Shown: positions 1-60,379 of the stretch, one piece after another | Numbering within the stretch: position 1 is the stretch's first letter | Layout of the letters: each line of letters begins with the position of its first letter | From: Candidatus Omnitrophota bacterium | GTDB taxonomy: Bacteria; Omnitrophota; Gorgyraeia; JAHJTE01 | Assembly: GCA_040753675.1 (NCBI GenBank) | Contig: JBFMEB010000010.1 | Span: 1-60,379, forward strand | Direction: 5' to 3' | Length of the DNA: 60,379 bases | The notes under the pieces: model-generated | Database searches by the model: none | Seen by the model: only the letters and a program-made list of their open reading frames with translations | What the model was told of the DNA's origin: nothing | Program-made: the position numbers and the translations under genes

Positions 1-28
1 AAGTGGTAACGGGGTTTTAGGAGGTTAA

Positions 29-51
29 AAGACACAGAATGATTGTGTCTT
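29..51 (+). terminator. hairpin AAGACACA-GAATGAT-TGTGTCTT, a possible terminator of an upstream gene; uses the CACAGA word
   Basis: 8-bp perfect stem read directly. A weak T-run follows after a few nt (agcaattttt). Confidence 0.3.
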
Positions 52-169
52 AGCAATTTTTGCTCTTTGAAAACAGACGAAAAGTCCTGCTAGTAGAAAA
101 TCAGGGGTTCTCCGACGGTATCATGTAAAAGATATAGTTCTAAACTTCGAACAAATAAGAACAATAAAA

Positions 170-859
170 ATGAGAATCAGAGAAAAGAGCAAAAATAGAA
201 TAAATCCTAGGAAAGGGAAATGTCTCCCTGGCAGAGAAATTATAAAACCCAATTTATGGTCGAACGATTTAGTACATATTATAGCTCATTTCATGTTTGA
301 TGGCAGAGTAAGCAACGACTCCTGTATTTATTATAGTAAAGATATATACCAGATTAACCATATGAAACAGCTTTTATGCAAAATGTTTAGAGCTAAGCCA
401 AAAATCCAATTGCGAGACAATAGTGTTTATGGTTTAACTATTTACCATGTTGAACTTGCTGCTTACATCAGGAGAAGGAAAGAAGAGCTATTTGCATATC
501 TTAATAATGGAGCATCTAAGTTAGAAAAGAGAATTTTTTTAAAAGCTTTTTTTGATGATGAAGGTAATGTTTTTTATAGAGGCGATAAACGTAGGGTGCG
601 CGGGTATCAGAAATCACCTATGCTATTGGAACAAGTGCGTAATTTATTAAGTAATTTTGAGATTGGAAGCAAAATAAATAAAGATGGTACTAATATTGAA
701 GTTTCTGGTTATTGCAATTTAATAAAATTTGCTAATGAAATAAATTTTTCTCCCAAGATTTATATTAATCCAAAGAGAAGAAATGGAATCTGGAAAAAAA
801 GAATTTCAAAAAGAAGAATATTAAGCCTTCTCTTGAAGTCGTATCAGAGGAGGGAATAA
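170..859 (+). CDS. LAGLIDADG-family homing endonuclease, two-motif type, free-standing
   Basis: 229-aa ORF with two LAGLIDADG-like helices ending in acidic-Gly (VHIIAHFMFDGRV and IFLKAFFDDEGNV). Each is followed by the usual S/K-x-x-x-L-L-x-x-V/L scaffold segment. The ORF ends 32 nt upstream of the intron-containing tRNA. Confidence 0.7.
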   Translation: MRIREKSKNRINPRKGKCLPGREIIKPNLWSNDLVHIIAHFMFDGRVSNDSCIYYSKDIYQINHMKQLLCKMFRAKPKIQLRDNSVYGLTIYHVELAAYIRRRKEELFAYLNNGASKLEKRIFLKAFFDDEGNVFYRGDKRRVRGYQKSPMLLEQVRNLLSNFEIGSKINKDGTNIEVSGYCNLIKFANEINFSPKIYINPKRRNGIWKKRISKRRILSLLLKSYQRRE

Positions 860-891
860 GTTTATTTTGTTCTTTGGTAAGAATTGATTAT

Positions 892-1231
892 GGGCCACTA
901 GCTCATCTGGTAGAGCACCACCCTCACGAAGGGGGCACTATTGGGCAACCAATAGTAGCAAATCTTGTAAAGTGCGGGGAGGTCTGGGGTATTTCAAGAT
1001 ACTCAATTTGGATAAAAGTAATAATTCTTGAATGCAGATAATCCGCAGCCAAGCTCTTAGTAATAGAATTCTAAGAGAAGGTTCAACGACTATAATCAAG
1101 ACCTCCAATTTTTAAATTTTTGAGTTACAATTTTTTGTTTTGGAGGATGGGATAGTCTGATCTGCATGGCGACATGCAGTTAACACTAATGTTTAAGGTG
1201 GGTGTGCCGCGTTCGAGTCGCGGGTGGCTCA
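892..1231 (+). tRNA. tRNA interrupted in the anticodon loop by a group I intron; the spliced product reads as tRNA-Lys(UUU)
   Basis: 5' half 892-924: acceptor GGGCCAC, D arm GCTC/GAGC, anticodon stem CCACC plus CU. 3' half 1192-1231: UUUAA, GGTGG, variable GTGTG, T arm CCGCG-TTCGAGT-CGCGG, acceptor GTGGCTC, discriminator A. All four stems pair. The joined loop CUUUUAA gives anticodon UUU. No CCA is encoded. Confidence 0.8.
925..1191 (+). ncRNA. group I intron (IC3-like core), no internal ORF
   Basis: P1 CCCU(921-924)/GGGG(931-934) with a U.G pair at the splice site. P2 937-944/949-956 with a GCAA loop. P3 963-967/1097-1101. P4 974-977/1043-1046. P5 982-986/1035-1039. P5a 993-999/1026-1032. 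AGCCAAG junction, then P6 1054-1060/1071-1077, then GAAGGU. P7 1088-1092/1153-1157. P8 1102-1108/1140-1146. P9 1162-1168/1173-1179 with a GCGA loop. Terminal G at 1191. P10 is UUU of the 3' exon with GAA 928-930. Confidence 0.8.
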
Positions 1232-1233
1232 TA

Positions 1234-1258
1234 TAAATATCAAATATCAAATATCAAA
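1234..1258. repeat. tandem heptamer (A)ATATCA x3 immediately 3' of the tRNA
   Basis: aatatcaaatatcaaatatcaaaaa read directly. The same ATATCAAA word recurs in the 16822 and 54174 elements. Confidence 0.7.
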
Positions 1259-1315
1259 AATTTAAAGCCAGCGACGAAGAACGCGCAAAAGGATAAAAAG
1301 TTTATCTACCTTTTT

Positions 1316-1397
1316 GGGCGGATGGCGGAATTGGCAGACGCGTATGGCTTAGGACCATATGGGGAGACCCTTGGAGGTTCAAATCCTCTTCCGCCCA
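1316..1397 (+). tRNA. tRNA-Leu(UAG), long variable arm
   Basis: Acceptor GGGCGGA/TCCGCCC, D arm GCGG/CGCG, anticodon stem TATGG/CCATA with loop CTTAGGA, 13-nt variable arm, T arm GGAGG-TTCAAAT-CCTCT, discriminator A. Confidence 0.9.
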
Positions 1398-1411
1398 TAG
1401 GTTATTGAATA

Positions 1412-1870
1412 ATGAATAAATTTTTTCAAAGCACACTTAGAATATTTCTGTTGCTGTCCATCATTTTTATTTACTCTAAAGCTTTTTGTGCTGACCGGGG
1501 AGAATCTACATTAGGAGAAGCAGAGAGGGATCCACAACAGATGGCTTCTAATCAAGTTATCCAGGTGCATTTTGATGCTAAGGTGATAGAATTAAATCGC
1601 ATGGAAAGGTCGCCTCTCTCTGGAGAAGAAGGTTACATCATGGATGCTGATCCTAAATGGAAACTTGTTCTGGAGGTACTTCCCCATATGCAAAAGATTC
1701 CCTTTCAGCCAGGTATACGCACATGTTATATAGGAGATCCCGAACTTGTCTTTGGTGTTTCGGCTAAACATGTTTCAGGTAAGTATCGTTTTTCATATAC
1801 TTGGAATGTTGATGTTAGCGGCAAACCAGAATTTACTGATTTTAAGGCAACAAAAATCAAAAATTATTGA
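1412..1870 (+). CDS. hypothetical secreted protein
   Basis: 152-aa ORF with a hydrophobic N-terminal signal-like segment (LRIFLLLSIIFIYSKAFCAD). No family recognised. Confidence 0.5.
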   Translation: MNKFFQSTLRIFLLLSIIFIYSKAFCADRGESTLGEAERDPQQMASNQVIQVHFDAKVIELNRMERSPLSGEEGYIMDADPKWKLVLEVLPHMQKIPFQPGIRTCYIGDPELVFGVSAKHVSGKYRFSYTWNVDVSGKPEFTDFKATKIKNY

Positions 1871-1881
1871 GGAATTAGATT

Positions 1882-2385
1882 ATGGATAAAGTTGCTATTA
1901 TGAATGAAGCTCGGGCAAATTATAGATTTGAACGCGAGGCAAAAAATACAGAAGAAGCGAAGTTATCTTTCGAAAAATATAAAAATGATCCACTTTTTGT
2001 TGCTGGCGTGATGCTTTACTGGGCAGAGGGTACACGTTTAGCTAAATATAGAAAATATCAATTGACCATTACAAACTCTGATCCTGAGCTACTGGAAATA
2101 TACTGTAATTTTGTTCGTAGATACTTTACTGATGTGGATTCAGTCTTCAGGGCTGCTTTGTATATCTATAAAGATATTGATGAATCCAAAGCTAAATTTT
2201 TTTGGTCAAGTCGTTTAAAAATTCCCTTAAATCAGTTTATAAAGACTCAAATATTACCAAGCAGGAGTTTATTAACTAAAACCAAGTTGACTTATGGTAC
2301 TTGTTGCGTATACATAAATAGTAAAGATTATTTATTTACAATGCAGGTTTGGATAGAGAGTGTCTCGAATATTATGCGGCGGTAA
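1882..2385 (+). CDS. putative single-motif LAGLIDADG-like endonuclease
   Basis: 167-aa ORF. FVAGVMLYWAEGT followed by LTITNSDPELLEIYCNFVRRYF resembles a LAGLIDADG helix plus scaffold. The last 10 nt, including stop TAA 2383-2385, lie inside tRNA-Gly. Confidence 0.5.
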   Translation: MDKVAIMNEARANYRFEREAKNTEEAKLSFEKYKNDPLFVAGVMLYWAEGTRLAKYRKYQLTITNSDPELLEIYCNFVRRYFTDVDSVFRAALYIYKDIDESKAKFFWSSRLKIPLNQFIKTQILPSRSLLTKTKLTYGTCCVYINSKDYLFTMQVWIESVSNIMRR

Positions 2386-2448
2386 TTCAGCGGCTAGAAT
2401 GCCTGCTTGCCAAGCAGGATGGCGTGGGTTCAAATCCCATCCGCCGCT
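2376..2448 (+). tRNA. tRNA-Gly(GCC)
   Basis: Acceptor GCGGCGG/CCGCCGC, D arm ATTC/GAAT, anticodon stem CCTGC/GCAGG with loop TTGCCAA, T arm GTGGG-TTCAAAT-CCCAT, discriminator T. Confidence 0.9.
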
Positions 2449-2457
2449 CTTTCTAAC

Positions 2458-2515
2458 GCAGATTATCACAGATTAAATGAAACAGATAAACACAGATATC
2501 AGTGATCATCTGTGT
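2458..2515. repeat. CACAGAT-word intergenic element ending in a hairpin
   Basis: gcagatta, cacagatta, acagataa and cacagata run as direct words, followed by the inverted atctgtgt. Stem ACACAGAT 2490-2497 / ATCTGTGT 2508-2515. Confidence 0.7.
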
Positions 2516-2535
2516 AAAAACCGGAGGTTTTTGAA

Positions 2536-3006
2536 ATGAAAGTAATGGAGTTTTTGCCAAAAAAGGCAATCAGCGCTGATTTAAAAGGAACAAATAAACA
2601 GGAGATACTTTCGGAATTATTAGATTTGCTTATTAACTCCGGAGAAATTGAAAAGAAACACAAAAATAAATTTATGGAACTTCTCTTAGCCCGCGAGGCA
2701 TTGGGTTCAACTGCTATTGGCCAGGGTATAGGCATACCACACGGTAAAAGCGATAATATTTCCAAATTGGTGGCTGCCTTTGGCTTATCCAGAAGCGGAG
2801 TTAATTTTGATTCTTTAGACGGAGAGCCGGTTTATCTATTTTTCCTTTTGCTCGCACCGCAGGATTCTGCCGGGCCGCACCTTAAGGCATTAGCAAGGAT
2901 ATCCCGACTTCTAAAAGATAAATATTTCCGTGAGAAATTAAAAGCAGCGCGCGATGAGGCCTCTATATTAAAAATTATTTCTCAGGAAGACGATAGGAAA
3001 ATGTAA
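2536..3006 (+). CDS. ptsN: PTS EIIA-Ntr-type regulatory protein
   Basis: 156 aa with the EIIA(Fru/Ntr) fold signature and active-site His context GQGIGIPHGK. Confidence 0.8.
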   Translation: MKVMEFLPKKAISADLKGTNKQEILSELLDLLINSGEIEKKHKNKFMELLLAREALGSTAIGQGIGIPHGKSDNISKLVAAFGLSRSGVNFDSLDGEPVYLFFLLLAPQDSAGPHLKALARISRLLKDKYFREKLKAARDEASILKIISQEDDRKM

Positions 3007-4247
3007 TGTTAGCGCAGATTAAAAGAATTTTAAAATGGCTTTCTCCTGGAATGCGCATAAAGCGCTGGATACTTATGACCGGTCTTGGCCTATTTTTTGT
3101 CGGTTATGGTTCAGCCAGGCTTATCCGAGATGAATTATTTTTTTTACAAGTAGCTGATTTTATTATTGTCATAGGCGGAATAGGCTTAGTGGTAGCAGGG
3201 ATAAAAAAGATGATGAAGTCTTTTATAACAATACTCTTACCTGCGGGCGATAAGGAGTTAGTGGATATTATTTACCGCAAGCGCCAGTTAGAAAAAGGCC
3301 CATCAATAGTTGTTATTGGTGGTGGGACAGGTTTATCAGTGTTATTACACGGTTTAAAAAGCTTTACCAGTAAAATTACCGCTATTGTCACAGTAGCTGA
3401 TGATGGAGGTTCATCAGGTAGGTTAAGAGAGCAATTCGACGTTTTACCTCCGGGTGATATCCGCAACTGCCTGGTTGCCTTGGCGGATGCAGAGCCATTG
3501 ATGCAGAATTTATTCCAATTCCGTTTTAATGATGAATCAGAATTTAAAGGGCATAATTTTGGAAATATATTTATTACCGCAATGACTAAATTAACCGACG
3601 GAGATTTTGAGAAGGCAATTGAAGAGTCTAGTAAAGTATTAGCAATTCGCGGCAGAGTAGTTCCGGCGACATTAGATAAGGTGGCGTTAGAAGCTAACTT
3701 CGCCGACGGCAGTAAAACAGTAGGCGAAGCTAATATACCCCAAAAAGGAGGCCGGATTAAAACTGTTTCTCTTAGGCCAGCACAAGCCAGGGCGGCTAAC
3801 ACTGCTTTGGAGGCAATCGCTCAGGCAGAATTAATTATCTTAGGCCCAGGAAGCCTTTACACTAGTGTAATCCCAAACTTATTAATAAAGGAAATATCCG
3901 AGTCGATAGTGAATTCCAAGGCTTTTAAAATTTACATTTGCAATGTTATGACCCAGCACGGCGAGACAGACGGTTATAGCGCTTTTGATCATCTGCAGGC
4001 ATTAATCAAGCATACTGACAAGCGGATAGTTGATTGCTGCTTAGTCAATAATGCAAAGATCCCTCAAGAATTTTTGGAAAAATACCGTCAAGAACAATCG
4101 TTTCCCGTTGAGTCTGATAGCCAACGAATACGCGATGCGGGTTTTATAGTGCTTGAGAGTGATTTTGTTAATTTTACGAATTTCGTAAGGCACGATAGTA
4201 AAAAGCTGGCCAAAGCAATAATAAATATAATAGCCAATTATGTTTAG
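3006..4247 (+). CDS. yvcK: YvcK/CofD-like (UPF0052) protein with an N-terminal membrane-anchor extension
   Basis: VVIGGGTGLSVLLHGLK, VADDGGSSGRLR and PGDIRNC are typical of YvcK. About 95 extra N-terminal residues carry two hydrophobic helices. TAATG overlap with the ptsN stop. Confidence 0.75.
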   Translation: MLAQIKRILKWLSPGMRIKRWILMTGLGLFFVGYGSARLIRDELFFLQVADFIIVIGGIGLVVAGIKKMMKSFITILLPAGDKELVDIIYRKRQLEKGPSIVVIGGGTGLSVLLHGLKSFTSKITAIVTVADDGGSSGRLREQFDVLPPGDIRNCLVALADAEPLMQNLFQFRFNDESEFKGHNFGNIFITAMTKLTDGDFEKAIEESSKVLAIRGRVVPATLDKVALEANFADGSKTVGEANIPQKGGRIKTVSLRPAQARAANTALEAIAQAELIILGPGSLYTSVIPNLLIKEISESIVNSKAFKIYICNVMTQHGETDGYSAFDHLQALIKHTDKRIVDCCLVNNAKIPQEFLEKYRQEQSFPVESDSQRIRDAGFIVLESDFVNFTNFVRHDSKKLAKAIINIIANYV

Positions 4248-4271
4248 CAAGTAAAAGCGAATTTAATTAAA

Positions 4272-4535
4272 ATGAAAATCATCAAGAAAGATGTAGTTAT
4301 ACGCAATAAACAGGGTCTGCATGCACGGCCTGCTGCTTTATTTGTGCAGTTGGCTAATAAATTCGATTCTGTTATAACCTTGAAAAAAGAAGAGCAAGAG
4401 GTTAATGGTAAATCTATCATGGGCGTACTTATGCTTGCTGCTGAAAAAGGAGCGCGTATTATGATAATAGCACAAGGTAATGACGCTCAAGAGGCAATAG
4501 AGCAATTAGTTGCCTTGGTGAGTAAAGATGAGTAA
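4272..4535 (+). CDS. ptsH: phosphocarrier protein HPr/NPr
   Basis: 87 aa. GLHARPAA (His15 site) and GKSIMGVLML (Ser46 region). Confidence 0.9.
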   Translation: MKIIKKDVVIRNKQGLHARPAALFVQLANKFDSVITLKKEEQEVNGKSIMGVLMLAAEKGARIMIIAQGNDAQEAIEQLVALVSKDE

Positions 4536-6276
4536 AACTATCCAATTAAAAGGAATACCAGCAGCCCCGGGAATTGCGATTGGCATGGTTTATCTTTTCG
4601 GCAAGCCAGATTTGTTATTAGAAAAGATTCCGATCGACGAATCTAAAATCCCCTTAGAGATTGCCCGTTTTGAAGAAGCATTAATCAAGACGCGCAGAGA
4701 AATTATGGATATCCAGAAGAAGATATCCAAAGATATGGGCTCTGCTGGTAGTGAAATATTTGATGCACATCTTCTAGTTTTGGAAGACAGGATGCTTATT
4801 GATGAAGTAATCTCGCGCCTAAAGAAGGAAAAGCTTTGTGTCGAATATATATTCGGTCAGGCGTTATCCAAATATATAAAGGTATTCTCAAAGATTAAAG
4901 ACGAATATTTGCGCGAAAGGGTGTCTGATATTAACGACGTTGCTCGACGGGTTATTCATAATTTAATGGGCAAAAGGCAGAAGGCCCTTATTGATCTTGA
5001 GGAACCTGTCATTGTTGTAGCACATGATCTTTCTCCTTCTGATACTGCAGTGATGCAAAAACAACACGTTATTGCTATAGTTACCGACATCGGAGGCAGA
5101 ACATCCCATACTGCTATTATGGCAAAAAGCCTTCAAATTCCAGCGGTAGTAGGTTTAGAAAATGCTACGCGGCTCTTAAAAAGTGGAGACAGAATTATAG
5201 TTGACGGTGAGGCAGGAATTATAATAATCAATCCAAGCAAAGAGCAGATTAATAAATATACTCAGGAACAACAAAATATTATTAAGTTAGAAACTTTAGT
5301 AAAAGAATATAAAGATTTACCAGCGGTGACTCTGGATGGTAAGAAGATTGCTTTGGCTGCTAATATAGAATTACCAGAAGAAGTGGACTCGGTTATCGCA
5401 CATGGCGCAGAAGGCATTGGTCTATATAGGACTGAGTTCTTCTATATGAATAGGAAAGACCTGCCCACGGAAAATGAGCATTATGAAAGATATCGTGTGG
5501 TTGCTGAAAAAGTGGCACCTGATTCAGTTGTCGTACGCACTCTTGACTTAGGAGGAGATAAATTCTTGTCCGCGTTAAAACTGCCGAATGACATGGTGCC
5601 GTTTTTAGGTTGGCGAGCCATAAGATTTTGTTTGGCTCAACCTGAAATTTTTAAAGTGCAGTTACGTGCAATCTTACGGGCCTCTGCTCACGGGAATTTA
5701 AAATTAATGTATCCGATGATTTCCGGAATAGAAGAATTAAGACAGGCAAACAAACTTCTTGATGAATGTAAGAGAGAATTAAAAAAAGAAAAAAAGGCTT
5801 TTGATGAGAATATCGAAGTAGGAGCTATGATTGAGGTTCCTTCTGCTGCATTGACCTGCGATATTTTGGCTAGGGAAGTAAATTTTTTTAGTATTGGCAC
5901 AAATGACTTGATTCAATATTCGCTCGCCGTAGACCGCAGCAACGAAAAGGTGGCATATCTTTATGAGCCAGCACATCCGGCGGTCTTGCGGTTAATTAAG
6001 ACTATAATTGATACGGCCCATAGAGCAAATATATGGGTAGGAATGTGCGGTGAGATGGCAGGTGAGCCTACTTTTGCAATAACGCTTTTAGGAATGGGTT
6101 TAGATGAATTTAGCGTTTCCACAATTGCCTTGTCGGCAGTTAAGAGAATAATCCGTTCAGTAAGCTTTAAAGAGGCAAAGGAGATTGCCAATACGGTGTT
6201 GACTTTATCTAACGCAAAAGATGTGCAAGATTTTACTAATTCAAAACTAAGAGAGATTCTGGACAGAAAGACATGA
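4528..6276 (+). CDS. ptsI: PEP-protein phosphotransferase (Enzyme I)
   Basis: 582 aa. GGRTSHTAIMAKSL phospho-His motif and a PEP-utilising C-terminal domain (GTNDLIQY, MCGEMAG). Confidence 0.9.
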   Translation: MSKTIQLKGIPAAPGIAIGMVYLFGKPDLLLEKIPIDESKIPLEIARFEEALIKTRREIMDIQKKISKDMGSAGSEIFDAHLLVLEDRMLIDEVISRLKKEKLCVEYIFGQALSKYIKVFSKIKDEYLRERVSDINDVARRVIHNLMGKRQKALIDLEEPVIVVAHDLSPSDTAVMQKQHVIAIVTDIGGRTSHTAIMAKSLQIPAVVGLENATRLLKSGDRIIVDGEAGIIIINPSKEQINKYTQEQQNIIKLETLVKEYKDLPAVTLDGKKIALAANIELPEEVDSVIAHGAEGIGLYRTEFFYMNRKDLPTENEHYERYRVVAEKVAPDSVVVRTLDLGGDKFLSALKLPNDMVPFLGWRAIRFCLAQPEIFKVQLRAILRASAHGNLKLMYPMISGIEELRQANKLLDECKRELKKEKKAFDENIEVGAMIEVPSAALTCDILAREVNFFSIGTNDLIQYSLAVDRSNEKVAYLYEPAHPAVLRLIKTIIDTAHRANIWVGMCGEMAGEPTFAITLLGMGLDEFSVSTIALSAVKRIIRSVSFKEAKEIANTVLTLSNAKDVQDFTNSKLREILDRKT

Positions 6277-7028
6277 AGGCAATACTACTTGCTGCTGGTT
6301 ATGCAACACGACTTTATCCTCTGACTTTAAATTTCCCTAAGGCGCTACTGCCTATTAATTGTGTTCCAGTAATTAATATTATTATTCGTAAACTCGAACT
6401 TATCCCTGATATAGACGAGATAATTATCGTAACTAATAATAGGTTTTTTGAAGATTTTAAAAATTGGCAGAAAGAATACCGCCTTAAGAAAAGGCTGACT
6501 TTACTTAACGACAATACCACCTCTGATGAGGACAAGTTAGGTGCGGTAGCTGATTTAGCATTCGTAATAAAGAAAAGAAAATTAAATGACGATATAATTG
6601 TAATCGGCGCAGATAATTTATTCGATTCGAAATTAGGTAACTTTATTAAGTCTTGCCGAAGCGCACGCAGGGTATGCGTCGGAGTTTTTGATTTTAAAAA
6701 AAGAAACGAAGTTGATAAATACGGTGTAATTAAATTGGACAAGAATAACAAAATCATTGATTTCAAAGAGAAACCCAGAGAGCCAAAATCTTCTCTGGTA
6801 GCGATGTGTCTTTATTTCTTTCCAAAAGAAAGGTTATTCCTTATTGACAGATATTTAAAATCAAATAAAAAGACGGATGCCATTGGGCATTATATTAGTT
6901 GGCTGATTAAAAAAGGCGAGGCATACGGCTATATATTCTCTGGCGAATGGTTTGATATCGGGGACAAAAAACAATATTTTAAAGCCAATAAAACTTTTCA
7001 AGTTCCTCTTCACCCGGATTTAGTTTAA
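6273..7028 (+). CDS. sugar-phosphate nucleotidyltransferase
   Basis: MKAILLAAGYATRLYPLT N-terminal NTP-transferase motif. 251 aa. Overlaps the ptsI stop. Confidence 0.7.
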   Translation: MKAILLAAGYATRLYPLTLNFPKALLPINCVPVINIIIRKLELIPDIDEIIIVTNNRFFEDFKNWQKEYRLKKRLTLLNDNTTSDEDKLGAVADLAFVIKKRKLNDDIIVIGADNLFDSKLGNFIKSCRSARRVCVGVFDFKKRNEVDKYGVIKLDKNNKIIDFKEKPREPKSSLVAMCLYFFPKERLFLIDRYLKSNKKTDAIGHYISWLIKKGEAYGYIFSGEWFDIGDKKQYFKANKTFQVPLHPDLV

Positions 7029-7045
7029 AAAAGAAAGGATAACGC

Positions 7046-9471
<2,426 letters not shown>

Positions 9472-9481
9472 AACACAATTT

Positions 9482-10456
9482 ATGGCGACAAAATCAATAA
9501 AAAGAATAGGGGTCTTGACCAGCGGAGGGGATGCGCCTGGAATGAACGCCGCAATCCGTTCTATTGTGCGCTATGCTATACATAACAAGTTAGAAGTCAT
9601 CGGAATATCACGTGGCTATGCTGGCCTGATAAATGAAGAGCTCGAGCCACTTACTCATCGCTCAGTTTCTAATATTATTAACCGGGGCGGCACAATTTTA
9701 AAGACTGCTCGCTCTAAGGAATTCAAGACTCCCGAAGGCCAAAAAAGAGCAGTTGAGGTGATAAAGAAAAATAATATTGATGCCTTGATTATTATTGGCG
9801 GAAATGGTACTCACCGCGGAGCGTATGAATTATTTAAAAAATGGAAAGTTCCCGTGGTAGGGGTTGGTTCTACAATTGATAATGATTTGAATGGCATAGA
9901 TTATACTTTAGGCTACGACACAGCAGTAAATACAGCTCTTGAGGCAATAGATAAAATTAGAGACACAGCTACGTCAATGGAGAGAATTTTTGTAGTTGAG
10001 GTAATGGGCAGAGACTCTGGTCTAATAGCTTTGCAGGTTGCGCTTGCTGCTGGCGCAGAAGAAGTTTTAATACCCGAAGTTAAATTTGACTTTGAAAAAA
10101 TCTGCCATGATATTGTAGAAGGAAATCTGCGAGGAAAAATTTCTTGGATTATTATTGTAGCAGAAGGAGCTGCCAGCGGCCAAGAAATTGGAAAAAAAAT
10201 AGAAGAATTAACAGATTTGGAGACAAAGGTTGTAGTCTTAGGTCATGTTCAAAGAGGCGGAACACCTTCTGCCAGAGACAGAATTTTGGCCGCGCGCTTA
10301 GGGACCGCTGCAGTAGATTTAGTTTTGAAAAATGAATTTGGCAAAACAGTCGGCCTTAAAGGAGAAGAATTAAATATCTTAGACATAGAAACTGCTATGA
10401 AGAAAAAAGAATTAGATTTAGAGAACTTATATAAATTGGTAAGGGTTCTAACTTAG
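9482..10456 (+). CDS. pfkA: ATP-dependent 6-phosphofructokinase
   Basis: IGVLTSGGDAPGMNAA, IGGNGT, TIDNDL and MGRDSG motifs. Confidence 0.9.
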   Translation: MATKSIKRIGVLTSGGDAPGMNAAIRSIVRYAIHNKLEVIGISRGYAGLINEELEPLTHRSVSNIINRGGTILKTARSKEFKTPEGQKRAVEVIKKNNIDALIIIGGNGTHRGAYELFKKWKVPVVGVGSTIDNDLNGIDYTLGYDTAVNTALEAIDKIRDTATSMERIFVVEVMGRDSGLIALQVALAAGAEEVLIPEVKFDFEKICHDIVEGNLRGKISWIIIVAEGAASGQEIGKKIEELTDLETKVVVLGHVQRGGTPSARDRILAARLGTAAVDLVLKNEFGKTVGLKGEELNILDIETAMKKKELDLENLYKLVRVLT

Positions 10457-10469
10457 GGGAGAAATTGTC

Positions 10470-11798
10470 ATGGGAAGGAAGGCTTTAGACATTGAGAAAT
10501 ACGCTTTAGATTTAATTATGACTGATGATTTCCAAGCCAAGAAAAAATTGGCAGCGAAGATTCGCACCTTGGCTTATAAGAAAGGCATATATCCATCTAG
10601 TATTCATGAGTTTTATATGGCACGCGGCAGAGGAGAATTTAGCGGATTTACTGTGCCAGCAATAAATTTAAGAAGCATGACTTATGATTTGGCCAAGGCG
10701 ATATTCAGGGTAGCAAAGAAAAATAATTGCGCGGCTTTCATCTTTGAAATTGCCAAGTCAGAGATGGGTTATACAAATCAAACGCCTTTAGAGTATGCCA
10801 GTGTAGTCTTATCTGCAGCTATAAAAGAAGGTTTTATTGGCCCTGTATTTATCCAGGGCGACCATTTTCAGGTCAACGCCAAAAAATTTGCAGAAAATCC
10901 AGAAGCAGAATTACAAGGCTTAAAGGATTTAATCGAAGATGCTATAGAAGCAGGTTTTTATAACATCGATATTGATTCATCTACCTTAGTAGATTTATCA
11001 AAGCCTGATGTTAAAAAACAGCAATATTTAAATTATGAGGTTTGTGCCAAGCTGACTCAATTTATCCGTCAGGTTCAGCCTAAGGCGATAGAAGTATCTG
11101 TTGGCGGAGAAATTGGTGAGGTAGGTAGCAAAAATTCTACTGCTGAAGATTTAAAGGCATTTATGACAGGTTACCGGGAGAGGCTGCGTAAAGGTTATAA
11201 CGGCATTAGCAAGATTAGCATTCAGACAGGGACTAGCCATGGTGGGGTAGTATTGCCAGACGGCACAGTGGCAGAAGTAAAATTAGACTTTGAAACTTTA
11301 AAAACTCTTTCGGAAATTGCCAGAAATGAATATGGCCTGGCCGGCGCAGTGCAACATGGCGCCTCAACCTTGCCTGCTGAGGCATTTCATAAATTTGCCC
11401 AAACAGAAACAGCAGAGGTGCATCTGGCAACAGAATTTCAGAATATGATTTATGAAAGCAAGCATTTCTCGCAGGAATTAAAAACAAAAATTTATGATTG
11501 GCTTAAGATAAATGCAGCATCGGAGAGAAAAGAAAGCGATAGCGAAGAGCAGTTTTTCTATAGGACCCGTAAAAAGGCGTTAGGGCCATTTAAAAAAGAG
11601 ATTATGGGCTTAAGTCCGCAAACGCGAGCGGCAATAGCTGCTGAGATTGAGGATAAATTCGAATTCCTATTTAAACAATTAAATTGCATAAATAACAAAG
11701 AATTAGTCAATAAATTCGTAACTTTAAAGCGCGTCATTAGTCGTAAACGCCAGCGGACAGAAAAAGTAATCCAACACGATTCACAGGGGGCTGATTAA
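10470..11798 (+). CDS. fba: class II ketose/fructose-bisphosphate aldolase (long form)
   Basis: 442 aa. The [18 protein letters not shown] and QTGTSHGG segments are typical of the class II aldolase barrel. Confidence 0.7.
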
Positions 11799-11800
11799 TT

Positions 11801-13546
11801 ATGGCAAAAAAGAAGGCAATAAAAAGAGAAAAGAAAGATAAAAAAGAGAAGAAGGAATTGCAACTTAGATCAGATATCACTAAAAAAGGAATTGAGCGTA
11901 TTCCGCATCGGGCACTTCTTTATGCTACCGGGCTATCTTCCTCAGATATGGATAAGCCTTTTATCGGGATAGCCTCATCATTCTCTGATTTAGTTCCAGG
12001 CCATATTTCCATGCGTTCTTTGGAGCGCGCGATTGAAAATGGGATATATTCTGCAGGCGGCAGGCCGTTTATTTTCGGGGTTCCTGCTATCTGCGATGGC
12101 ATTGCTATGGGCCATTCTGGAATGAGATATTCCTTGCCCTTGCGTGAAATTGTGGCTGATGCGATTGAGTCAGTTGCTAACGCTCATTGTCTGGACGGAT
12201 TAGTCTTGCTGACTAATTGCGATAAAATTACTCCAGGTATGCTTATGGCTTTAGCGCGTTTAAATATTCCAAGCATTGTGGTTACTGCCGGGCCAATGTT
12301 AACTGGAAGAATGAAAAATAGAAGATTATCTTTAGTACGTGATACTTTTGAGGCAGTTGCGTTAGCTAAGAAAGGCGAGATAAAGCCTGAAGAGCTTGCT
12401 TGTCTGGAAATGTCAGCCTGTCCTGGTGCTGGTTCTTGTCAGGGGCTTTATACTGCTAATACTTTAGCTTGTTTGACAGAAGCCTTAGGGTTGTCTTTAC
12501 CGGGCTGTGCTTGCGCATCAGCAGTTAGTGCTAAAAAAATGCGCATTGCCTTTGAATCTGGACAAAAAATCATAGAATTAGTAAGAAAAAATGTTACTCC
12601 TCGTAGTATCTTAACCCGAACTGCGTTTGAAAACGCGATTGTGGTGGATATGGCTTTGGGTGGTTCGAGTAATAGCGTACTTCATCTTTTGGCAATTAGT
12701 TATGAAGCAAATATTCATTTGCCTTTAAAACTTTTTGATTTAATTTCACGAAAAATACCTACAATCTGTTCTCTGGAGCCTGCAGGTAATCATTATATGG
12801 AGGATTTAGAGACAGCAGGAGGGATTCCTGCGGTTTTGAAAAGATTAAGGCCTAAATTAAACAATACCTCAACCATTAACGGTAAATCAATTTATCAAAT
12901 CGCAGCTGAGGCGCAAATTTTCGATGAAGAGGTTATACGGCCTTTAAATCAACCTTATAATAAAGAAGGAGGCATTGCAATTCTCTTCGGCAATCTTGCG
13001 CCAGAAGGGGCAGTAGTTAAGCAGAGCGCGGTAAGTAAGGAGATGATGCGCTTTATTGGTAAAGCAGTAATTTTTGAATCAGAAGAAGAAGCAATGCAGG
13101 CAATCTTGCACGGTAAAATCAAAAAAGGCCAGGTTGTGGTTATTCGTAACGAAGGGCCTAAAGGCGGCCCGGGAATGCGGGAGATGCTCTCGCCTACATC
13201 AGCAATCGTGGGCATGGGTTTGGCAGATAGCGTTGCCCTAATTACTGACGGAAGATTTTCCGGAGGAACACGCGGGCCTTGCATCGGCCATATTAGCCCG
13301 GAAGCAGCAGTAGGCGGACCAATCTCAATTATTGAGAATGATGACCGTATAGAAATAGATATTCAAAAACGTAAATTAGAATTACTTATCCCTGCAAAAA
13401 GGCTACGGGAAAGACTTAATATAAAACATGAAGCAAAACCAAAAGTAGTAGGCGGTTACCTTGAAAAATATGCAAGCTTAGTAAGTTCTGCTAGCATAGG
13501 AGCAGTAGTCAGGCCTAAGCCAATAGAGGGTTCGATAAAAAGATGA
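11801..13546 (+). CDS. ilvD: dihydroxy-acid dehydratase with a Lys-rich N-terminal extension
   Basis: IlvD/Edd family ([20 protein letters not shown]). About 20 extra N-terminal residues: [20 protein letters not shown]. Confidence 0.9.
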
Positions 13547-15207
13547 CTGGTGCACAGATTTTAGTCGAGAGTTTAAAAAAAGAAGGGGTTGAAGTAATCT
13601 TTGGTTATCCAGGTGGGTCAGTTTTGCCTCTTTTTGACGCTTTATATGATGCGCCGTTTAAATTTATTCTGACTCGTCATGAACAGGCAGCAGCACATGC
13701 AGCAGATGGCTTTAGCCGCGCAACTGGAAAGGTTGGCGTTTGCATGGCAACTTCTGGCCCGGGTGCTACAAATTTAACCACTGGAATTGCAAATGCGTAT
13801 ATGGATTCAATTCCGATGGTAGCTATAACCGGACAGGTTAAAACATTTCTGATTGGCAATGATGCTTTTCAAGAGGCAGATATTACAGGCATAACTCGGC
13901 CAATAACAAAGCATAATTATTTGGTTAAAGATATCAAGGATTTAATACGTATTATTCGAGAGGCATTTCACATTGCCTCAACTGGTAGACCTGGCCCTGT
14001 GGTAATTGATGTTCCGGTTGATATTCAGCAACAGCAGCTAGAATTTATCTGGCCAGAGGAAGTTAATATACGCGGCTATAAGCCAACATATTTTGGCCAT
14101 CCGGGTCAGATTAAAAAGGCAGCTAAATTAATCAGTTCGTCTAAAAGGCCGATTATCTATACAGGCGGCGGAATTATCACATCTGGCGCAAGCCATGAAT
14201 TGAGAGAGTTAGCAGAAAAAATAAATGCGCCTGTGACTTGGACGCTTATGGGCATAGGTGGTTTTCCCGCTACACATAAACTTGCATTAGGTATGCTTGG
14301 GATGCATGGCACAGCTTATGCAAACCACGCAATTATGGAATCAGATCTTATTATTGCAATCGGAGCAAGATTCGATGACCGTGTAACCGGAAGAATTGAT
14401 GCGTTTGCGCCGCACGCTAAAGTTATTCATATTGATATAGATCCTGCTTCTATCAGTAAAAATATTAGGGTTGATATTCCTATTGTAGGAGATGCTAAAA
14501 ATGTTTTAGGCCAAGTGTTAGAGGAATTAGGTAAGCAGGCTGATACCTCAGATTGGCTTAAGACTATTGAGACCTGGAAGAAGAAGTATCCTCTTAGTTA
14601 TAAGAGCGAAGGTAAAATTAAGCCACAGTATGTTATTGAACAGATTGATGAGGCGACCCAGGGCGAGGCAATAATCACTACAGAGGTTGGCCAGAATCAG
14701 ATGTGGGCTTGCCAGTGGTATAAATATTCGCATCCGCGCACTTTTATTTCATCCGGCGGATTAGGGACTATGGGTTTTGGTTTTCCTGCGGCAATGGGCG
14801 CTAAATTGGGTTGTCCTGAAAAAATAGTTTTTGACATTGCTGGTGACGGCTCTATTCAGATGAACATACAGGAATTAGCTACTTGTGTATGTAATAAAAT
14901 AAATGTTAAGGTGGCGATTTTAAATAATGGATATTTAGGAATGGTCAGGCAGTGGCAGGAATTATTTTATAAGAAACGCTATGCGCATACGTGTATATCC
15001 GGCCCTGATTTCGTAAAATTAGCAGAAAGTTATGGCGCAGCAGGCATCCGGGTTACAAAAAAAGAAGAGGTGCGGCCTGCTATTGAAAAGGCAATAGCAA
15101 TAGATAACACTGTGTTTATTGATTTTCATATCGAGCCAGAAGAAAATGTCTATCCTATGGTGCCTGCGGGCGAAGCCATAAATAGGATGATAGGCGGCAT
15201 GGCATAG
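13543..15207 (+). CDS. ilvB: acetolactate synthase large subunit
   Basis: ThDP enzyme with GYPGG, GPGATN and [15 protein letters not shown] motifs. Confidence 0.9.
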
Positions 15208-15320
15208 AACACAGATGAACACAGATGGTCGTGGTAGCAGATATATTAGAGTACTGCACACAGATGATCGCAGATAAAATCTGCGATAGTCTGTTCTTTT
15301 ATCTGTGCTAATCTGTGTAA
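15208..15320. repeat. CACAGAT/GATCGCAGATAAAA-word palindromic element between ilvB and ilvN
   Basis: Forward words ACACAGATG x2, GCAGATA and CACACAGATGATCGCAGAT. Perfect hairpin ATCGCAGAT 15267-15275 / ATCTGCGAT 15279-15287. Then inverted words TCTGTTC, ATCTGTGC and ATCTGTGT. Confidence 0.8.
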
Positions 15321-15338
15321 TGAGGAGCGAAGCGACGA

Positions 15339-15815
15339 ATGAAACATACCATTTCAGTATTAGTCGAGAATAAACCCGGCGTGCTGGCGCGGATTGCCGG
15401 GCTATTTAGCGCACGGGGTTTTAACATTGATTCTTTGGCAGTGGGGGAGACCAATGACCCGACAATGTCACGTATGACCATTGTTGTGGATGCTAAAGAT
15501 GAGATGATTTTAGACCAGATAAAGAAACAGCTGAATAAATTAATCGATACGATTTCAGTTGTTGATTTTACTAAAAGAGAAATTGTTGAGAGAGAATTAA
15601 TTTTGATAAAGTTAGAATTAGACCCAAAAGATAAAAAACACCTTGAAGTTTTGGCTGAAAAATTTAGAGCGCATATTGTTTTTAGTAAAGAAAATAGCGC
15701 CATCGTAGAGATTTCAGCAGAGAGACAAAAAATCGATGAGTTTTTAAAAGAATTGGAAAAATTTAAAATTAAAGAGTTAGTCAGGACCGGCAGGATTGCG
15801 ATGGATAAACATTAA
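15339..15815 (+). CDS. ilvN: acetolactate synthase small (regulatory) subunit
   Basis: ACT-domain start HTISVLVENKPGVLARIAGLFSARGFNIDSL. Confidence 0.9.
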   Translation: MKHTISVLVENKPGVLARIAGLFSARGFNIDSLAVGETNDPTMSRMTIVVDAKDEMILDQIKKQLNKLIDTISVVDFTKREIVERELILIKLELDPKDKKHLEVLAEKFRAHIVFSKENSAIVEISAERQKIDEFLKELEKFKIKELVRTGRIAMDKH

Positions 15816-15828
15816 TTGTGGAGGATAA

Positions 15829-16821
15829 ATGCTTAAAATTTATTATGATAATGATGCGAATCTGGATATTTTAAAAGATAAGATAATTGCGATTATTGGC
15901 TATGGCATACAAGGCCGCGGCCAGGCATTATGCCTTAAAGATTCAGAATGCAAGGTAACTGTTTCTGAGATAGAAGGTACGCCAAATTTTGAGCAAGCTA
16001 AGAAAGACGGATTTTTTCCGGTTTCTGCAGCTGAGGCAGCCCAACGAGCGGATATTATCCAGATTTTAACTCAAGACCATGTCCAGGCAAATGTTTATAA
16101 AGAGGCAATAAAGCCAAATTTAAAGAAGGGCAAAGCGCTTTGTTTTTCGCACGGCTTTAATATAAGATTTAAACAAATAAAGCCGCCAAAGAACGTCGAT
16201 GTTTTTATGGTTGCGCCTAAAGGACCAGGCGCTTTAGTGCGCAGGATGTATGAAGAAGGAAAAGGTGTGCCGTCCTTGTTAGCAGTTTTTCAGGATGCAA
16301 CAGGTTCAGCCAAGCAATTGGGATTAGCTTATGCTAAGGCAATTGGTGCAACTCGCGCAGGAGTGATTGAGACAACATTTGAGGAAGAAACTGAAACTGA
16401 TCTTTTTGGTGAACAGGCAGTTCTTTGTGGCGGAGTTACAGAATTAATCAAGGCAGGATTTGATACGTTGGTTGAAGCAGGTTATCAACCAGAGATTGCC
16501 TATTTTGAAGTTTTGCACGAGTTGAAACTGATTACTGATTTAATTCAGGAGACTGGAATTAGCGGGATGCGCAGGCGGGTTTCTAATACTGCCTGTTACG
16601 GCGATTTAACCCGAGGCCCAAAAATTATCACTGAAAAAACCCGCAAAGTGATGAAGAAAATTTTAAAAGAGGTAAAGAGCGGAAAATTTGCTAGGGAATG
16701 GATTAAAGAAAATGAAGCAGGCAGGCCGGTATTTAATGATTTACTTAAAAAAGGCGATGAGCATCCTATAGAAGCAGTTGGTAAAAAACTGCGTGAGATG
16801 ATGCCGTGGATGCATAAGTAA
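15829..16821 (+). CDS. ilvC: ketol-acid reductoisomerase
   Basis: [18 protein letters not shown] Rossmann motif and class I KARI length (330 aa). Confidence 0.9.
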
Positions 16822-16920
16822 TGCAAAAATCAAAGTTTAAAAATCAAAATTACAATTTAAAATTCAAAATTTTTAATTTTGATATGTCATTTTGATATTT
16901 GATTTTTGATATTTAAATTT
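16822..16920. repeat. AAAATCAAA-word palindromic element, copy 1 (same family as 54174-54280)
   Basis: Left arm gcaaaaatcaaag..aaaaatcaaaatt. Right arm ttttgatatgtcattttgatatttgatttttgatatttaa. Shares the atatgtcattttga-attt-atttttgatatttaa block with copy 2. Confidence 0.75.
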
Positions 16921-16926
16921 AATACC

Positions 16927-18432
16927 ATGGATAAACTAATCATATTCGACACAACCTTAAGAGACGGGGAGCAGGCACCTGGGGCAAGTCTGACTATGAA
17001 GGAAAAGTTAGAGATTGCCAGGCAGTTAGTCAACTTAGGCGTTGATATAATTGAGGCTGGTTTTCCAGTCTCTTCAAAAGGCGATTTTGAGTCAGTTAAC
17101 AAAATTGCCAAGACTGTTAGCGGAGTCACTATCTGTGGCCTGGCTCGTGCTTTAAAAAAGGATATTGATACAGCTGTATTAGCCATAAAGCCGGCAAAGA
17201 AAAAATTATTGCATATATTTTTGGCAACCTCAAAAATCCATATGCAGTATAAATTAAAAAAAGCCAAAGAAGAGATACTGCGCATCGCAGTTGAGACAGT
17301 AAGCTATGCCAGAAAAAAAATCGAAACCATAGAATTTTCACCTGAAGATGCTACTCGCACTGAGCCTGAATTTTTATTCAAGGTGATTGAATCGGTTATT
17401 AATGCTGGGGCTACAGTTATAAATATTCCTGATACAGTTGGCTTTACTGAACCCGAAGAATATGGACGCTTAATTGCTTCGATAAAAGAAAACGTTCCTA
17501 ATATCGGAAAGGCAATAATCTCAGTACATTGCCATAATGATTTGGGCCTGGCAGTTGCCAATTCCCTTTCTGCAATTAAGAATGGAGCCAGGCAAGTTGA
17601 ATGTACGATTAACGGCATAGGCGAACGCGCTGGAAATGCATCTATGGAAGAGTTGGTTATGGCAATAAAGACACGGCCGGATATTTTCGATACTATGTTT
17701 ACCGAGATTAAGAGTCGCGAAATTTATAAGACTTCCAGGCTGGTAAGCAAACTTACAGGTTTTGTAGTGCCTCCTAATAAAGCAATTGTGGGTTTAAATG
17801 CCTTTCGTCATGAGTCTGGAATCCATCAGGATGGAGTTATAAAAAAAGCCATTACTTACGAGATAATAAAACCCGAGGATGTTGGTTTTACTGGAGTAGG
17901 GTTAGTGTTAGGCAAACACTCGGGTCGGCATGCTTTAAGAGAGCGGCTAAAATTATTAGGCATGCATTTGACTGATAAGGAATTAGATGAGGTTTTTAGA
18001 GACTTTAAGGATTTAGCTGATAAGAAAAAGGAAGTTTTTGATGAAGATTTAATTGCACTTGTTGAAGAAGAATTAGGCAAGACTCAGGATTTCTGGAAGT
18101 TGGAAGACTTAAGGGTTGAAAGCGGTATGCATATTACTCCCAATGCCCAGGTAACTCTAAAGTTAAAAAATAAAACCAAGAATAGCTGTTCATCAGGCGA
18201 CGGTCCGGTCGATGCCTGCTTTAAAGCTGTTGATAAGATTACAGGGATAAAGGGGAAATTATTGGATTATTCTATTCAGTCGGTTACTGCCGGAAAAGAT
18301 GCAATAGGAGAAGTTAGTGTTCGCATAGCGGCTAAAGGTAAGGAGTCTTTAGGTAAAGGCAGGAGCACTGATATTGTCGAGGCCTCGGTTAAGGCGTATC
18401 TTAATGCTGTAAGTAAGATTGCCAACATTTAA
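16927..18432 (+). CDS. leuA: 2-isopropylmalate synthase
   Basis: IFDTTLRDGEQ and HCHNDLGLAVAN motifs plus a C-terminal LeuA dimerisation/regulatory domain. Start ATG 16927 is preferred; the track ORF starts at 16906 inside the repeat. Confidence 0.9.
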   Translation: MDKLIIFDTTLRDGEQAPGASLTMKEKLEIARQLVNLGVDIIEAGFPVSSKGDFESVNKIAKTVSGVTICGLARALKKDIDTAVLAIKPAKKKLLHIFLATSKIHMQYKLKKAKEEILRIAVETVSYARKKIETIEFSPEDATRTEPEFLFKVIESVINAGATVINIPDTVGFTEPEEYGRLIASIKENVPNIGKAIISVHCHNDLGLAVANSLSAIKNGARQVECTINGIGERAGNASMEELVMAIKTRPDIFDTMFTEIKSREIYKTSRLVSKLTGFVVPPNKAIVGLNAFRHESGIHQDGVIKKAITYEIIKPEDVGFTGVGLVLGKHSGRHALRERLKLLGMHLTDKELDEVFRDFKDLADKKKEVFDEDLIALVEEELGKTQDFWKLEDLRVESGMHITPNAQVTLKLKNKTKNSCSSGDGPVDACFKAVDKITGIKGKLLDYSIQSVTAGKDAIGEVSVRIAAKGKESLGKGRSTDIVEASVKAYLNAVSKIANI

Positions 18433-18914
18433 TGCTACGGACGAGACTAAGAGATTATTTTGGTATTACGTTATTGATAATTATTGCCCTCTTTGGGGTA
18501 GCAGCATTTAAGCTTATAAGTTCCGGTGCCTTGGATGGGCTTAGATTAAATTTTAGTAATGATTTGCAGGATTTTAAACTCCAACTAGGTATCATAAAAG
18601 AAAATACGCGTGATTTAATAGTCCCCCCTCGTAAACAACCCGGTTCTCTTTTATTAGCCGAAGAAAAACTAAAACAGTTTCTTCCAGATCCTTTTGCTAA
18701 ATTTGGTCAAGGAGATTGGGATAGTTTCTGGAATCTTATCTATGGAGTTCACGAGACTGATGACTACGGCATAAATTATACTCCTAAGAGAAAGAGACAG
18801 CTAAATATTGATGAGATTGAAGAGATTTTACGCCAAGATTATCCGCATATTTTCCCTAAATTTGATTCTCAAACGTGGCATGACTTTTGGACACTGATAT
18901 TTAGCAAAAAATAA
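18432..18914 (+). CDS. hypothetical membrane-anchored protein with an internal W-rich repeat
   Basis: 160 aa with an N-terminal TM helix. Contains duplicated GDWDSFWNLIYG and QTWHDFWTLIFS. TAATG overlap with the leuA stop. Confidence 0.5.
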   Translation: MLRTRLRDYFGITLLIIIALFGVAAFKLISSGALDGLRLNFSNDLQDFKLQLGIIKENTRDLIVPPRKQPGSLLLAEEKLKQFLPDPFAKFGQGDWDSFWNLIYGVHETDDYGINYTPKRKRQLNIDEIEEILRQDYPHIFPKFDSQTWHDFWTLIFSKK

Positions 18915-18929
18915 CAAGCGAGTCAAAGG

Positions 18930-19907
18930 ATGAAACAGATATTTGGTCTAATTGGTAATCCGGTAAAACATAGTCTTTCGCCAGCGATGCAAATGGCAGC
19001 ATTTAGGTACTATAATATTGACGCTGAGTATAGGTTATTTGAATTAAGAGCCGAAGAATTAGAGAGTTTTTTGCTGGGAAAAGTTGCAATCAAAGATACT
19101 GAGGGCAAAGAAGTAAACATTAAAGATATGTCAGGTTTCAATGTGACTATTCCTTATAAGGTAAAAGTACGAGAGATGCTCGAGAGAGAATTTCCAGTTA
19201 GCAAAGATACCAAACAGAGGCCAGAAGACCTGCATTATGTTCTGGTAAGCGGAGCAGTGAATACAGTGAAGAGACAGGGAGATATATTAGAATATTTCAA
19301 TACTGACGCATCAGGCTTTCTAGAGTCTTTACGTGATGAGTTAAAATTTGATACCAAAGATAAAAACGTTTTACTTATTGGCTGTGGCGGGGCAGGCAGA
19401 GCAGTTATAGCTGCCTTAGCCTGGTGGAAAAATAAGGAAATCAGAATTAAAAAGATTTACGTTACGGATATTAATAAAGAAGCAATCAATTCTGCCAGAT
19501 CATATTTTTTAAATATTCAAGAACATTCCAAAAATTTAAATTTTGTAGACAGATTACAATTTATCCGTAGTAAAGATATTAGTAAGATTATAATGGATAT
19601 TGATTTATTGGTTAATGCATCTCCGGTTGGTATGGAAGATGAGGATGGCTCTGTTATTGATAAGAATTTATTACATAAAAATTTATATGTTTATGATATA
19701 GTATATAATAGAAACGGTCAAACACAGTTAGTCAAAGACGCAAAAGAAATTTTAGGAAAAGATCGCGTAGCTGACGGCTTAAGTATGTTATTATATCAAG
19801 GCGCAAGTTCTTTCGAGCATTGGACAGGAGAGAGAGCTCCCATTGCAATAATGAGAGAGGCTTTAGAGAAAGAGGTTAACCCCGTTAGAAAGGATGAGAC
19901 TTCTTAA
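18930..19907 (+). CDS. aroE: shikimate dehydrogenase (long form)
   Basis: GNPVKHSLSP, FNVTIPYK, NTD and GCGGAGRA motifs. Confidence 0.85.
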   Translation: MKQIFGLIGNPVKHSLSPAMQMAAFRYYNIDAEYRLFELRAEELESFLLGKVAIKDTEGKEVNIKDMSGFNVTIPYKVKVREMLEREFPVSKDTKQRPEDLHYVLVSGAVNTVKRQGDILEYFNTDASGFLESLRDELKFDTKDKNVLLIGCGGAGRAVIAALAWWKNKEIRIKKIYVTDINKEAINSARSYFLNIQEHSKNLNFVDRLQFIRSKDISKIIMDIDLLVNASPVGMEDEDGSVIDKNLLHKNLYVYDIVYNRNGQTQLVKDAKEILGKDRVADGLSMLLYQGASSFEHWTGERAPIAIMREALEKEVNPVRKDETS

Positions 19908-19997
19908 TTCTTTCCACAGGGGGATGTATCTTAATTAAGTTACTTGTTAGCTCCGCCATAAATAAATTGTGGAGTTTTCTAACGGGGTGAAAAGATT

Positions 19998-20771
19998 ATG
20001 TTAGAGAAAATAATTGTGTTTATTTTTGGCTCTATAGTGGGAAGTTTCTTAAATGTATGTATTTATCGCATGCCTAAGAATGAATCTATCATAAAACCGG
20101 CTTCGCATTGCCCAAATTGCAAAAACCCGATTGATTGGTATGATAATATTCCTATATTTAGTTTTCTTTTCTTGGGTGCGAAATGTAGATACTGTAAACA
20201 GAGAATAAATTTGCGCTATCCAGTTGTAGAACTTCTTAGCGCCGCCCTAGCATTGTTTTTGTTTACCCAATTTGGCTTATCTGTAAAATTTTTTATATAT
20301 GCGGTTTTGTTTTGCGCCTTGATAGTATCCTCATTTATAGACCTTGAATATCAGATTATTCCGGATGAGATTTCGGTTGGGGCGATAATTATCGGATTAT
20401 TAGTCAATATCTTCTATCCTGCCTTTAACGGGCTTTTAAGTTTAAGACAATCTTTGGTTTTTTCCGGCTTAGGCATATTGGTGGGAGGCGGAACGCTTTA
20501 TTTAACTGGTATAATAGGTGATATAATCTTTAAAAAAGAATCAATGGGTGGGGGGGATATCAAGTTATTAGCAGGGATTGGTGCTCTTTTAGGCTGGAGG
20601 ATTGCGCTTTTTGTTTTTTTTGGGGCTCCCATTTTTGGTGCAATTGTAGGTTTAATAGTTAAAATAAGAAAAAAGATAAGCATTATTCCTTATGGTCCGT
20701 TTATTTCTTTATGTACTTTTATTGCTGTTTTTTGGGGTGAACAGATTGTTGGCTGGATATTTAAATACTGA
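19998..20771 (+). CDS. pilD: prepilin peptidase (A24 family)
   Basis: N-terminal CPNC..CRYC zinc motif, polytopic membrane protein, GGGDIKLL active-site motif. Confidence 0.85.
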   Translation: MLEKIIVFIFGSIVGSFLNVCIYRMPKNESIIKPASHCPNCKNPIDWYDNIPIFSFLFLGAKCRYCKQRINLRYPVVELLSAALALFLFTQFGLSVKFFIYAVLFCALIVSSFIDLEYQIIPDEISVGAIIIGLLVNIFYPAFNGLLSLRQSLVFSGLGILVGGGTLYLTGIIGDIIFKKESMGGGDIKLLAGIGALLGWRIALFVFFGAPIFGAIVGLIVKIRKKISIIPYGPFISLCTFIAVFWGEQIVGWIFKY

Positions 20772-20772
20772 A

Positions 20773-20818
20773 ACACAGATGATCGCAAGATAAAAGAACA
20801 GATGATCGCAGATAAAAG
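20773..20818. repeat. tandem ~22-mer ACAGATGATCGCA(A)GATAAAAG x2 (CACAGAT family)
   Basis: Read directly between pilD and aroC. Nearly identical to the core of the 15208 element. Confidence 0.75.
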
Positions 20819-20840
20819 CAGAGTATAAGGAGGTATTAAC

Positions 20841-21881
20841 ATGTTACGATTTTTAACCGCAGGAGAATCACATGGCAAGTTCCTCGTGGCTATTTTAGAA
20901 GGAATACCGGCAGGCCTAAAGATTGAAATTAAAAAGATAAATAATGAATTAGCTCGTCGCAAAATTGGCATCGGCCGTTCAGCAAGAATGGGTTTAGAAA
21001 CGGATAGGATTTTCTCTATTACCGGCTTAAAAAATAATATTAGTATTGGTGCGCCCATTGGTTTGATTGTTGAAAACAAAGATAAGAGCATTGATAGATT
21101 GCCGGCAGTGCTCATTCCGCGCCCTGGCCATGCTGATTTAGCTGGTGTTTTAAAGTATGGTTTTAAAGATGCTCGAAAGGTATTAGAGCGGGCTTCGGCA
21201 AGAGAGACTGTAATGCGCGTAGCAATAGGAGCAGTATGTAAAATACTCTTAGAAGAATTCAAGATGAAGGTCACCTCGCAAGTTCTGCATATAGGCGGAA
21301 AGACGAGTCTAAGAGAAATTAAGAAATTAATACACTTGGCTAAGAAGAAAAAAGATACCTTAGGAGGTGTGTTTGAAGTTTGCGTAAAGAATGTTCTTGC
21401 TGGATTAGGAAGTTATGTGCATTATGACCGCAGGCTTGATGGCCTCTTAACTCAGGCAATTATGTCCATTCCTGCTATTAAGGCCATAGAGATAGGCGAA
21501 GGCATTATTTCGGCTGAAAAGTTTGGGTCGCAAGTCCATGATGCTATTTATTTTTCTAAAGGAAAATTTTTCAGAAAGACAAATAATGCCGGTGGCTTAG
21601 AAGGTGGAGTCACTAATGGCCAGGATCTAATTATCAAGGCAGCTATGAAACCCATTGCCACAATAGGTAATCCTTTAGATTCGGTTAATATCCTAACTAA
21701 AAAGAAGGCGAAGGCAGCGATAGAGCGTTATGATACATGCGCAGTTGAATCAGCAGCTGTAATAGCTGAGAACATGGTTGCTTTTATTCTGGCCGGAGCT
21801 CTTTTAGATAAATTTGGCAGCGACAGCCTCGAAGATATTAAGGTAAGCGTTGCCAATTATAAGAAGAGAGCAGGTTGTTAG
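20841..21881 (+). CDS. aroC: chorismate synthase
   Basis: FLTAGESHGK, RPGHADL and SARETV motifs. Confidence 0.9.
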   Translation: MLRFLTAGESHGKFLVAILEGIPAGLKIEIKKINNELARRKIGIGRSARMGLETDRIFSITGLKNNISIGAPIGLIVENKDKSIDRLPAVLIPRPGHADLAGVLKYGFKDARKVLERASARETVMRVAIGAVCKILLEEFKMKVTSQVLHIGGKTSLREIKKLIHLAKKKKDTLGGVFEVCVKNVLAGLGSYVHYDRRLDGLLTQAIMSIPAIKAIEIGEGIISAEKFGSQVHDAIYFSKGKFFRKTNNAGGLEGGVTNGQDLIIKAAMKPIATIGNPLDSVNILTKKKAKAAIERYDTCAVESAAVIAENMVAFILAGALLDKFGSDSLEDIKVSVANYKKRAGC

Positions 21882-21903
21882 GCATTTTTTTGAAATTGTT
21901 GTC

Positions 21904-21941
21904 AAAAACCCCACATTACGCTGTGGGGTTTTGGCTTTTTT
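21904..21941 (+). terminator. rho-independent terminator after aroC
   Basis: Stem AAAACCCCACA 21905-21915 / TGTGGGGTTTT 21922-21932, loop TTACGC, followed by GGCTTTTTT. Confidence 0.8.
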
Positions 21942-21948
21942 GAATAGA

Positions 21949-21977
21949 TTGACAGAGTTGTAAGTAGATGATAAAAT
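21949..21977 (+). promoter_or_regulatory. sigma70-like promoter, TTGACA-17 nt-TAAAAT
   Basis: -35 at 21949-21954, 17-nt spacer, -10 at 21972-21977. It lies about 280 nt upstream of the aroK start. Confidence 0.6.
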
Positions 21978-21995
21978 TGCGGATATGTAATTAAT

Positions 21996-22035
21996 GATTA
22001 CGCAGATTTTTAAACCAAGATTACACAGATTACAA
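21996..22035. repeat. GATTAC(G/A)CAGAT words (CACAGAT family)
   Basis: gattacgcagattt and gattacacagattac read directly. Confidence 0.6.
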
Positions 22036-22099
22036 TTATTAAGATAGCATGCAATTCAATACATCTATCCAAGTTTCCAAGACTATAATGGCATCTATG

Positions 22100-22225
22100 G
22101 CAACCAAGGCTAATAAGGCAAATAAGGGGAAAATGGCTATCAAGATAAGATACCATTTTAGCCCCTTTGCCTTTAAGCCCTGTTCCCTTTTATAGCCTTG
22201 AATGCCCTGAGTGCCTTGATAGACT
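22100..22225. repeat. AAGGC/GCCTT-word imperfect palindrome in the aroK leader
   Basis: Left arm caaccaaggctaataaggcaaataaggggaaaatggctat. Right arm ataccattttagcccctttgcctttaagccc..tagccttgaatgccctgagtgccttg. Confidence 0.6.
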
Positions 22226-22258
22226 TGTAAGGGTTAGGTTTGAATAGTACAAGATAAG

Positions 22259-22780
22259 ATGAAGAACATTTATTTGGTAGGGTTTATGGGAACTGGTAAG
22301 TCAGTTGTAGCTAAGGTGCTGGCAAAGAGGCTAAATCTAAAATTTATTGACATGGATACTCTCATTGAAAAGAAAGAAGGCCTAAAGATTAAAGATATCT
22401 TTGCTGAAAGAGGTGAAACCTACTTTAGACAATTAGAGAAAGAAACAGTTAAAGAGTTAAGCGCCAAATTGGACACAGTTGTTGCTTGTGGCGGAGGAGT
22501 AGTTTTGGATAAGGATAATCTAAATATACTAAAGGCCACCGGAAGCATTATTTGTTTAAACGCCAGGCCAGAGATAATTTTAAAACGTTGCGAGAATTGT
22601 ACAGATAGGCCATTATTAAATATCGAAAATCCCAAAAAAAGAATTGAAGAATTATTAAGATTTAGAGCACCTTTCTACGCACAGGCACATTTTAACATTG
22701 ATACTTCGGATTTGAGTGTTGAAGAAGTAGCCGAAAAAATATTAGAAGGCATAAGAAGGGATGAGAAGACCGATGACTGA
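22259..22780 (+). CDS. aroK: shikimate kinase
   Basis: GFMGTGKS P-loop and VVACGGGVV; 173 aa. Confidence 0.9.
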   Translation: MKNIYLVGFMGTGKSVVAKVLAKRLNLKFIDMDTLIEKKEGLKIKDIFAERGETYFRQLEKETVKELSAKLDTVVACGGGVVLDKDNLNILKATGSIICLNARPEIILKRCENCTDRPLLNIENPKKRIEELLRFRAPFYAQAHFNIDTSDLSVEEVAEKILEGIRRDEKTDD

Positions 22781-23873
22781 ATTAGAAGCAAAGATTGCGC
22801 TGAATTTACTACCAGAGCTCTCGACTATTTGTTATAAAAAATTATTAGATTATTTTAAGAATGCTTTAGCTGTTTTTAAGACAAGTCCCGAAGAATTAGA
22901 AAGGGCTTGCGGCCTAAAAAAAGAAACATTAGCAAAGTTAAATACGCTTATTAAAGGCGAAAGCCTTAAAAAAGAATTAGCGCTTATAGAAAAAAATAAA
23001 ATTAAGATTCTCTCTCTTGATGATTCTGATTATCCAACGCTTTTAAGAGAGATTTACGATCCGCCGCCTATACTTTATGTTAAAGGAAAATTAGAAAAAG
23101 ATAGTTTAAAAATTGCTATAGTCGGTTCGCGGCAGGCGTCAATGTATGGTCTTAAAATGACAGAGAAATTTGGTTATGAATTGGCTTCTTGTGGTCTAAC
23201 TATTGTCTCTGGCATGGCTCGTGGAATAGATAGCGCAGCTCATAAGGCGGCATTAAAAGCAGGCGGAAAAACTTTGGCGGTTTTAGGCAGTGGCTTATCT
23301 TGCATTTATCCTCCTGAGAATAAAGGATTATTTGAGCAAATTTCAAATTCTGGAGCAGTTATCTCTGAATTTCCGATTGTTACAAGACCGTTAAGTTATA
23401 ATTTTCCGCGCCGAAATAGAATTATCAGCGGCTTAAGTTCAGGCATCTTGATTGTAGAGGCAGCCAAACGAAGCGGTGCATTAATAACTGTAAATTGTGC
23501 CTTAGAGCAGGGTAGGGAAGTATTTGTGGTTCCTGGCAAGGCAGATTCGCCAACATCCTTTGGGACAAATAAACTTATTAAAGAAGGGGCAAAATTAGTA
23601 GATGATGCAAGTGAGATAATTCAAGAATTAAATTTAAACCCTGATCCTAAACTTCAACCTTCAAAAGCAAGAACCAAAGAAGGCCAGAACTTAAATTTAA
23701 ACGAAAGAGAAAGAAAAATCTTGGATTCTCTTGTTGATGAACCTGTTCTCTTTGAAAAGATTTTAGAGGATACTGATTTTACCACAGCAGAGCTTTTAAG
23801 TTGCCTAACCCGACTTGAACTTAAAGGTGTTGTAAGCCAGCTACCTGGAAAAAGGTTTACTAAAAAATTTTAA
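22761..23873 (+). CDS. dprA: DNA-processing protein DprA/Smf
   Basis: Rossmann-like core SGMARGIDSAAHKAAL and a C-terminal winged-helix. An alternative start at ATG 22773 overlaps the aroK stop. Confidence 0.85.
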   Translation: MRRPMTELEAKIALNLLPELSTICYKKLLDYFKNALAVFKTSPEELERACGLKKETLAKLNTLIKGESLKKELALIEKNKIKILSLDDSDYPTLLREIYDPPPILYVKGKLEKDSLKIAIVGSRQASMYGLKMTEKFGYELASCGLTIVSGMARGIDSAAHKAALKAGGKTLAVLGSGLSCIYPPENKGLFEQISNSGAVISEFPIVTRPLSYNFPRRNRIISGLSSGILIVEAAKRSGALITVNCALEQGREVFVVPGKADSPTSFGTNKLIKEGAKLVDDASEIIQELNLNPDPKLQPSKARTKEGQNLNLNERERKILDSLVDEPVLFEKILEDTDFTTAELLSCLTRLELKGVVSQLPGKRFTKKF

Positions 23874-23880
23874 AGTGAGG

Positions 23881-24100
23881 TCAAATGAAGCCTAAACTTA
23901 CGGGACAATGATATTCGTAAGTTTATTGGCTGAATTTACCCAGCACTAATTTTACTAAATAGCTTTGAATAAAAAATAAAAGTTTGTACATAAAATCAAA
24001 AATTTTATTTTAGCTCCAAGCAGTGCAGTAAAAGTAGTGCTGGATTTAATTCGCGCAAATAACTTATGTTCACTGCCGTTCCATAAGTTATGCGCTCATT
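23881..24100. repeat. ~229-bp multi-hairpin insert flanked by the 11-bp direct repeat TTAAAGTGAGG
   Basis: Direct repeats at 23870-23880 and 24099-24109. Internal stems: AAACTTACG/CGTAAGTTT; CCAGCACTAATTTTACT/AGTAAAAGTAGTGCTGG; AAAATAAAA/TTTTATTTT; GCGCAAATAACTTATG/CATAAGTTATGCGC. Confidence 0.6.
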
Positions 24101-24114
24101 AAAGTGAGGATTTG

Positions 24115-26103
24115 ATGGCCAGTAAAGAAAAATCATTAGTTATTGTAGAATCACCGGCAAAAGCTAAAACCATTGGCTCGATTTTAGGGGCCAACTTCGT
24201 TGTCGAGTCATCAATGGGCCACATTGTTGATCTGCCGGCAAAGAAATTAGGGATAAATATAGACGATAGCTTTAAGCCTGAGTTTGTTGTAATACCTGCG
24301 AAAATTAAGTTATTGAATCAGTTAAAAGCCCATGCAAAAGATAAACGCCATGTTTATTTAGCTACTGACCCTGACCGGGAAGGAGAAGCAATCGGCTGGC
24401 ATATAAAATCTGAAATTGCTAATCCTAAAGATGCCAAGGATAAATTTTTAAGAGTAATATTTCATGAGATTACTACTGAGGCAGTAAAAGAAGCGTTCAA
24501 AAATCCACAGGACTTGGATAAGTCCAAATTCGATGCCCAAAAGACAAGGAGAGTCCTGGATAGATTGGTAGGCTACTTTTTAAGCCCGTTTCTGTGGCGT
24601 AAAATTGCCCGTGGATTAAGTGCCGGCAGAGTCCAGTCAGTTGCGCTACGCATAATAGTTGAGCGCGAGCGCGAAATCTTAAGCTTTAAGTCTAAAGAAT
24701 ACTGGGAGATTGAGGCAAAATTAAAGAAAAAGGAAGTTCAGACGGAATTCAACGCCAAATTAACCAAGATTGATAATAAAGATCCGCAAATAAATAATGA
24801 ACATGAAGCTAAATCCTTAGTTCAGCTGATAAAAAAAGAGCAATTCAAAGTTTGCGAAGTTGAAGGCAAGGAAAAGAAAAGGTCAGCTCCGGCGCCGTTT
24901 ACCACCAGCTCTTTGCAGCAAGAAGCCTTTAATAGACTACATTTTACTGCTAAAAAGACAATGCTTATTGCCCAGCATCTTTATGAAGGCATAGAATTAG
25001 GTAAGTTGGGTCCGGTAGGATTAATCACTTATATGCGCACTGATTCAGTTCATGTAAGCCAGAACGCATTGTTTGAGGTAAGGGATTTTATCGCTACGCA
25101 ATTCGGTAGGCGATATTTACCAGAAAAACCTAATGTCTACAAGTTGTCTAAGCGAGCCCAAGCTGCTCATGAAGCAATAAGGCCGACTAAGGTATTAAGA
25201 AGGCCTGAAGATTTGAAAGGGTATTTAAATAACGACGAATATAAATTATATGAACTTATTTGGAGGCGCTTTGTTGCTAGTCAGATGAAGCCGGCCGAGA
25301 TGTTTGTTACTACCGTAAAGATTTCAGCGGGCAAATTTCTATTTCAAGCCACAGGTACCCAATTGACATTCGATGGATTTTTATCAGTATATGCAGAGAA
25401 GGATGAAAAAAAAGAACAAGTGAAACTACCGGCCTTATCAGTTGGAGATAAATTGAATTTAATTAATCTCCTTCCCACACAGCATTTTACCAAGCCGCCA
25501 CCGCGATTTTCTGATGCTTCTTTGGTAAAATTTTTAGAAGAGAAAGGTATAGGCAGGCCCAGCACTTATGTTCCGATAATCCAAACCTTAATATTCAGAG
25601 ATTATGTTCGTCGCCTAAAAGGGTACTTCTCGCCAACCGAATTAGGCATAAAGGTATTTGATTTATTAATAAAATATTTTAAGGAAATCATGGATTTAGA
25701 TTTTACAGCACGCATGGAAGAAGAATTAGATTTAGTTGAAGAGGGCGATATAAAATGGCTGAAGGTGTTGAATGATTTTTATCCTACTTTCCGAAAAAAA
25801 TTGGATTTTGCCAATGAATATGCAAAAAAAGAAGTAGTTACTAGTAAGGAAGTGTGTCCGCAGTGCGGCAAACCAATGGTTATAAAATGGGGTAGAAAAG
25901 GCAGATTTTTGAGCTGTTCCGGATTTCCAAACTGTAAGTTTTCTAAATCGATAACCACTGGTATAAAATGTCCAAACGAGGGTTGTGGTGGCGAGGTAGT
26001 AGAGCGGCGCTCTAAGAGGGGAAGGTTTTTCTACGGCTGCACAAATTATCCTAAGTGTACGTTTGTCTCTAATGTATTACCTAAGGAAAACTCTGAAAGT
26101 TAA
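24115..26103 (+). CDS. topA: DNA topoisomerase I
   Basis: TOPRIM start LVIVESPAKAKTI, active-site region YMRTDS, C-terminal CxxC zinc ribbons. ATG 24115 is preferred over TTG 24112. Confidence 0.95.
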   Translation: MASKEKSLVIVESPAKAKTIGSILGANFVVESSMGHIVDLPAKKLGINIDDSFKPEFVVIPAKIKLLNQLKAHAKDKRHVYLATDPDREGEAIGWHIKSEIANPKDAKDKFLRVIFHEITTEAVKEAFKNPQDLDKSKFDAQKTRRVLDRLVGYFLSPFLWRKIARGLSAGRVQSVALRIIVEREREILSFKSKEYWEIEAKLKKKEVQTEFNAKLTKIDNKDPQINNEHEAKSLVQLIKKEQFKVCEVEGKEKKRSAPAPFTTSSLQQEAFNRLHFTAKKTMLIAQHLYEGIELGKLGPVGLITYMRTDSVHVSQNALFEVRDFIATQFGRRYLPEKPNVYKLSKRAQAAHEAIRPTKVLRRPEDLKGYLNNDEYKLYELIWRRFVASQMKPAEMFVTTVKISAGKFLFQATGTQLTFDGFLSVYAEKDEKKEQVKLPALSVGDKLNLINLLPTQHFTKPPPRFSDASLVKFLEEKGIGRPSTYVPIIQTLIFRDYVRRLKGYFSPTELGIKVFDLLIKYFKEIMDLDFTARMEEELDLVEEGDIKWLKVLNDFYPTFRKKLDFANEYAKKEVVTSKEVCPQCGKPMVIKWGRKGRFLSCSGFPNCKFSKSITTGIKCPNEGCGGEVVERRSKRGRFFYGCTNYPKCTFVSNVLPKENSES

Positions 26104-26112
26104 TAACAGTAA

Positions 26113-26200
26113 CACCGCAAAAACGCTAAATTCCGCAAAAACGCTAAAAACTTATTAGAGAAATTTTGCGCTTTTGCGAATTTTTGGCGCTTTAGCGGTG
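26113..26200. repeat. CGCAAAAACGCTAAA-word imperfect palindrome
   Basis: caccgcaaaaacgctaaattccgcaaaaacgctaaaaac .. ttttgcgcttttgcgaatttttggcgctttagcggtg. The ends CACCGC/GCGGTG pair. Confidence 0.75.
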
Positions 26201-26231
26201 TTAAGGTAGTTCTTAAATCAAATACAAAAAT

Positions 26232-27095
26232 ATGATTGAAAGGTTTGTCGAGAAATTTTTTAGGTATTTGGAAATAGAGAAGAATGCGTCGGAGTTTACA
26301 AAAATAAATTATGGGCACGATCTTAAGGAATTTGACTCATTTCTAAAAGATACGCCTATGGAGTCGATTGATTATTTGGTTTTGCGTAGGTACTTGGCGC
26401 ATTTAAAAGCAAGGAATTTATCCAAACGTTCTATCAATAGAAAATTGTCCAGCCTAAGGGCATTTTTTAAATTTCTTTTCAAAGAGGGTCTGATAAAAAC
26501 TAATCCAGCGGCGCTTCTTTCTAGCCCAAAGCTTGATAAACACCTGCCTTTATTTATGACTGAGGATGAAACAGTTAAATTATTAGAAGCAGCAGATGGG
26601 CATGACTGGCTGTCATTACGCGACAGGGCGATACTGGAGACACTATATTCAACAGGGATGAGAATCTCAGAGTTATTAGGTTTAAATTTAGATGACATTG
26701 ATTTTATTTCCGGAGTGGTAAAGGTAAGGGGCAAAGGCAAAAAAGAGCGGCTTATCCCCATAGGAAACAGTGCAATTAATTCGATTCGCCGGTATTTAGA
26801 TAACAGGTTAGACAAATCCCAGACTATTTTTTTAAACAAAAACAAGACCAGGCTAACTACCCGAGGAGCAAGGTTAATTTTAAATAAATATATTAAGAAA
26901 GCCTCGCTTAAACAAGGAATATCCCCTCATACATTACGCCATTCGTTTGCGACACACCTTTTAAATCGGGGCGCAGATTTAAGGAGTGTCCAGGAACTTT
27001 TAGGTCACAGTAATCTTTCTACCACTCAAGTTTACACGCATTTAACTACCGAGAGATTAAAAGCGGTTTATGATAAGGCGCATCCGCGTGCCTAG
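26232..27095 (+). CDS. xerC: tyrosine recombinase XerC/XerD
   Basis: SAM-like N-domain; catalytic HTLRHSFATHLL and LLGHSNLSTTQVYTH. Confidence 0.85.
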   Translation: MIERFVEKFFRYLEIEKNASEFTKINYGHDLKEFDSFLKDTPMESIDYLVLRRYLAHLKARNLSKRSINRKLSSLRAFFKFLFKEGLIKTNPAALLSSPKLDKHLPLFMTEDETVKLLEAADGHDWLSLRDRAILETLYSTGMRISELLGLNLDDIDFISGVVKVRGKGKKERLIPIGNSAINSIRRYLDNRLDKSQTIFLNKNKTRLTTRGARLILNKYIKKASLKQGISPHTLRHSFATHLLNRGADLRSVQELLGHSNLSTTQVYTHLTTERLKAVYDKAHPRA

Positions 27096-27127
27096 AGCAT
27101 TGAAGCTCAGGGTAGCAATTAGCCCAA

Positions 27128-27226
27128 AGTCAAAAGTTGTCATACAATTGTCATACTATTGTCATAAGTTGTGTTTTGCAATGTATGACCATATTTGACT
27201 ATTTATGACTATGTATGACTTATTGC
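27128..27226. repeat. GTCATA-word imperfect palindrome
   Basis: agtcaaaagttgtcatacaattgtcatactattgtcataag .. atgtatgaccatatttgactatttatgactatgtatgact. Followed by atctgttaatctgtaat, which are inverted CACAGAT-type words. Confidence 0.75.
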
Positions 27227-27257
27227 TATATCTGTTAATCTGTAATTTATTTATAAC

Positions 27258-28538
27258 ATGATACTATACGATATCTTATTTATAATATTCTCTATATTCG
27301 CATTTCCATTTTTATTGTTTAAGGGGAAATTGCACCGAGGTTACTTAGAGCGTTTAGGATTTATTGATAAAGGCAAAATTTGTGAAAGTAGTATTTGGCT
27401 TCACGCTGTCAGCGTAGGAGAAGTTTTAAGTTCAAAAGAATTAATTAGGCTATTAAAAGTAAAATTTCCAGATAAAAGAATTGTCATAACCACGATTACC
27501 CAGACTGGAAATAAAGTTGCCAAGGATATTGCTGGCGAGGATACAATAGTTTCCTATTTGCCTTTAGATGTAAGTTTTATTATTAAGAATTTTATTAAGA
27601 GGTTTAATCCTTATATTTTTATTGGGCTGGAAACAGAGATTTGGCCAAATTTGATATTTGAGTTAGAGCGCCAATCAATACCCAAGGTAATTCTAAATGG
27701 CAGGATTTCTAACAGTTCTTTTAAAAAATATAATTTTTTTAGGCTGTTATTAAAGCCGATATTGAGAAAAGTAGATTATTTTGCCATGCAATCTGATGAA
27801 TATGCAGCAAGGATTATTAATTTAGGCGCACCCATAGAAAAAATAGAAGTTAGTGGCAACATGAAGTTTGATGCTCAAGCAACAGATGAGGACGCATCTG
27901 ATCCTCAGGTAACGCGTACTAAATTGCATTTAAAACCTGGTGAGGATTTATTTGTGGCTGGATGTACCCATCAGGGTGAGGAAGAGATAATCTTATCGGT
28001 TTATAGGAATTTAAGCTCCCTTAGTCATGATTTACGCTTATTAATTGCTCCTCGGCATGTGGAGCGGGTGAGCGTAATAGAAAATTTAATTAGAGAACAG
28101 GGCTTTAGGGCCTTGCGGATTAGTCAATTAGGCGGGCAAGCTATCGGCAGAGGAGATATTTATCTTTTGGATACAATAGGAAGCCTTAAGACTTATTATG
28201 CGGTTTGCTCTTTAGCTTTTGTAGGTGGGTCTTTAGTTGCGGCAGGTGGCCACAACATTTTAGAGCCGGCTTACTTTGCCAAGCCGATAATCTTTGGAAA
28301 ACATATGGATAATTTTTCTGATATTAAAGATTTATTTTTAAAAAATAAGGCAGCGATAGAAGTGGAAGATGCCATAGAACTTCAGGATAAAATTATCGAA
28401 ATTTTAAAAGACAGTTCAATGGCAAAGAACTTAAGTATAAAGGCAGCACAATTAGTAAATAGTAATATGGGCACAACAAAGCGCAATATAGCAATCTTAA
28501 ACAAGGTTTTAGGTGCTTATGGAAAACTATCTTTATGA
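27258..28538 (+). CDS. waaA: 3-deoxy-D-manno-octulosonic acid (Kdo) transferase
   Basis: WLHAVSVGEV motif and GT30 architecture; 426 aa. Confidence 0.85.
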   Translation: MILYDILFIIFSIFAFPFLLFKGKLHRGYLERLGFIDKGKICESSIWLHAVSVGEVLSSKELIRLLKVKFPDKRIVITTITQTGNKVAKDIAGEDTIVSYLPLDVSFIIKNFIKRFNPYIFIGLETEIWPNLIFELERQSIPKVILNGRISNSSFKKYNFFRLLLKPILRKVDYFAMQSDEYAARIINLGAPIEKIEVSGNMKFDAQATDEDASDPQVTRTKLHLKPGEDLFVAGCTHQGEEEIILSVYRNLSSLSHDLRLLIAPRHVERVSVIENLIREQGFRALRISQLGGQAIGRGDIYLLDTIGSLKTYYAVCSLAFVGGSLVAAGGHNILEPAYFAKPIIFGKHMDNFSDIKDLFLKNKAAIEVEDAIELQDKIIEILKDSSMAKNLSIKAAQLVNSNMGTTKRNIAILNKVLGAYGKLSL

Positions 28539-29613
28539 GGTAATTACTGATAAAGCTCTCGACATCAAAGCCCAGAGTTTACGGGTGGTATTCCATATTT
28601 TGAGCTTCTTTTATTGCGCCCTGGTGCGACTACAGGATTTTGTCTATAAGAAAAAAATTTTACGTCCAGCCCATCTTGAGGTTAAGGTTATATCAGTGGG
28701 CAACATAACGTGGGGCGGGACAGGAAAAACATCTCTGGTCAGCATTTTAGCAAAATTTCTTTCTGGTAAAGGAAAAAGAATAGCGATTCTAAGTCGAGGA
28801 TATAAGAGAGTACAGAGCACAGAGTACAGAGAACAGAAAACAAGAGAAGAGTATCAACTAATGGGCGATGAGGCGTGCCTTTTAAAAGAAAAATTTCCCG
28901 AGATACCTGTGTTGGTAGGCAGAGACAGGGTTGAAAATGCGATTAAGGCAGTTAAAGATTTCCAAGCAGAAGTGGTTTTGCTCGACGATGGTTTTCAGCA
29001 CAGGCGGATAAAAAGAGATTTGGATATCGTATCAATTGATTGCTTAAATCCGTTTGGTAACGGATACTGTATCCCCAGGGGTATTCTTAGGGAGCCGAAA
29101 AGCAGTCTAGAGCGGGCTGATTTAGTCGTCTTGACTAACGCTGAATTTAACAAAGAAGAAGCTAAAGAATTAGAATTTGACATAAGAGATATAAACTCTA
29201 AAGCGCCAATTGTCTATGCCTCTTACAGGGCTTTATGCGTGCGCGATTTTCCGAGCGGCCAGGTCATAATACCTTCCCATATGGTTGGTAAACCGGTTTG
29301 TCTTTTTGCTGGCATTGGCAATTTCGAGTCATTCAGGAATACTTTTGTCAGTTCCATAGGGGGAAATGTAAAGTTAGAATTTAATTTTCCTGACCATTAT
29401 CAATACCAGAAACAAGATTTATTGGAAATTCAGGACGCCTGTATTAAACAGGGGGTTAATTTAATCATAACTACCGAGAAGGATCTTGTTAGGCTTAAGC
29501 AATTTATCGATAATTCCTTGCTGGTAAAGATTGCTGTCTTGGAGGTTGAGCTTGAGATATTGAAAAATAAGGATAAGTTTTTCGAAAGAGTCGAAAATGT
29601 TTGTCTTGGTTAG
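28513..29613 (+). CDS. lpxK: tetraacyldisaccharide 4'-kinase
   Basis: VGNITWGGTGKTSLV P-loop and LLDDGFQH motif. Confidence 0.85.
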   Translation: MLMENYLYEVITDKALDIKAQSLRVVFHILSFFYCALVRLQDFVYKKKILRPAHLEVKVISVGNITWGGTGKTSLVSILAKFLSGKGKRIAILSRGYKRVQSTEYREQKTREEYQLMGDEACLLKEKFPEIPVLVGRDRVENAIKAVKDFQAEVVLLDDGFQHRRIKRDLDIVSIDCLNPFGNGYCIPRGILREPKSSLERADLVVLTNAEFNKEEAKELEFDIRDINSKAPIVYASYRALCVRDFPSGQVIIPSHMVGKPVCLFAGIGNFESFRNTFVSSIGGNVKLEFNFPDHYQYQKQDLLEIQDACIKQGVNLIITTEKDLVRLKQFIDNSLLVKIAVLEVELEILKNKDKFFERVENVCLG

Positions 29614-31516
29614 GATTTTAAGTTTTATCTTTTCTAAATTACCTCCTGCAGTTTCGCTTTTTTTTGCCAGGGTTTTAGGGCGAATTTATTATTTTTTTGA
29701 CCCTAAGCATAGAAGGATTAGTTATCATAATCTGCGTCTGGCTTTAGCTAAGGACTTTCAGCCCAGCCAACTTAAAAGGATTCTTAAAAGCTATTACCTG
29801 AATATGCTTGAGAATTTCGTTGAAGTCCTTTATATGTCCAGAATTGATTCTCTCTACATACGCAAATACATAAAGATAGAAGGCGTAAACTATCTCAAAG
29901 AAGCACTCCAGCACAAAAAGGGCATAATTGTAACATCTGGTCATTTCGGCAACTGGGAAGTACCTAATATTGTTTGCAAATATCTCTTTCCAGACAGGGA
30001 TTATTTTGTATTGGCTAAAGAGCAGCCTCGAATTGGGAAATTAGGAGAACTACTTAACCAATATAGGCACAGGCAAGGCTATAACATCATTTCTACTAAC
30101 GTAGAAGGGTTACGCAAGTCAATAGAAGCCCTAAAGAACGGCGCTATCTTAGGCATGGTAATTGACCAAGGTATGGGCAAATCAGACTTGTACGCAGACT
30201 TTTTTAATCACCGAGTTCGTTCTCCAGTAGGGGCAATAAAGCTGAGTTTAGAATTTGATGTCCCTGTTTTTTTGACATATATCAGGCGCATAAAAGGTCC
30301 GGTGCTTTCTTTAACTATTCTACCCGCGATTAGAACCCAGAAGGAAGCAACCCAGATTCAGGCAGGCGTGCAAGAATTAAATAATAGGTTAGAAGATTTC
30401 ATTCGTAAATTCCCGCAAGATTATTTATGGCAATTTAAACGGTTTAAAAGCAGGCTGGATAGAAAAATTCTTATCTTAAATGATACTAAAGCCGGCCACT
30501 TAAGGCAGTCACAGGCAGTAGCAAATGAATTATGCGAAATTTTAAAGATGAAGGGTTTTATCGCAGATGTTGAAATTATCGACATAGAATTTAATTCACA
30601 TTTTACTAATATCACTTTGGCTTTGCTGGTTAAATTCTTCTGGAATAAATTTGCCCATTGGTATTTGAAAAGTTGCTTAAAAAAAGATTGTTATAATAAG
30701 TTACTAAGCATTTGTCCAGATTTTGTAATTTCCGCAGGTAACAGTTTAGCAGGTTTAAATATCTTGATATCCAAAGAAAATCAGGCAAAATCAATTGTAG
30801 CAATGAAGCCGTCTTTATTTTCTCTTAAGAAATTCGATTTGGCTATAATTCCTCGCCACGATAGAGTCAGGGCCGCAAAAAATATTGTTAGAGTAGATGT
30901 TTCGCCAAACTTAATTGACGAGGCTTACTTAGAAAAAAATAGCTTATCTGTCAGTAAAAAATTTAACATTGATACTGCCGAAAAGAGATTAAAGATCGGT
31001 TTGCTGATAGGAGGCGATACAAAATATTTGAAGCTTACCAAAGAGTTAGTTAGAGATGTCTGCGATAAGATATTAACTATCGCCAAGGAAAATAATGCCC
31101 AGATACTGGTATCGAGTTCGCGCCGAACAAATAGAGAGATCGAACAGGTATTAAAGGAAAAATTTACTAATCAGTCAAATTGCCCTTTGTTGATTATTGC
31201 TAATGAAAAAAATTTCCCTGAGGCAGTGGGCGGTATTTTGGGCCTTTGCCAGATAGTGGTTGTATCAGGCGACAGCATTTCAATGGTTTGCGAAGCAGTA
31301 AGTTCTGGTAAAGAGATAATTGTTTTTAAATTACCGGGGAGGGAAAGTCTAAAACATAACCGGTTTTTGGCATCTCTGAAGGGGGAAGGATTAATCTATT
31401 TTTCTGATTCAAAGATTGACGAGCTTATTAAACAGATTTGGCTTAAAGGCGCCAAAAAGAAGACATTAGAAGATAAGCGATTAATTCGGCAAGCTTTAGA
31501 GCGAATATTATTATGA
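29597..31516 (+). CDS. fusion protein: LpxL/HtrB-type lipid A late acyltransferase (N) plus an ELM1/DUF1022-like domain (C)
   Basis: N-terminal ~295 aa carry SGHFGNWE and end in DYLWQFKRFK, typical of LpxL family ends. The C-terminal part starts ILILNDTKAGHLRQSQAVANEL and contains IGLLIGGDTKY, both ELM1-like. Confidence 0.65.
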   Translation: MFVLVRILSFIFSKLPPAVSLFFARVLGRIYYFFDPKHRRISYHNLRLALAKDFQPSQLKRILKSYYLNMLENFVEVLYMSRIDSLYIRKYIKIEGVNYLKEALQHKKGIIVTSGHFGNWEVPNIVCKYLFPDRDYFVLAKEQPRIGKLGELLNQYRHRQGYNIISTNVEGLRKSIEALKNGAILGMVIDQGMGKSDLYADFFNHRVRSPVGAIKLSLEFDVPVFLTYIRRIKGPVLSLTILPAIRTQKEATQIQAGVQELNNRLEDFIRKFPQDYLWQFKRFKSRLDRKILILNDTKAGHLRQSQAVANELCEILKMKGFIADVEIIDIEFNSHFTNITLALLVKFFWNKFAHWYLKSCLKKDCYNKLLSICPDFVISAGNSLAGLNILISKENQAKSIVAMKPSLFSLKKFDLAIIPRHDRVRAAKNIVRVDVSPNLIDEAYLEKNSLSVSKKFNIDTAEKRLKIGLLIGGDTKYLKLTKELVRDVCDKILTIAKENNAQILVSSSRRTNREIEQVLKEKFTNQSNCPLLIIANEKNFPEAVGGILGLCQIVVVSGDSISMVCEAVSSGKEIIVFKLPGRESLKHNRFLASLKGEGLIYFSDSKIDELIKQIWLKGAKKKTLEDKRLIRQALERILL

Positions 31517-33591
31517 ACATTCTACAAGTTGTCCCTCAACTGAATTTTGGCGGAGTCGAAACTGGAACAGTTGATTTGGCGCGCGAATTAAAAAAAAGAG
31601 GCCATAAGCCGGTTGTTGTATCTGGCGGCGGAAAATTAGTAAAGGAACTGGAAAATTTAGGAATAAAACATTATTGCCTGCCAGTACATAAAAAATCCCT
31701 TATTAATATTATTAGACAGATTTCAAAAGTAGCAGAAATTATTCAGAAAGAAGATATTGATATTGTACATGCAAGAAGCCGAGTGCCAGGTTGGATTTCT
31801 TATTTTGCAGCAAGAAAAACCAAGCGCGTTTTTATTACTACTGCTCACGGGTATTATTCCAATCATTTCTTTTCGCGGATAATGGCTCAGGGAAAGTTTG
31901 TTATTGTTGCAAGCCAGATTATCGGTAGGCATATGATTAATGATTTTAATGTTGCGCCAGAACGAATCTGCTTGATTGAGCGTGGGGTTAATTTGGAAAG
32001 GTTCGTCTTTAAGCCAATTTCCGACAGGAGCAAGACAGAATTTATTATAGCCAATATTGCCCGGCTTACTCCTATAAAAGGCCATGAATATTTTTTGAAG
32101 GCAATCGCAAAATTAATTCGCACCTTGCCTCATATCCAAGTTTGGATTATAGGAGATAGTCCCAATGAATCATACCTACAACAACTGGAGATTTTAAGCC
32201 GCAGGTTAGGCCTTTCTCATTGTGTCAAGTTTATGGGCCAGCGACAAGACATACCTCAGATATTAATGAAGGTAAATCTGCTGGTTCTTACCACAGTAAC
32301 TCAAGAGGCATTTGGCAGGGTAATTATAGAAGCACAGGCAAGCGGTGCTCCTGTGATAGCAACAAAGGTGGGCGGGGTTGTTGAAATTATTGAAGATGGA
32401 CTTACTGGGATATTAGTTGCGCCTAAAGACCCGCAGGCGTTGGCTGATGCAATAATAAGGGTATTAAAGAACCCTAAACTTGCGCAGATGTTAGCTGACA
32501 ATGCCTATAAAAAGATTAAAGATTTCTATACCCTTGAGAAAATGGTAGATAAAAATTTAGAAGTTTATAAACAGGCAAAGGATTCTCAGAGAATATTAAT
32601 TATAAAATTAAGCGCCCTGGGAGATATTCTTCTTATTACGCCGTCTTTACGCGCTATTCGCGAAAAATTTAAGCAGGCTAAAATTTCCTGTATAACTTCT
32701 TTGGCAGGTAGCCAGATTTTGCAGAATTGCCCTTCTTTGGATGAGTTAATAATCTATGACTATAAAGGCGCAGATTCCAGGCCCGCTGCAATCATCAAAG
32801 TAGGCGCTAAATTACGCAGTAAAGCTTTTGATGAGGTAATTGATTTTCAGAATAGCAATCGCAGTCACCTATTGGCATTTTTAAGCTTAGCAAGGCTCAG
32901 GTTAGGCTATGATAATGGAAAGTTATCTTTTCTTTTAAATAAAAAAACAAAAGACGACGGCTCTGTTTTAGGGCCGGTCGAACATCAGGCGAAAATGTTA
33001 AAACCCTTGGGTCTAGAAATAAAATCAGACGAGCTAGAGATTTGGCCTACACAGGCTGATGAAAATTATGCGAACGGCTTATTAAAATCTTATTGGCTTG
33101 AAGGTAGCGTTCCTGTAGTAGGGATTCATATAGGAGCGAGTTCTCTCTGGCCGACAAAGTTATGGCCGAATCGCTTGGTAGCATCGGCAATAGATGAATT
33201 ATCCAAAGAGAATATAAGGATTGTTATTATGGGTGGCACTGCTGATGAAAAACGAGCCGAGGAGATATTATCTTTGACTAAGTCCCGGCCGGTTAATTTA
33301 TGCGCCAAAACCACCATTTTGCAATTAGCCGCAGTTATTAGAAGATGTAATTGTATATTAACCTATGATTCTTTGGCTATGCATATTGCCGCGGCAGTTA
33401 ATGTGCCGTTTGTTGCTTTGTTTGGCCCCACCAATGTCCAAAGACACATTCCTCCGGCAAAAAAGTATATCACTATCCGAAAAGATTTGACATGCAGCCC
33501 CTGTTATAAAAGAAAATGCAAGTTCAATAATAAGTGTATGCAGGAGATTAGCCCTAAAGAAGTTGTTGCTGCGCTTAAGAATCTGCTATAG
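31513..33591 (+). CDS. fusion protein: GT4 glycosyltransferase (N) plus GT9 heptosyltransferase-like domain (C)
   Basis: N part: FGGVETGTVDLA .. EAFGRVIIEAQASGAPVIAT (GT4 E-x7-E region). C part from ~360: ILIIKLSALGDILLITPSLRAIRE .. YDSLAMHIAAA (GT9). Confidence 0.75.
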   Translation: MNILQVVPQLNFGGVETGTVDLARELKKRGHKPVVVSGGGKLVKELENLGIKHYCLPVHKKSLINIIRQISKVAEIIQKEDIDIVHARSRVPGWISYFAARKTKRVFITTAHGYYSNHFFSRIMAQGKFVIVASQIIGRHMINDFNVAPERICLIERGVNLERFVFKPISDRSKTEFIIANIARLTPIKGHEYFLKAIAKLIRTLPHIQVWIIGDSPNESYLQQLEILSRRLGLSHCVKFMGQRQDIPQILMKVNLLVLTTVTQEAFGRVIIEAQASGAPVIATKVGGVVEIIEDGLTGILVAPKDPQALADAIIRVLKNPKLAQMLADNAYKKIKDFYTLEKMVDKNLEVYKQAKDSQRILIIKLSALGDILLITPSLRAIREKFKQAKISCITSLAGSQILQNCPSLDELIIYDYKGADSRPAAIIKVGAKLRSKAFDEVIDFQNSNRSHLLAFLSLARLRLGYDNGKLSFLLNKKTKDDGSVLGPVEHQAKMLKPLGLEIKSDELEIWPTQADENYANGLLKSYWLEGSVPVVGIHIGASSLWPTKLWPNRLVASAIDELSKENIRIVIMGGTADEKRAEEILSLTKSRPVNLCAKTTILQLAAVIRRCNCILTYDSLAMHIAAAVNVPFVALFGPTNVQRHIPPAKKYITIRKDLTCSPCYKRKCKFNNKCMQEISPKEVVAALKNLL

Positions 33592-33594
33592 AAA

Positions 33595-34701
33595 ATGAAA
33601 ATATTGTTGTTGACCACGCATTTAAATTACGGCGGGATTACCAATTACCTTATTTCTTTAGCAAAAGGATTAAAGAAAAGAGGCCATCACGTATCAATAG
33701 CTTCAAGCGGCGGTGAGGCCGAAGAAGTCTTTTCTTCTTATGGAATTAACTCTATTAATATACCAATTCACACCAAGTGTGAGGTGAGTCCTAAAATATT
33801 ACTATCCTTATTTGCCTTGAAAAAACAGTTAAAAAATTCCGATACTGACATAATCCATGCACATACTCGCGTTAGCCAGGTATTAGGTAAATTATTATCA
33901 ACGTCGCTAAGCTGCGCATATGTTACTACTTGCCATGGTTTTTTTAAAAATAGGTTTTCCCGCAGAATTTTTCCTGCCTGGGGAAAAAATGTAATTGCCA
34001 TAAGCAAAGCAGTAGCAGATAATTTAGAGAAGGATTTTAGATTAGAGAAAAAAAATATAACCGTAATTCATAACGGCATTGAATATGACAAATTTATTAG
34101 TTTGGATAACCAGGCAAAGATAGATATAAAAAATAGCCTGAATTTGCCCAAAGACGGTCCAGTGGTTGCAATGGTGGCGCGCCTTTCAGAAGTAAAAGGC
34201 CATAGTTTTTTTATTCAGGCAATTCCCTTGATTTTGGAAAAATTTCCAAAGTCAAGTTTCCTTATTGTTGGCGAAGGCCGGCTGAAACTTAAGCTTTTAG
34301 AACAAGTTGCTAAACTTAAAATAGACAGATCCGTATTTTTTATACCTACTCAAGCAGATACCTCAAAGGTGCTGGCAATTGTAGATTCTCTGGTTTGTCC
34401 TTCTTTGCAAGAAGGCTTAGGTTTGTCAATCCTGGAAGCACAGGCAGCTGGTGTGCCAGTTGCGGCATTTGCTATTGGCGGAATCCCTTCTCTTATACAG
34501 CACGAAAAGACCGGCCTTTTAGTAAAACCGTTTGAAACAACAGCCCTGGCAGAAGCAATAATCAGGATTTTGACGGATAAAGAACTTCAAAATTCTATTA
34601 TAAAAGAGGCAAAAGATAACGTCAGACGAAAATTTAATATAGATAAGATGGTAGAGGACACCTTAAGAGTTTATTCTGATGCAGTATCTAAAAACAATTA
34701 A
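33595..34701 (+). CDS. GT4 family glycosyltransferase
   Basis: YGGITNYL start and EGLGLSILEAQAAGVPVAA motif. Confidence 0.8.
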   Translation: MKILLLTTHLNYGGITNYLISLAKGLKKRGHHVSIASSGGEAEEVFSSYGINSINIPIHTKCEVSPKILLSLFALKKQLKNSDTDIIHAHTRVSQVLGKLLSTSLSCAYVTTCHGFFKNRFSRRIFPAWGKNVIAISKAVADNLEKDFRLEKKNITVIHNGIEYDKFISLDNQAKIDIKNSLNLPKDGPVVAMVARLSEVKGHSFFIQAIPLILEKFPKSSFLIVGEGRLKLKLLEQVAKLKIDRSVFFIPTQADTSKVLAIVDSLVCPSLQEGLGLSILEAQAAGVPVAAFAIGGIPSLIQHEKTGLLVKPFETTALAEAIIRILTDKELQNSIIKEAKDNVRRKFNIDKMVEDTLRVYSDAVSKNN

Positions 34702-34713
34702 AGGCAATTTTAA

Positions 34714-35553
34714 ATGAAACTAAATCTAAAGAAAATTCTAAAGATATTTTTTGCCGGCTTATTTGTTAGTGTGCTTATTTTTCTTTGCACAGCCACATTA
34801 TACCTTCGCCAACACTATACTGTACCGATACTGATGTACCATAGCGTAGGAGAGCCTCGGTCCAGTAAAGATAATCTATTGACAGTATCATCTGCTACAT
34901 TTGAAAGGCAAATGAAATTTTTGAGCGAGCGCAACTATAATGTAATAAGTCTTAGCCAGTTGGCAAAATTTATGAAAGATAAAGCCCCCATTCCAGCCAG
35001 GAGCGTGGTAATTACTTTTGACGACGGTTATCGCAATAACTTGACTGTTGCCTTTCCTATACTCAAAAAATATAATCTTGCCGCAACTATTTTTGTTGCG
35101 CCAAAAGAGATTTCGGTTGTTCCGGATTATTTAAATTGGAATGAGTTAAAAGAGTTATCAGATTCTCCTTTGATAGAGATTGGTTCCCATAGCCTTGACC
35201 ATAATTTTTTACTGGACATAAAAGATAAAGATGGCTTAGTGCATCGTATACGGAATTCAAAAAAAATACTTCAGAAGTTATTGGATGAACCAGTAGATTT
35301 ATTTTCTTATCCTGGCGGAGGATTTAATAAAGAGATTAGGCAGATGGTGATAGACTCTGGCTATGTTTCGGCGGTGGCCACCAAACCAGGATTGCGCTAT
35401 CCTGAAAACGACATCTTTGCCTTGAAACGAATAAGTATTAGAGAAAAAGATAAAAACCTTTTTGTTTTTAGAATGAAATTGAGCGGATTCTATGTTGCAA
35501 TGAAAGATTGGCAGAGAAGACATAAGGATGTCGGTATTAAGTATTATGAATAA
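34714..35553 (+). CDS. polysaccharide deacetylase (NodB homology), membrane-anchored
   Basis: N-terminal TM helix; ITFDDGYRNN and GSHSLDH motifs. Confidence 0.8.
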   Translation: MKLNLKKILKIFFAGLFVSVLIFLCTATLYLRQHYTVPILMYHSVGEPRSSKDNLLTVSSATFERQMKFLSERNYNVISLSQLAKFMKDKAPIPARSVVITFDDGYRNNLTVAFPILKKYNLAATIFVAPKEISVVPDYLNWNELKELSDSPLIEIGSHSLDHNFLLDIKDKDGLVHRIRNSKKILQKLLDEPVDLFSYPGGGFNKEIRQMVIDSGYVSAVATKPGLRYPENDIFALKRISIREKDKNLFVFRMKLSGFYVAMKDWQRRHKDVGIKYYE

Positions 35554-36583
35554 GAATATAGAAGAGCAAAAACGAATAGTTGTGTTTAATGTTAACTGGT
35601 TAGGAGACGTATTGTTTTCAACTCCTGCCTTGAAAGCCCTACGGATGGCTAACCCAAATGCTTTCCTTGCAGTTATAGTGCATCCGCGAACTAAAGAAAT
35701 TTTAGAAAATAATCCTAATATAGACGAACTTATCGTTTTTGATGAGCGTCAAAAGGGAAGTCGTTTATTGGGAAAATTAAAATTTGTTTCGAGCCTACGA
35801 AAGAGAAATTTTGATACTGTATATCTTTTTCATCGCTCATTTACCCGTTCCATGCTTATGGCTTTAGCTAAGATACCCAATCGCATCGGCTATAAGGCAA
35901 AGAAAAGAACTGCTCTCATGCTTACCAAAAGGATAGTTTTGCCGAAACAAAACCTGCATCGAGTAGATTACTTTCTAAATATTTTAAAAAATTGTGGAAT
36001 CAATTGCCCAACTAATGAATATGAATTTTTCTTAGATTCTGCCTCGCGTAAAAAAATAGCGAAGTTTCTGGAAGACCAATTAATTACCCCTACAGATTTC
36101 GTAGTAATCTTAAATCCGGGTGGGAATTGGGACTTGAAACGCTGGAGCCCACAACAGTTTAGTCAACTTGCTGACGAACTTATATCAGAATTTAAAGCAA
36201 AGATAATACTGACGGGTAGCGCCAAAGATTTATCATTAGCCCGGCAGATTGCTTCGGGAATAAAAGAAAAGTCGATTATTACATGCGGCAACACCTCTCT
36301 TAAAGAACTTGGCGCGCTTATTGAGAGAGGCAAGCTTTTTATCAGCGCTGATTCCGGGCCTATGCACATATCTGTGGCTTTAGGCATTCCTACTATTGCT
36401 TTATTCGGTCCGACATCGCCTGAAATTACAGGGCCGATAGGCAGGGGCAAATTCAAGGTGGTACGCAAAGATATTGGGTGTCTTGTTCCCTGTTATAATG
36501 TTAAGTGTAAAGACAATCGCTGTATGCAGTCAATTAGCGTTGAAGATGTGTTAGGAGCAGTAAGAGAAATAACCAGCTTATAA
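35546..36583 (+). CDS. GT9 family (heptosyl)transferase
   Basis: VFNVNWLGDVLFSTPALKAL and SADSGPMHISVALG motifs. ATG 35546 overlaps the upstream stop; the track start is 35528. Confidence 0.8.
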   Translation: MNKNIEEQKRIVVFNVNWLGDVLFSTPALKALRMANPNAFLAVIVHPRTKEILENNPNIDELIVFDERQKGSRLLGKLKFVSSLRKRNFDTVYLFHRSFTRSMLMALAKIPNRIGYKAKKRTALMLTKRIVLPKQNLHRVDYFLNILKNCGINCPTNEYEFFLDSASRKKIAKFLEDQLITPTDFVVILNPGGNWDLKRWSPQQFSQLADELISEFKAKIILTGSAKDLSLARQIASGIKEKSIITCGNTSLKELGALIERGKLFISADSGPMHISVALGIPTIALFGPTSPEITGPIGRGKFKVVRKDIGCLVPCYNVKCKDNRCMQSISVEDVLGAVREITSL

Positions 36584-36602
36584 AAAGGGGAGGATTATTA
36601 AC

Positions 36603-36776
36603 ATGGAAAAGAAAAAAATTTGTCCAATTTGTCAAAAAAAGGTAGATGCTTCTATTATTAAGGCTTGCACCGAGGCAGAGAAATACGTTATCGAGAATAT
36701 AAGACGCAGCCATCCGGAGTGGGTGGAAAAAGATGGCGCCTGCCCAAAATGCATTGATTATTATAAGAATCTATAG
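36603..36776 (+). CDS. small zinc-ribbon protein (57 aa), absent from the ORF track
   Basis: ATG 36603 preceded by GGGGAGG. Translation: MEKKKICPICQKKVDASIIKACTEAEKYVIENIRRSHPEWVEKDGACPKCIDYYKNL. CPxC..CPxC pair. It fills the gap between two GT9 genes. Confidence 0.6.
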   Translation: MEKKKICPICQKKVDASIIKACTEAEKYVIENIRRSHPEWVEKDGACPKCIDYYKNL

Positions 36777-36783
36777 TCTATAG

Positions 36784-37824
36784 ATGGATTTGTCAAAGGT
36801 AAAAAAGATTTTGGTCATTAGACTAGATAGAATCGGAGATGTTTTATTATCTACTCCAGTGCTTTCTAATTTAAGAAGGGAGTTTAGACAGGCTTATATA
36901 GCAGTTATGGTAAGTCCATATTCAAAAGATATTGTAGAAGGTAACCCTAACATAAATGAGGTAATTATCTACGATAAAAAAGGCAGAGAGAAAAGTTGGT
37001 TTTCCACTATAAGATTTGCTTTAGATTTAAAAAAGAAAAATTTTGATTTAGCCATTATCTTACATCCGACTAACCGTTCTCATCTAATTCCTTTTTTAGC
37101 TGGCATAAAGATGAGGGTTGGTTACGACAGAAAACTTTCATTTTTACTGACCAAAAAAATCCCTCATTCAAAACAGTTAGGACAGATGCATGAACGCGAT
37201 TATTGCCTTGATATGCTCTCTCAATTAGGGTTAAAAACAGAAAGCCAGATGCCGTTTATGCCTATAAAAGAAGAATCCGAAATTTGGGCAGATAGAATAT
37301 TAGCCTCTTTTAATGTTGATTTAAAAAAAGACAATATTGTGGCAATGCATCCAGGAGCAAGTTGCCCTTCTAAAAGATGGCCTACAGAATATTTCGCAAC
37401 CCTTGCAAAATCGCTAATCAAAGACAGGAAAGTTAAGATTGCGGTTGTTGCTGCTTCGGATAATGAGCAATTCGCCAGGCAACTGGTAGGTTCGCTTGAT
37501 TCTGAGTCGGTGATTGATTTGGTAGAAAAGACTAACATAAGCGAGTTAGCATCAATCTTAAAACGCTCAAGTTTATTCATCTCTAATGATTCTGGCCCTG
37601 TGCATATTGCTAGCGCTGTGGGCGTACCGGTAATTTCCATATTTGGTCGCAATCAAGCCGGATTAAGCCCCTTACGATGGGGTCCATTGGGCAAAAAAGA
37701 CAAAATAATGCATAAAGATGTGGGATGTGATGTCTGTCTTGCCCATGATTGCAAAAAAGACTTTTTATGCCTTAGGTCAATAAATCCACAAGAGGTTATT
37801 GAATTAGCTAAATCATTACTGTAG
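36784..37824 (+). CDS. GT9 family (heptosyl)transferase
   Basis: ILVIRLDRIGDVLLSTPVLSNLR and SNDSGPVHIASAVG motifs. Confidence 0.8.
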   Translation: MDLSKVKKILVIRLDRIGDVLLSTPVLSNLRREFRQAYIAVMVSPYSKDIVEGNPNINEVIIYDKKGREKSWFSTIRFALDLKKKNFDLAIILHPTNRSHLIPFLAGIKMRVGYDRKLSFLLTKKIPHSKQLGQMHERDYCLDMLSQLGLKTESQMPFMPIKEESEIWADRILASFNVDLKKDNIVAMHPGASCPSKRWPTEYFATLAKSLIKDRKVKIAVVAASDNEQFARQLVGSLDSESVIDLVEKTNISELASILKRSSLFISNDSGPVHIASAVGVPVISIFGRNQAGLSPLRWGPLGKKDKIMHKDVGCDVCLAHDCKKDFLCLRSINPQEVIELAKSLL

Positions 37825-37890
37825 GGTTCTATTACAGTTGCCTAACTTGTTAAATTATGTTAAAATTAAAAGCTTAAGTCGGAGGTTTTT

Positions 37891-38874
37891 GTGCAAATAT
37901 ACAGGCAAATTATCGATAATTTCAATAAAGCAAAGATTTTAGTTATCGGTGATTTAATCTTAGATAAGTTTATTTGGGGCGAGGTTGAGAGGATTTCTCC
38001 TGAAGCGCCGGTGCCGGTAGTAGTGCAGAATAGACAGTCTTTTATGCCGGGAGGTGCTAGCAACGTTGCCAATAATCTTTCCAGTTTAGAGGCGAAAGAG
38101 GTATTTATGGTGGGCGTTATTGGCGCGGATAGCGAAGGAGCAAAGTTAAAACAGGAGTTAGCAAGAAGAGGAGTTAATACTTCCGGAATCTTTTCAGAAC
38201 ATGGCAGGCCAACCACTTTAAAAACACGCATTGTTGCCCATCATCAGCAGGTGGTGCGCTTAGACTATGAAAAGACAGAGCCGATTAGGAAAAGTACTGT
38301 TAAGGCAATAGTTAACTTTACTAAGAGGCATTTAAAAGATGTTGATGCGATTATTATCGAGGACTATGGTAAGGGAGTAATCTGTTCTGAGGTGCTGGGT
38401 CCAATAATCTCGCTGGCTAAGCGGGAGAAAAAGATTATTACTGTTGATCCCAAAGAAGACCACTTCAAATATTACCACAATGTTACTGCGATAACCCCTA
38501 ATTTAAAAGAGGCCTGTATTGCCTCGGGTTGGAAAATAAAAGAAAACTCTGACATAACGAAAATGGGAAAATATATGATGCCGCAATTTAATTTATCAGC
38601 CTTACTTATTACAATGGGCGAACGGGGCATGCGACTTTTCGAACGTAACGGTAAAGTGCATCATATTGATACAGTGGCTCAGGAAGTATTTGATGTTTCA
38701 GGCGCAGGAGACACAGTAATCGGAGCTTTCACTTTATCTTTAGCAGCTGGTGCAGATTTTCTGGCAGCCTCTCATATATCTAATATTTGCGCTGGCATAG
38801 TGGTAGGCAAAGTCGGTGTAGCAACAGCCAGCAGAGAAGAATTATTGACTCGATTGAGGGAACATAATGGATAA
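37891..38874 (+). CDS. D-glycero-beta-D-manno-heptose-7-phosphate kinase (RfaE domain I type, PfkB family)
   Basis: GTG start with GGAGG 37881-37885. ILVIGDLILDKFIWGEVERISPEAPVPV and DVSGAGDTV motifs. No adenylyltransferase domain is attached. Confidence 0.75.
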   Translation: MQIYRQIIDNFNKAKILVIGDLILDKFIWGEVERISPEAPVPVVVQNRQSFMPGGASNVANNLSSLEAKEVFMVGVIGADSEGAKLKQELARRGVNTSGIFSEHGRPTTLKTRIVAHHQQVVRLDYEKTEPIRKSTVKAIVNFTKRHLKDVDAIIIEDYGKGVICSEVLGPIISLAKREKKIITVDPKEDHFKYYHNVTAITPNLKEACIASGWKIKENSDITKMGKYMMPQFNLSALLITMGERGMRLFERNGKVHHIDTVAQEVFDVSGAGDTVIGAFTLSLAAGADFLAASHISNICAGIVVGKVGVATASREELLTRLREHNG

Positions 38875-39604
38875 TATTGGTGTCATACCAGCCCGTTTTG
38901 CCTCAACCCGTTTCCAAGGCAAAGTTCTTAAGTTAATAGGCGCTAAACCAATGGTTCAACATGTCTGGGAAAATGCCAAAAAAGCAAAGTTACTCGATGA
39001 AGTAATTATTGCCTGTGACGACGAGCAGGTTAAAAATGTATGCCTGGAATTCGGCGCAAAAGTTGAGCTGACAGCAAAAGAACACCTCTCGGGAACCGAC
39101 AGGATATGCGAGATTGTCAATCCTCTGGAGGTGGTAAACGTAGTCAATATCCAGGCTGATGAGCCGTTGATAAGGCCGCAAATGATTGATTCTTTGTTGA
39201 GCGCATTAATAAATGATAAAGCAATCTATATGGCTACCTTGGCAAAGAAGATTAGCCAGCCAGAAGAACTTTCAGACCCAAATGTGGTTAAGGTGGTTAA
39301 GGATAGGTCAGACTGGGCACTTTATTTTTCGCGTAGCACCATTCCCCATGTGCGCTCGTGCCAAAAACAGTTTGCCTCCACTACATTTTTTAAACATATC
39401 GGCCTATATGCTTATACAAAAGATTTCCTGTTTACATTTAAAAACTTACCAAAGTCAAATTTAGAGATAGCTGAACAGTTAGAGCAGTTGCGGGTATTAG
39501 AAAGCGGCTATAAGATAAAAATCATAGAGACGGAATTTGAGACTGTGGGCGTGGATACTGCCGAGGATTTAGAAAAAGTAGAAAAGATTTTAGGTTGTCA
39601 ATGA
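38867..39604 (+). CDS. kdsB: 3-deoxy-manno-octulosonate cytidylyltransferase
   Basis: GVIPARFASTRFQGK and NIQADEPL motifs. Confidence 0.9.
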   Translation: MDNIGVIPARFASTRFQGKVLKLIGAKPMVQHVWENAKKAKLLDEVIIACDDEQVKNVCLEFGAKVELTAKEHLSGTDRICEIVNPLEVVNVVNIQADEPLIRPQMIDSLLSALINDKAIYMATLAKKISQPEELSDPNVVKVVKDRSDWALYFSRSTIPHVRSCQKQFASTTFFKHIGLYAYTKDFLFTFKNLPKSNLEIAEQLEQLRVLESGYKIKIIETEFETVGVDTAEDLEKVEKILGCQ

Positions 39605-39617
39605 GAGGAATTTCACA

Positions 39618-40433
39618 ATGAACATCGTTAAGGTCAATAATATTAAAATTGGTGCTGGTAAGTTAGTTTTGATTGCTGGGCCTTGTGTTATTGAAGAAGA
39701 GGATTTTACAATTCGCCATGCCAGACGCCTAAAGAAAATCGCTCATAAATATAAGATACCTCTAATTTTCAAATCAAGTTACGATAAAGCAAACCGTTCC
39801 TCGCTTAGTTCTTTTCGCGGCCCTGGGATAAAGAAGGGCTTAGGAATCCTAAAAAAAATAAAAGACGAATTAGGTATTCCTGTTTTAAGCGATGTACACT
39901 GCCGCACCCATTTGGAGGAGGCAGCATCGGTTTTAGATGTTATACAAATTCCAGCATTTTTATCCCGTCAGACAGATTTGATTTTGGCTGCTGCAGAAAC
40001 AGGCAAGGTGGTTAATATAAAAAAGGGCCAATTTTTAGCGCCATGGGACATTAAAGAGGTCATAAAGAAGGTCGAATCAATCTCTAATAGAAAAATTTTG
40101 ATTACGGAAAGGGGTAGCAGTTTCGGATATAATAATTTAGTCTTTGACTTAAGGAGCCTTTCCATTATCCGCAGCTATGGCTATCCGGTAATATTTGACG
40201 CAACGCATTCTGTTCAGCTTCCCGGCGCGCAAGGCAAGTCTTCAGGCGGAGAGAGGCAATATGTGGCGGGTTTTAGCCGCTCGGCAGTTGCCTTTGGCTG
40301 CGACGGACTTTTCTTGGAAGTCCATGAGAATCCCGATAAGGCGCCTTGCGACGGTCCGAATATGATAAATTTTGTTCAATTAGAAAATATTCTGAAAGAT
40401 GTTTTAAAAATAGAGGATGTTTTAAAGAAATAA
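39618..40433 (+). CDS. kdsA: 2-dehydro-3-deoxyphosphooctonate aldolase (Kdo8P synthase)
   Basis: IAGPCVIE, FKSSYDKANRSS, ITERG and FDATHSVQLPG motifs. Confidence 0.9.
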   Translation: MNIVKVNNIKIGAGKLVLIAGPCVIEEEDFTIRHARRLKKIAHKYKIPLIFKSSYDKANRSSLSSFRGPGIKKGLGILKKIKDELGIPVLSDVHCRTHLEEAASVLDVIQIPAFLSRQTDLILAAAETGKVVNIKKGQFLAPWDIKEVIKKVESISNRKILITERGSSFGYNNLVFDLRSLSIIRSYGYPVIFDATHSVQLPGAQGKSSGGERQYVAGFSRSAVAFGCDGLFLEVHENPDKAPCDGPNMINFVQLENILKDVLKIEDVLKK

Positions 40434-40435
40434 CT

Positions 40436-40545
40436 TCGAACGCAAATATACGCATATCGAACGCAGATGTTCGCAAATTACACGACTTAACTTCAAAAGA
40501 ATTATCTGCGGTAATCCGCGTTAGATTCGCGAAAATCCGCGTTAA
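40436..40545. repeat. CGAACGCA/TGCGTTCG-type word imperfect palindrome between kdsA and kdsD
   Basis: cgaacgcaaatatacgcatatcgaacgcagatgttcgcaaattacacg .. atctgcggtaatccgcgttagattcgcgaaaatccgcgttaagg. Confidence 0.7.
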
Positions 40546-40557
40546 GGATTAATTAAT

Positions 40558-41517
40558 ATGAGTATAAAAAGAGCAAAGCAGGTATTAAAGATTGAATCTG
40601 AGGCAATAACCCAACTTATTCGCCGGTTAGATAGGAATTTTTTAAAGGCTTTAGAACTTCTTCACAAATGCAAAGGCAGGGTTGTGGTTACTGGAATGGG
40701 TAAAGCAGGTATAATCGGCCAGAAGATTTCCGCTACACTGTCTTCTACCGGAACTCCCAGTCTTTGGTTACATTCTGCTGAAGCAAGTCATGGCGATTTA
40801 GGCAGGGTAACAAAAGATGACTGCATCTTAGCACTTTCTAATAGTGGGGAGACTGAGGAAGTTAAGAATTATTTACCTATTATTAAAAAGATAGGCGCAA
40901 AATTAATTTCGATTACTGGTAATACCAAGAGCACATTAGCGAAGTTTTCAGACGTTGTCTTGGATGTAAGCGTTAAACGCGAGGCTTGCCCCTTAGGACT
41001 TGCGCCAACTGCATCGACAACTGCAATGCTTGCTTTGGGTGATGCATTAGCAATTTGTCTTTTGGAAAAGAAGAGTTTTAAGGAAAGAGATTTTGCTTTT
41101 TATCATCCTGGGGGCGCGTTAGGTAAAAGATTATTGCTTACAGTTGGCGATATTATGCGAAAAGGCAAAGCCTCTCCAGTCGTAAATGAGAATATGCTTG
41201 TTTCCAAAGTCCTTTTTGCTATCACAGAAGCGCGGGCTGGCTCAGCATCTATCGTAGACAAAAGAGGTAAATTAGTAGGGATTTTTACTGACGGAGATTT
41301 ACGCCGACATTTTGGAAAAGACCCTAATTTGCCTAAGCGCAGAATTAAAGAAGTAATGACTAAAAACCCGAGGGTTATTGCTAAAGATTGCTTGGCAACT
41401 GAGGCATTACACATATTAGAAGAGAAAAAGATTGACGAGCTTCCGGTGGTGGATAAAAAAGGCAGACCAATTGGACTACTTGATGTTCAGGATGTTTTAA
41501 AAGCAGGCATTGTTTAG
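40558..41517 (+). CDS. kdsD: arabinose-5-phosphate isomerase (SIS plus tandem CBS)
   Basis: VVVTGMGKAGIIGQKISATL, SNSGETEE, and a C-terminal CBS pair. Confidence 0.9.
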   Translation: MSIKRAKQVLKIESEAITQLIRRLDRNFLKALELLHKCKGRVVVTGMGKAGIIGQKISATLSSTGTPSLWLHSAEASHGDLGRVTKDDCILALSNSGETEEVKNYLPIIKKIGAKLISITGNTKSTLAKFSDVVLDVSVKREACPLGLAPTASTTAMLALGDALAICLLEKKSFKERDFAFYHPGGALGKRLLLTVGDIMRKGKASPVVNENMLVSKVLFAITEARAGSASIVDKRGKLVGIFTDGDLRRHFGKDPNLPKRRIKEVMTKNPRVIAKDCLATEALHILEEKKIDELPVVDKKGRPIGLLDVQDVLKAGIV

Positions 41518-41545
41518 TTAAAAATAAATATATAAAAAGATTTTT

Positions 41546-41941
41546 ATGAGACAGATAATTGCGATTTTAGTCGGATTTTTACTGATTTTTATCATAAATA
41601 ATTATTCATTTGCTGAAACGCGCGCTCATCCTTATTCAGAAGAGTTTCTGCTTAATTGCGCAAATTTTATTTTCATAGGTAAGGTTACTGAGGTTGAAGT
41701 ATTCCAACGCCAGCATCGGTCAGTACCAAAAAAAGCACAGGTAATATTGAATATAAAAGGTGAATTAAAACCGGGTGGGATTATTGATATGATTCCAAAA
41801 CATCCTGGTGGATATGTATATTTTATTGAGGAATTTGATCAAGGTAAGATTGGAGATGTTGGCATTTTTTATATTGGCTCTGACATACATGGCCCCGAGG
41901 TTCTAATTAAATACAAAAAAATCCCTTCGGATTGGAAGTAG
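41546..41941 (+). CDS. hypothetical secreted protein, paralog 1
   Basis: 131 aa with a signal-like N-terminus. Shares the FAE-RA-P-S-EFLL .. IF-GKV .. KA-V-L-IKG-L .. D-G-IGD-GIFY .. KYKK pattern with the next ORF. Confidence 0.6.
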   Translation: MRQIIAILVGFLLIFIINNYSFAETRAHPYSEEFLLNCANFIFIGKVTEVEVFQRQHRSVPKKAQVILNIKGELKPGGIIDMIPKHPGGYVYFIEEFDQGKIGDVGIFYIGSDIHGPEVLIKYKKIPSDWK

Positions 41942-41972
41942 AGAGAATTAGAAAAGCATAAAAACGTATAAA

Positions 41973-42362
41973 ATGAAGCAAATATTAGTTATAGTATTCG
42001 GTCTTTTTTTATGTTTAGAAATAAATAGTTATATATTTGCCGAAGAGCGAGCTTTTCCTCATTCTAATGAGTTTCTTCTAAAGGATATGTCTTTAATCTT
42101 TGTAGGAAAGGTGCAAAAAATCTATGTATGCCAACAGGAAAAAAGCATCCCAGAAAAAGCTGAAGTCTTGCTAAGCATCAAAGGAGATTTAGGAAAGGAT
42201 GCTATCATAGATATTCAGCCATATCCTAAATGTAATTATTTTGAAGAAGAGTTAGACCAACCTAAAGTGGGAGATATTGGGATTTTCTATGTAAAGCAAG
42301 ATGGATATGGACAGAAAATATTATTTAAATATAAAAAGTTAAATTTAAAATCAATAAGATGA
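41973..42362 (+). CDS. hypothetical secreted protein, paralog 2
   Basis: 129 aa, colinear with 41546-41941 at roughly 35-40% identity by eye. Confidence 0.6.
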   Translation: MKQILVIVFGLFLCLEINSYIFAEERAFPHSNEFLLKDMSLIFVGKVQKIYVCQQEKSIPEKAEVLLSIKGDLGKDAIIDIQPYPKCNYFEEELDQPKVGDIGIFYVKQDGYGQKILFKYKKLNLKSIR

Positions 42363-42880
42363 ATTCGATTAAACAAAAAGCAAAGAGAATTAAACTTTTG
42401 ATGTTAGATGTGGATGGCGTCCTTACTGATGGAAGGATAATCTATGACAGCCAGGGAAATGATTCAAAATTTTTTGATGTCCATGACGGCTTAGGCGTAT
42501 ATCTATTGAGTCTTATGGGAATAAAAACAATTTTAGTTACAGCCAGAGGTTCAAAAGTCATTGGTCCTAGAGCCAAAGATATGCGGGTTGCTGCGGTTTA
42601 TAAGGATATTTTCCCAAAATCAAAGGTTCTGGAATTGGTAAAAAAAAGATTTAATATAAAACAAGAGTCAATTTGTTTTGTAGGCGATGATTTGGTTGAT
42701 TATTCAATAATGAAGAGGTGCGGCCTATCTATAGCTGTCTCAAATGCCTGTAAAGATATCAAGACAATAGCTCATTATGTTACTAAAAAACCAGGCGGCC
42801 GAGGAGCAGTAAGAGAGGTTGCTGAAATTTTGCTTAAAAGCCAGAATAAATGGAAAAAGGCTTTAGAAATTTATGAATAA
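42359..42880 (+). CDS. kdsC: Kdo-8-phosphate phosphatase (HAD-IIIA)
   Basis: LLMLDVDGVLTDGRIIY and VGDDLVD motifs. Confidence 0.9.
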   Translation: MNSIKQKAKRIKLLMLDVDGVLTDGRIIYDSQGNDSKFFDVHDGLGVYLLSLMGIKTILVTARGSKVIGPRAKDMRVAAVYKDIFPKSKVLELVKKRFNIKQESICFVGDDLVDYSIMKRCGLSIAVSNACKDIKTIAHYVTKKPGGRGAVREVAEILLKSQNKWKKALEIYE

Positions 42881-43724
42881 AACGAAGATGTTTGCTTTTT
42901 TTATATTATGTCTATTCGCATTTAATTCTCCTGTTATCTTTGGGCAAGATAATTCGGTTGACCAGGAGATGCACGAATTTCGGCTTTCCAGCTTTTCGGA
43001 GAAAGGTAAGAAAGGATGGGAAGTTAAAGGCAGTTGCGCCAACATATTTTCTGATACTGTTTTCTTGGATGATATAATTGCGAATATGTACGGCGATACA
43101 GATTCGCTGGTTTTGGTTGCTGACAAAGGTAGATATGATAAAAAGGACTCGAGAATTCATCTGGAAAAAGATGTTGTGGCTACTACTGCAAGCGGCGCCC
43201 GCCTGGTTACTGATTCCCTCGATTGGCTACAGAATCAACAATTGGTAAGGACCGACGATAACGTAGTCATTGATAAAGAAAATATGAAGACCACCGCTTG
43301 CGGATTGAGGGCAAAGCCTGATTTAAATAAAGTCAGATTGATTAAGGATGTCAAAGTCGACATTAACGAGCAAAAGCCGGATTCGGATTTAAAGAACCTT
43401 ACAACTATTACATGTAACGGCCCGTTAGAAATTGATTATAAAAAAGAGGTGGCGATTTTTAATAAGAATGTGGTAGTTAATAATATTGACGGCGAGATTT
43501 ATTCTGACCGGATGCTGGTTTATTTTGATTTTAAAAATAAAAAATTAGTGAAGATAATTGCGAGGGGCAATGTGAAAATCCTGAAAGACGGAAACACTTC
43601 TTATAGCAAAAAGGCAGTTTATTTACCCAATGAGAAAACATTGGTTTTAACCGGCAGGCCAAAAATTATTATATATTCAACAGAGTCAATGGGAGAATTA
43701 TTAGATGCTTCTTCTGGAAATTAA
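42873..43724 (+). CDS. LptC-like plus LptA/OstA-like periplasmic LPS-transport protein as a single polypeptide
   Basis: 283 aa with a signal/anchor. Beta-jellyroll-like repeats in both halves; the C-half ends LVLTGRPKI (OstA-N style). It occupies the lptC-lptA slot between kdsC and lptB. Confidence 0.6.
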   Translation: MNKTKMFAFFILCLFAFNSPVIFGQDNSVDQEMHEFRLSSFSEKGKKGWEVKGSCANIFSDTVFLDDIIANMYGDTDSLVLVADKGRYDKKDSRIHLEKDVVATTASGARLVTDSLDWLQNQQLVRTDDNVVIDKENMKTTACGLRAKPDLNKVRLIKDVKVDINEQKPDSDLKNLTTITCNGPLEIDYKKEVAIFNKNVVVNNIDGEIYSDRMLVYFDFKNKKLVKIIARGNVKILKDGNTSYSKKAVYLPNEKTLVLTGRPKIIIYSTESMGELLDASSGN

Positions 43725-44427
43725 AGAATTATCAAAATCATATGGTACTCACCTGGTGGTAAATGGAGTAAGCCTGACTGTGGGCCGCTCTGAAATTGTT
43801 GGACTCTTAGGTCCTAACGGCGCAGGCAAAACCACCACATTTTATATGGTTATGGGAATTGTCTCGCCGGATAAGGGCGAGATTCTTCTTGACCAGCAGG
43901 ACTTGTCGCGTATGCCTATACATAGACGTGCGCGTTGCGGCATGGCTTATTTATCGCAAGAACCATCGATTTTCAGGAAACTTTCAGTTAAAGAAAATAT
44001 CACTGCTATTTTAGAAACCGTCAAGATCCCTCGTCGAGAACGCAGGAAGAAACTCGAATATCTTTTGGAAGAGTTAAAGATTTCGCATTTGGCTGATAGA
44101 AAGGCGTATACCTTATCCGGTGGAGAAAGACGCCGCTTAGAGATAACCCGGGCTTTGGTTACCGACCCTTCTTTTATTCTTTTAGATGAGCCTTTTTCAG
44201 GCATTGACCCGATTGTGGTTGCTGAGGCGCAAGAATTGATTAAAGAATTAAAAGAGAAAGGACTGGGGATATTGCTTACTGACCACAATGTCCGCGAGAC
44301 TCTCTCTATCACTGACCGTGCGTATCTTATTAATGAAGGCAGAGTTCTTATCTCAGGTAAGGCGCAGGATTTAATAGAAAACGAGCAGGCGAGAAAAGTT
44401 TATCTGGGTGAGAAATTTCGCATGTAA
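43705..44427 (+). CDS. lptB: LPS export ABC transporter ATP-binding protein
   Basis: GPNGAGKTT, LSGGERRRLEI and ILLDEPFSGIDP motifs. Confidence 0.9.
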   Translation: MLLLEIKELSKSYGTHLVVNGVSLTVGRSEIVGLLGPNGAGKTTTFYMVMGIVSPDKGEILLDQQDLSRMPIHRRARCGMAYLSQEPSIFRKLSVKENITAILETVKIPRRERRKKLEYLLEELKISHLADRKAYTLSGGERRRLEITRALVTDPSFILLDEPFSGIDPIVVAEAQELIKELKEKGLGILLTDHNVRETLSITDRAYLINEGRVLISGKAQDLIENEQARKVYLGEKFRM

Positions 44428-44435
44428 ATGAGGAC

Positions 44436-44504
44436 ATAAGTTACGACAGCGTTAGCAACGTAACTTATTTGTCCGAATTTATCCGCCAACGTTTTGTGGC
44501 GGAT
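44436..44504 (+). terminator. two tandem hairpins after lptB
   Basis: ATAAGTTACG 44436-44445 / CGTAACTTAT 44459-44468, and ATCCGCCA 44481-44488 / TGGCGGAT 44497-44504. The T-tracts are weak. Confidence 0.4.
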
Positions 44505-44524
44505 GAAAATTTTGAATAATATTT

Positions 44525-45403
44525 ATGAAAATCGACATTAAAAAAATTGACGCTTGTGTTAGGGAATTAAACATAGAAGTTCCCCCTGAGACAGTTAAGA
44601 CTAAACTCGATGAGATTTATGAAAAAATGTCTAAGACAGCCAAAATTCCAGGTTTTAGGCCGGGGGCAATACCACGTAATATATTAGAGGAGCGTCACGG
44701 AAAATTGGCGCAGGAAGAGTTAGTTAGGACTTTGGTGCCGGAAGTTTACGAGAAGAGTATGGATGAGCAGGGTTTGGTGGCTTGCGCTGGCGCAGACATT
44801 TCTGATGTGTCATTAGAGAATAATGTGCTTAAATTTAAAGCCAAAGTAGAAGTTAAGCCAGAGATTACATTGAAAAAATATAAGGCAATTTCAATTAAAA
44901 GAAAAGAGCCGCAGGTAAAAGAAGAGGATATCGCAAAGCAGATTGAGGCTTTGGCAAAAGAGAGAGACCGCAAAGGCGATTTAACTGATAATTTTGCTAA
45001 AAGTTTAGGATACAAAAGTCTTGAAGAATTAAAAGAGACTTTAAGAAAGCAAAACTTCTTGCATTCGCAAGAAGAATCATATCAAGATGCTTTAAATCAA
45101 GTATTAGATGAGCTTATTAAAGATAATCCTATCAATGTCCCGCCTAGTTTAGTAAAGCAGCAATTAGAAAGACGTATACAGGAAGCAAAGTATAGGATGC
45201 GGACTTACGGTGCTAAGGAAGAAGAAGTGCAATTAAAGATTAAGGAGATAACAAGTCAGATGGAGAAAGCCTGCGAGCGCGAAGTGAGGATATTTTTGTT
45301 GCTTGAAGAGATTGCTAAAAAAGAGAATATAAAAGTAGAGGATGAATCAAAACTGACACAAAGGGCTATTGAGTTTTTGCTTGAGCACGCAGAGTGGAGT
45401 TAG
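44525..45403 (+). CDS. tig: trigger factor lacking the PPIase (FKBP) domain
   Basis: N-domain with the ribosome-binding signature GFRPGAIP. The sequence passes from QIEALAKERDRK directly to LTDNFAKSLGYKSLEELKETLRK, the start of the C-terminal arm. 292 aa, versus about 430 for canonical TF. Confidence 0.7.
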   Translation: MKIDIKKIDACVRELNIEVPPETVKTKLDEIYEKMSKTAKIPGFRPGAIPRNILEERHGKLAQEELVRTLVPEVYEKSMDEQGLVACAGADISDVSLENNVLKFKAKVEVKPEITLKKYKAISIKRKEPQVKEEDIAKQIEALAKERDRKGDLTDNFAKSLGYKSLEELKETLRKQNFLHSQEESYQDALNQVLDELIKDNPINVPPSLVKQQLERRIQEAKYRMRTYGAKEEEVQLKIKEITSQMEKACEREVRIFLLLEEIAKKENIKVEDESKLTQRAIEFLLEHAEWS

Positions 45404-45432
45404 CAGCTGAAGTAGCTGAGAAGGAAGCTGTT

Positions 45433-45846
45433 ATGAATAATAGAGGCTTAACTGGTCAGAAAATTTTTGCAATCTTATTTTTTCTCATTTCTATTTTGGG
45501 ATTTGGAACTTTAATATTGAACTTATTACATACTGATTTCCGTGCTGAAAGATATTTTGGTCACTGGGATCAATATTTGGGTTTTTTGGCCTCTTTTCTT
45601 ATTAATTTAGTTTTTCTAATCACTGCTATTAATCTATGGCAATCAACAAAGAAAGCAAGATCAATAGCAATTAGCGCCTCTGTAGTTTTATTCTTTTTTG
45701 GAATTTTGGCAGTAATGATTATAGCTGGTAATGCTGCTACAATGGGTCATAATGTTTCTGGAAGTGTTATTTTTTCTTCCATTATAATTTTAGGGCCAAT
45801 TTCTTTATTAATTTATTATTTTGTTCGCAAGAAAAAGGTGGATTAG
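45433..45846 (+). CDS. hypothetical integral membrane protein (about 4 TM)
   Basis: ATG 45433 preceded by AAGGAAG. Hydrophobic throughout. The track ORF starts at GTG 45394. Confidence 0.5.
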   Translation: MNNRGLTGQKIFAILFFLISILGFGTLILNLLHTDFRAERYFGHWDQYLGFLASFLINLVFLITAINLWQSTKKARSIAISASVVLFFFGILAVMIIAGNAATMGHNVSGSVIFSSIIILGPISLLIYYFVRKKKVD

Positions 45847-45878
45847 TTGACGCTAAAGGTGGACGCGTCAATTTTCCC

Positions 45879-45907
45879 TTGACATAGTTCATCACTTATG
45901 ATACACT
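45879..45907 (+). promoter_or_regulatory. sigma70-like promoter of the TA pair, TTGACA-17 nt-TACACT
   Basis: -35 at 45879-45884 and -10 at 45902-45907. Preceded by the inverted repeat TTGACGC 45847-45853 / GCGTCAA 45865-45871, which could be a terminator or an operator. Confidence 0.5.
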
Positions 45908-45926
45908 TTTATTGGAGGTGAAAAGT

Positions 45927-46154
45927 ATGTCTACCAAAAATCCACGTTTAAATGTTGTTTTAGAGGCCCCTTTATACTTAGCTATTCAGCGCATGGCTCG
46001 CAAGGATGGTGTTTCGTTGTCTTTGAAGGCAAGAGATTTAATTCGCGAGGCAATTGAATCTTACGAAGATGCTTACTGGTTGAAGGTTGCCCAGTTACGT
46101 GAAAAAACTCTCCATAAAAAGAGTGCTTTAAACCACAAACAAATTTGGTCATAA
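45927..46154 (+). CDS. ribbon-helix-helix antitoxin
   Basis: ATG 45927 with GGAGGTG upstream. RLNVVLEAPLYLAIQRMARKDGVSLSLKARDLIREAI fits an RHH fold. The stop abuts the toxin ATG. Confidence 0.65.
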   Translation: MSTKNPRLNVVLEAPLYLAIQRMARKDGVSLSLKARDLIREAIESYEDAYWLKVAQLREKTLHKKSALNHKQIWS

Positions 46155-46451
46155 ATGGAATACGAATTAGTCTACCATCCTGATATCTTAAAATATGACT
46201 TGCCAAAAATTCCTCAAAACATAAAGGTAACAATAAAACGGGCGATAGAAGAACGCCTACTCAATGATCCAATCGCAGTTGGTAGTCCCTTACGTCAAAG
46301 CTTGAAGGGATATCGAAAACTACGCGTTGGCGATTATCGAGTTATCTATAAAATACAAGGAAAATTAATAATGATTTTGAAAATTGGACATAGGAAAGAA
46401 GTTTATACTAAGGTATTCGTTAGGTTAGGTTGGTCGCACCACCATAATTAA
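46155..46451 (+). CDS. RelE/ParE-superfamily toxin
   Basis: 98 aa. [23 protein letters not shown] is typical of RelE/StbE-type toxins. Confidence 0.7.
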
Positions 46452-46465
46452 AACAGGAGGGTTAC

Positions 46466-47068
46466 ATGGATGAGAAAATGCAGACATTAATTCCTATGGT
46501 TGTTGAAACTACCGGTAGGGTAGAACGGGCTTATGATATTTATTCTCGGCTTCTAAAGGACAGGATAATTTTTATCGGCACTCCTATCAGCGACCACGTT
46601 TCAAATCTCATCATTGCCCAGATGTTATTTTTACAGATGGAAGATGTGAATAAAGAGATAAACCTTTATATCAATTGTCCGGGTGGTTCTGTTACTGCTG
46701 GTTTAGCTGTATATGACACAATGCAGTTTATTAAGCCGGATGTGGCCACTTATTGCGTGGGTCAAGCCACCAGCATGGCAGCATTGTTGCTTGCAGCAGG
46801 AACAAAAGGTAAACGCTATGCCCTTCCTCATGCACGCGTTATGATACATCAACCGTGGGGCGGCGTAGAAGGACAGGCAAGCGATATACAGTTACAGGCA
46901 AAGGAAATTTTACGCTTAAAAGATAAACTTAATGAGGTACTTGCCTATCATACTGGCCAGCCTTTAGAGAAAATCGTTAAAGATTCTGACAGAGATTTCT
47001 TTATGTCTGCTACCGAGGCAAAGGCATACGGCTTGGTTGATGAGGTTATTGAGCAAAAGAAAAAATAA
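46466..47068 (+). CDS. clpP: ATP-dependent Clp protease proteolytic subunit
   Basis: [25 protein letters not shown] (Ser) and MIHQP (His) motifs. Confidence 0.95.
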
Positions 47069-47095
47069 ACCGACAAAATAAAGGAGCATGGCCAA

Positions 47096-48235
47096 ATGGA
47101 CAAGAATTATCTTCTCACTCCCGGCCCAACACCCTTGCCCGACGAGGTAAGAAAGGCATTGTCGAAACAGATTATCCATCACCGCACTCCTCAATTTCAG
47201 GAAATTTTAAAAGAATGTACGCAAGGCCTAAAAGAAGTTTTTAAGACAAATAATGATGTGTTTATCTTGGCTTCTTCAGGAACAGGGGCTATGGAGGCGG
47301 CAGTAGTAAATTTATTATCAAAAGAAGATAGCGCCATCTGCGTGCAGGCAGGAAAATTCGGTGAACGCTGGACAGAGATCTGTAAGGCATATGGTGTTGA
47401 GACTTTAGTTTTAGACGTAGAATGGGGCTATGCAGTAAATCCTAAACTAATAGAAGAAAAGTTAAAGGCAAATAATACTATAAAAGCAGTATTTATAACC
47501 CTCTGCGAGACTTCAACTGCAGCCGCAACAGATGTTAAGGCAATTGCGACAGTTGTGAAAAATTATCAGGCGGCTCTGGTAGTAGATGCTATTAGCGGTT
47601 TAGCAGCTGTTGATTTGGATACAGATGGCTGGGGTGTGGACGTAGTTGTTGTCGGCTCGCAAAAAGGTTTTATGCTCCCTCCGGGCTTGGCATTTATCAG
47701 TATGAGCGCTAAGGCGCTCAAATTAATGGAGCAGGCTAAATTGCCGCGTTATTATTTTGATTTACGCCAAGCAAAGAAAGCCCTGGCTAAGACTGACACT
47801 CCTTTTACTCCAGCAGTTTCATTAGTTATCGCTTTAAAAGAGGCATTGGCGATGATAAAGAAGGAGGGTCTGGCTAATCGCTTCGTCCGATTTTCTCTCT
47901 ATGCAAAAGCTACGCGTGAGGCAGCAAAAGCAATCGGCCTTACAATTTTTGCGCAGGATTTATCTGATGCAGTAACCGCAATAAATGTTCCGGCAAATAT
48001 CGACGGAGAAAAGTTAGTTAAGACTATGCGAGACACCTATGGCGTGGGAATTGCCGGAGGCCAAGCCCAATTAAAAGGCAAGGTCATACGTATTGCCCAT
48101 ATGGGATACATTAGCGCCAAAGACACTATCGCAGCAATCGAGTGCCTGGAAAAGGTTTTAAGTGAAATGGGCTATAAATTCTCTGTCGGTGCAGGCGCAA
48201 AAGCTGCAAAAGCCATCTTAAAAGACGCAAAATAG
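47096..48235 (+). CDS. class V aminotransferase (serine-pyruvate / alanine-glyoxylate / phosphoserine type)
   Basis: LLTPGPTPLP start and GSQKGFMLPPGLAF (PLP-Lys region). Confidence 0.7.
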   Translation: MDKNYLLTPGPTPLPDEVRKALSKQIIHHRTPQFQEILKECTQGLKEVFKTNNDVFILASSGTGAMEAAVVNLLSKEDSAICVQAGKFGERWTEICKAYGVETLVLDVEWGYAVNPKLIEEKLKANNTIKAVFITLCETSTAAATDVKAIATVVKNYQAALVVDAISGLAAVDLDTDGWGVDVVVVGSQKGFMLPPGLAFISMSAKALKLMEQAKLPRYYFDLRQAKKALAKTDTPFTPAVSLVIALKEALAMIKKEGLANRFVRFSLYAKATREAAKAIGLTIFAQDLSDAVTAINVPANIDGEKLVKTMRDTYGVGIAGGQAQLKGKVIRIAHMGYISAKDTIAAIECLEKVLSEMGYKFSVGAGAKAAKAILKDAK

Positions 48236-48256
48236 TAAGAAGTCGTTTTTCCTTCC

Positions 48257-49810
48257 ATGCAGAATCTCGTCGAATTATTAAAAGAATCCTGCTTGAAATA
48301 TCCACGTCGCCGCGCAATCATCTATAAGAATAAATCTATTTCTTATAGAAGTTTGGTCGAAAGAATAGTGCACTTGAGCCAGAGGTTATCCAGATTAGGC
48401 ATAAAAAGAGGCGATTTGGTCGGGATATTAATGGCAAATTCAGCTGACTTTGTGATTAGTTATTTTGCCATACTTAATTTAGAAGCAGTGGTGATTCCTT
48501 TAAATAATTTTTTAAAACCAGAAGAGTTACAGATTATTTTGGAAGACTCTGCTTTACGTTTTATTTTTACTGATAGCACTTTTGCTAAGACTATTGAATA
48601 TTTAAAAAAAGCGACTAATGCACTGGTGGATTGTTTATTTATTGATAGGGATTTAGGCAGAGAATTCAAATTCTTTAGAAAGCCGCTAAAAAATTTCGGG
48701 CTCGATGAATTAAAAAGCAACACAACAGAGAAAGATTTAGCAGTTATTCTTTATACCTCAGGAACTACTGGCCAGCCTAAAGGCGCGATGCTCTCTCACG
48801 GCAATCTTCTTTTTGATGTCTTGACTTGCGTAAAGGCGATTGAAGTAGCTAAAAACGATAATTTTATTTGTATGCTGCCACTGTTTCATTCTTTTCCTTC
48901 TACGGTATGTGTGCTATTACCCTTTGCCGTCGGAGCAACAACTACCATCGTAGAGGGGGTTAGGCCTTTTTCAAAAGTGCTTAAGGCCATTTTGCGCCAC
49001 AGGGTAACTGTATTTGTTTCGATACCGGCAATCTACAATGTGTTGGTTAATGTGCATTTTCCACGGTTTATCTTTTTTCCCTTGATGAGAAAGATATTTA
49101 TTCCTTTACGGTTGGCTATCTCAGGGGCTGCGGCATTGCCACCAGAGACTTTAAAGAGATTCGAGGAAAAATTTGATGTACCTCTATTGGAAGGATATGG
49201 CCTGACTGAAACTTCCCCAGTAGTTTCATTGAATCCTTTAAAAGGCGCCAGGATTGCTGGTTCTGTTGGCCGGCCATTAGAAGGCATAGAGGTGCGCGTT
49301 GTTGACGAGAATGATAAAGATGTAGCGCAAGGAGTGGTTGGCGAGCTGTTAGTTAAAGGCGAGAACGTAACTCGTGGCTATTTTAATAAACCCAACGAAA
49401 CAAAAGAAGCCTTAAAAGAGGGCTGGCTTTACACGGGTGATTTAGCCAAGATAGATAAGGATGGTTTCATTTATATAATAGATAGAAAAAAGGATATGAT
49501 TAATGTTCGGGGTCTGAAGGTTTATCCCAGGGAAGTAGAAGAGGTCTTCTTTAAGCATCCAGCAATAAAAGAGGTTGCTGTGGTAGGCATCAAAGATGAG
49601 CATCATGGAGAGGTGCCTAAGGCATTTGTGGTGTTAAAAGAAGGCACGATTGCCTCTGAACATGAACTTCTGCACTTCTTAAGGACACATATTGCAGGTT
49701 ATAAGGTACCGCGTTGCATAGACTTTAGAGATTCTCTTCCAAAGACCGCCAGCGGCAAGATTTCCAAGCGTAGTTTAGATGTTAGAAACTGTCCCCTACC
49801 CACCAATTAA
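48257..49810 (+). CDS. long-chain-fatty-acid--CoA ligase / AMP-binding enzyme
   Basis: YTSGTTGQPKGA, GYGLTE and SGKISKR motifs. Confidence 0.8.
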   Translation: MQNLVELLKESCLKYPRRRAIIYKNKSISYRSLVERIVHLSQRLSRLGIKRGDLVGILMANSADFVISYFAILNLEAVVIPLNNFLKPEELQIILEDSALRFIFTDSTFAKTIEYLKKATNALVDCLFIDRDLGREFKFFRKPLKNFGLDELKSNTTEKDLAVILYTSGTTGQPKGAMLSHGNLLFDVLTCVKAIEVAKNDNFICMLPLFHSFPSTVCVLLPFAVGATTTIVEGVRPFSKVLKAILRHRVTVFVSIPAIYNVLVNVHFPRFIFFPLMRKIFIPLRLAISGAAALPPETLKRFEEKFDVPLLEGYGLTETSPVVSLNPLKGARIAGSVGRPLEGIEVRVVDENDKDVAQGVVGELLVKGENVTRGYFNKPNETKEALKEGWLYTGDLAKIDKDGFIYIIDRKKDMINVRGLKVYPREVEEVFFKHPAIKEVAVVGIKDEHHGEVPKAFVVLKEGTIASEHELLHFLRTHIAGYKVPRCIDFRDSLPKTASGKISKRSLDVRNCPLPTN

Positions 49811-49857
49811 TAGCAAAACTCTCTCGCTCTTTTGATTTTTTCCATTAGACCTTTGCG

Positions 49858-49886
49858 TTGACAGAGGAGTTTTTCTACTATATAAT
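49858..49886 (+). promoter_or_regulatory. consensus sigma70 promoter TTGACA-17 nt-TATAAT directly upstream of lysS
   Basis: -35 at 49858-49863 and -10 at 49881-49886. The lysS ATG at 49896 is only 9 nt after the -10. Confidence 0.6.
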
Positions 49887-49895
49887 ATAGAGATT

Positions 49896-51362
49896 ATGAT
49901 TTCAGATAATAGCCAAAATATCGAAAGAAAAAATAAGATTAACCTATTAGAACAAAAGGGTTTATCTCCTTTTTTGTCTAGTTTTAAGCGTTCTGCTTCT
50001 ATTGCCGAATGCCTGGCTGATTTTACTGAAGGCAAAAAGGTTAGCTTAGCCGGAAGAGTTATGGCTAAGCGCCTGCATGGTAAAGCTAATTTTATTGATA
50101 TCAAAGACGGCAGCGCTAAGATACAGTTTTATATAAGAGAAGACCAAATGGATGAGGAAAGTTTTTGGCTTTTTTCTCAAATTATAGACATAGGTGATTT
50201 CGTCGGTGCAACCGGTGAGTTGTTTAAGACGAGAACCGGGGAGCCGACAATTAAAGTCACAAGTTTAAAGCTTCTATCGAAGTCTTTAAATGTCTTACCG
50301 GAAAAATGGCACGGATTAAAAGACGTGGAAATTAGATATCGGCAGAGATATCTGGATTTAATCTCTAACGACGAGGTCAAAAAGATTTTTATAATGCGTT
50401 CTAAGATAATTATAAAGATAAGAGAGTTTTTTGATTCGCGCGGATTTATTGAGGTGGAAACACCGATGATGCAGCCGATTCCAGGTGGGGCAGTAGGTAA
50501 GCCATTTAAGACGCACCATAATGCCTTGAATTTAGATCTATATCTAAGAATCGCACCAGAATTATATCTAAAGCGCCTTATTGTAGGAGGCTTAGATAAG
50601 GTTTATGAAATTAATAAAAATTTCCGTAATGAAGGTATTTCTACCAGGCATTCTCCGGAATTTACCATGCTTGAGACTTATACTGCGTATGCTGACTATA
50701 ATGATATGATGAATATCTGCGAGGAACTATTGATTTTTTTAGCCCAAAATATCCTAGGTAAAATGGAAATTTCCTATCAAGGCCGTACTATGGATTTGAG
50801 ACGGCCCTGGAAGAGGGTTTCTTTTGCAAAGCTTCTTAAAGATAATTATGATATTAATCCAGAAGATTCTACTGAGGAGTTTATTAATAAATTAAAAAAG
50901 AAAGGCAAAGCCCTGCCTGTTTTAGACAGGATAAAAGGCACTTTGAGCCGCTCTCAAATTCTAAATATAATTACCGAGCTTTTCGAGCCAGAGTCGCTAA
51001 ATATGCCGGTTTTTCTCGTTGATTGGTTTGCAGAGACCTGCCCCCTGGCGAAAAGGAGAAAAGACAATCCCTTTTTAGCAGAGCGGTTTGAACTTTTCCT
51101 TGGTGGCTTAGAAATCGGCAATGCTTATTCAGAGCTTAATGATCCGATTGAGCAAAGAAAGCGTTTCGAGGAAGAATTAAACGAGCTCGCACCTGATGAG
51201 ATGCATAGATTAGATGATGATTATATAAAGACCTTAGAATATGGTATGCCACCCACAGGCGGTTTGGGCATTGGAATAGACCGGCTTGTTATGCTTTTTA
51301 CAGATGTTGCTTCAATTAGAGAAGTTATACTTTTTCCCTTATTAAAGCCGCAGGAAGATTAA
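49896..51362 (+). CDS. lysS: lysyl-tRNA synthetase, class II
   Basis: OB anticodon-binding domain, FRNEGIS motif 2 region, GGLGIGIDRLVML motif 3. Confidence 0.95.
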   Translation: MISDNSQNIERKNKINLLEQKGLSPFLSSFKRSASIAECLADFTEGKKVSLAGRVMAKRLHGKANFIDIKDGSAKIQFYIREDQMDEESFWLFSQIIDIGDFVGATGELFKTRTGEPTIKVTSLKLLSKSLNVLPEKWHGLKDVEIRYRQRYLDLISNDEVKKIFIMRSKIIIKIREFFDSRGFIEVETPMMQPIPGGAVGKPFKTHHNALNLDLYLRIAPELYLKRLIVGGLDKVYEINKNFRNEGISTRHSPEFTMLETYTAYADYNDMMNICEELLIFLAQNILGKMEISYQGRTMDLRRPWKRVSFAKLLKDNYDINPEDSTEEFINKLKKKGKALPVLDRIKGTLSRSQILNIITELFEPESLNMPVFLVDWFAETCPLAKRRKDNPFLAERFELFLGGLEIGNAYSELNDPIEQRKRFEEELNELAPDEMHRLDDDYIKTLEYGMPPTGGLGIGIDRLVMLFTDVASIREVILFPLLKPQED

Positions 51363-51364
51363 AA

Positions 51365-52539
51365 ATGAGGACTTATTTTTGGATTGCTTTAAGATATCTT
51401 GTAAATTTTAAACGCGAGAAATTTATTTCGTTTATGAGTTTAATCTCCCTGTTAGGCGTGGCTATCGGAGTAATGACTCTCATTATTGTTTTAGGCGTTA
51501 TGTCGGGTTTTGACCGTGATTTAAAATCAAAAATATTGGGATTAAATTATGAACTTATAGTTGATAAACCCATAGGGATTGCTGATAACGATAAGATTTT
51601 CGCACAGTTTTCCAGTTTTCCTGAGGTTACTGCCTTTAGCCCGTTCGTAAGCGGCCAGGCGCTATTAATGAGCGATGAGCGTTTTATCGGTGTTCATATC
51701 CGGGGCATTGATTTAGCCCGGGAGATGAAGATAAATAGTATCAGTTCTTTTATTAAGGTTGGCTCAGGTTCCTTAAATCCTCAAGAGTTACTGGTAGGCG
51801 AAGAATTATTTAAACAGCTTGATTTGAAATTAGGCCAGCCAATTAATATCTTTTCACCCATAACCAATAAGCATTATCCGTTTAGGGTGGGAGGGATTTT
51901 TAAAAGCGGCTATTATGATTATGATTTGAATTTGGTGTTTAGTAACATAGAGGATGCTCAAAGCCTAATGTTCATGGAGGGCTTCTATTCTGGTGTGGGG
52001 CTAAAGATGCTTTTAATGTGTCTAGTTTAAAAGAAAAACTTTATAGATTGCTTGATAGCGGCTATCAAGTGCGCACCTGGACAGAATTAAATCGGACATT
52101 TTTTGCCGCTTTAAAATTAGAAAAGATTGCCATGTTTATAATTCTTACTCTGATTGTCTTGGTGGCGGCATTCAATATAATTTCTACCTTAAGCGTTTTA
52201 GTAACAGACAAGACAAAGGATATTGGTATTTTAAAATCAATTGGGTTAAGTTCAAAAGGCATAAATAGGATTTTCATGCTGGTGGGTTTGCTTATTGCAA
52301 GTTTCGGCATAATTCTCGGGGTAGGACTCGGTTTGGGTTTATCTTTTTTACTTAGAAAATATCAGTTTATCAGACTACCTCAAGACATATATTATATCCA
52401 GTATCTGCCGGTTTTTATAAGATGGCTTGATGTTGGCTTGATTATATTGGCAGCTTTTCTTATTTCTATTCTTTTTACTATTTATCCGGCGAGAAAGGCC
52501 GCTCTTCTTAACCCCGTGGAGGCATTGCGTTACGAATGA
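51365..52539 (+). pseudogene. lipoprotein-release permease LolC/E (FtsX family) split by an apparent 1-nt frameshift
   Basis: ORF 51365-52030 encodes the N-terminal TM1 plus periplasmic domain. ORF 52018-52539 encodes the FtsX TM2-4 part. The reading frames join as ..GVGLK DAFNVSSLKEK.. only if one base is added in ctaaag near 52003-52006. Confidence 0.7.
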
Positions 52540-53273
52540 TTCTTAGCAAAAATCTGATAAGTGCTAAATCAATAATTAAAACATTTACTCAGGGAGCTAA
52601 ATTAGTCCCGGTGTTACGCGGTATTGATATTGAAGTATCCAAGGGAGAGTTCGTAGTTATTTCCGGGCCGTCAGGTGCAGGAAAGTCTACTCTTTTGCAT
52701 ATTTTAGGTGCATTAGATTGCCCTACAAGCGGTAAGGTGATTATTGACGGCGAGGATATTTATTCTTCGTCTGATGAGGCAAGGGCAAGGCTGCGTAATA
52801 AAAAAATCGGTTTTGTGTTTCAGTTCTATCATTTATTAGGAGAATTTTCCTGTTTGGAAAATGTATATCTGCCTAAACTTATTGCACAGAATTTATATGG
52901 CAAAGGAGAATCTAATCTTTACCCAGGGCAGGATATTCGCAAAAACGCCTTGGAGATATTATCTTTACTCGATTTGAAAAATCGCGCTGATTTTCCTCCA
53001 GCTAAATTGTCTGGCGGTGAGAAACAGCGAGTAGCGATTGCCCGGGCGCTTATTAACGAGCCGGATATCATTTTTTGCGATGAGCCGACAGGTAATCTTG
53101 ATTCTCAAAGCGGCGAGGAAATCCGCTCTATACTGATGCGCCTTAATCGTGAGAAAGGCAGGACAATAATAGTGGTAACCCATCAGAGAGATTTATTTAG
53201 TGATTGCGGCCGCCTGATTAATATCCGAGACGGCCTGATTAGCGAGGAGTTTGTATTGCAGGAAGTGAAATGA
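52536..53273 (+). CDS. lolD: lipoprotein-releasing ABC transporter ATP-binding protein
   Basis: [33 protein letters not shown] and CDEPTGNLD motifs. Confidence 0.85.
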
Positions 53274-53303
53274 TTTTTTTAAAAACACATTCGGAGGTAA
53301 TTT

Positions 53304-54173
53304 ATGAAGGTTTATTTAAACGGTAAGCTTGTTGATAAAGAAGAAGCAGTTATTTCTTGTTTTGACCATGGCCTTTTATACGGGGACGGGGCATTTGAGG
53401 GTATCCGTTCTTATCAGGGATTGATTTTTAAATTAGACGAGCATATTGATAGATTATTTGAAACAGCTCATACCTTGCTGTTAAGAATTCCTCTCTCTAA
53501 ACAGGAATTAAAAAATGCGATTATAAAGACTCTGAAGGCAAACAATCTAAAGGATGCCTATATCCGCGTGGTGGTTACCCGCGGGATAGGAGATTTGGGC
53601 TTAGATCCGCGTAAATGCGCAGGGAAAGAGACAGTCTTTATTATTACCGATAAAATTGCCCTTTATCCAAAACATATTTACGAAAAAGGAATGGAGATTA
53701 TCACAGTTCCTACTATCAGGAATCTACCTGAGGCATTAAACCCTCAGTTAAAGTCTTTAAATTATTTAAACAACATTTTGGCTAAAATCGAAGCGATAAA
53801 TGCCGGCTTTGATGAAGCAATAATGCTGGATAGCCTGGGCTATGTGGTAGAATGTACCGGAGACAACATTTTTATCGTAAAGAAGAATGAACTTTTTACT
53901 CCGCCGCAATGCATGGGGACTTTGCGCGGTATTACGCGCGATTCTGTGTTGGGAATTGCTAAGAAAATAAAAATTCCAGCACATGAACATGTTATTACCC
54001 GTCATGAAGTTTATATCAGCGATGAATGTTTCTTAACCGGGACTGCTGCAGAGATTGTTCCTGTGGTCAAGGTAGATGGGAGAGTTATAGGTGACGGTAA
54101 ACCCGGCAAGATAACCGCTTTAATCAGTAAAGAATTTAAAAAACTAACAAAGACTGAAGGAGTCAAATATTAA
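53304..54173 (+). CDS. ilvE: branched-chain amino acid aminotransferase (class IV)
   Basis: GLLYGDGAFEGIR, LKSLNYLNNILA and ECTGDNIF motifs. Confidence 0.85.
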   Translation: MKVYLNGKLVDKEEAVISCFDHGLLYGDGAFEGIRSYQGLIFKLDEHIDRLFETAHTLLLRIPLSKQELKNAIIKTLKANNLKDAYIRVVVTRGIGDLGLDPRKCAGKETVFIITDKIALYPKHIYEKGMEIITVPTIRNLPEALNPQLKSLNYLNNILAKIEAINAGFDEAIMLDSLGYVVECTGDNIFIVKKNELFTPPQCMGTLRGITRDSVLGIAKKIKIPAHEHVITRHEVYISDECFLTGTAAEIVPVVKVDGRVIGDGKPGKITALISKEFKKLTKTEGVKY

Positions 54174-54280
54174 ATTTAAAAATCAAAATGCAAAAATCAA
54201 AATTATAAATTAAAATTAAAAATTTTGCATTTTTATATGTCATTTTGACATTTAATTTTTGATATTTAATTTTCAATATT
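54174..54280. repeat. AAAATCAAA-word palindromic element, copy 2
   Basis: aaaaatcaaaatgcaaaaatcaaaatt .. aattttgcatttttatatgtcattttgacatttaatttttgatatttaatttt. Same family as 16822-16920. Confidence 0.75.
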
Positions 54281-54295
54281 AAGAAGAGGACGATT

Positions 54296-54829
54296 ATGTT
54301 ATGCGATATCTGCGCTAAGAATGAAGCGACCGTACATCTGACGGAAATTATAAATGAGCAGATAACCGAGTTGCATCTTTGCGAAGAATGCGCTCAAACA
54401 AAGAGTATGCAGATGGAGCAGCAATTCGGGCTATCTGACCTTTTGGCAGGTTTGGCTGATTTTGAAACACAGGTTGAACCCCAACAGGATAAGATTGATA
54501 TTGAATGTCAGAATTGTCATCTAACTTATAAGGATTTTAGAAAAATCGGCAGGCTGGGTTGCAGCGAATGTTATAAATATTTTCGCAAATACTTAACTTC
54601 TTTGCTTAAACGAATCCACGGCTCTAGCCAGCACATCGGCAAGGTGCCGCTTAAGGCTTCTTCTGTTACTAAACAGAAGAAAAGGCCAGCCAGCTTAGCT
54701 GAGTTAAAGGAGAGGCTTCAGAAGGCAATTGCTGCAGAAGAATTTGAAGAGGCTGCTGCATTACGAGACCAGATTAGGGTGTTAGAAAAAATGCAGAAAG
54801 GGACGAATTCTAACAAAGGTGGATTATGA
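54296..54829 (+). CDS. mcsA: McsA-like activator of protein-arginine kinase (zinc fingers plus UVR motif)
   Basis: CDIC..CEEC and CQNC..CSEC zinc motifs; UVR-like FEEAAALRDQIRVLE. Confidence 0.8.
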   Translation: MLCDICAKNEATVHLTEIINEQITELHLCEECAQTKSMQMEQQFGLSDLLAGLADFETQVEPQQDKIDIECQNCHLTYKDFRKIGRLGCSECYKYFRKYLTSLLKRIHGSSQHIGKVPLKASSVTKQKKRPASLAELKERLQKAIAAEEFEEAAALRDQIRVLEKMQKGTNSNKGGL

Positions 54830-55878
54830 ATTTAAATGATTTTTTAACTCATCCCAGCGAGTGGCTTAAGGGAACAGGGCCTTTATCAGATATTGTTATC
54901 TCTTCGAGAATACGTTTAGCCAGGAATATTGAAAAGCTTCCTTTTCCTAATTGGGCAAGCAAAGAACAAGAAGAGGAAATCCTTTCACTTATCTTAGAGG
55001 CAGTAGAGCATTTAAGCCAATTTAAAGATGCCTTAATCTTGAAACTGGCAAATCTGGATAATGTTGATAAGCAGTTTCTGGTGGAGAGGCATTTAATGAG
55101 CCATGAATTTGCTCTACGCTCTGAAAATAAGGCGTTGGTAGTTACTGCGGACGAAGTCATATCGTTGATGATTAATGAGGAAGACCATATCAGATTACAA
55201 GTTATGCAGTCGGGATTTAACTTGGAAGGCGCCTGGAAAATTAGCAACGAAATAGATTCTGGCCTTTCCGAGAGATTAAACATTGCTTTTTTAACTGATT
55301 TGGGTTTTGTAACTGCTTGTCCCACCAATACTGGCACAGGAATGCGCGGTTCGGTCATGTTACATCTGCCTGCGTTAGTGACGACCAAGCAGATTAATAG
55401 AATATTGCAGGCAGTGGCAAAATTAAGTTTTAACGTGCGGGGTTTATACGGCGAAGGTACTCAGGCAAGTGGTAATTTCTTTCAGGTTTCCAATCAAGTT
55501 TCTCTAGGCCATACTGAAGAAGAAATTATTGAAAACCTTAAGAGCGTTATCCGTCAAATTGCAGATAAGGAACAGGCAGCGCGGCAGAATCTTCTGACTG
55601 GCCATCAACAGGTTCTTAAAGACAGGATATTTCGCGCCTTTGGAATATTAGAGAATGCTCATATAATTTCGAGTAACGAAACAATAGAGCTTTTATCAAT
55701 GGTAAGGCTCGGCCTGGATGTGGGCCTCTTAAAAGATATTGATAAAAACTTGGTTAATGAATTATTCATATTAACTCAACCAGCGCATCTACAAAAAATT
55801 AGCGGCAAAAAATTAACCCCGGCAGAGAGAGATAGCAAACGAGCATCTTTAGTGAGAGAGAAGTTACTTAATAAATAG
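54826..55878 (+). CDS. mcsB: protein-arginine kinase (ATP:guanido phosphotransferase)
   Basis: SSRIRLARN, NEEDHIR and CPTNTGTGMRGSVMLHLP motifs. Confidence 0.85.
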   Translation: MNLNDFLTHPSEWLKGTGPLSDIVISSRIRLARNIEKLPFPNWASKEQEEEILSLILEAVEHLSQFKDALILKLANLDNVDKQFLVERHLMSHEFALRSENKALVVTADEVISLMINEEDHIRLQVMQSGFNLEGAWKISNEIDSGLSERLNIAFLTDLGFVTACPTNTGTGMRGSVMLHLPALVTTKQINRILQAVAKLSFNVRGLYGEGTQASGNFFQVSNQVSLGHTEEEIIENLKSVIRQIADKEQAARQNLLTGHQQVLKDRIFRAFGILENAHIISSNETIELLSMVRLGLDVGLLKDIDKNLVNELFILTQPAHLQKISGKKLTPAERDSKRASLVREKLLNK

Positions 55879-55900
55879 GATGAAATAGAATTAGCTCTTT

Positions 55901-56037
55901 GAAATTCCAAATTACAAGCTCCAAATCACAAACAATACCTAATTACCAAAATTCCAATGATACAAACACGTTTTGGTCATTTGGTAATTGAAAATTGGAA
56001 TTTGTTTGGGATTTGGGATTTGTGTATTGGAATTTGG
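55901..56037. repeat. CCAAAT-word inverted-repeat element, copy 1 (MITE-like)
   Basis: Left arm ttccaaattacaagctccaaatcacaaacaata. Right arm gttttggtcatttggtaattgaaaattggaatttgtttgggatttgggatttgtgtattggaatttgg. Both arms are near-identical to those of 60170-60333. Confidence 0.8.
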
Positions 56038-56062
56038 CAAAGGCGAAGAATAGTTTTATAAC
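56034..56062 (+). promoter_or_regulatory. possible clpC promoter, TTGGCA-17 nt-TATAAC
   Basis: The -35 at 56034-56039 is formed by the right end of the repeat. -10 at 56057-56062. Confidence 0.35.
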
Positions 56063-56091
56063 AATCAGAATAAAGATATTTCGGAGGTAAT

Positions 56092-58506
56092 ATGTTTAAT
56101 CGTTTTACAGAGCGGGCAAGGAAAGTCATAATCTTGTCCAAAGAAGAAGCCAGGCGTTTTAATCATGATTATATCGGAACCGAGCATATCTTATTAGGCC
56201 TTATCCGCGAAGGCGAAGGTGTGGCAGCTGCGGTTCTGCAAAAATTAGGCCTTAGCTTAGAAACTATTCGAATTGAAGTAGAAAAATTAGTCCAACCTGG
56301 GCCAACGACTCAAATATTGGGCGACATTCCTTTTACTCCCAGAGCAAAAAAGGTTTTAGAATTAGCTGCAGAAGAGGCGCGCGCCTTAGGTCATAACTAT
56401 ATCGGAACCGAGCACATGCTTCTAGGCCTTATCCGCGAAGGCGAAGGTGTGGCAAGCCAGGTACTCTTAAATTTAGGACTGGATTTAAATCGGGTAAGAA
56501 ATGAAATCATGGGCATATTAGGTTCATCTGTTCCTGGATTTGACCAGCCGCACGGCAAAGGGAAAACTCCTGCCTTGGATGCTTTTGGCCGTGACTTAAC
56601 TGCTTTGGCTCAGGAAAATAAGCTTGATCCGGTAATAGACAGAAAAGACGAAATCGAACGGGTAATTCAAATCTTAAGCCGGCGCACTAAAAATAATCCG
56701 GTTTTATTAGGCGAAGCCGGAGTAGGTAAGACAGCGATTGTAGAAGGCCTGGCTCAGCTGATTGTTGCTGGCAATGTGCCTGAGGTTTTGCGTAATAAGC
56801 GTATCGTAATTATGGACTTAGCGCTTATGGTTGCCGGAACAAAATACCGCGGCCAATTCGAAGAGCGCATTAAAGCGGTTATGGATGAGATTAAACGTTC
56901 CCACGATGTAATCATATTTATCGACGAGCTTCATACGCTTGTCGGCGCCGGCGCTGCCGAGGGAGCTATTGATGCCTCTAATATATTGAAACCGTCATTA
57001 TCTCGCGGGGAGATACAATGCATTGGCGCAACCACCATGGATGAATACAGAAAATATATTGAAAAGGACGCAGCTTTGGAGCGCAGATTCCAGACGATTA
57101 TTGTTGACCCGCCCAGCGTTGATGAGACTATAGAAATCTTAAAAGGCCTGCGCGATAAGTATGAGGCACATCACCGAGTAAAATTTACTGATGAGGCTTT
57201 GATAGCCGCAGCAAGACTTTCTGATAGATATATAAGCGGCAGGTTTCTTCCGGATAAGGCAATTGATTTAATTGATGAGGCAGGTTCCCGCAGCCGCCTG
57301 GCAATAATGACTTTGCCTCCTGAGGTAAAGGAATTAGAAGTAGAAATCGAAAATCTAAAAAAAGAAAAAGAGGCCTTGATAAAAAGCCAGGATTTTGAGC
57401 GCGCAGCAAAACTGCGTGACCAAGAAAGAGAAAAGCGCACAAAGTTAGAAGAGTTAAACAAACAATGGTCAGTCCAGAGAGACCAGATTAGGCCAGAAGT
57501 AACTGAGGATGGGATTGCAAAGATTGTATCCCAGATTACCAGAATTCCTATTGTGCGTTTAGAAGAAAAAGAGTCAGAGAAGTTGATAAAGATTCAAGAG
57601 GAACTTAAAAAACGCGTAGTTGGTCAGGAAGATGCTATTTCAATTATTTCCAGGGCAGTGCGCCGCTCGCGAGCAGGGATTAAAGACTTGCGCAGGCCAA
57701 TAGGTTCTTTTATATTCTTAGGCCCGACCGGAGTAGGTAAAACCTTACTGGCGAGGGCATTGGCCGAATATATGTTTGGCGACGAAGAGGCTTTGGTTCA
57801 GATTGATATGTCTGAGTATATGGAGAAATTTAATGTTTCTCGGCTAGTGGGCGCACCTCCTGGATATGTCGGATACGAGGAAGGCGGCCAGCTAACCGAA
57901 AAAGTGCGTCGCCGGCCTTATGCAGTTATCCTGCTTGATGAAATTGAGAAGGCGCATCCGGATGTTTTTAATATACTTTTGCAGGTCTTAGAAGACGGCC
58001 GTCTCACTGACAGCTTCGGCAGAAAAGTAAACTTTAGAAATACGATCTTGATTATGACTTCTAACGTGGGAGCTGAAATTTTGCGTAAGCAAGGTTCAAT
58101 CGGATTTCGTTCTCAGAAAGCAGAAACATCTTACGAGGATATGAAACAGAAACTCTTAGATGAAGTAAAAGCCACTTTTAAACCTGAATTCTTAAATCGG
58201 CTTGATGACATTGTTGTCTTTCGGCCTTTAGAAAAAGAAGCGTTATTAGAGATAGTAGATATCGAAGTCAATGAAGTAGCTAAGCGGGTAAAGGAACAGG
58301 GTATTGAGATTAGTTTAGATAAAAAGGCGAAGGAATTATTAGTAGAAAAAGGTTTTGACCCTGTTTATGGCGCAAGGCCTTTAAAAAGGACTATCCAGCG
58401 CTATTTGGAAGATTCTCTGGCAGAAGAAATGATTTCCGGCAAATTTAAATCCGGAGCAAAAATAAAAGTATCCAGAGACAAGGACAAGTTAATCTTTACT
58501 TCCTAA
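56092..58506 (+). CDS. clpC: ATP-dependent Clp protease ATP-binding subunit ClpC
   Basis: Duplicated Clp_N repeats, two AAA+ modules ([17 protein letters not shown]), and a middle-domain UVR motif [10 protein letters not shown]. Confidence 0.9.
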
Positions 58507-59273
58507 TGAATAAACTATTTGATAAATTTTCCCTGGTTTTGAATTATATTGGGGGATTAGCCGAGTTAGCCTGCCAAACCATAGTCTATAGCTTAACCCC
58601 GCCTTTCAATGTACGGCGTTTTTCTTATCAGTCCAAGCGTATCGGTATTGACAGCTTGCCCATAGTTTCAATAGTAGCATTATTCACAGGGATGATTCTT
58701 GCTTTTCAGACTACATATCTTCTAAAGAAACTGTCTTCCGAGATATATATAGCAAATATTGTTGCATTGTCTTTGGTGCGCGAATTAGGTCCGGTATTTA
58801 CTGCCTTGGTAGTGGCAGGAAGGGTTGGTGCGTCAATTACTGCTGAGATTGGCACTATGACAGTAACCGAACAGGTTGATGCCTTAAGGACTTTGGCAGC
58901 TAATCCGGTTAGATATTTAGTTGTTCCGCGTTTTTCTGGCATGTTTTTTATGCTGCCGCTTTTAGCAGTCTACACTGATTTTATCGGAATCTTAGGCGGA
59001 TATCTTATATGTGTTTACCGGCTTGGCGTGGGCTCTTCTATGTATGTCCAGATGACTTTTGAATCTTTGGTAATAAAGGATTTATTTAGCGGGCTTTTAA
59101 AAAGCGCAATTTTTGGAATAATCATTGCCTTGATAAGTTGCTATGAGGGTCTGCGTACTTCTGGCGGAGCAGAAGGAGTAGGCAGGGCAACCACAATAAG
59201 CGTGGTTACTTCTTTCATTTTAATAATTGCTTCTGACTGTGTCCTCACTGCTTTGTTTTATTTTATTTTCTAA
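58506..59273 (+). CDS. mlaE: MlaE-family ABC permease (phospholipid/outer-membrane lipid asymmetry)
   Basis: VRELGPVFTALVVAGRVGASITAEIGTMTVTEQVDAL signature. TAATG overlap with the clpC stop. Confidence 0.85.
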   Translation: MNKLFDKFSLVLNYIGGLAELACQTIVYSLTPPFNVRRFSYQSKRIGIDSLPIVSIVALFTGMILAFQTTYLLKKLSSEIYIANIVALSLVRELGPVFTALVVAGRVGASITAEIGTMTVTEQVDALRTLAANPVRYLVVPRFSGMFFMLPLLAVYTDFIGILGGYLICVYRLGVGSSMYVQMTFESLVIKDLFSGLLKSAIFGIIIALISCYEGLRTSGGAEGVGRATTISVVTSFILIIASDCVLTALFYFIF

Positions 59274-59280
59274 ATAAAAT

Positions 59281-59345
59281 GATTACAGAGATTTTAAAAA
59301 CTGATTACAGAGATTTATATAAAAAGCTTTTAATCTGTGTAATCA
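59281..59345. repeat. GATTACAGAGAT-word element between mlaE and mlaF
   Basis: gattacagagattt x2 followed by the inverted aatctgtgtaatc. Confidence 0.7.
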
Positions 59346-59362
59346 ATTTTACGAAGTAAAAT

Positions 59363-60145
59363 ATGATAGAAATAAATAATGCCTATAAATCATTCCGGGC
59401 CAATAAAGTTTTGGACGGCCTAAACCTGGTTATAAAAACAGGTGAGACCAAGGTTATTATCGGTCGTTCTGGTTGCGGCAAAAGTGTTTTATTAAAACAT
59501 ATAGTCGGCATCTTAAAGCCGGATAAAGGCAGCGTCCTTATTGACGGATTAGACATCACAAATTTAAGAGATAAAGAAATGAACCTTTTTCGCTTGCGGA
59601 TGAAAATAGGCATGGTCTTCCAAGGCGGCGCCCTATTCGATTCGCTAACCGTTGCTGAAAATGTAGCCTTTGTTTTAAACGAATATACTGACCTTAAGAA
59701 ATCAACTATTGCCAAGAAGGTTAGCGATGCTTTAAGCATGGTGGGGCTAAAGAATATAGAGCATCTTATGCCTTCAGATTTGAGCGGCGGTATGAGAAAA
59801 AGAGTTGCCTTAGCCAGGGCAATATGCATGAATCCTAAAATAATACTTTATGATGAACCAACTACAGGAGTTGACCCTATCACTGCTGATGCAATAAATG
59901 AGTTGATAATAGAGTTGCACGATAAATTAGAAGTTACCAGCGTCGTAGTTACCCATGATATGAACAGTGCTTACAAGGTAGCAGATAGAATTGCCATGCT
60001 TTATAACGGAAAAATAATCCAGATGGGTACGCCCGACGAAATTAAAAATACTACAAATCCATTTGTGAAGCAGTTTATTACCGGTGCCGCAGCTGGCGCA
60101 ATAACCGATGCTGAGAATTTGGTTTTTGGCCACGTAACGGAGTAA
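59363..60145 (+). CDS. mlaF: MlaF-family ABC ATP-binding protein
   Basis: GRSGCGKS, LSGGMRKRVALARA and ILYDEPTTGVDP motifs. Confidence 0.85.
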   Translation: MIEINNAYKSFRANKVLDGLNLVIKTGETKVIIGRSGCGKSVLLKHIVGILKPDKGSVLIDGLDITNLRDKEMNLFRLRMKIGMVFQGGALFDSLTVAENVAFVLNEYTDLKKSTIAKKVSDALSMVGLKNIEHLMPSDLSGGMRKRVALARAICMNPKIILYDEPTTGVDPITADAINELIIELHDKLEVTSVVVTHDMNSAYKVADRIAMLYNGKIIQMGTPDEIKNTTNPFVKQFITGAAAGAITDAENLVFGHVTE

Positions 60146-60169
60146 TACTATTTTTAAGAATTTGTTTTT

Positions 60170-60333
60170 GAATTTCCAAATTACAAGCTCCAAATCACAA
60201 ACAATAAACAATTACCAAATTCTAATGACCGAAACATTCTAATTTTAAGCTGAGAGGTATGAGTTTTGGTCATTTGGTAATTGAAAATTGGGATTTGTTT
60301 GGAATTTGGGATTTGTATATTGGAATTTGTTTG
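60170..60333. repeat. CCAAAT-word inverted-repeat element, copy 2 (longer central loop)
   Basis: The 31-nt left-arm core ccaaattacaagctccaaatcacaaacaata is identical to copy 1. The right arm differs at only a few positions. The centre holds about 25 extra nt. Confidence 0.8.
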
Positions 60334-60379
60334 TAAGGCAGATATTAAGGAAGAAAATATAACTTTTAAAAATATCTTA

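What the first reader, a model, noticed from the sequence alone, without database searches (positions are those of the whole stretch)
170..2448. tRNA islet with two free-standing LAGLIDADG-type genes, one ending inside tRNA-Gly
Within 2.3 kb the order is: a two-motif LAGLIDADG ORF (170-859) ending 32 nt before the intron-bearing tRNA-Lys, then the ORF-less group I intron, tRNA-Leu, a secreted hypothetical, then a probable single-motif LAGLIDADG-like ORF (1882-2385). The stop codon and last 10 nt of that last ORF are part of the tRNA-Gly acceptor stem and D arm. Homing endonuclease genes are normally inside introns or inteins. Here they sit immediately 5' of tRNA genes while the intron is empty. 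Possible explanations: the endonuclease gene was displaced from its intron but still acts in trans as endonuclease or maturase; it homes to tRNA-flanking sites; or it has been domesticated. All three are inference. The ORF/tRNA overlap means the mRNA 3' end and the tRNA 5' processing site (RNase P) coincide.
Basis: partly seen in the sequence, partly recalled or inferred. Interest (0 to 1): 0.65.

Follow-up and report, generated by a model that had tools for sequence, protein, structure and literature searches.

The report
Selfish endonuclease genes abutting tRNA genes
In a chromosomal tRNA cluster of a Candidatus Omnitrophota bacterium, a genuine LAGLIDADG homing-endonuclease gene paired with a self-splicing intron in tRNA-Lys, and a second gene from a large unannotated family, each belong to families that sit right against one particular tRNA gene in almost every related locus examined (67/67 and 79/82), so tRNA genes appear to act as landing sites for selfish DNA.

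Summary
ORF1 (170-859) is a true two-domain LAGLIDADG protein by Pfam, AlphaFold2 and Foldseek (I-DmoI and intein endonucleases). It lacks the N-terminal HTH that its ~281-aa relatives carry. Its family is tied to tRNA-Lys(UUU). In 67/67 evaluable Patescibacteria loci the tRNA lies directly upstream, and in 39 of those the ATG follows with no gap. [quoted passage not shown] Six sister loci keep a relic 5'-exon copy upstream of the gene. This matches collaborative homing, so far described only in phages. ORF2 (1882-2385) could not be shown to be LAGLIDADG: Pfam, hhalign and Foldseek/PDB were negative, and only weak hints remain. It belongs to a family of at least 3,583 clusters, mostly HTH plus an unannotated "LYWAEG" domain. 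In 79/82 loci this family lies directly 5' of a same-strand tRNA gene, and the tRNA partner is clade-specific. Its stop codon is U8-A9-A10 of tRNA-Gly. The two genes are distributed independently and sporadically, both are under purifying selection (dN/dS about 0.13), and the locus is mosaic. The best reading is two tRNA-targeted selfish endonuclease-type genes. Nuclease activity is inferred, not shown.

The parts
29..60 (+). Terminator-like hairpin with a T-run, inside sequence (1-121) unrelated to any relative. It replaces the 5' (HTH-coding) part of the ORF1 gene.
   Evidence: hairpin 29-51 plus tail; homology to relatives starts at nt 122; no match elsewhere.
122..169 (+). In-frame remnant of the family's linker region (HVKDIVLNFEQIRTIK), upstream of the first available start codon.
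170..859 (+). ORF1: two-domain LAGLIDADG homing-endonuclease gene, HTH-less truncated copy. Motif 1 IIAHFMFDG is at nt 278-304 and motif 2 LKAFFDDEG at nt 539-565.
   Evidence: Pfam LAGLIDADG_3 at 8.4e-11. AF2 pLDDT 91.6 with a double alpha-beta-beta-alpha-beta-beta-alpha topology. Foldseek: TliVMA intein endonuclease 1.2e-9, I-DmoI 1.5e-8. D44 and E131 are invariant across the family. dN/dS 0.13.
867..877 (+). Conserved spacer motif TTGTTCTTTGG between the ORF1 stop and tRNA-Lys. Function unknown.
   Evidence: present, or present as a close variant, in 8 of 11 sister loci.
892..924 (+). tRNA-Lys(UUU) 5' exon (positions 1-33).
925..1191 (+). ORF-less group I intron inserted between U33 and U34. 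It ends in G1191.
   Evidence: Rfam 83.9 bits. In 12 sequences, 38 of 95 predicted pairs show compensatory changes and the P1 U33-G wobble pair is invariant.
1192..1231 (+). tRNA-Lys(UUU) 3' exon.
1315..1398 (+). tRNA-Leu(UAG).
1412..1870 (+). 152-aa ORF with a signal-peptide-like N-terminus. It is absent from all sister loci and is probably a passenger in the same mosaic segment.
   Evidence: 30 representatives at E<=1e-3.
1882..2385 (+). ORF2: HTH-less member of the 'LYWAEG-domain' family that sits 5' of tRNA genes. The motif GVMLYWAEG is at nt 2005-2031, GAGGA lies 8 nt upstream of the ATG, and the stop codon lies inside tRNA-Gly.
   Evidence: AF2 pLDDT 92. dN/dS 0.12-0.13.
2376..2449 (+). 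tRNA-Gly(GCC) of 'type A' (D-arm AATTC...GAAT). Positions 1-10 also encode the end of ORF2.
   Evidence: Allele comparison.

Best explanation
The islet is a housekeeping tRNA cluster. In relatives the order is frr - tRNAs - ptsN. Two unrelated selfish gene families and one self-splicing intron have colonised it independently.

(1) ORF1. ORF1 belongs to a family of HTH + double-LAGLIDADG endonucleases whose genomic address is the tRNA-Lys(UUU) gene. [quoted passage not shown] Sister genomes still carry a relic copy of the 5' exon upstream of the gene. The inserted unit is therefore [endonuclease gene + second 5' exon + ribozyme]. Inferred mechanism (collaborative or trans homing): the enzyme cuts intron-less tRNA-Lys(UUU) genes in the anticodon region. 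The intron interrupts that site and protects the host copy. Repair from the donor copies the intron, and also the endonuclease gene when the upstream exon copy or flank is used for pairing. In this clade the cassette is now inherited vertically. The window's copy has lost its HTH and its upstream expression signals, so it may be a decaying or weakened copy.

(2) ORF2. ORF2 belongs to a very large unannotated family, usually HTH + 'LYWAEG' domain, that is inserted exactly at the 5' border of a same-strand tRNA gene. Inferred: it is a free-standing homing-type endonuclease that recognises the tRNA gene. It is transcribed together with the tRNA. It borrows U8-A9-A10 of tRNA-Gly as its stop codon, so RNase P processing would leave a non-stop mRNA. 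Only unprocessed precursor could then yield full-length protein.
For: ORF1 is a LAGLIDADG enzyme: with the catalytic D and E invariant.

Linkage to tRNA-Lys(UUU):
- 65/70 Patescibacteria loci have an intact tRNA-Lys(UUU) upstream, with gap 0 in 39 and within 6 nt in 51.
- Two more (L018, L024) have an upstream tRNA-Lys carrying a group I intron at 34/35.
- The other three loci start at a contig end.

All 14 distinct Omnitrophota-type ORF1 loci (15 with the window) carry the intron, at 79-110 bits.

Relic 5' exon copies of 24-33 nt lie upstream of the gene in L004, L005, L011, L013, L014 and L017. In L013 the copy ends exactly at the intron insertion site.

The ribozyme is under structural selection.

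Both families are sparse but widely spread: about 100 genome hits for ORF1 across many Patescibacteria lineages, and none for either family in viral contigs.

ORF2 family:
- 79/82 loci have a same-strand tRNA starting -39 to +66 nt from the stop: Gly(GCC) 66, Arg(UCU) 4, Thr(UGU) 3, Lys(CUU) 2, Pro(UGG) 2, Met 1, Gln 1.
- The tRNA partner follows the protein clade.
- The -10 overlap recurs in 14 loci.
- Presence/absence polymorphism: L004, L005, L009, L010 and L011 have tRNA-Leu and tRNA-Gly but no ORF2.
- Mosaicism: the window's tRNA-Gly is 92-95% identical to that of loci whose ORF2 is only 46-51% identical, but 73% identical to that of its nearest relative L004, whose ptsN is 92% identical.

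Purifying selection acts on both genes.

The long forms of the ORF2 family share an N-terminal HTH module with the ORF1 family (hhalign 97.9%).

The collaborative homing concept is taken from PMC3984707 and PMC6083498.
Against: - No nuclease activity, cleavage site or mobility event has been observed.
- ORF2 matches no known nuclease fold or profile. The only hints are weak BFVD hits to intein and homing-endonuclease proteins (E 0.1-1).
- Most Patescibacteria copies sit next to an intron-less tRNA-Lys(UUU) whose anticodon stem varies widely. How those hosts escape self-cleavage is unexplained, and an anticodon-arm target is not proven.
- Within Omnitrophota, ORF1 identity tracks ptsN identity (88/92, 67/67, 64/64, 68/67). 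That means long vertical inheritance, which also fits a host-beneficial role.
- The window's ORF1 lacks the HTH, a Shine-Dalgarno sequence and a promoter, and it follows a terminator-like hairpin.
Confidence: 0.5

Rival explanations
1. ORF1 is kept as a maturase or domesticated splicing cofactor. The LAGLIDADG core binds the adjacent group I intron RNA in trans and helps it fold, as I-AniI and the bI3 maturase do. Because tRNA-Lys(UUU) is essential, gene and intron are then locked together. Homing is no longer its function.
For: - 100% co-occurrence of ORF1 and the intron in 14 distinct Omnitrophota-type loci plus the window.
- ORF1 identity tracks the housekeeping gene ptsN.
- dN/dS is 0.13.
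- The window copy keeps an intact LAGLIDADG core after losing the DNA-binding HTH.
- The bI3 maturase and I-AniI are among the structural matches.
Against: - Most of the family (65 Patescibacteria loci) sits next to intron-less tRNA-Lys genes, where no maturase is needed.
- Both catalytic acidic residues are invariant, whereas pure maturases usually lose them (own knowledge).
- The intron scores well as a complete group I ribozyme with a conserved core, and small bacterial tRNA introns generally self-splice (PMC3984707).
Confidence: 0.2
2. The ORF2 family consists of tRNA-operon-linked DNA-binding regulators (HTH proteins), or factors coupled to tRNA processing, and not nucleases. The adjacency would reflect co-regulation with the downstream tRNA.
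For: - The only recognisable domain in the family is an HTH, and sources annotate members as XRE-type regulators.
- No nuclease profile or fold match was found.
- Purifying selection acts on the gene.
- Synteny with tRNA-Gly-ptsN is stable in many Omnitrophota.
Against: - The Omnitrophota forms, including the window's, have lost the HTH but keep the conserved core with invariant E49.
- The gene is absent from close relatives that have the same tRNA cluster.
- Different clades attach to seven different tRNA species.
- ORF2 and tRNA-Gly histories are discordant.
- Reading into the tRNA to find a stop codon looks like an insertion scar rather than a designed operon.
Confidence: 0.22
3. ORF1 was originally encoded inside the intron, in the P1 loop directly after the 5' splice site. 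A duplication of the 5' exon next to the ribozyme core then externalised it. The upstream exon copy is the original exon.
For: In L013 the upstream copy is a perfect 33-nt 5' exon that ends exactly at the splice site and is followed 11-16 nt later by the ORF. ARAGORN can pair it with the downstream 3' exon across the ORF.
Against: - The free-standing state behind an intron-less tRNA-Lys is the norm in Patescibacteria.
- In L018 and L024 the gene lies outside a compact intron, after the tRNA 3' end.
- The L017 relic may extend past the splice site into 3'-exon sequence (TTTAAGG), as expected from an intron-less ancestor. That reading is ambiguous.
Confidence: 0.15
4. The arrangement has no special meaning: ordinary hypothetical genes happen to lie in a tRNA cluster.
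For: tRNA clusters often contain small ORFs.
Against: The same tRNA-specific adjacency recurs in 67/67, 14/14 and 79/82 independent loci across phyla.
Confidence: 0.02

Closest known systems
Collaborative (trans) homing: free-standing F-CphI with the ORF-less psbA group I intron of cyanophage S-PM2, and MobE/I-TevIII in T-even phages (PMC6083498, PMC2790892, PMC3984707)
   Same: [quoted passage not shown] The intron is proposed to protect the host allele, and the endonuclease to mobilise the intron.
   Different: - This case is in a cellular chromosome, not a phage.
- The target is a tRNA gene.
- The enzyme is an HTH + LAGLIDADG protein, not an Endo VII or HNH enzyme.
- A relic duplicate of the 5' exon flanks the gene.
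- The cassette is vertically inherited within a clade.
- Cleavage at the intron insertion site has not been tested.
SegB, the free-standing GIY-YIG homing endonuclease in the phage T4 tRNA gene cluster (own knowledge; SegB and tRNA genes also discussed in PMC13096335 and PMC2988022)
   Same: A free-standing homing endonuclease gene is embedded among tRNA genes and is inherited together with them ('intronless homing').
   Different: It belongs to a different enzyme family and is phage-borne. It shows no nucleotide-precise junction with one specific tRNA species.
I-Ssp6803I, the endonuclease encoded in the tRNA-fMet group I intron that targets the anticodon region (Bonocora & Shub 2001, cited in PMC3984707)
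   Same: [quoted passage not shown]
   Different: There the gene lies inside the intron and the enzyme is of the PD-(D/E)xK type. Here the gene lies outside the intron and is a LAGLIDADG enzyme.
I-DmoI and intein-associated LAGLIDADG endonucleases (PDB 2vs7, 7qsu)
   Same: Best structural matches for ORF1: a monomeric two-domain LAGLIDADG fold with one acidic residue per motif.
   Different: ORF1-family proteins carry an extra N-terminal HTH (lost in the window copy). They are neither intron-encoded nor intein-encoded.
WhiA (a domesticated LAGLIDADG + HTH transcription factor)
   Same: It combines a LAGLIDADG scaffold with an HTH, and it appears among the Foldseek hits (ranks 44-49).
   Different: WhiA has lost the catalytic acidic residues, has a C-terminal HTH and is universally conserved (all own knowledge). 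The ORF1 family keeps D and E, has an N-terminal HTH and is sporadic.
tRNA punctuation of mitochondrial transcripts (own knowledge)
   Same: mRNA ends are defined by excision of the flanking tRNAs. The 'tRNA-Lys|ATG' junction in Patescibacteria and the ORF2/tRNA-Gly overlap imply the same logic.
   Different: This is a bacterial chromosome. In the ORF2 case, processing would destroy the stop codon rather than create one.

Membership tests
LAGLIDADG homing endonuclease (ORF1) | Profile match to a LAGLIDADG family | tested here: met
   Pfam PF14528 LAGLIDADG_3, E 8.4e-11, 42.4 bits against a cut-off of 22.5.
LAGLIDADG homing endonuclease (ORF1) | Two alpha-beta-beta-alpha-beta-beta-alpha domains packed through the motif helices | tested here: met
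   AF2 pLDDT 91.6 with the expected order of secondary-structure elements. Foldseek: I-DmoI 1.5e-8, TM 0.65; TliVMA intein endonuclease 1.2e-9.
LAGLIDADG homing endonuclease (ORF1) | A catalytic acidic residue at the end of each motif helix | tested here: met
   D44 (FMFDG) and E131 (FFDDEG) are invariant in 40 sequences.
LAGLIDADG homing endonuclease (ORF1) | Site-specific double-strand cleavage of an allele lacking the gene, followed by copying of the gene into it | not testable with these tools
   Only indirect evidence is available: a fixed genomic address at tRNA-Lys(UUU), a sparse but wide distribution, and relic exon duplications.
LAGLIDADG homing endonuclease (ORF2) | Profile match to a LAGLIDADG family | tested here: not met
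   No Pfam, NCBIfam or PHROG hit to the core domain in ORF2 or in 41 family members. The hhalign match to the ORF1 family (97.9%) comes from the HTH only.
LAGLIDADG homing endonuclease (ORF2) | LAGLIDADG fold | tested here: inconclusive
   - AF2 model has pLDDT 92.
- Foldseek/PDB: best E 3.8e-3, TM 0.34, to OmpA-like proteins and no LAGLIDADG protein among the 50 best hits listed.
- BFVD: non-significant hits enriched for intein and homing-endonuclease proteins (E 0.1-1, probability up to 0.9, rmsd 3.9 A over 119 columns).
- The element order alpha-beta-beta-alpha-beta-(alpha)-beta-beta-alpha is compatible if a helix is inserted.
- The hhalign positive control (ORF1 domain 1 against domain 2) reached only 7.7%, so the negative profile result carries little weight.
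LAGLIDADG homing endonuclease (ORF2) | Motif helix ending in an acidic residue followed by Gly | tested here: met
   G42, L45, Y46, W47, E49 and G50 are invariant. The helix spanning residues 37-49 ends at E49. The spacing of G42 differs from the canonical motif.
Group I self-splicing intron | Covariance-model match to the conserved core | tested here: met
   RF00028: 83.9 bits in the window and 79-110 bits in 14 distinct sister loci.
Group I self-splicing intron | P1 helix with a U-G wobble pair at the 5' splice site, a terminal G, and exons that join into a functional gene | tested here: met
   The U33-G pair is invariant in 12/12 sequences and the neighbouring pair covaries (C-G to U-A). 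The intron ends in G1191. The joined exons are called tRNA-Lys(UUU).
Group I self-splicing intron | Structure maintained by compensatory changes | tested here: met
   38 of 95 predicted pairs show changes on both sides.
Group I self-splicing intron | Autocatalytic splicing | not testable with these tools
   No RNA data are available.
Collaborative (trans) homing system | [quoted passage not shown] | tested here: met
   Window 170-859 next to 892-1231. The same layout occurs in 14/14 sister loci.
Collaborative (trans) homing system | The endonuclease target coincides with the intron insertion site, and the intron blocks cleavage | not testable with these tools
   Suggestive only. Two different introns (33/34 in Omnitrophota, 34/35 in L018 and L024) interrupt the same loop next to the same gene family. 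Relic exon copies end at or near position 33.
Free-standing homing endonuclease gene (ORF2 family) | Optional gene at a fixed site beside a conserved target gene, with presence/absence alleles | tested here: met
   79/82 loci lie at the tRNA 5' border. ORF2-less alleles exist in L004, L005 and L009-L011.
Free-standing homing endonuclease gene (ORF2 family) | Endonuclease activity on the empty site | not testable with these tools
   No recognisable nuclease domain was found.

The most novel reading that the evidence does not exclude
The ORF2 'LYWAEG-domain' family has at least 3,583 clusters and no domain annotation beyond an HTH. It could be a previously unrecognised class of mobile endonuclease, either a new fold or an extreme LAGLIDADG derivative, that homes to the 5' border of specific tRNA genes. 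Together with the tRNA-Lys(UUU)-bound LAGLIDADG family, this would make tRNA gene borders a general, nucleotide-precise landing site for homing genes in uncultivated bacteria. Their expression would be gated by tRNA processing. RNase Z would create a nearly leaderless mRNA at the 'tRNA|ATG' junction, and RNase P would remove the stop codon of ORF2.
Probability: 0.35. Interest if true: 0.8.

Novelty: new variant of a known kind. Interest (0 to 1): 0.66.

Why it matters
Collaborative homing, in which a free-standing endonuclease cooperates with an ORF-less intron, is the proposed route by which mobile introns arise. So far it is documented only in a few phages.

This locus shows the same architecture in bacterial chromosomes. 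It sits on an essential tRNA gene, across at least 15 Omnitrophota-type loci. Relic exon duplications record how the cassette was built, and relatives in Patescibacteria represent the free-standing state.

The ORF2 family is an unannotated group of several thousand clusters with an almost absolute positional rule: it lies directly 5' of one tRNA gene, and the tRNA partner is clade-specific. Assigning it a function would annotate thousands of 'XRE-like regulators' and could supply new sequence-specific DNA enzymes.

The overlaps with tRNA ends also offer a simple test of how tRNA processing and translation compete on a single transcript.

Tried and rejected
- ARAGORN intron mode found the split tRNA but set the intron borders wrongly (called Val). 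I fixed the borders by hand and verified them on the joined exons.
- Sequence searches of ORF1, ORF2 and the ORF2 family profile against PDB sequences gave nothing significant.
- The hhalign match between the ORF2 and ORF1 families (97.9%) looked at first like proof of LAGLIDADG ancestry. Trimming showed that the score comes from the N-terminal HTH, which the window's ORF2 lacks. The positive control showed that the method cannot link even two true LAGLIDADG domains (7.7%).
- A profile search for bridging relatives returned only HTH-annotated proteins.
- I tested whether Patescibacteria loci carry tRNA-Lys fragments downstream of the gene, as a mirror of the Omnitrophota relic. No consistent duplicates were found.
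- I considered that the unusual D-arm of the window's tRNA-Gly is an immunity variant linked to ORF2. I rejected this because other ORF2-positive loci have the standard D-arm.
- I considered TTGTTCTTTGG as a -35 promoter box. The spacing to the tRNA start does not fit, and the scan found no sigma-70-like promoter on the + strand.
- A phage origin is not supported: neither family occurs in IMG/VR.
- No public read sets were available for transcript mapping.
- Window 1-121 has no match elsewhere in the window or in any fetched locus. The missing HTH-coding part is not elsewhere in the window.

Full report
**What is there.** The window is a complete 60,379-nt metagenomic contig. Its proteins have their closest relatives in Candidatus Omnitrophota. 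On the + strand the region reads as follows:
- ORF1, 170-859.
- A 32-nt spacer.
- A split tRNA: exon 1 at 892-924, intron at 925-1191, exon 2 at 1192-1231.
- tRNA-Leu(UAG), 1315-1398.
- A 152-aa ORF, 1412-1870.
- ORF2, 1882-2385.
- tRNA-Gly(GCC), 2376-2449.
- ptsN, from 2536.

Rfam scores the intron as group I, at 83.9 bits against a gathering score of 50. ARAGORN calls the joined exons tRNA-Lys(UUU), which places the intron between U33 and U34. ORF2 ends ATG CGG CGG TAA at 2374-2385. The tRNA starts at 2376, so the stop codon is U8-A9-A10 of the tRNA.

**ORF1 is a real two-domain LAGLIDADG protein, but it is truncated.**
- Pfam LAGLIDADG_3 matches at 8.4e-11.
- The AlphaFold2 model has pLDDT 91.6 and shows two alpha-beta-beta-alpha-beta-beta-alpha units.
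- Foldseek finds the TliVMA intein endonuclease (1.2e-9), I-DmoI (1.5e-8, TM about 0.65), I-Tsp061I, PI-PfuI, I-AniI, the bI3 maturase and WhiA.
- In an alignment of 40 relatives, both motif ends (FDG with D44, FFDDEG with E131) are invariant.
- Relatives are typically about 281 aa long and begin with an HTH. In the window, homology starts only at nt 122. Nucleotides 1-121 are unrelated, contain in-frame stops and a terminator-like hairpin (29-51), and match nothing else.
- The window's gene thus lacks the HTH, a Shine-Dalgarno sequence and any promoter-like site.
- Its core is nevertheless intact, and dN/dS against L004 is 0.13.

**The ORF1 family lives at tRNA-Lys(UUU).** I fetched 80 genome loci with relatives.

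*Patescibacteria (70 loci):*
- 65 loci have an intact, intron-less tRNA-Lys(UUU) on the same strand directly upstream.
- The ATG follows the ARAGORN-defined tRNA end with a gap of 0 nt in 39 loci and within 6 nt in 51. The junction reads ...GGGCG(C/G)A-C|ATG.
- Two more loci (L018, L024) have an upstream tRNA-Lys carrying a compact group I intron of about 200 nt at position 34/35.
- The remaining three loci begin at a contig end.

*Omnitrophota-type loci (14 distinct, plus the window):*
- The gene lies between frr and a tRNA-Lys(UUU) that always carries the group I intron after U33.
- Across 12 of these pre-tRNAs, 38 of 95 predicted pairs show compensatory changes. The U33-G wobble pair of P1 is invariant, and the next pair covaries. 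The ribozyme is therefore maintained by selection.

**Relic exon copies.** In L004, L005, L011, L013, L014 and L017, a second copy of the tRNA-Lys 5' portion (24-33 nt) lies 6-56 nt upstream of the endonuclease gene.
- In L013 it is a perfect 33-nt 5' exon that ends exactly at the intron insertion site.
- In L004 and L005 it has decayed to 26-29 nt.
- In L009, L015 and L016 it is gone.

At the DNA level the structure is: 5' exon (relic) - endonuclease gene - 5' exon - ribozyme - 3' exon. This is an insertion into the anticodon loop that contains both the gene and the ribozyme, with a duplicated exon that lets a short pre-tRNA splice normally.

[quoted passage not shown] In that process the endonuclease cuts the intron-less allele at the intron insertion site, and the intron protects the host copy.
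- The same gene family is associated with two different introns at adjacent positions of the same anticodon loop, in two phyla. That points to the anticodon region as the target.
- In a donor, the upstream exon relic would supply the left-hand homology needed to co-convert the gene together with the intron.
- All of this is inference, because no cleavage has been tested.
- Two observations do not fit neatly. Most Patescibacteria hosts have an intron-less tRNA-Lys whose anticodon stem is highly variable, so their self-immunity is unexplained. Within Omnitrophota, ORF1 identity tracks ptsN identity (88/92, 67/67, 64/64, 68/67%). That indicates long vertical inheritance and keeps a maturase or domesticated role open.
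- The free-standing state in Patescibacteria makes 'displaced from its intron' unnecessary, though it is not excluded.

**ORF2 is not demonstrably LAGLIDADG.** Negative results:
- No Pfam, NCBIfam or PHROG model matches its core, in ORF2 itself or in 41 family members. Only HTH models hit, and only the longer relatives.
- The AF2 model is confident (pLDDT 92), but Foldseek finds nothing significant in the PDB. The best hit is E 3.8e-3, TM 0.34, to OmpA-like proteins.
- A profile-profile match to the ORF1 family (97.9%) is due entirely to the shared N-terminal HTH module. With the HTH removed there is no signal. My positive control, ORF1 domain 1 against domain 2, reached only 7.7%, so this negative result is weak.

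Hints in favour:
- An invariant helix end, LYWAEG (E49-G50).
- A near-invariant N65 at +16. The invariant Q147 in ORF1 domain 2 sits at the same spacing after E131.
- A near-invariant K121.
- A compatible order of secondary-structure elements.
- Non-significant BFVD hits enriched for intein and homing-endonuclease proteins.

I rate LAGLIDADG ancestry as roughly even odds.

**The ORF2 family has a striking positional rule.**
- A profile search finds at least 3,583 clusters. Most are 210-240 aa with an N-terminal HTH, and sources annotate them as XRE-type regulators, transposase-like or hypothetical.
- In 82 loci (80 metagenomic, L001 and the window), 79 have a same-strand tRNA gene starting between -39 and +66 nt from the stop codon.
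- The partners are Gly(GCC) 66, Arg(UCU) 4, Thr(UGU) 3, Lys(CUU) 2, Pro(UGG) 2, Met(CAU) 1 and Gln(UUG) 1. The partner follows the protein clade.
- The -10 overlap, in which the stop codon is tRNA U8-A9-R10, occurs in 14 loci.
- The Omnitrophota forms (165-190 aa) have lost the HTH and always sit before the tRNA-Gly that precedes ptsN.
- Close relatives of the window (L004, L005, L009-L011) have tRNA-Leu and tRNA-Gly 27-292 nt apart, with no ORF2 and no remnant of it.
- Among the sampled loci, none but the window carries both ORF1 plus intron and ORF2.
- ORF2 identity does not track ptsN identity (73/60 against 49/70%).
- The window's tRNA-Gly is 92-95% identical to the tRNA-Gly of loci whose ORF2 is only 46-51% identical. 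It is 73% identical to that of L004, whose ptsN is 92% identical. The segment is therefore mosaic, as expected around a recombination-prone insertion.
- dN/dS is 0.12-0.13.
- Neither family occurs in IMG/VR viral contigs.

**Interpretation for ORF2.** A gene that is optional, under selection, and clade-specifically attached to the exact border of a conserved gene behaves like a free-standing homing endonuclease gene ('intronless homing', PMC3984707). The closest precedent is T4 SegB in the phage tRNA cluster (own knowledge). I therefore favour a tRNA-gene-targeted endonuclease of unrecognised type. The main rival is an HTH regulator coupled to the tRNA operon. The HTH-less Omnitrophota forms, the absence alleles and the discordant histories all weigh against that rival.

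**Expression logic (inference from established RNA processing).** No sigma-70-like promoter or intrinsic terminator lies on the + strand inside 170-2450, and the genes are tightly packed, so a common transcript with the tRNAs is likely. RNase P cuts at tRNA position 1, which is 7 nt upstream of ORF2's stop codon. The processed mRNA would therefore be a non-stop message, and only unprocessed precursor could yield the full-length protein. In Patescibacteria, the 'discriminator-C|ATG' junction implies that RNase Z or 3' trimming would release an almost leaderless mRNA. No public RNA data were available to test either point.

**Novelty.** I found no paper describing either association. PMC8172020 notes only that CPR tRNAs often carry group I introns and that homing endonuclease genes occur in rRNA spacers. 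I classify the finding as a new variant of known kinds: collaborative homing and free-standing homing genes. The ORF2 family carries the largest potential for something new.

Noticed in passing
L019-L086 (e.g. L037:2738-2815, L026:2759-2836): In Patescibacteria, the ATG of the ORF1-family gene follows the tRNA-Lys(UUU) gene with a 0-nt gap in 39 of 65 loci. The junction reads GGGCG(C/G)A-C|ATG. This implies a nearly leaderless mRNA released by tRNA 3' processing.
   Followed up: partly
L018:2501-2769 and L024:1413-1700: Two Patescibacteria loci carry a compact (about 200 nt) group I intron at position 34/35 of the tRNA-Lys(UUU) that precedes the endonuclease gene. The position and the intron both differ from the Omnitrophota case. 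Rfam gives 54.5 bits in a local search.
   Followed up: partly
window 867-877: The motif TTGTTCTTTGG lies between the ORF1 stop and the tRNA-Lys 5' exon. It is conserved, exactly or as a close variant, in 8 of 11 sister loci. Its spacing does not fit a sigma-70 promoter for the tRNA, and its function is unknown.
   Followed up: partly
window 1412-1870: A 152-aa ORF with a signal-peptide-like or lipobox-like N-terminus is absent from every sister locus but has about 30 representative homologues (E<=1e-3), some as domains of larger proteins. It appears to be a passenger inserted between tRNA-Leu and ORF2.
   Followed up: partly
window 1237-1257: A short AT-rich tandem repeat (ATATCAA, three copies) lies just after the tRNA-Lys 3' exon. 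The spacer to tRNA-Leu is unrelated to that of the nearest relative, L004.
   Followed up: no
window 1315-1398 versus L004:5258-5339: The tRNA-Leu(UAG) acceptor stem differs between the window (GGGCGGA...) and its closest relative L004 (GCGGACG...), although the rest of the tRNA is nearly identical. This is further mosaicism within the islet.
   Followed up: no
L004:5490-5513 and 5593-5616: The 3' end of tRNA-Gly and its trailer (GAATCCCGTCTCCCGCTCTGGAAT) are repeated about 100 nt downstream with one mismatch. This resembles the scar of an element that once integrated at the tRNA 3' end.
   Followed up: no
L089:2483-3079: In this locus the ORF2 homologue reads on to 198 aa, and ARAGORN detects no tRNA-Gly before ptsN. 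The partner tRNA may be deleted or degenerate.
   Followed up: no
window 2490-2515: An inverted repeat (ACACAGAT...ATCTGTGT) lies between tRNA-Gly and ptsN. The scan scores it as terminator-like only on the minus strand.
   Followed up: no

What the first reader, a model, noticed from the sequence alone, without database searches (positions are those of the whole stretch)
892..1231. Group I intron splitting the anticodon loop of a tRNA that splices to tRNA-Lys(UUU)
Seen directly: two tRNA halves (892-924 and 1192-1231) form a perfect cloverleaf only when 925-1191 is removed. The removed 267 nt fold into a complete group I core (P1-P10 coordinates are given in the feature). The core includes a U.G pair at the 5' splice site, GNRA loops on P2 and P9, the AGCCAAG-P6-GAAGGU junction typical of IC3 tRNA introns, and a terminal G. 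The only U/G splice pair compatible with a 7-nt loop gives CU|UUUAA, meaning insertion between U33 and U34 and anticodon UUU. From what I recall, bacterial tRNA group I introns are described in tRNA-Leu(UAA), tRNA-fMet, tRNA-Ile(CAU) and tRNA-Arg(CCU), usually inside or 3' of the anticodon, while plastid trnK carries a group II intron. A Lys(UUU) host and this insertion site may therefore be undescribed. That novelty claim rests on my memory, not on a database search.
Basis: partly seen in the sequence, partly recalled or inferred. Interest (0 to 1): 0.8.

Follow-up and report, generated by a model that had tools for sequence, protein, structure and literature searches.

The report
Self-splicing intron inside lysine tRNA gene
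A lysine tRNA gene of an uncultured bacterium (probably Omnitrophota) is split in its anticodon loop by a well-conserved group I self-splicing intron. It sits next to a free-standing homing-endonuclease gene that is found beside lysine tRNA genes in two bacterial phyla.

Summary
Rfam's group I model hits 915-1179 (83.9 bits). Removing 925-1191 joins 892-924 to 1192-1231 into a canonical tRNA-Lys(UUU).

The same split gene occurs in at least 65 distinct sequences from genomes and metagenomes. Of 67 intron base pairs, 40 show compensatory changes. The U.G pair at the 5' splice site and the terminal G are invariant. Exon nucleotide 30 covaries both with the intron's guide sequence and with its anticodon-stem partner. 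The junction U33|U34 is the only one compatible with the data. Self-splicing itself is inferred, not shown.

New context: the ORF just upstream (170-859) is a LAGLIDADG homing endonuclease. Of 91 loci with this family, 87 or 88 lie beside a tRNA-Lys(UUU) gene:
- Patescibacteria: directly after an intact gene.
- Omnitrophota: usually just before the intron-split gene.

The endonuclease gene is present or absent at the same locus. Several loci keep a truncated, intron-less tRNA-Lys fragment that ends inside the anticodon arm. This suggests, but does not prove, collaborative homing.

No paper I could read describes this host or site. One 2025 preprint on Patescibacteria tRNA introns could not be read.

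The parts
1..169 (+). Eroded N-terminal region of the LAGLIDADG gene. Homology to the helix-turn-helix-like N-terminus of relatives is broken by a frameshift and a deletion of about 45 nt. The contig starts here.
   Evidence: tblastn of P0002 aligns only from nt 122 in frame 2. A 'GFSDGI' remnant lies in frame 3 at about 105-122, and stop codons lie upstream. Relatives are about 281 aa against 229 aa here.
170..859 (+). Free-standing LAGLIDADG homing-endonuclease ORF (229 aa). Both motifs are present, with the acidic residues kept (..FMFDG.., ..FFDDEG..).
   Evidence: Pfam PF14528, E = 8.4e-11. 156 homologues found. D98 and D183-D184-E185-G186 are invariant in alignment A1. The AlphaFold model of homologue P0025 has pLDDT 89.9 and is closest to I-DmoI and intein endonuclease domains.
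860..891 (+). Pre-tRNA leader and spacer. It contains the motif GTTCTTTG (869-876), which is conserved upstream of tRNA-Lys in alleles with and without the endonuclease gene.
   Evidence: Read directly from sequence and compared with 17 endonuclease-less loci. No consensus sigma-70 promoter was found on the + strand.
892..924 (+). 5' exon: tRNA-Lys nucleotides 1-33 (acceptor 5' strand, D arm, anticodon-stem 5' strand, C32, U33).
   Evidence: ARAGORN on the spliced sequence. Cloverleaf pairs are 99.8% conserved with compensatory changes.
921..935 (+). P1: exon C921-U924 plus intron C925 pair with guide sequence G931-G935. U924.G932 marks the 5' splice site. A929-A930-G931 can pair with U1192-U1194 of the 3' exon (P10).
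   Evidence: U.G in 65 of 65 sequences. Exon nt 30 against the guide sequence: C-G x35, G-C x30. The +1 pair: C-G x31, U-A x26. P1 is 4-6 bp in 71 distinct sequences and P10 is mostly 2-4 bp.
925..1191 (+). Group I intron, 267 nt, with no ORF.
   Evidence: Rfam RF00028, 83.9 bits. Covariation. Fold z = -4.7.
938..955 (+). P2 hairpin with the GNRA loop GCAA (945-948).
   Evidence: All 7 pairs show compensatory changes; 99.1% paired.
963..967 (+). P3 5' strand. It pairs with 1097-1101.
   Evidence: 4 of 5 pairs compensatory; 100% paired.
973..1047 (+). P4 (973-978/1042-1047), P5 (983-986/1035-1038), and the extension P5a (993-999/1026-1032) and P5b (1000-1003/1017-1020).
   Evidence: P4 and P5 are nearly invariant. 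All 7 pairs of P5a are compensatory.
1048..1082 (+). P6 (GCC 1048-1050 / GGU 1080-1082) and P6a (1054-1060/1071-1077), flanked by AGCCAAG and GAAGGU.
   Evidence: P6 is invariant. All 7 pairs of P6a are compensatory.
1088..1093 (+). P7 5' strand (GACUAU). It pairs with 1152-1157 and forms a pseudoknot with P3. This is the presumed guanosine-binding helix.
   Evidence: 6 pairs invariant in 65 of 65 sequences. It lies in the invariant 19-mer AGGTTCAACGACTATAATC.
1097..1101 (+). P3 3' strand.
1102..1146 (+). P8 hairpin (1102-1108/1140-1146) with a variable, AU-rich distal part.
   Evidence: All 7 pairs compensatory; 96.1% paired.
1152..1157 (+). P7 3' strand (AUAGUC).
1163..1178 (+). P9 hairpin with the GNRA loop GCGA (1169-1172).
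   Evidence: 5 of 6 pairs compensatory; 99.7% paired.
1191..1191 (+). Terminal G (omega-G) at the 3' splice site.
   Evidence: 'UG|UUUAAG' in all 68 metagenome copies and all genome copies.
1192..1231 (+). 3' exon: tRNA-Lys nucleotides 34-73 (anticodon UUU, A37, A38, anticodon-stem 3' strand, variable loop, T arm, acceptor 3' strand, discriminator A). CCA is not encoded.

Best explanation
Window 892-1231 is a working tRNA-Lys(UUU) gene interrupted between U33 and U34 by a 267-nt group I intron that has no ORF.

Inferred pathway:
1. The precursor is transcribed, probably together with the downstream tRNA-Leu(UAG).
2. The intron folds into the P3-P9 core.
3. The last four exon nucleotides, CCCU, pair with the guide sequence GGGG (P1). 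An external guanosine bound in P7 attacks after U924, which is held in a U.G wobble.
4. The 3' exon UUU pairs with AAG just 5' of the guide sequence (P10).
5. The free 3'-OH of U33 attacks after G1191. The exons are ligated into a tRNA with the loop CUUUUAA.

Shown here: the structure, its conservation, the splice-site geometry, and purifying selection on both exons and intron.

Inferred: catalysis itself.

The intron appears old and mostly vertically inherited at the pyrH-frr-tRNA-Lys locus of Omnitrophota and related bins. The neighbouring LAGLIDADG gene is a separate, optional mobile element. It most likely exploits the tRNA-Lys(UUU) gene as its homing site.
For: - Full-length Rfam group I hit. 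Hits of 59-110 bits at the same place in related loci.
- The spliced product is tRNA-Lys(ttt) in the window and in every relative.
- 65 distinct pre-tRNAs: intron 97.2% paired, 40 of 67 pairs compensatory, 0 of 500 shuffles reach this, slid controls 37-46%.
- The anticodon stem that spans the intron has 4 of 5 pairs compensatory; the cloverleaf is 99.8% paired.
- Three-way covariation of exon nt 30 with the guide sequence and with exon nt 40 (C-G x35, G-C x30 in both).
- U.G in 65 of 65 sequences. The terminal UG is invariant.
- P7 and the J6/7-P7 core are invariant.
- No other tRNA-Lys gene in the 60-kb window.
- The same gene order pyrH-frr-(endonuclease)-tRNA-Lys-tRNA-Leu-tRNA-Gly-EIIA-CofD recurs in many contigs.
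Against: - No transcript or splicing data exist for this organism.
- P1 in this particular copy is short: 4 bp plus one extension pair. A920/C936 and C919/A937 are mismatched where relatives have G-C and C-G pairs.
- Only 60 kb of the genome is visible, so a second, intact tRNA-Lys(UUU) elsewhere cannot be excluded.
- The metagenome copies were retrieved with an intron motif, so intron-less alleles in this lineage could not have been found by design.
Confidence: 0.88

Rival explanations
1. Collaborative (trans) homing. The free-standing LAGLIDADG enzyme cuts intron-less tRNA-Lys(UUU) genes in or next to the anticodon arm. The intron at 33/34 makes the resident gene immune. Double-strand-break repair then co-converts the intron and the endonuclease gene into naive alleles. 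This concerns mobility and adds to the best explanation rather than replacing it.
For: - 87 or 88 of 91 endonuclease loci lie within about 60 nt of a tRNA-Lys(UUU) gene.
- All endonucleases next to intron-split genes form one clade in a neighbour-joining tree.
- The endonuclease gene is present or absent at the same frr-tRNA-Lys locus, and can sit on either side of the tRNA.
- Nine loci carry, just upstream of the endonuclease gene, an intron-less tRNA-Lys fragment. It starts at nt 1 and ends at about nt 26-42, inside the anticodon arm. The loci are L001, L002, L006, L015, L017, L099, L185, L201 and L203; L185 and L201 carry the same fragment. L099 keeps CCCUUUUAAGGUG uninterrupted.
- The catalytic acidic residues are invariant.
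- There is precedent in phages (review PMC3984707).
Against: - The cleavage site is unknown.
- 17 intron-bearing loci with at least 900 nt on both sides have no endonuclease gene.
- In Patescibacteria the same family sits next to intact, intron-less tRNA-Lys genes. Those enzymes must either cut elsewhere or face resistant tRNA variants.
- The longest remnant reaches nt 42, about 9 nt from the intron site.
- Clade and host phylum are confounded.
- The window's own copy has lost its N-terminal domain.
Confidence: 0.35
2. The LAGLIDADG gene is an independent selfish element, or a domesticated gene. It uses the flank of a highly expressed, conserved tRNA gene as a safe landing and expression site. 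It has no functional link to the intron.
For: - The largest group (61-62 loci, Patescibacteria) has no intron at all. There the ATG abuts the tRNA 3' end, which suggests expression by read-through and tRNA processing.
- Intron copies without the endonuclease gene are common.
Against: This reading does not explain:
- why the intron-less tRNA-Lys copies beside intron-clade endonucleases are all truncated within the anticodon arm;
- why this clade is only found beside split genes.
Confidence: 0.4
3. The intron needs a protein helper: the LAGLIDADG protein acting as a maturase, or a host factor. It is not autonomously self-splicing in vivo.
For: - A LAGLIDADG gene lies next to the intron.
- LAGLIDADG maturases exist; bI3 maturase and I-AniI are among the fold matches.
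- P1 is short in this copy.
Against: - Many loci carry the same conserved intron with no endonuclease gene nearby.
- The catalytic residues of the endonuclease are conserved, which is not needed for a pure maturase.
- The core is complete and compact, like the Azoarcus-type introns that self-splice (own knowledge, and PMC13168695).
Confidence: 0.12
4. Decaying relic: a tRNA pseudogene with a dead intron, or a different junction that gives another anticodon.
For: - Only one 60-kb window of the genome is seen.
- The adjacent endonuclease gene is eroding.
Against: - All helices are intact in this copy.
- There are compensatory changes in exons and intron across 65 sequences.
- No alternative U/G pair gives a 7-nt loop. 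All other in-silico junctions give aberrant tRNAs.
Confidence: 0.03

Closest known systems
[quoted passage not shown]
   Same: - A compact, ORF-less group I intron in the anticodon loop of a bacterial tRNA.
- P2 and P9 are capped by GNRA loops. There are no P5abc or P7.1/7.2 insertions.
- The core carries GCCAAG ... GAAGGU ... GACUA.
- P1 overlaps the 5' strand of the anticodon stem.
   Different: - Host is tRNA-Lys(UUU), not tRNA-Ile.
- The junction is 33/34, using the universal U33. In Azoarcus the 3' exon is 40 nt, which means a junction at 36/37 (inferred from PMC13168695, and own knowledge).
- 267 nt against 205 nt, with a long P5a/P5b extension.
- Phylum Omnitrophota.
- Subgroup membership was not tested with a subgroup model.
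[quoted passage not shown]
   Same: - An ancient, mostly vertically inherited, ORF-less group I intron.
- It lies in a tRNA anticodon loop after a U that forms the U.G pair.
   Different: - Its junction is U34|A35, inside the anticodon (own knowledge).
- Different host tRNA and different lineage.
- No associated endonuclease.
Synechocystis tRNA-fMet intron encoding I-SspI (Bonocora and Shub 2001, as cited in PMC3984707 and PMC3073962)
   Same: [quoted passage not shown]
   Different: - That endonuclease is of the PD-(D/E)XK type and is encoded inside the intron, in P1 (table in PMC3073962).
- Here a LAGLIDADG gene lies outside the tRNA gene.
Collaborative (trans) homing of an ORF-less intron with a free-standing endonuclease in phages, as reviewed in PMC3984707
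   Same: [quoted passage not shown] The idea is that the intron interrupts the enzyme's target site.
   Different: - The known cases are in phage protein-coding genes.
- Here the target would be a chromosomal tRNA gene of uncultured bacteria, and the enzyme is of the LAGLIDADG type.
- Cleavage specificity has not been tested.
Phage T4 SegB (free-standing endonuclease in the T4 tRNA gene cluster; cited in PMC3073962)
   Same: A free-standing homing endonuclease whose gene sits among tRNA genes and promotes inheritance of that region.
   Different: - SegB is a GIY-YIG enzyme of a phage (own knowledge).
- No intron is involved.
I-DmoI and intein-associated LAGLIDADG endonucleases
   Same: A monomeric two-domain LAGLIDADG fold. 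These are the best Foldseek matches, with E = 1e-7 to 1e-9 and TM-score about 0.67 on the target.
   Different: - 14-22% identity; no sequence-level match in the PDB.
- An extra N-terminal helical domain of about 60 residues.
- Encoded neither in an intron nor in an intein.

Membership tests
Group I intron (Rfam RF00028) | Conserved catalytic core: the P4-P6 and P3-P7-P8-P9 helices, with the P3/P7 pseudoknot | tested here: met
   83.9 bits against a gathering score of 50, full model. All helices placed. 97.2% paired with 40 compensatory pairs in 65 sequences.
Group I intron (Rfam RF00028) | 5' splice site after a U that forms a U.G wobble in P1 with an internal guide sequence | tested here: met
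   U924.G932. U.G in 65 of 65 sequences. The guide sequence covaries with exon nt 30 (C-G x35, G-C x30).
Group I intron (Rfam RF00028) | Intron ends in G (omega-G), with P10 pairing to the 3' exon | tested here: met
   G1191. 'UG|UUUAAG' is invariant. AAG lies 5' of the guide sequence opposite UUU. P10 is 2-4 bp in most copies, which is short.
Group I intron (Rfam RF00028) | Guanosine-dependent self-splicing by two transesterifications | not testable with these tools
   Needs in-vitro transcription and splicing, or junction reads.
Subgroup IC3 (bacterial tRNA introns) | Compact architecture with P2 and P9 capped by GNRA loops, no P2.1, P5abc or P7.1/7.2, and the GCCAAG/GAAGGU junctions around P6 | tested here: inconclusive
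   The features are present. No subgroup-specific model or reference alignment was available. The same core 19-mer also occurs in short introns of phage-like protein-coding genes.
Functional tRNA-Lys(UUU) | Canonical cloverleaf, 7-nt loop CUUUUAA, discriminator A73 | tested here: met
   ARAGORN on the spliced sequence. 99.8% of pairs kept, with compensatory changes in the acceptor, anticodon and T stems.
Functional tRNA-Lys(UUU) | It is the expressed, or the only, tRNA-Lys(UUU) of the genome | not testable with these tools
   Only 60 kb is available. There is no other tRNA-Lys in it.
LAGLIDADG homing endonuclease | Two LAGLIDADG motifs with catalytic acidic residues in a monomeric two-domain fold | tested here: met
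   PF14528. Invariant FDG and FFDDEG. The model has pLDDT 89.9 and an I-DmoI-like fold. The window copy lacks an intact N-terminal domain.
LAGLIDADG homing endonuclease | Site-specific DNA cleavage of an allele lacking the element | not testable with these tools
   Indirect only: the gene is present or absent at one locus, and truncated tRNA fragments lie beside it.
Collaborative (trans) homing system | An ORF-less intron and a free-standing endonuclease gene are adjacent | tested here: met
   21 loci have the endonuclease gene 4-55 nt upstream of the split tRNA. 2-4 loci have it directly downstream.
Collaborative (trans) homing system | The endonuclease target coincides with the intron insertion site, and the intron confers immunity | not testable with these tools
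   Only circumstantial: the remnants end at tRNA nt 26-42.

The most novel reading that the evidence does not exclude
A chromosomal collaborative-homing system in uncultured bacteria.

- A free-standing LAGLIDADG endonuclease family would be specialised on the tRNA-Lys(UUU) gene in at least two phyla.
- In Omnitrophota it would cut intron-less alleles in the anticodon arm. A group I intron placed exactly after the universal U33 would serve as the immunity determinant and would be co-mobilised.
- In Patescibacteria the same family would be fused end-to-start to an intact tRNA-Lys. It would probably be expressed as a leaderless mRNA released by tRNA 3' processing.
Probability: 0.3. Interest if true: 0.78.

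Novelty: new variant of a known kind. Interest (0 to 1): 0.6.

Why it matters
Group I introns in bacterial tRNA genes are a classic but short list: Leu(UAA), fMet, Ile(CAU) and Arg(CCU).

- **A new host, site and phylum.** This adds a new host tRNA and a new insertion position, the universal U33, which in principle is available in every tRNA. It also adds a new phylum, with dozens of natural variants that could serve as a ready-made covariation set for a compact ribozyme.
- **Annotation.** Standard tRNA finders miss the gene. Such genomes therefore appear to lack tRNA-Lys(UUU), which affects completeness estimates and inferences about decoding.
- **Mobile-element evolution.** The tight and widespread association of one LAGLIDADG family with tRNA-Lys(UUU) genes offers a natural system for an old question: how do ORF-less introns and free-standing endonucleases come together? 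The system includes presence/absence polymorphism and truncated intron-less remnants.

Tried and rejected
- **Other junctions.** I enumerated every U/G splice pair around the Rfam hit in 12 loci. Only 33/34 gives a 73-76-nt tRNA with a 7-nt loop. All others give oversized or aberrant tRNAs.
- **Window's own contig.** An exact-protein lookup of the window's MetK found nothing on record.
- **Candidate-phyla origin.** This was my first guess. I rejected it because homologues and syntenic loci are labelled Omnitrophota.
- **The endonuclease ORF as part of an upstream intron or rRNA.** No RNA family hit in 1-900 even at E <= 1.
- **A strict rule.** I tested 'endonuclease gene downstream means intact tRNA, upstream means split tRNA'. 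L110, L156 and L157 have the gene directly downstream of a split tRNA, so the rule fails.
- **Other tRNA hosts of this intron core.** None among 113 metagenome matches. The non-tRNA matches are introns in protein-coding, phage-like genes, or truncated contigs.
- **Close relatives in annotated phages.** Only core matches of 28-65 nt.
- **Sequence match of the endonuclease to solved structures.** None.
- **NCBIfam and PHROGs for the endonuclease and the two small ORFs.** No hits.
- **Literature.**
  - The 2017 claim of a 'group I intron' in cyanobacterial tRNA-Lys(CUU) concerns inserts of 22-49 nt. These cannot be group I ribozymes.
  - The 2025 Patescibacteria preprint, and the papers by Paquin 1997, Rudi 2002 and Biniszkiewicz 1994, are not held.
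- **ARAGORN's 'tRNA-Stop(tta)' in L033.** This is a register slip of a Lys(UUU) loop.
Full report
**1. The observation**

The window has a full-length match to Rfam's group I intron model at 915-1179 on the + strand: 83.9 bits against a gathering score of 50, E = 6.7e-20. It is confirmed in a permissive scan of 1-3000. ARAGORN finds only tRNA-Leu(UAG) at 1315-1398 and tRNA-Gly(GCC) at 2376-2449 in the 60-kb window.

Joining 892-924 to 1192-1231 gives a 73-nt cloverleaf that ARAGORN calls tRNA-Lys(ttt). An unconstrained minimum-energy fold of 892-1231 recovers the acceptor, D and T arms and P1, P2, P4-P6, P7, P8 and P9. Its z-score is -4.7 against dinucleotide shuffles.

**2. Relatives**

The ORF just upstream (170-859) is a LAGLIDADG endonuclease (Pfam PF14528). 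Its homologues led to syntenic contigs labelled Candidatus Omnitrophota. Their gene order is rpsB-tsf-pyrH-frr-LAGLIDADG-[group I intron]-tRNA-Leu(UAG)-tRNA-Gly(GCC)-PTS EIIA-CofD-HPr-PtsI. The window is therefore most likely from Omnitrophota, not from the candidate phyla radiation.

A scan of one genome per species with the endonuclease profile gave 80 loci. A metagenome scan with the invariant core 19-mer AGGTTCAACGACTATAATC gave 113 matches. Among the metagenome matches, 68 are tRNA-Lys(UUU) genes split at 33/34. They carry 61 distinct introns of 223-412 nt. Together with the genome loci there are 71 distinct pre-tRNA sequences.

**3. Structure and splice sites**

On 65 distinct pre-tRNAs (alignment A3), the 67 pairs of P1-P9 are formed in 97.2% of cells. 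Forty pairs show changes on both sides. No shuffle out of 500 reaches the observed values, and sliding the 3' partners by 1-3 columns drops pairing to 37-46%.
- P2, P5a, P6a and P8 vary at every pair.
- P4, P5, P6 and P7 are essentially invariant, as expected for the catalytic core.

The cloverleaf that spans the intron is 99.8% paired, with compensatory changes in the acceptor, anticodon and T stems.

The 5' splice site is fixed by a U.G pair present in 65 of 65 sequences. Exon nucleotide 30 pairs with the guide sequence as C-G in 35 sequences and G-C in 30. The same nucleotide pairs with nucleotide 40 of the 3' exon in the same proportions. That is direct comparative evidence that the exon alternates between P1 and the anticodon stem.

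The first intron nucleotide pairs as C-G (31 sequences) or U-A (26 sequences). All copies end in UG before UUUAAG. The AAG just 5' of the guide sequence can pair with UUU of the 3' exon. This P10 is short, mostly 2-4 bp.

Every other U/G junction tried gives an aberrant tRNA. The junction U33|U34 and the anticodon UUU are therefore as secure as sequence analysis can make them. Catalysis is inferred.

In this particular copy P1 is at the short end: CCCU/GGGG plus C925-G931. There are two mismatches where relatives have pairs.

**4. The neighbouring endonuclease**

The family is well conserved. The acidic residues of both LAGLIDADG motifs are invariant (FDG and FFDDEG). A confident model (pLDDT 89.9) resembles the monomeric I-DmoI and intein endonuclease domains, and it has an extra N-terminal helical domain.

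In the window that N-terminal domain is destroyed by a frameshift and a deletion, and the contig starts inside it. This copy is probably decaying.

Across 91 loci with at least 200 aligned residues:
- 61 have an intact tRNA-Lys(UUU) on the same strand ending 0-85 nt before the ATG. The gap is 0 nt in 37 of them and at most 13 nt in 54. One more, L033, was mislabelled by ARAGORN. All of these are from Patescibacteria.
- 21 have the endonuclease gene 4-55 nt upstream of an intron-split tRNA-Lys.
- 2 have it 9-16 nt downstream of a split tRNA-Lys. This rises to 4 in the metagenome set.

In a neighbour-joining tree, all endonucleases next to split genes form one clade. It is separate from the Patescibacteria clades. 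Clade and host phylum are confounded.

Status of the 68 metagenome copies of the split gene:

| Endonuclease gene | Copies |
|---|---|
| Upstream, same strand | 25 |
| Downstream, same strand | 4 |
| Absent, with at least 900 nt on both sides | 17 |
| One doubtful case; the rest on contigs too short to decide | 22 |

In the endonuclease-less alleles, the frr stop codon is followed after 23-214 nt by the tRNA (17 of 18 measured; one has 391 nt). The endonuclease gene is therefore an optional insertion at a fixed locus.

**5. Footprints**

In nine loci (eight distinct fragments) the endonuclease gene is preceded by a fragment of tRNA-Lys that begins at nucleotide 1 and has no intron. The loci are L001, L002 (the same contig as L111), L006, L015, L017, L099, L185, L201 and L203; L185 and L201 carry the same fragment. 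The fragment breaks off at about nucleotides 26, 30, 36, 32, 36, 42, 35, 35 and 42 respectively, always inside the anticodon arm.

L099 reads GGGCCUCUAGCUCAUCUGGUAGAGCACCACCCUUUUAAGGUG, followed 9 nt later by the ATG. The complete intron-bearing gene lies downstream of the ORF. The fragments carry the lineage-specific acceptor-stem variants of the resident gene.

This is what one would expect if an intron-less gene had been cut near the anticodon arm and repaired by copying an endonuclease-plus-split-tRNA donor. It would equally fit an intron-less copy that could not coexist with the enzyme. It is circumstantial support for collaborative homing as described for phages in the review PMC3984707.

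Arguments against:
- Intact intron-less genes sit beside the Patescibacteria enzymes.
- Many intron copies have no endonuclease gene.
- There is no biochemical data.

I rate this reading at about one in three.

**6. Comparison with what is known**

By my own knowledge, the described bacterial tRNA group I introns are in:
- tRNA-Leu(UAA), at junction 34/35;

This is partly echoed in PMC5733544. PMC13168695 gives a 40-nt 3' exon for Azoarcus, which implies 36/37.

The present intron has the compact Azoarcus-like layout, with GNRA loops on P2 and P9 and no large peripheral domains. Subgroup IC3 membership could not be tested with a dedicated model. Its core 19-mer also occurs in short introns of phage-like protein-coding genes.

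Full-text searches found no genuine group I intron in a bacterial tRNA-Lys and none linked to Omnitrophota. The one published claim, for cyanobacterial tRNA-Lys(CUU), concerns inserts of 22-49 nt that cannot be ribozymes.

Two caveats apply:
- A 2021 paper states, from a personal communication, that tRNAs of candidate-phyla bacteria are often invaded by group I introns.

I could not determine whether that preprint covers tRNA-Lys or the 33/34 site.

**7. Verdict**

The finding is real and correctly interpreted. It is a new host, site and phylum for a known kind of element. It comes with an unexpected and widespread association with a free-standing LAGLIDADG gene.

Interest is moderate to high for specialists in ribozymes and mobile elements. 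It is limited by possible prior art and by the lack of experimental evidence.

Noticed in passing
L020-L088 (Patescibacteria genome loci), e.g. L034:2412-2490, L012:2927-3005: In 61-62 species the LAGLIDADG ATG starts 0-13 nt after the 3' end of an intact tRNA-Lys(UUU), and at 0 nt in 37 of them (...GGGCGGAC|ATG). There is no room for a promoter or ribosome-binding site. The mRNA may be a leaderless product of tRNA 3' processing.
   Followed up: partly
L099:21-71, L203 (reverse strand):1-45, L006:~2840-2920, L015:~1820-1870, L017:~2430-2470, L002:~3940-4000, L001:~3915-3945, L185, L201: Truncated intron-less 5' fragments of tRNA-Lys lie directly upstream of the endonuclease gene. They run from nt 1 to about nt 26-42. 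A complete intron-bearing copy lies downstream of the gene.
   Followed up: yes
L031:1412-1700, L025:~2190-2460, L037:2080-2397 (minus strand): A different, shorter group I intron (Rfam 55-59 bits) lies in the tRNA next to the endonuclease gene in three Patescibacteria. Two adjacent G residues at the intron's 3' end make the product ambiguous. It is either tRNA-Lys(UUU) split at 34/35 or tRNA-Asn(GUU) split at 33/34. The U.G pair in P1 favours 33/34. The discriminator is U.
   Followed up: partly
window 1-169: The N-terminal domain of the window's endonuclease gene is disrupted by a frameshift and a deletion of about 45 nt relative to L001. The contig begins there, so any upstream tRNA remnant cannot be seen.
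   Followed up: yes
window 869-876, and upstream of tRNA-Lys in L123, L127, L128, L148, L162, L169, L170 and others: A conserved leader motif, GTTCTTTG or GTTCTTTAACAATTT, lies 15-25 nt before the tRNA 5' end in alleles with and without the endonuclease gene. In GC-rich relatives it follows a clear TGCTATAAT -10 box. Its function is unknown.
   Followed up: no
window 1399-2375 (ORFs 1412-1870 and 1882-2385): About 980 nt with two ORFs (152 and 167 aa) lie between tRNA-Leu(UAG) and tRNA-Gly(GCC). The ORFs have no Pfam, NCBIfam or PHROGs match. Relatives have only 7-525 nt there. The second ORF overlaps the start of tRNA-Gly.
   Followed up: partly
L008:4430-6795 (same contig as L017): In the clade with a GCCCCGC acceptor stem, the split tRNA-Lys is followed by Archease, the RNA ligase RtcB and seryl-tRNA synthetase, not by tRNA-Leu and tRNA-Gly.
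   Followed up: no
L100:2770-2948, L161:1071-1249, L126:6183-6378, L122:4319-4521, L108:5096-5279, L142:243-534, L159:3017-3296, L137:11892-12199: Group I introns of 179-308 nt share the exact core 19-mer but sit inside protein-coding, phage-like genes. Annotated phage records hit by other parts of the intron core show such hosts, for example anaerobic NTP reductase and DNA polymerase.
   Followed up: partly
L104 (contig NFZD01005658.1, 149 kb): One core-motif match lies in a contig region with a tmRNA gene and at least nine tRNA genes. Rfam found no group I hit there at the gathering threshold.
   Followed up: no
L016 and L026 record titles: Two genome bins carrying the split tRNA-Lys are labelled Planctomycetia and Planctomycetales rather than Omnitrophota. 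The GC-rich subfamily has the anticodon stem ACAGC and a downstream tRNA-Ser cluster. It may belong to another lineage of the PVC group, or these bins may be mislabelled.
   Followed up: no
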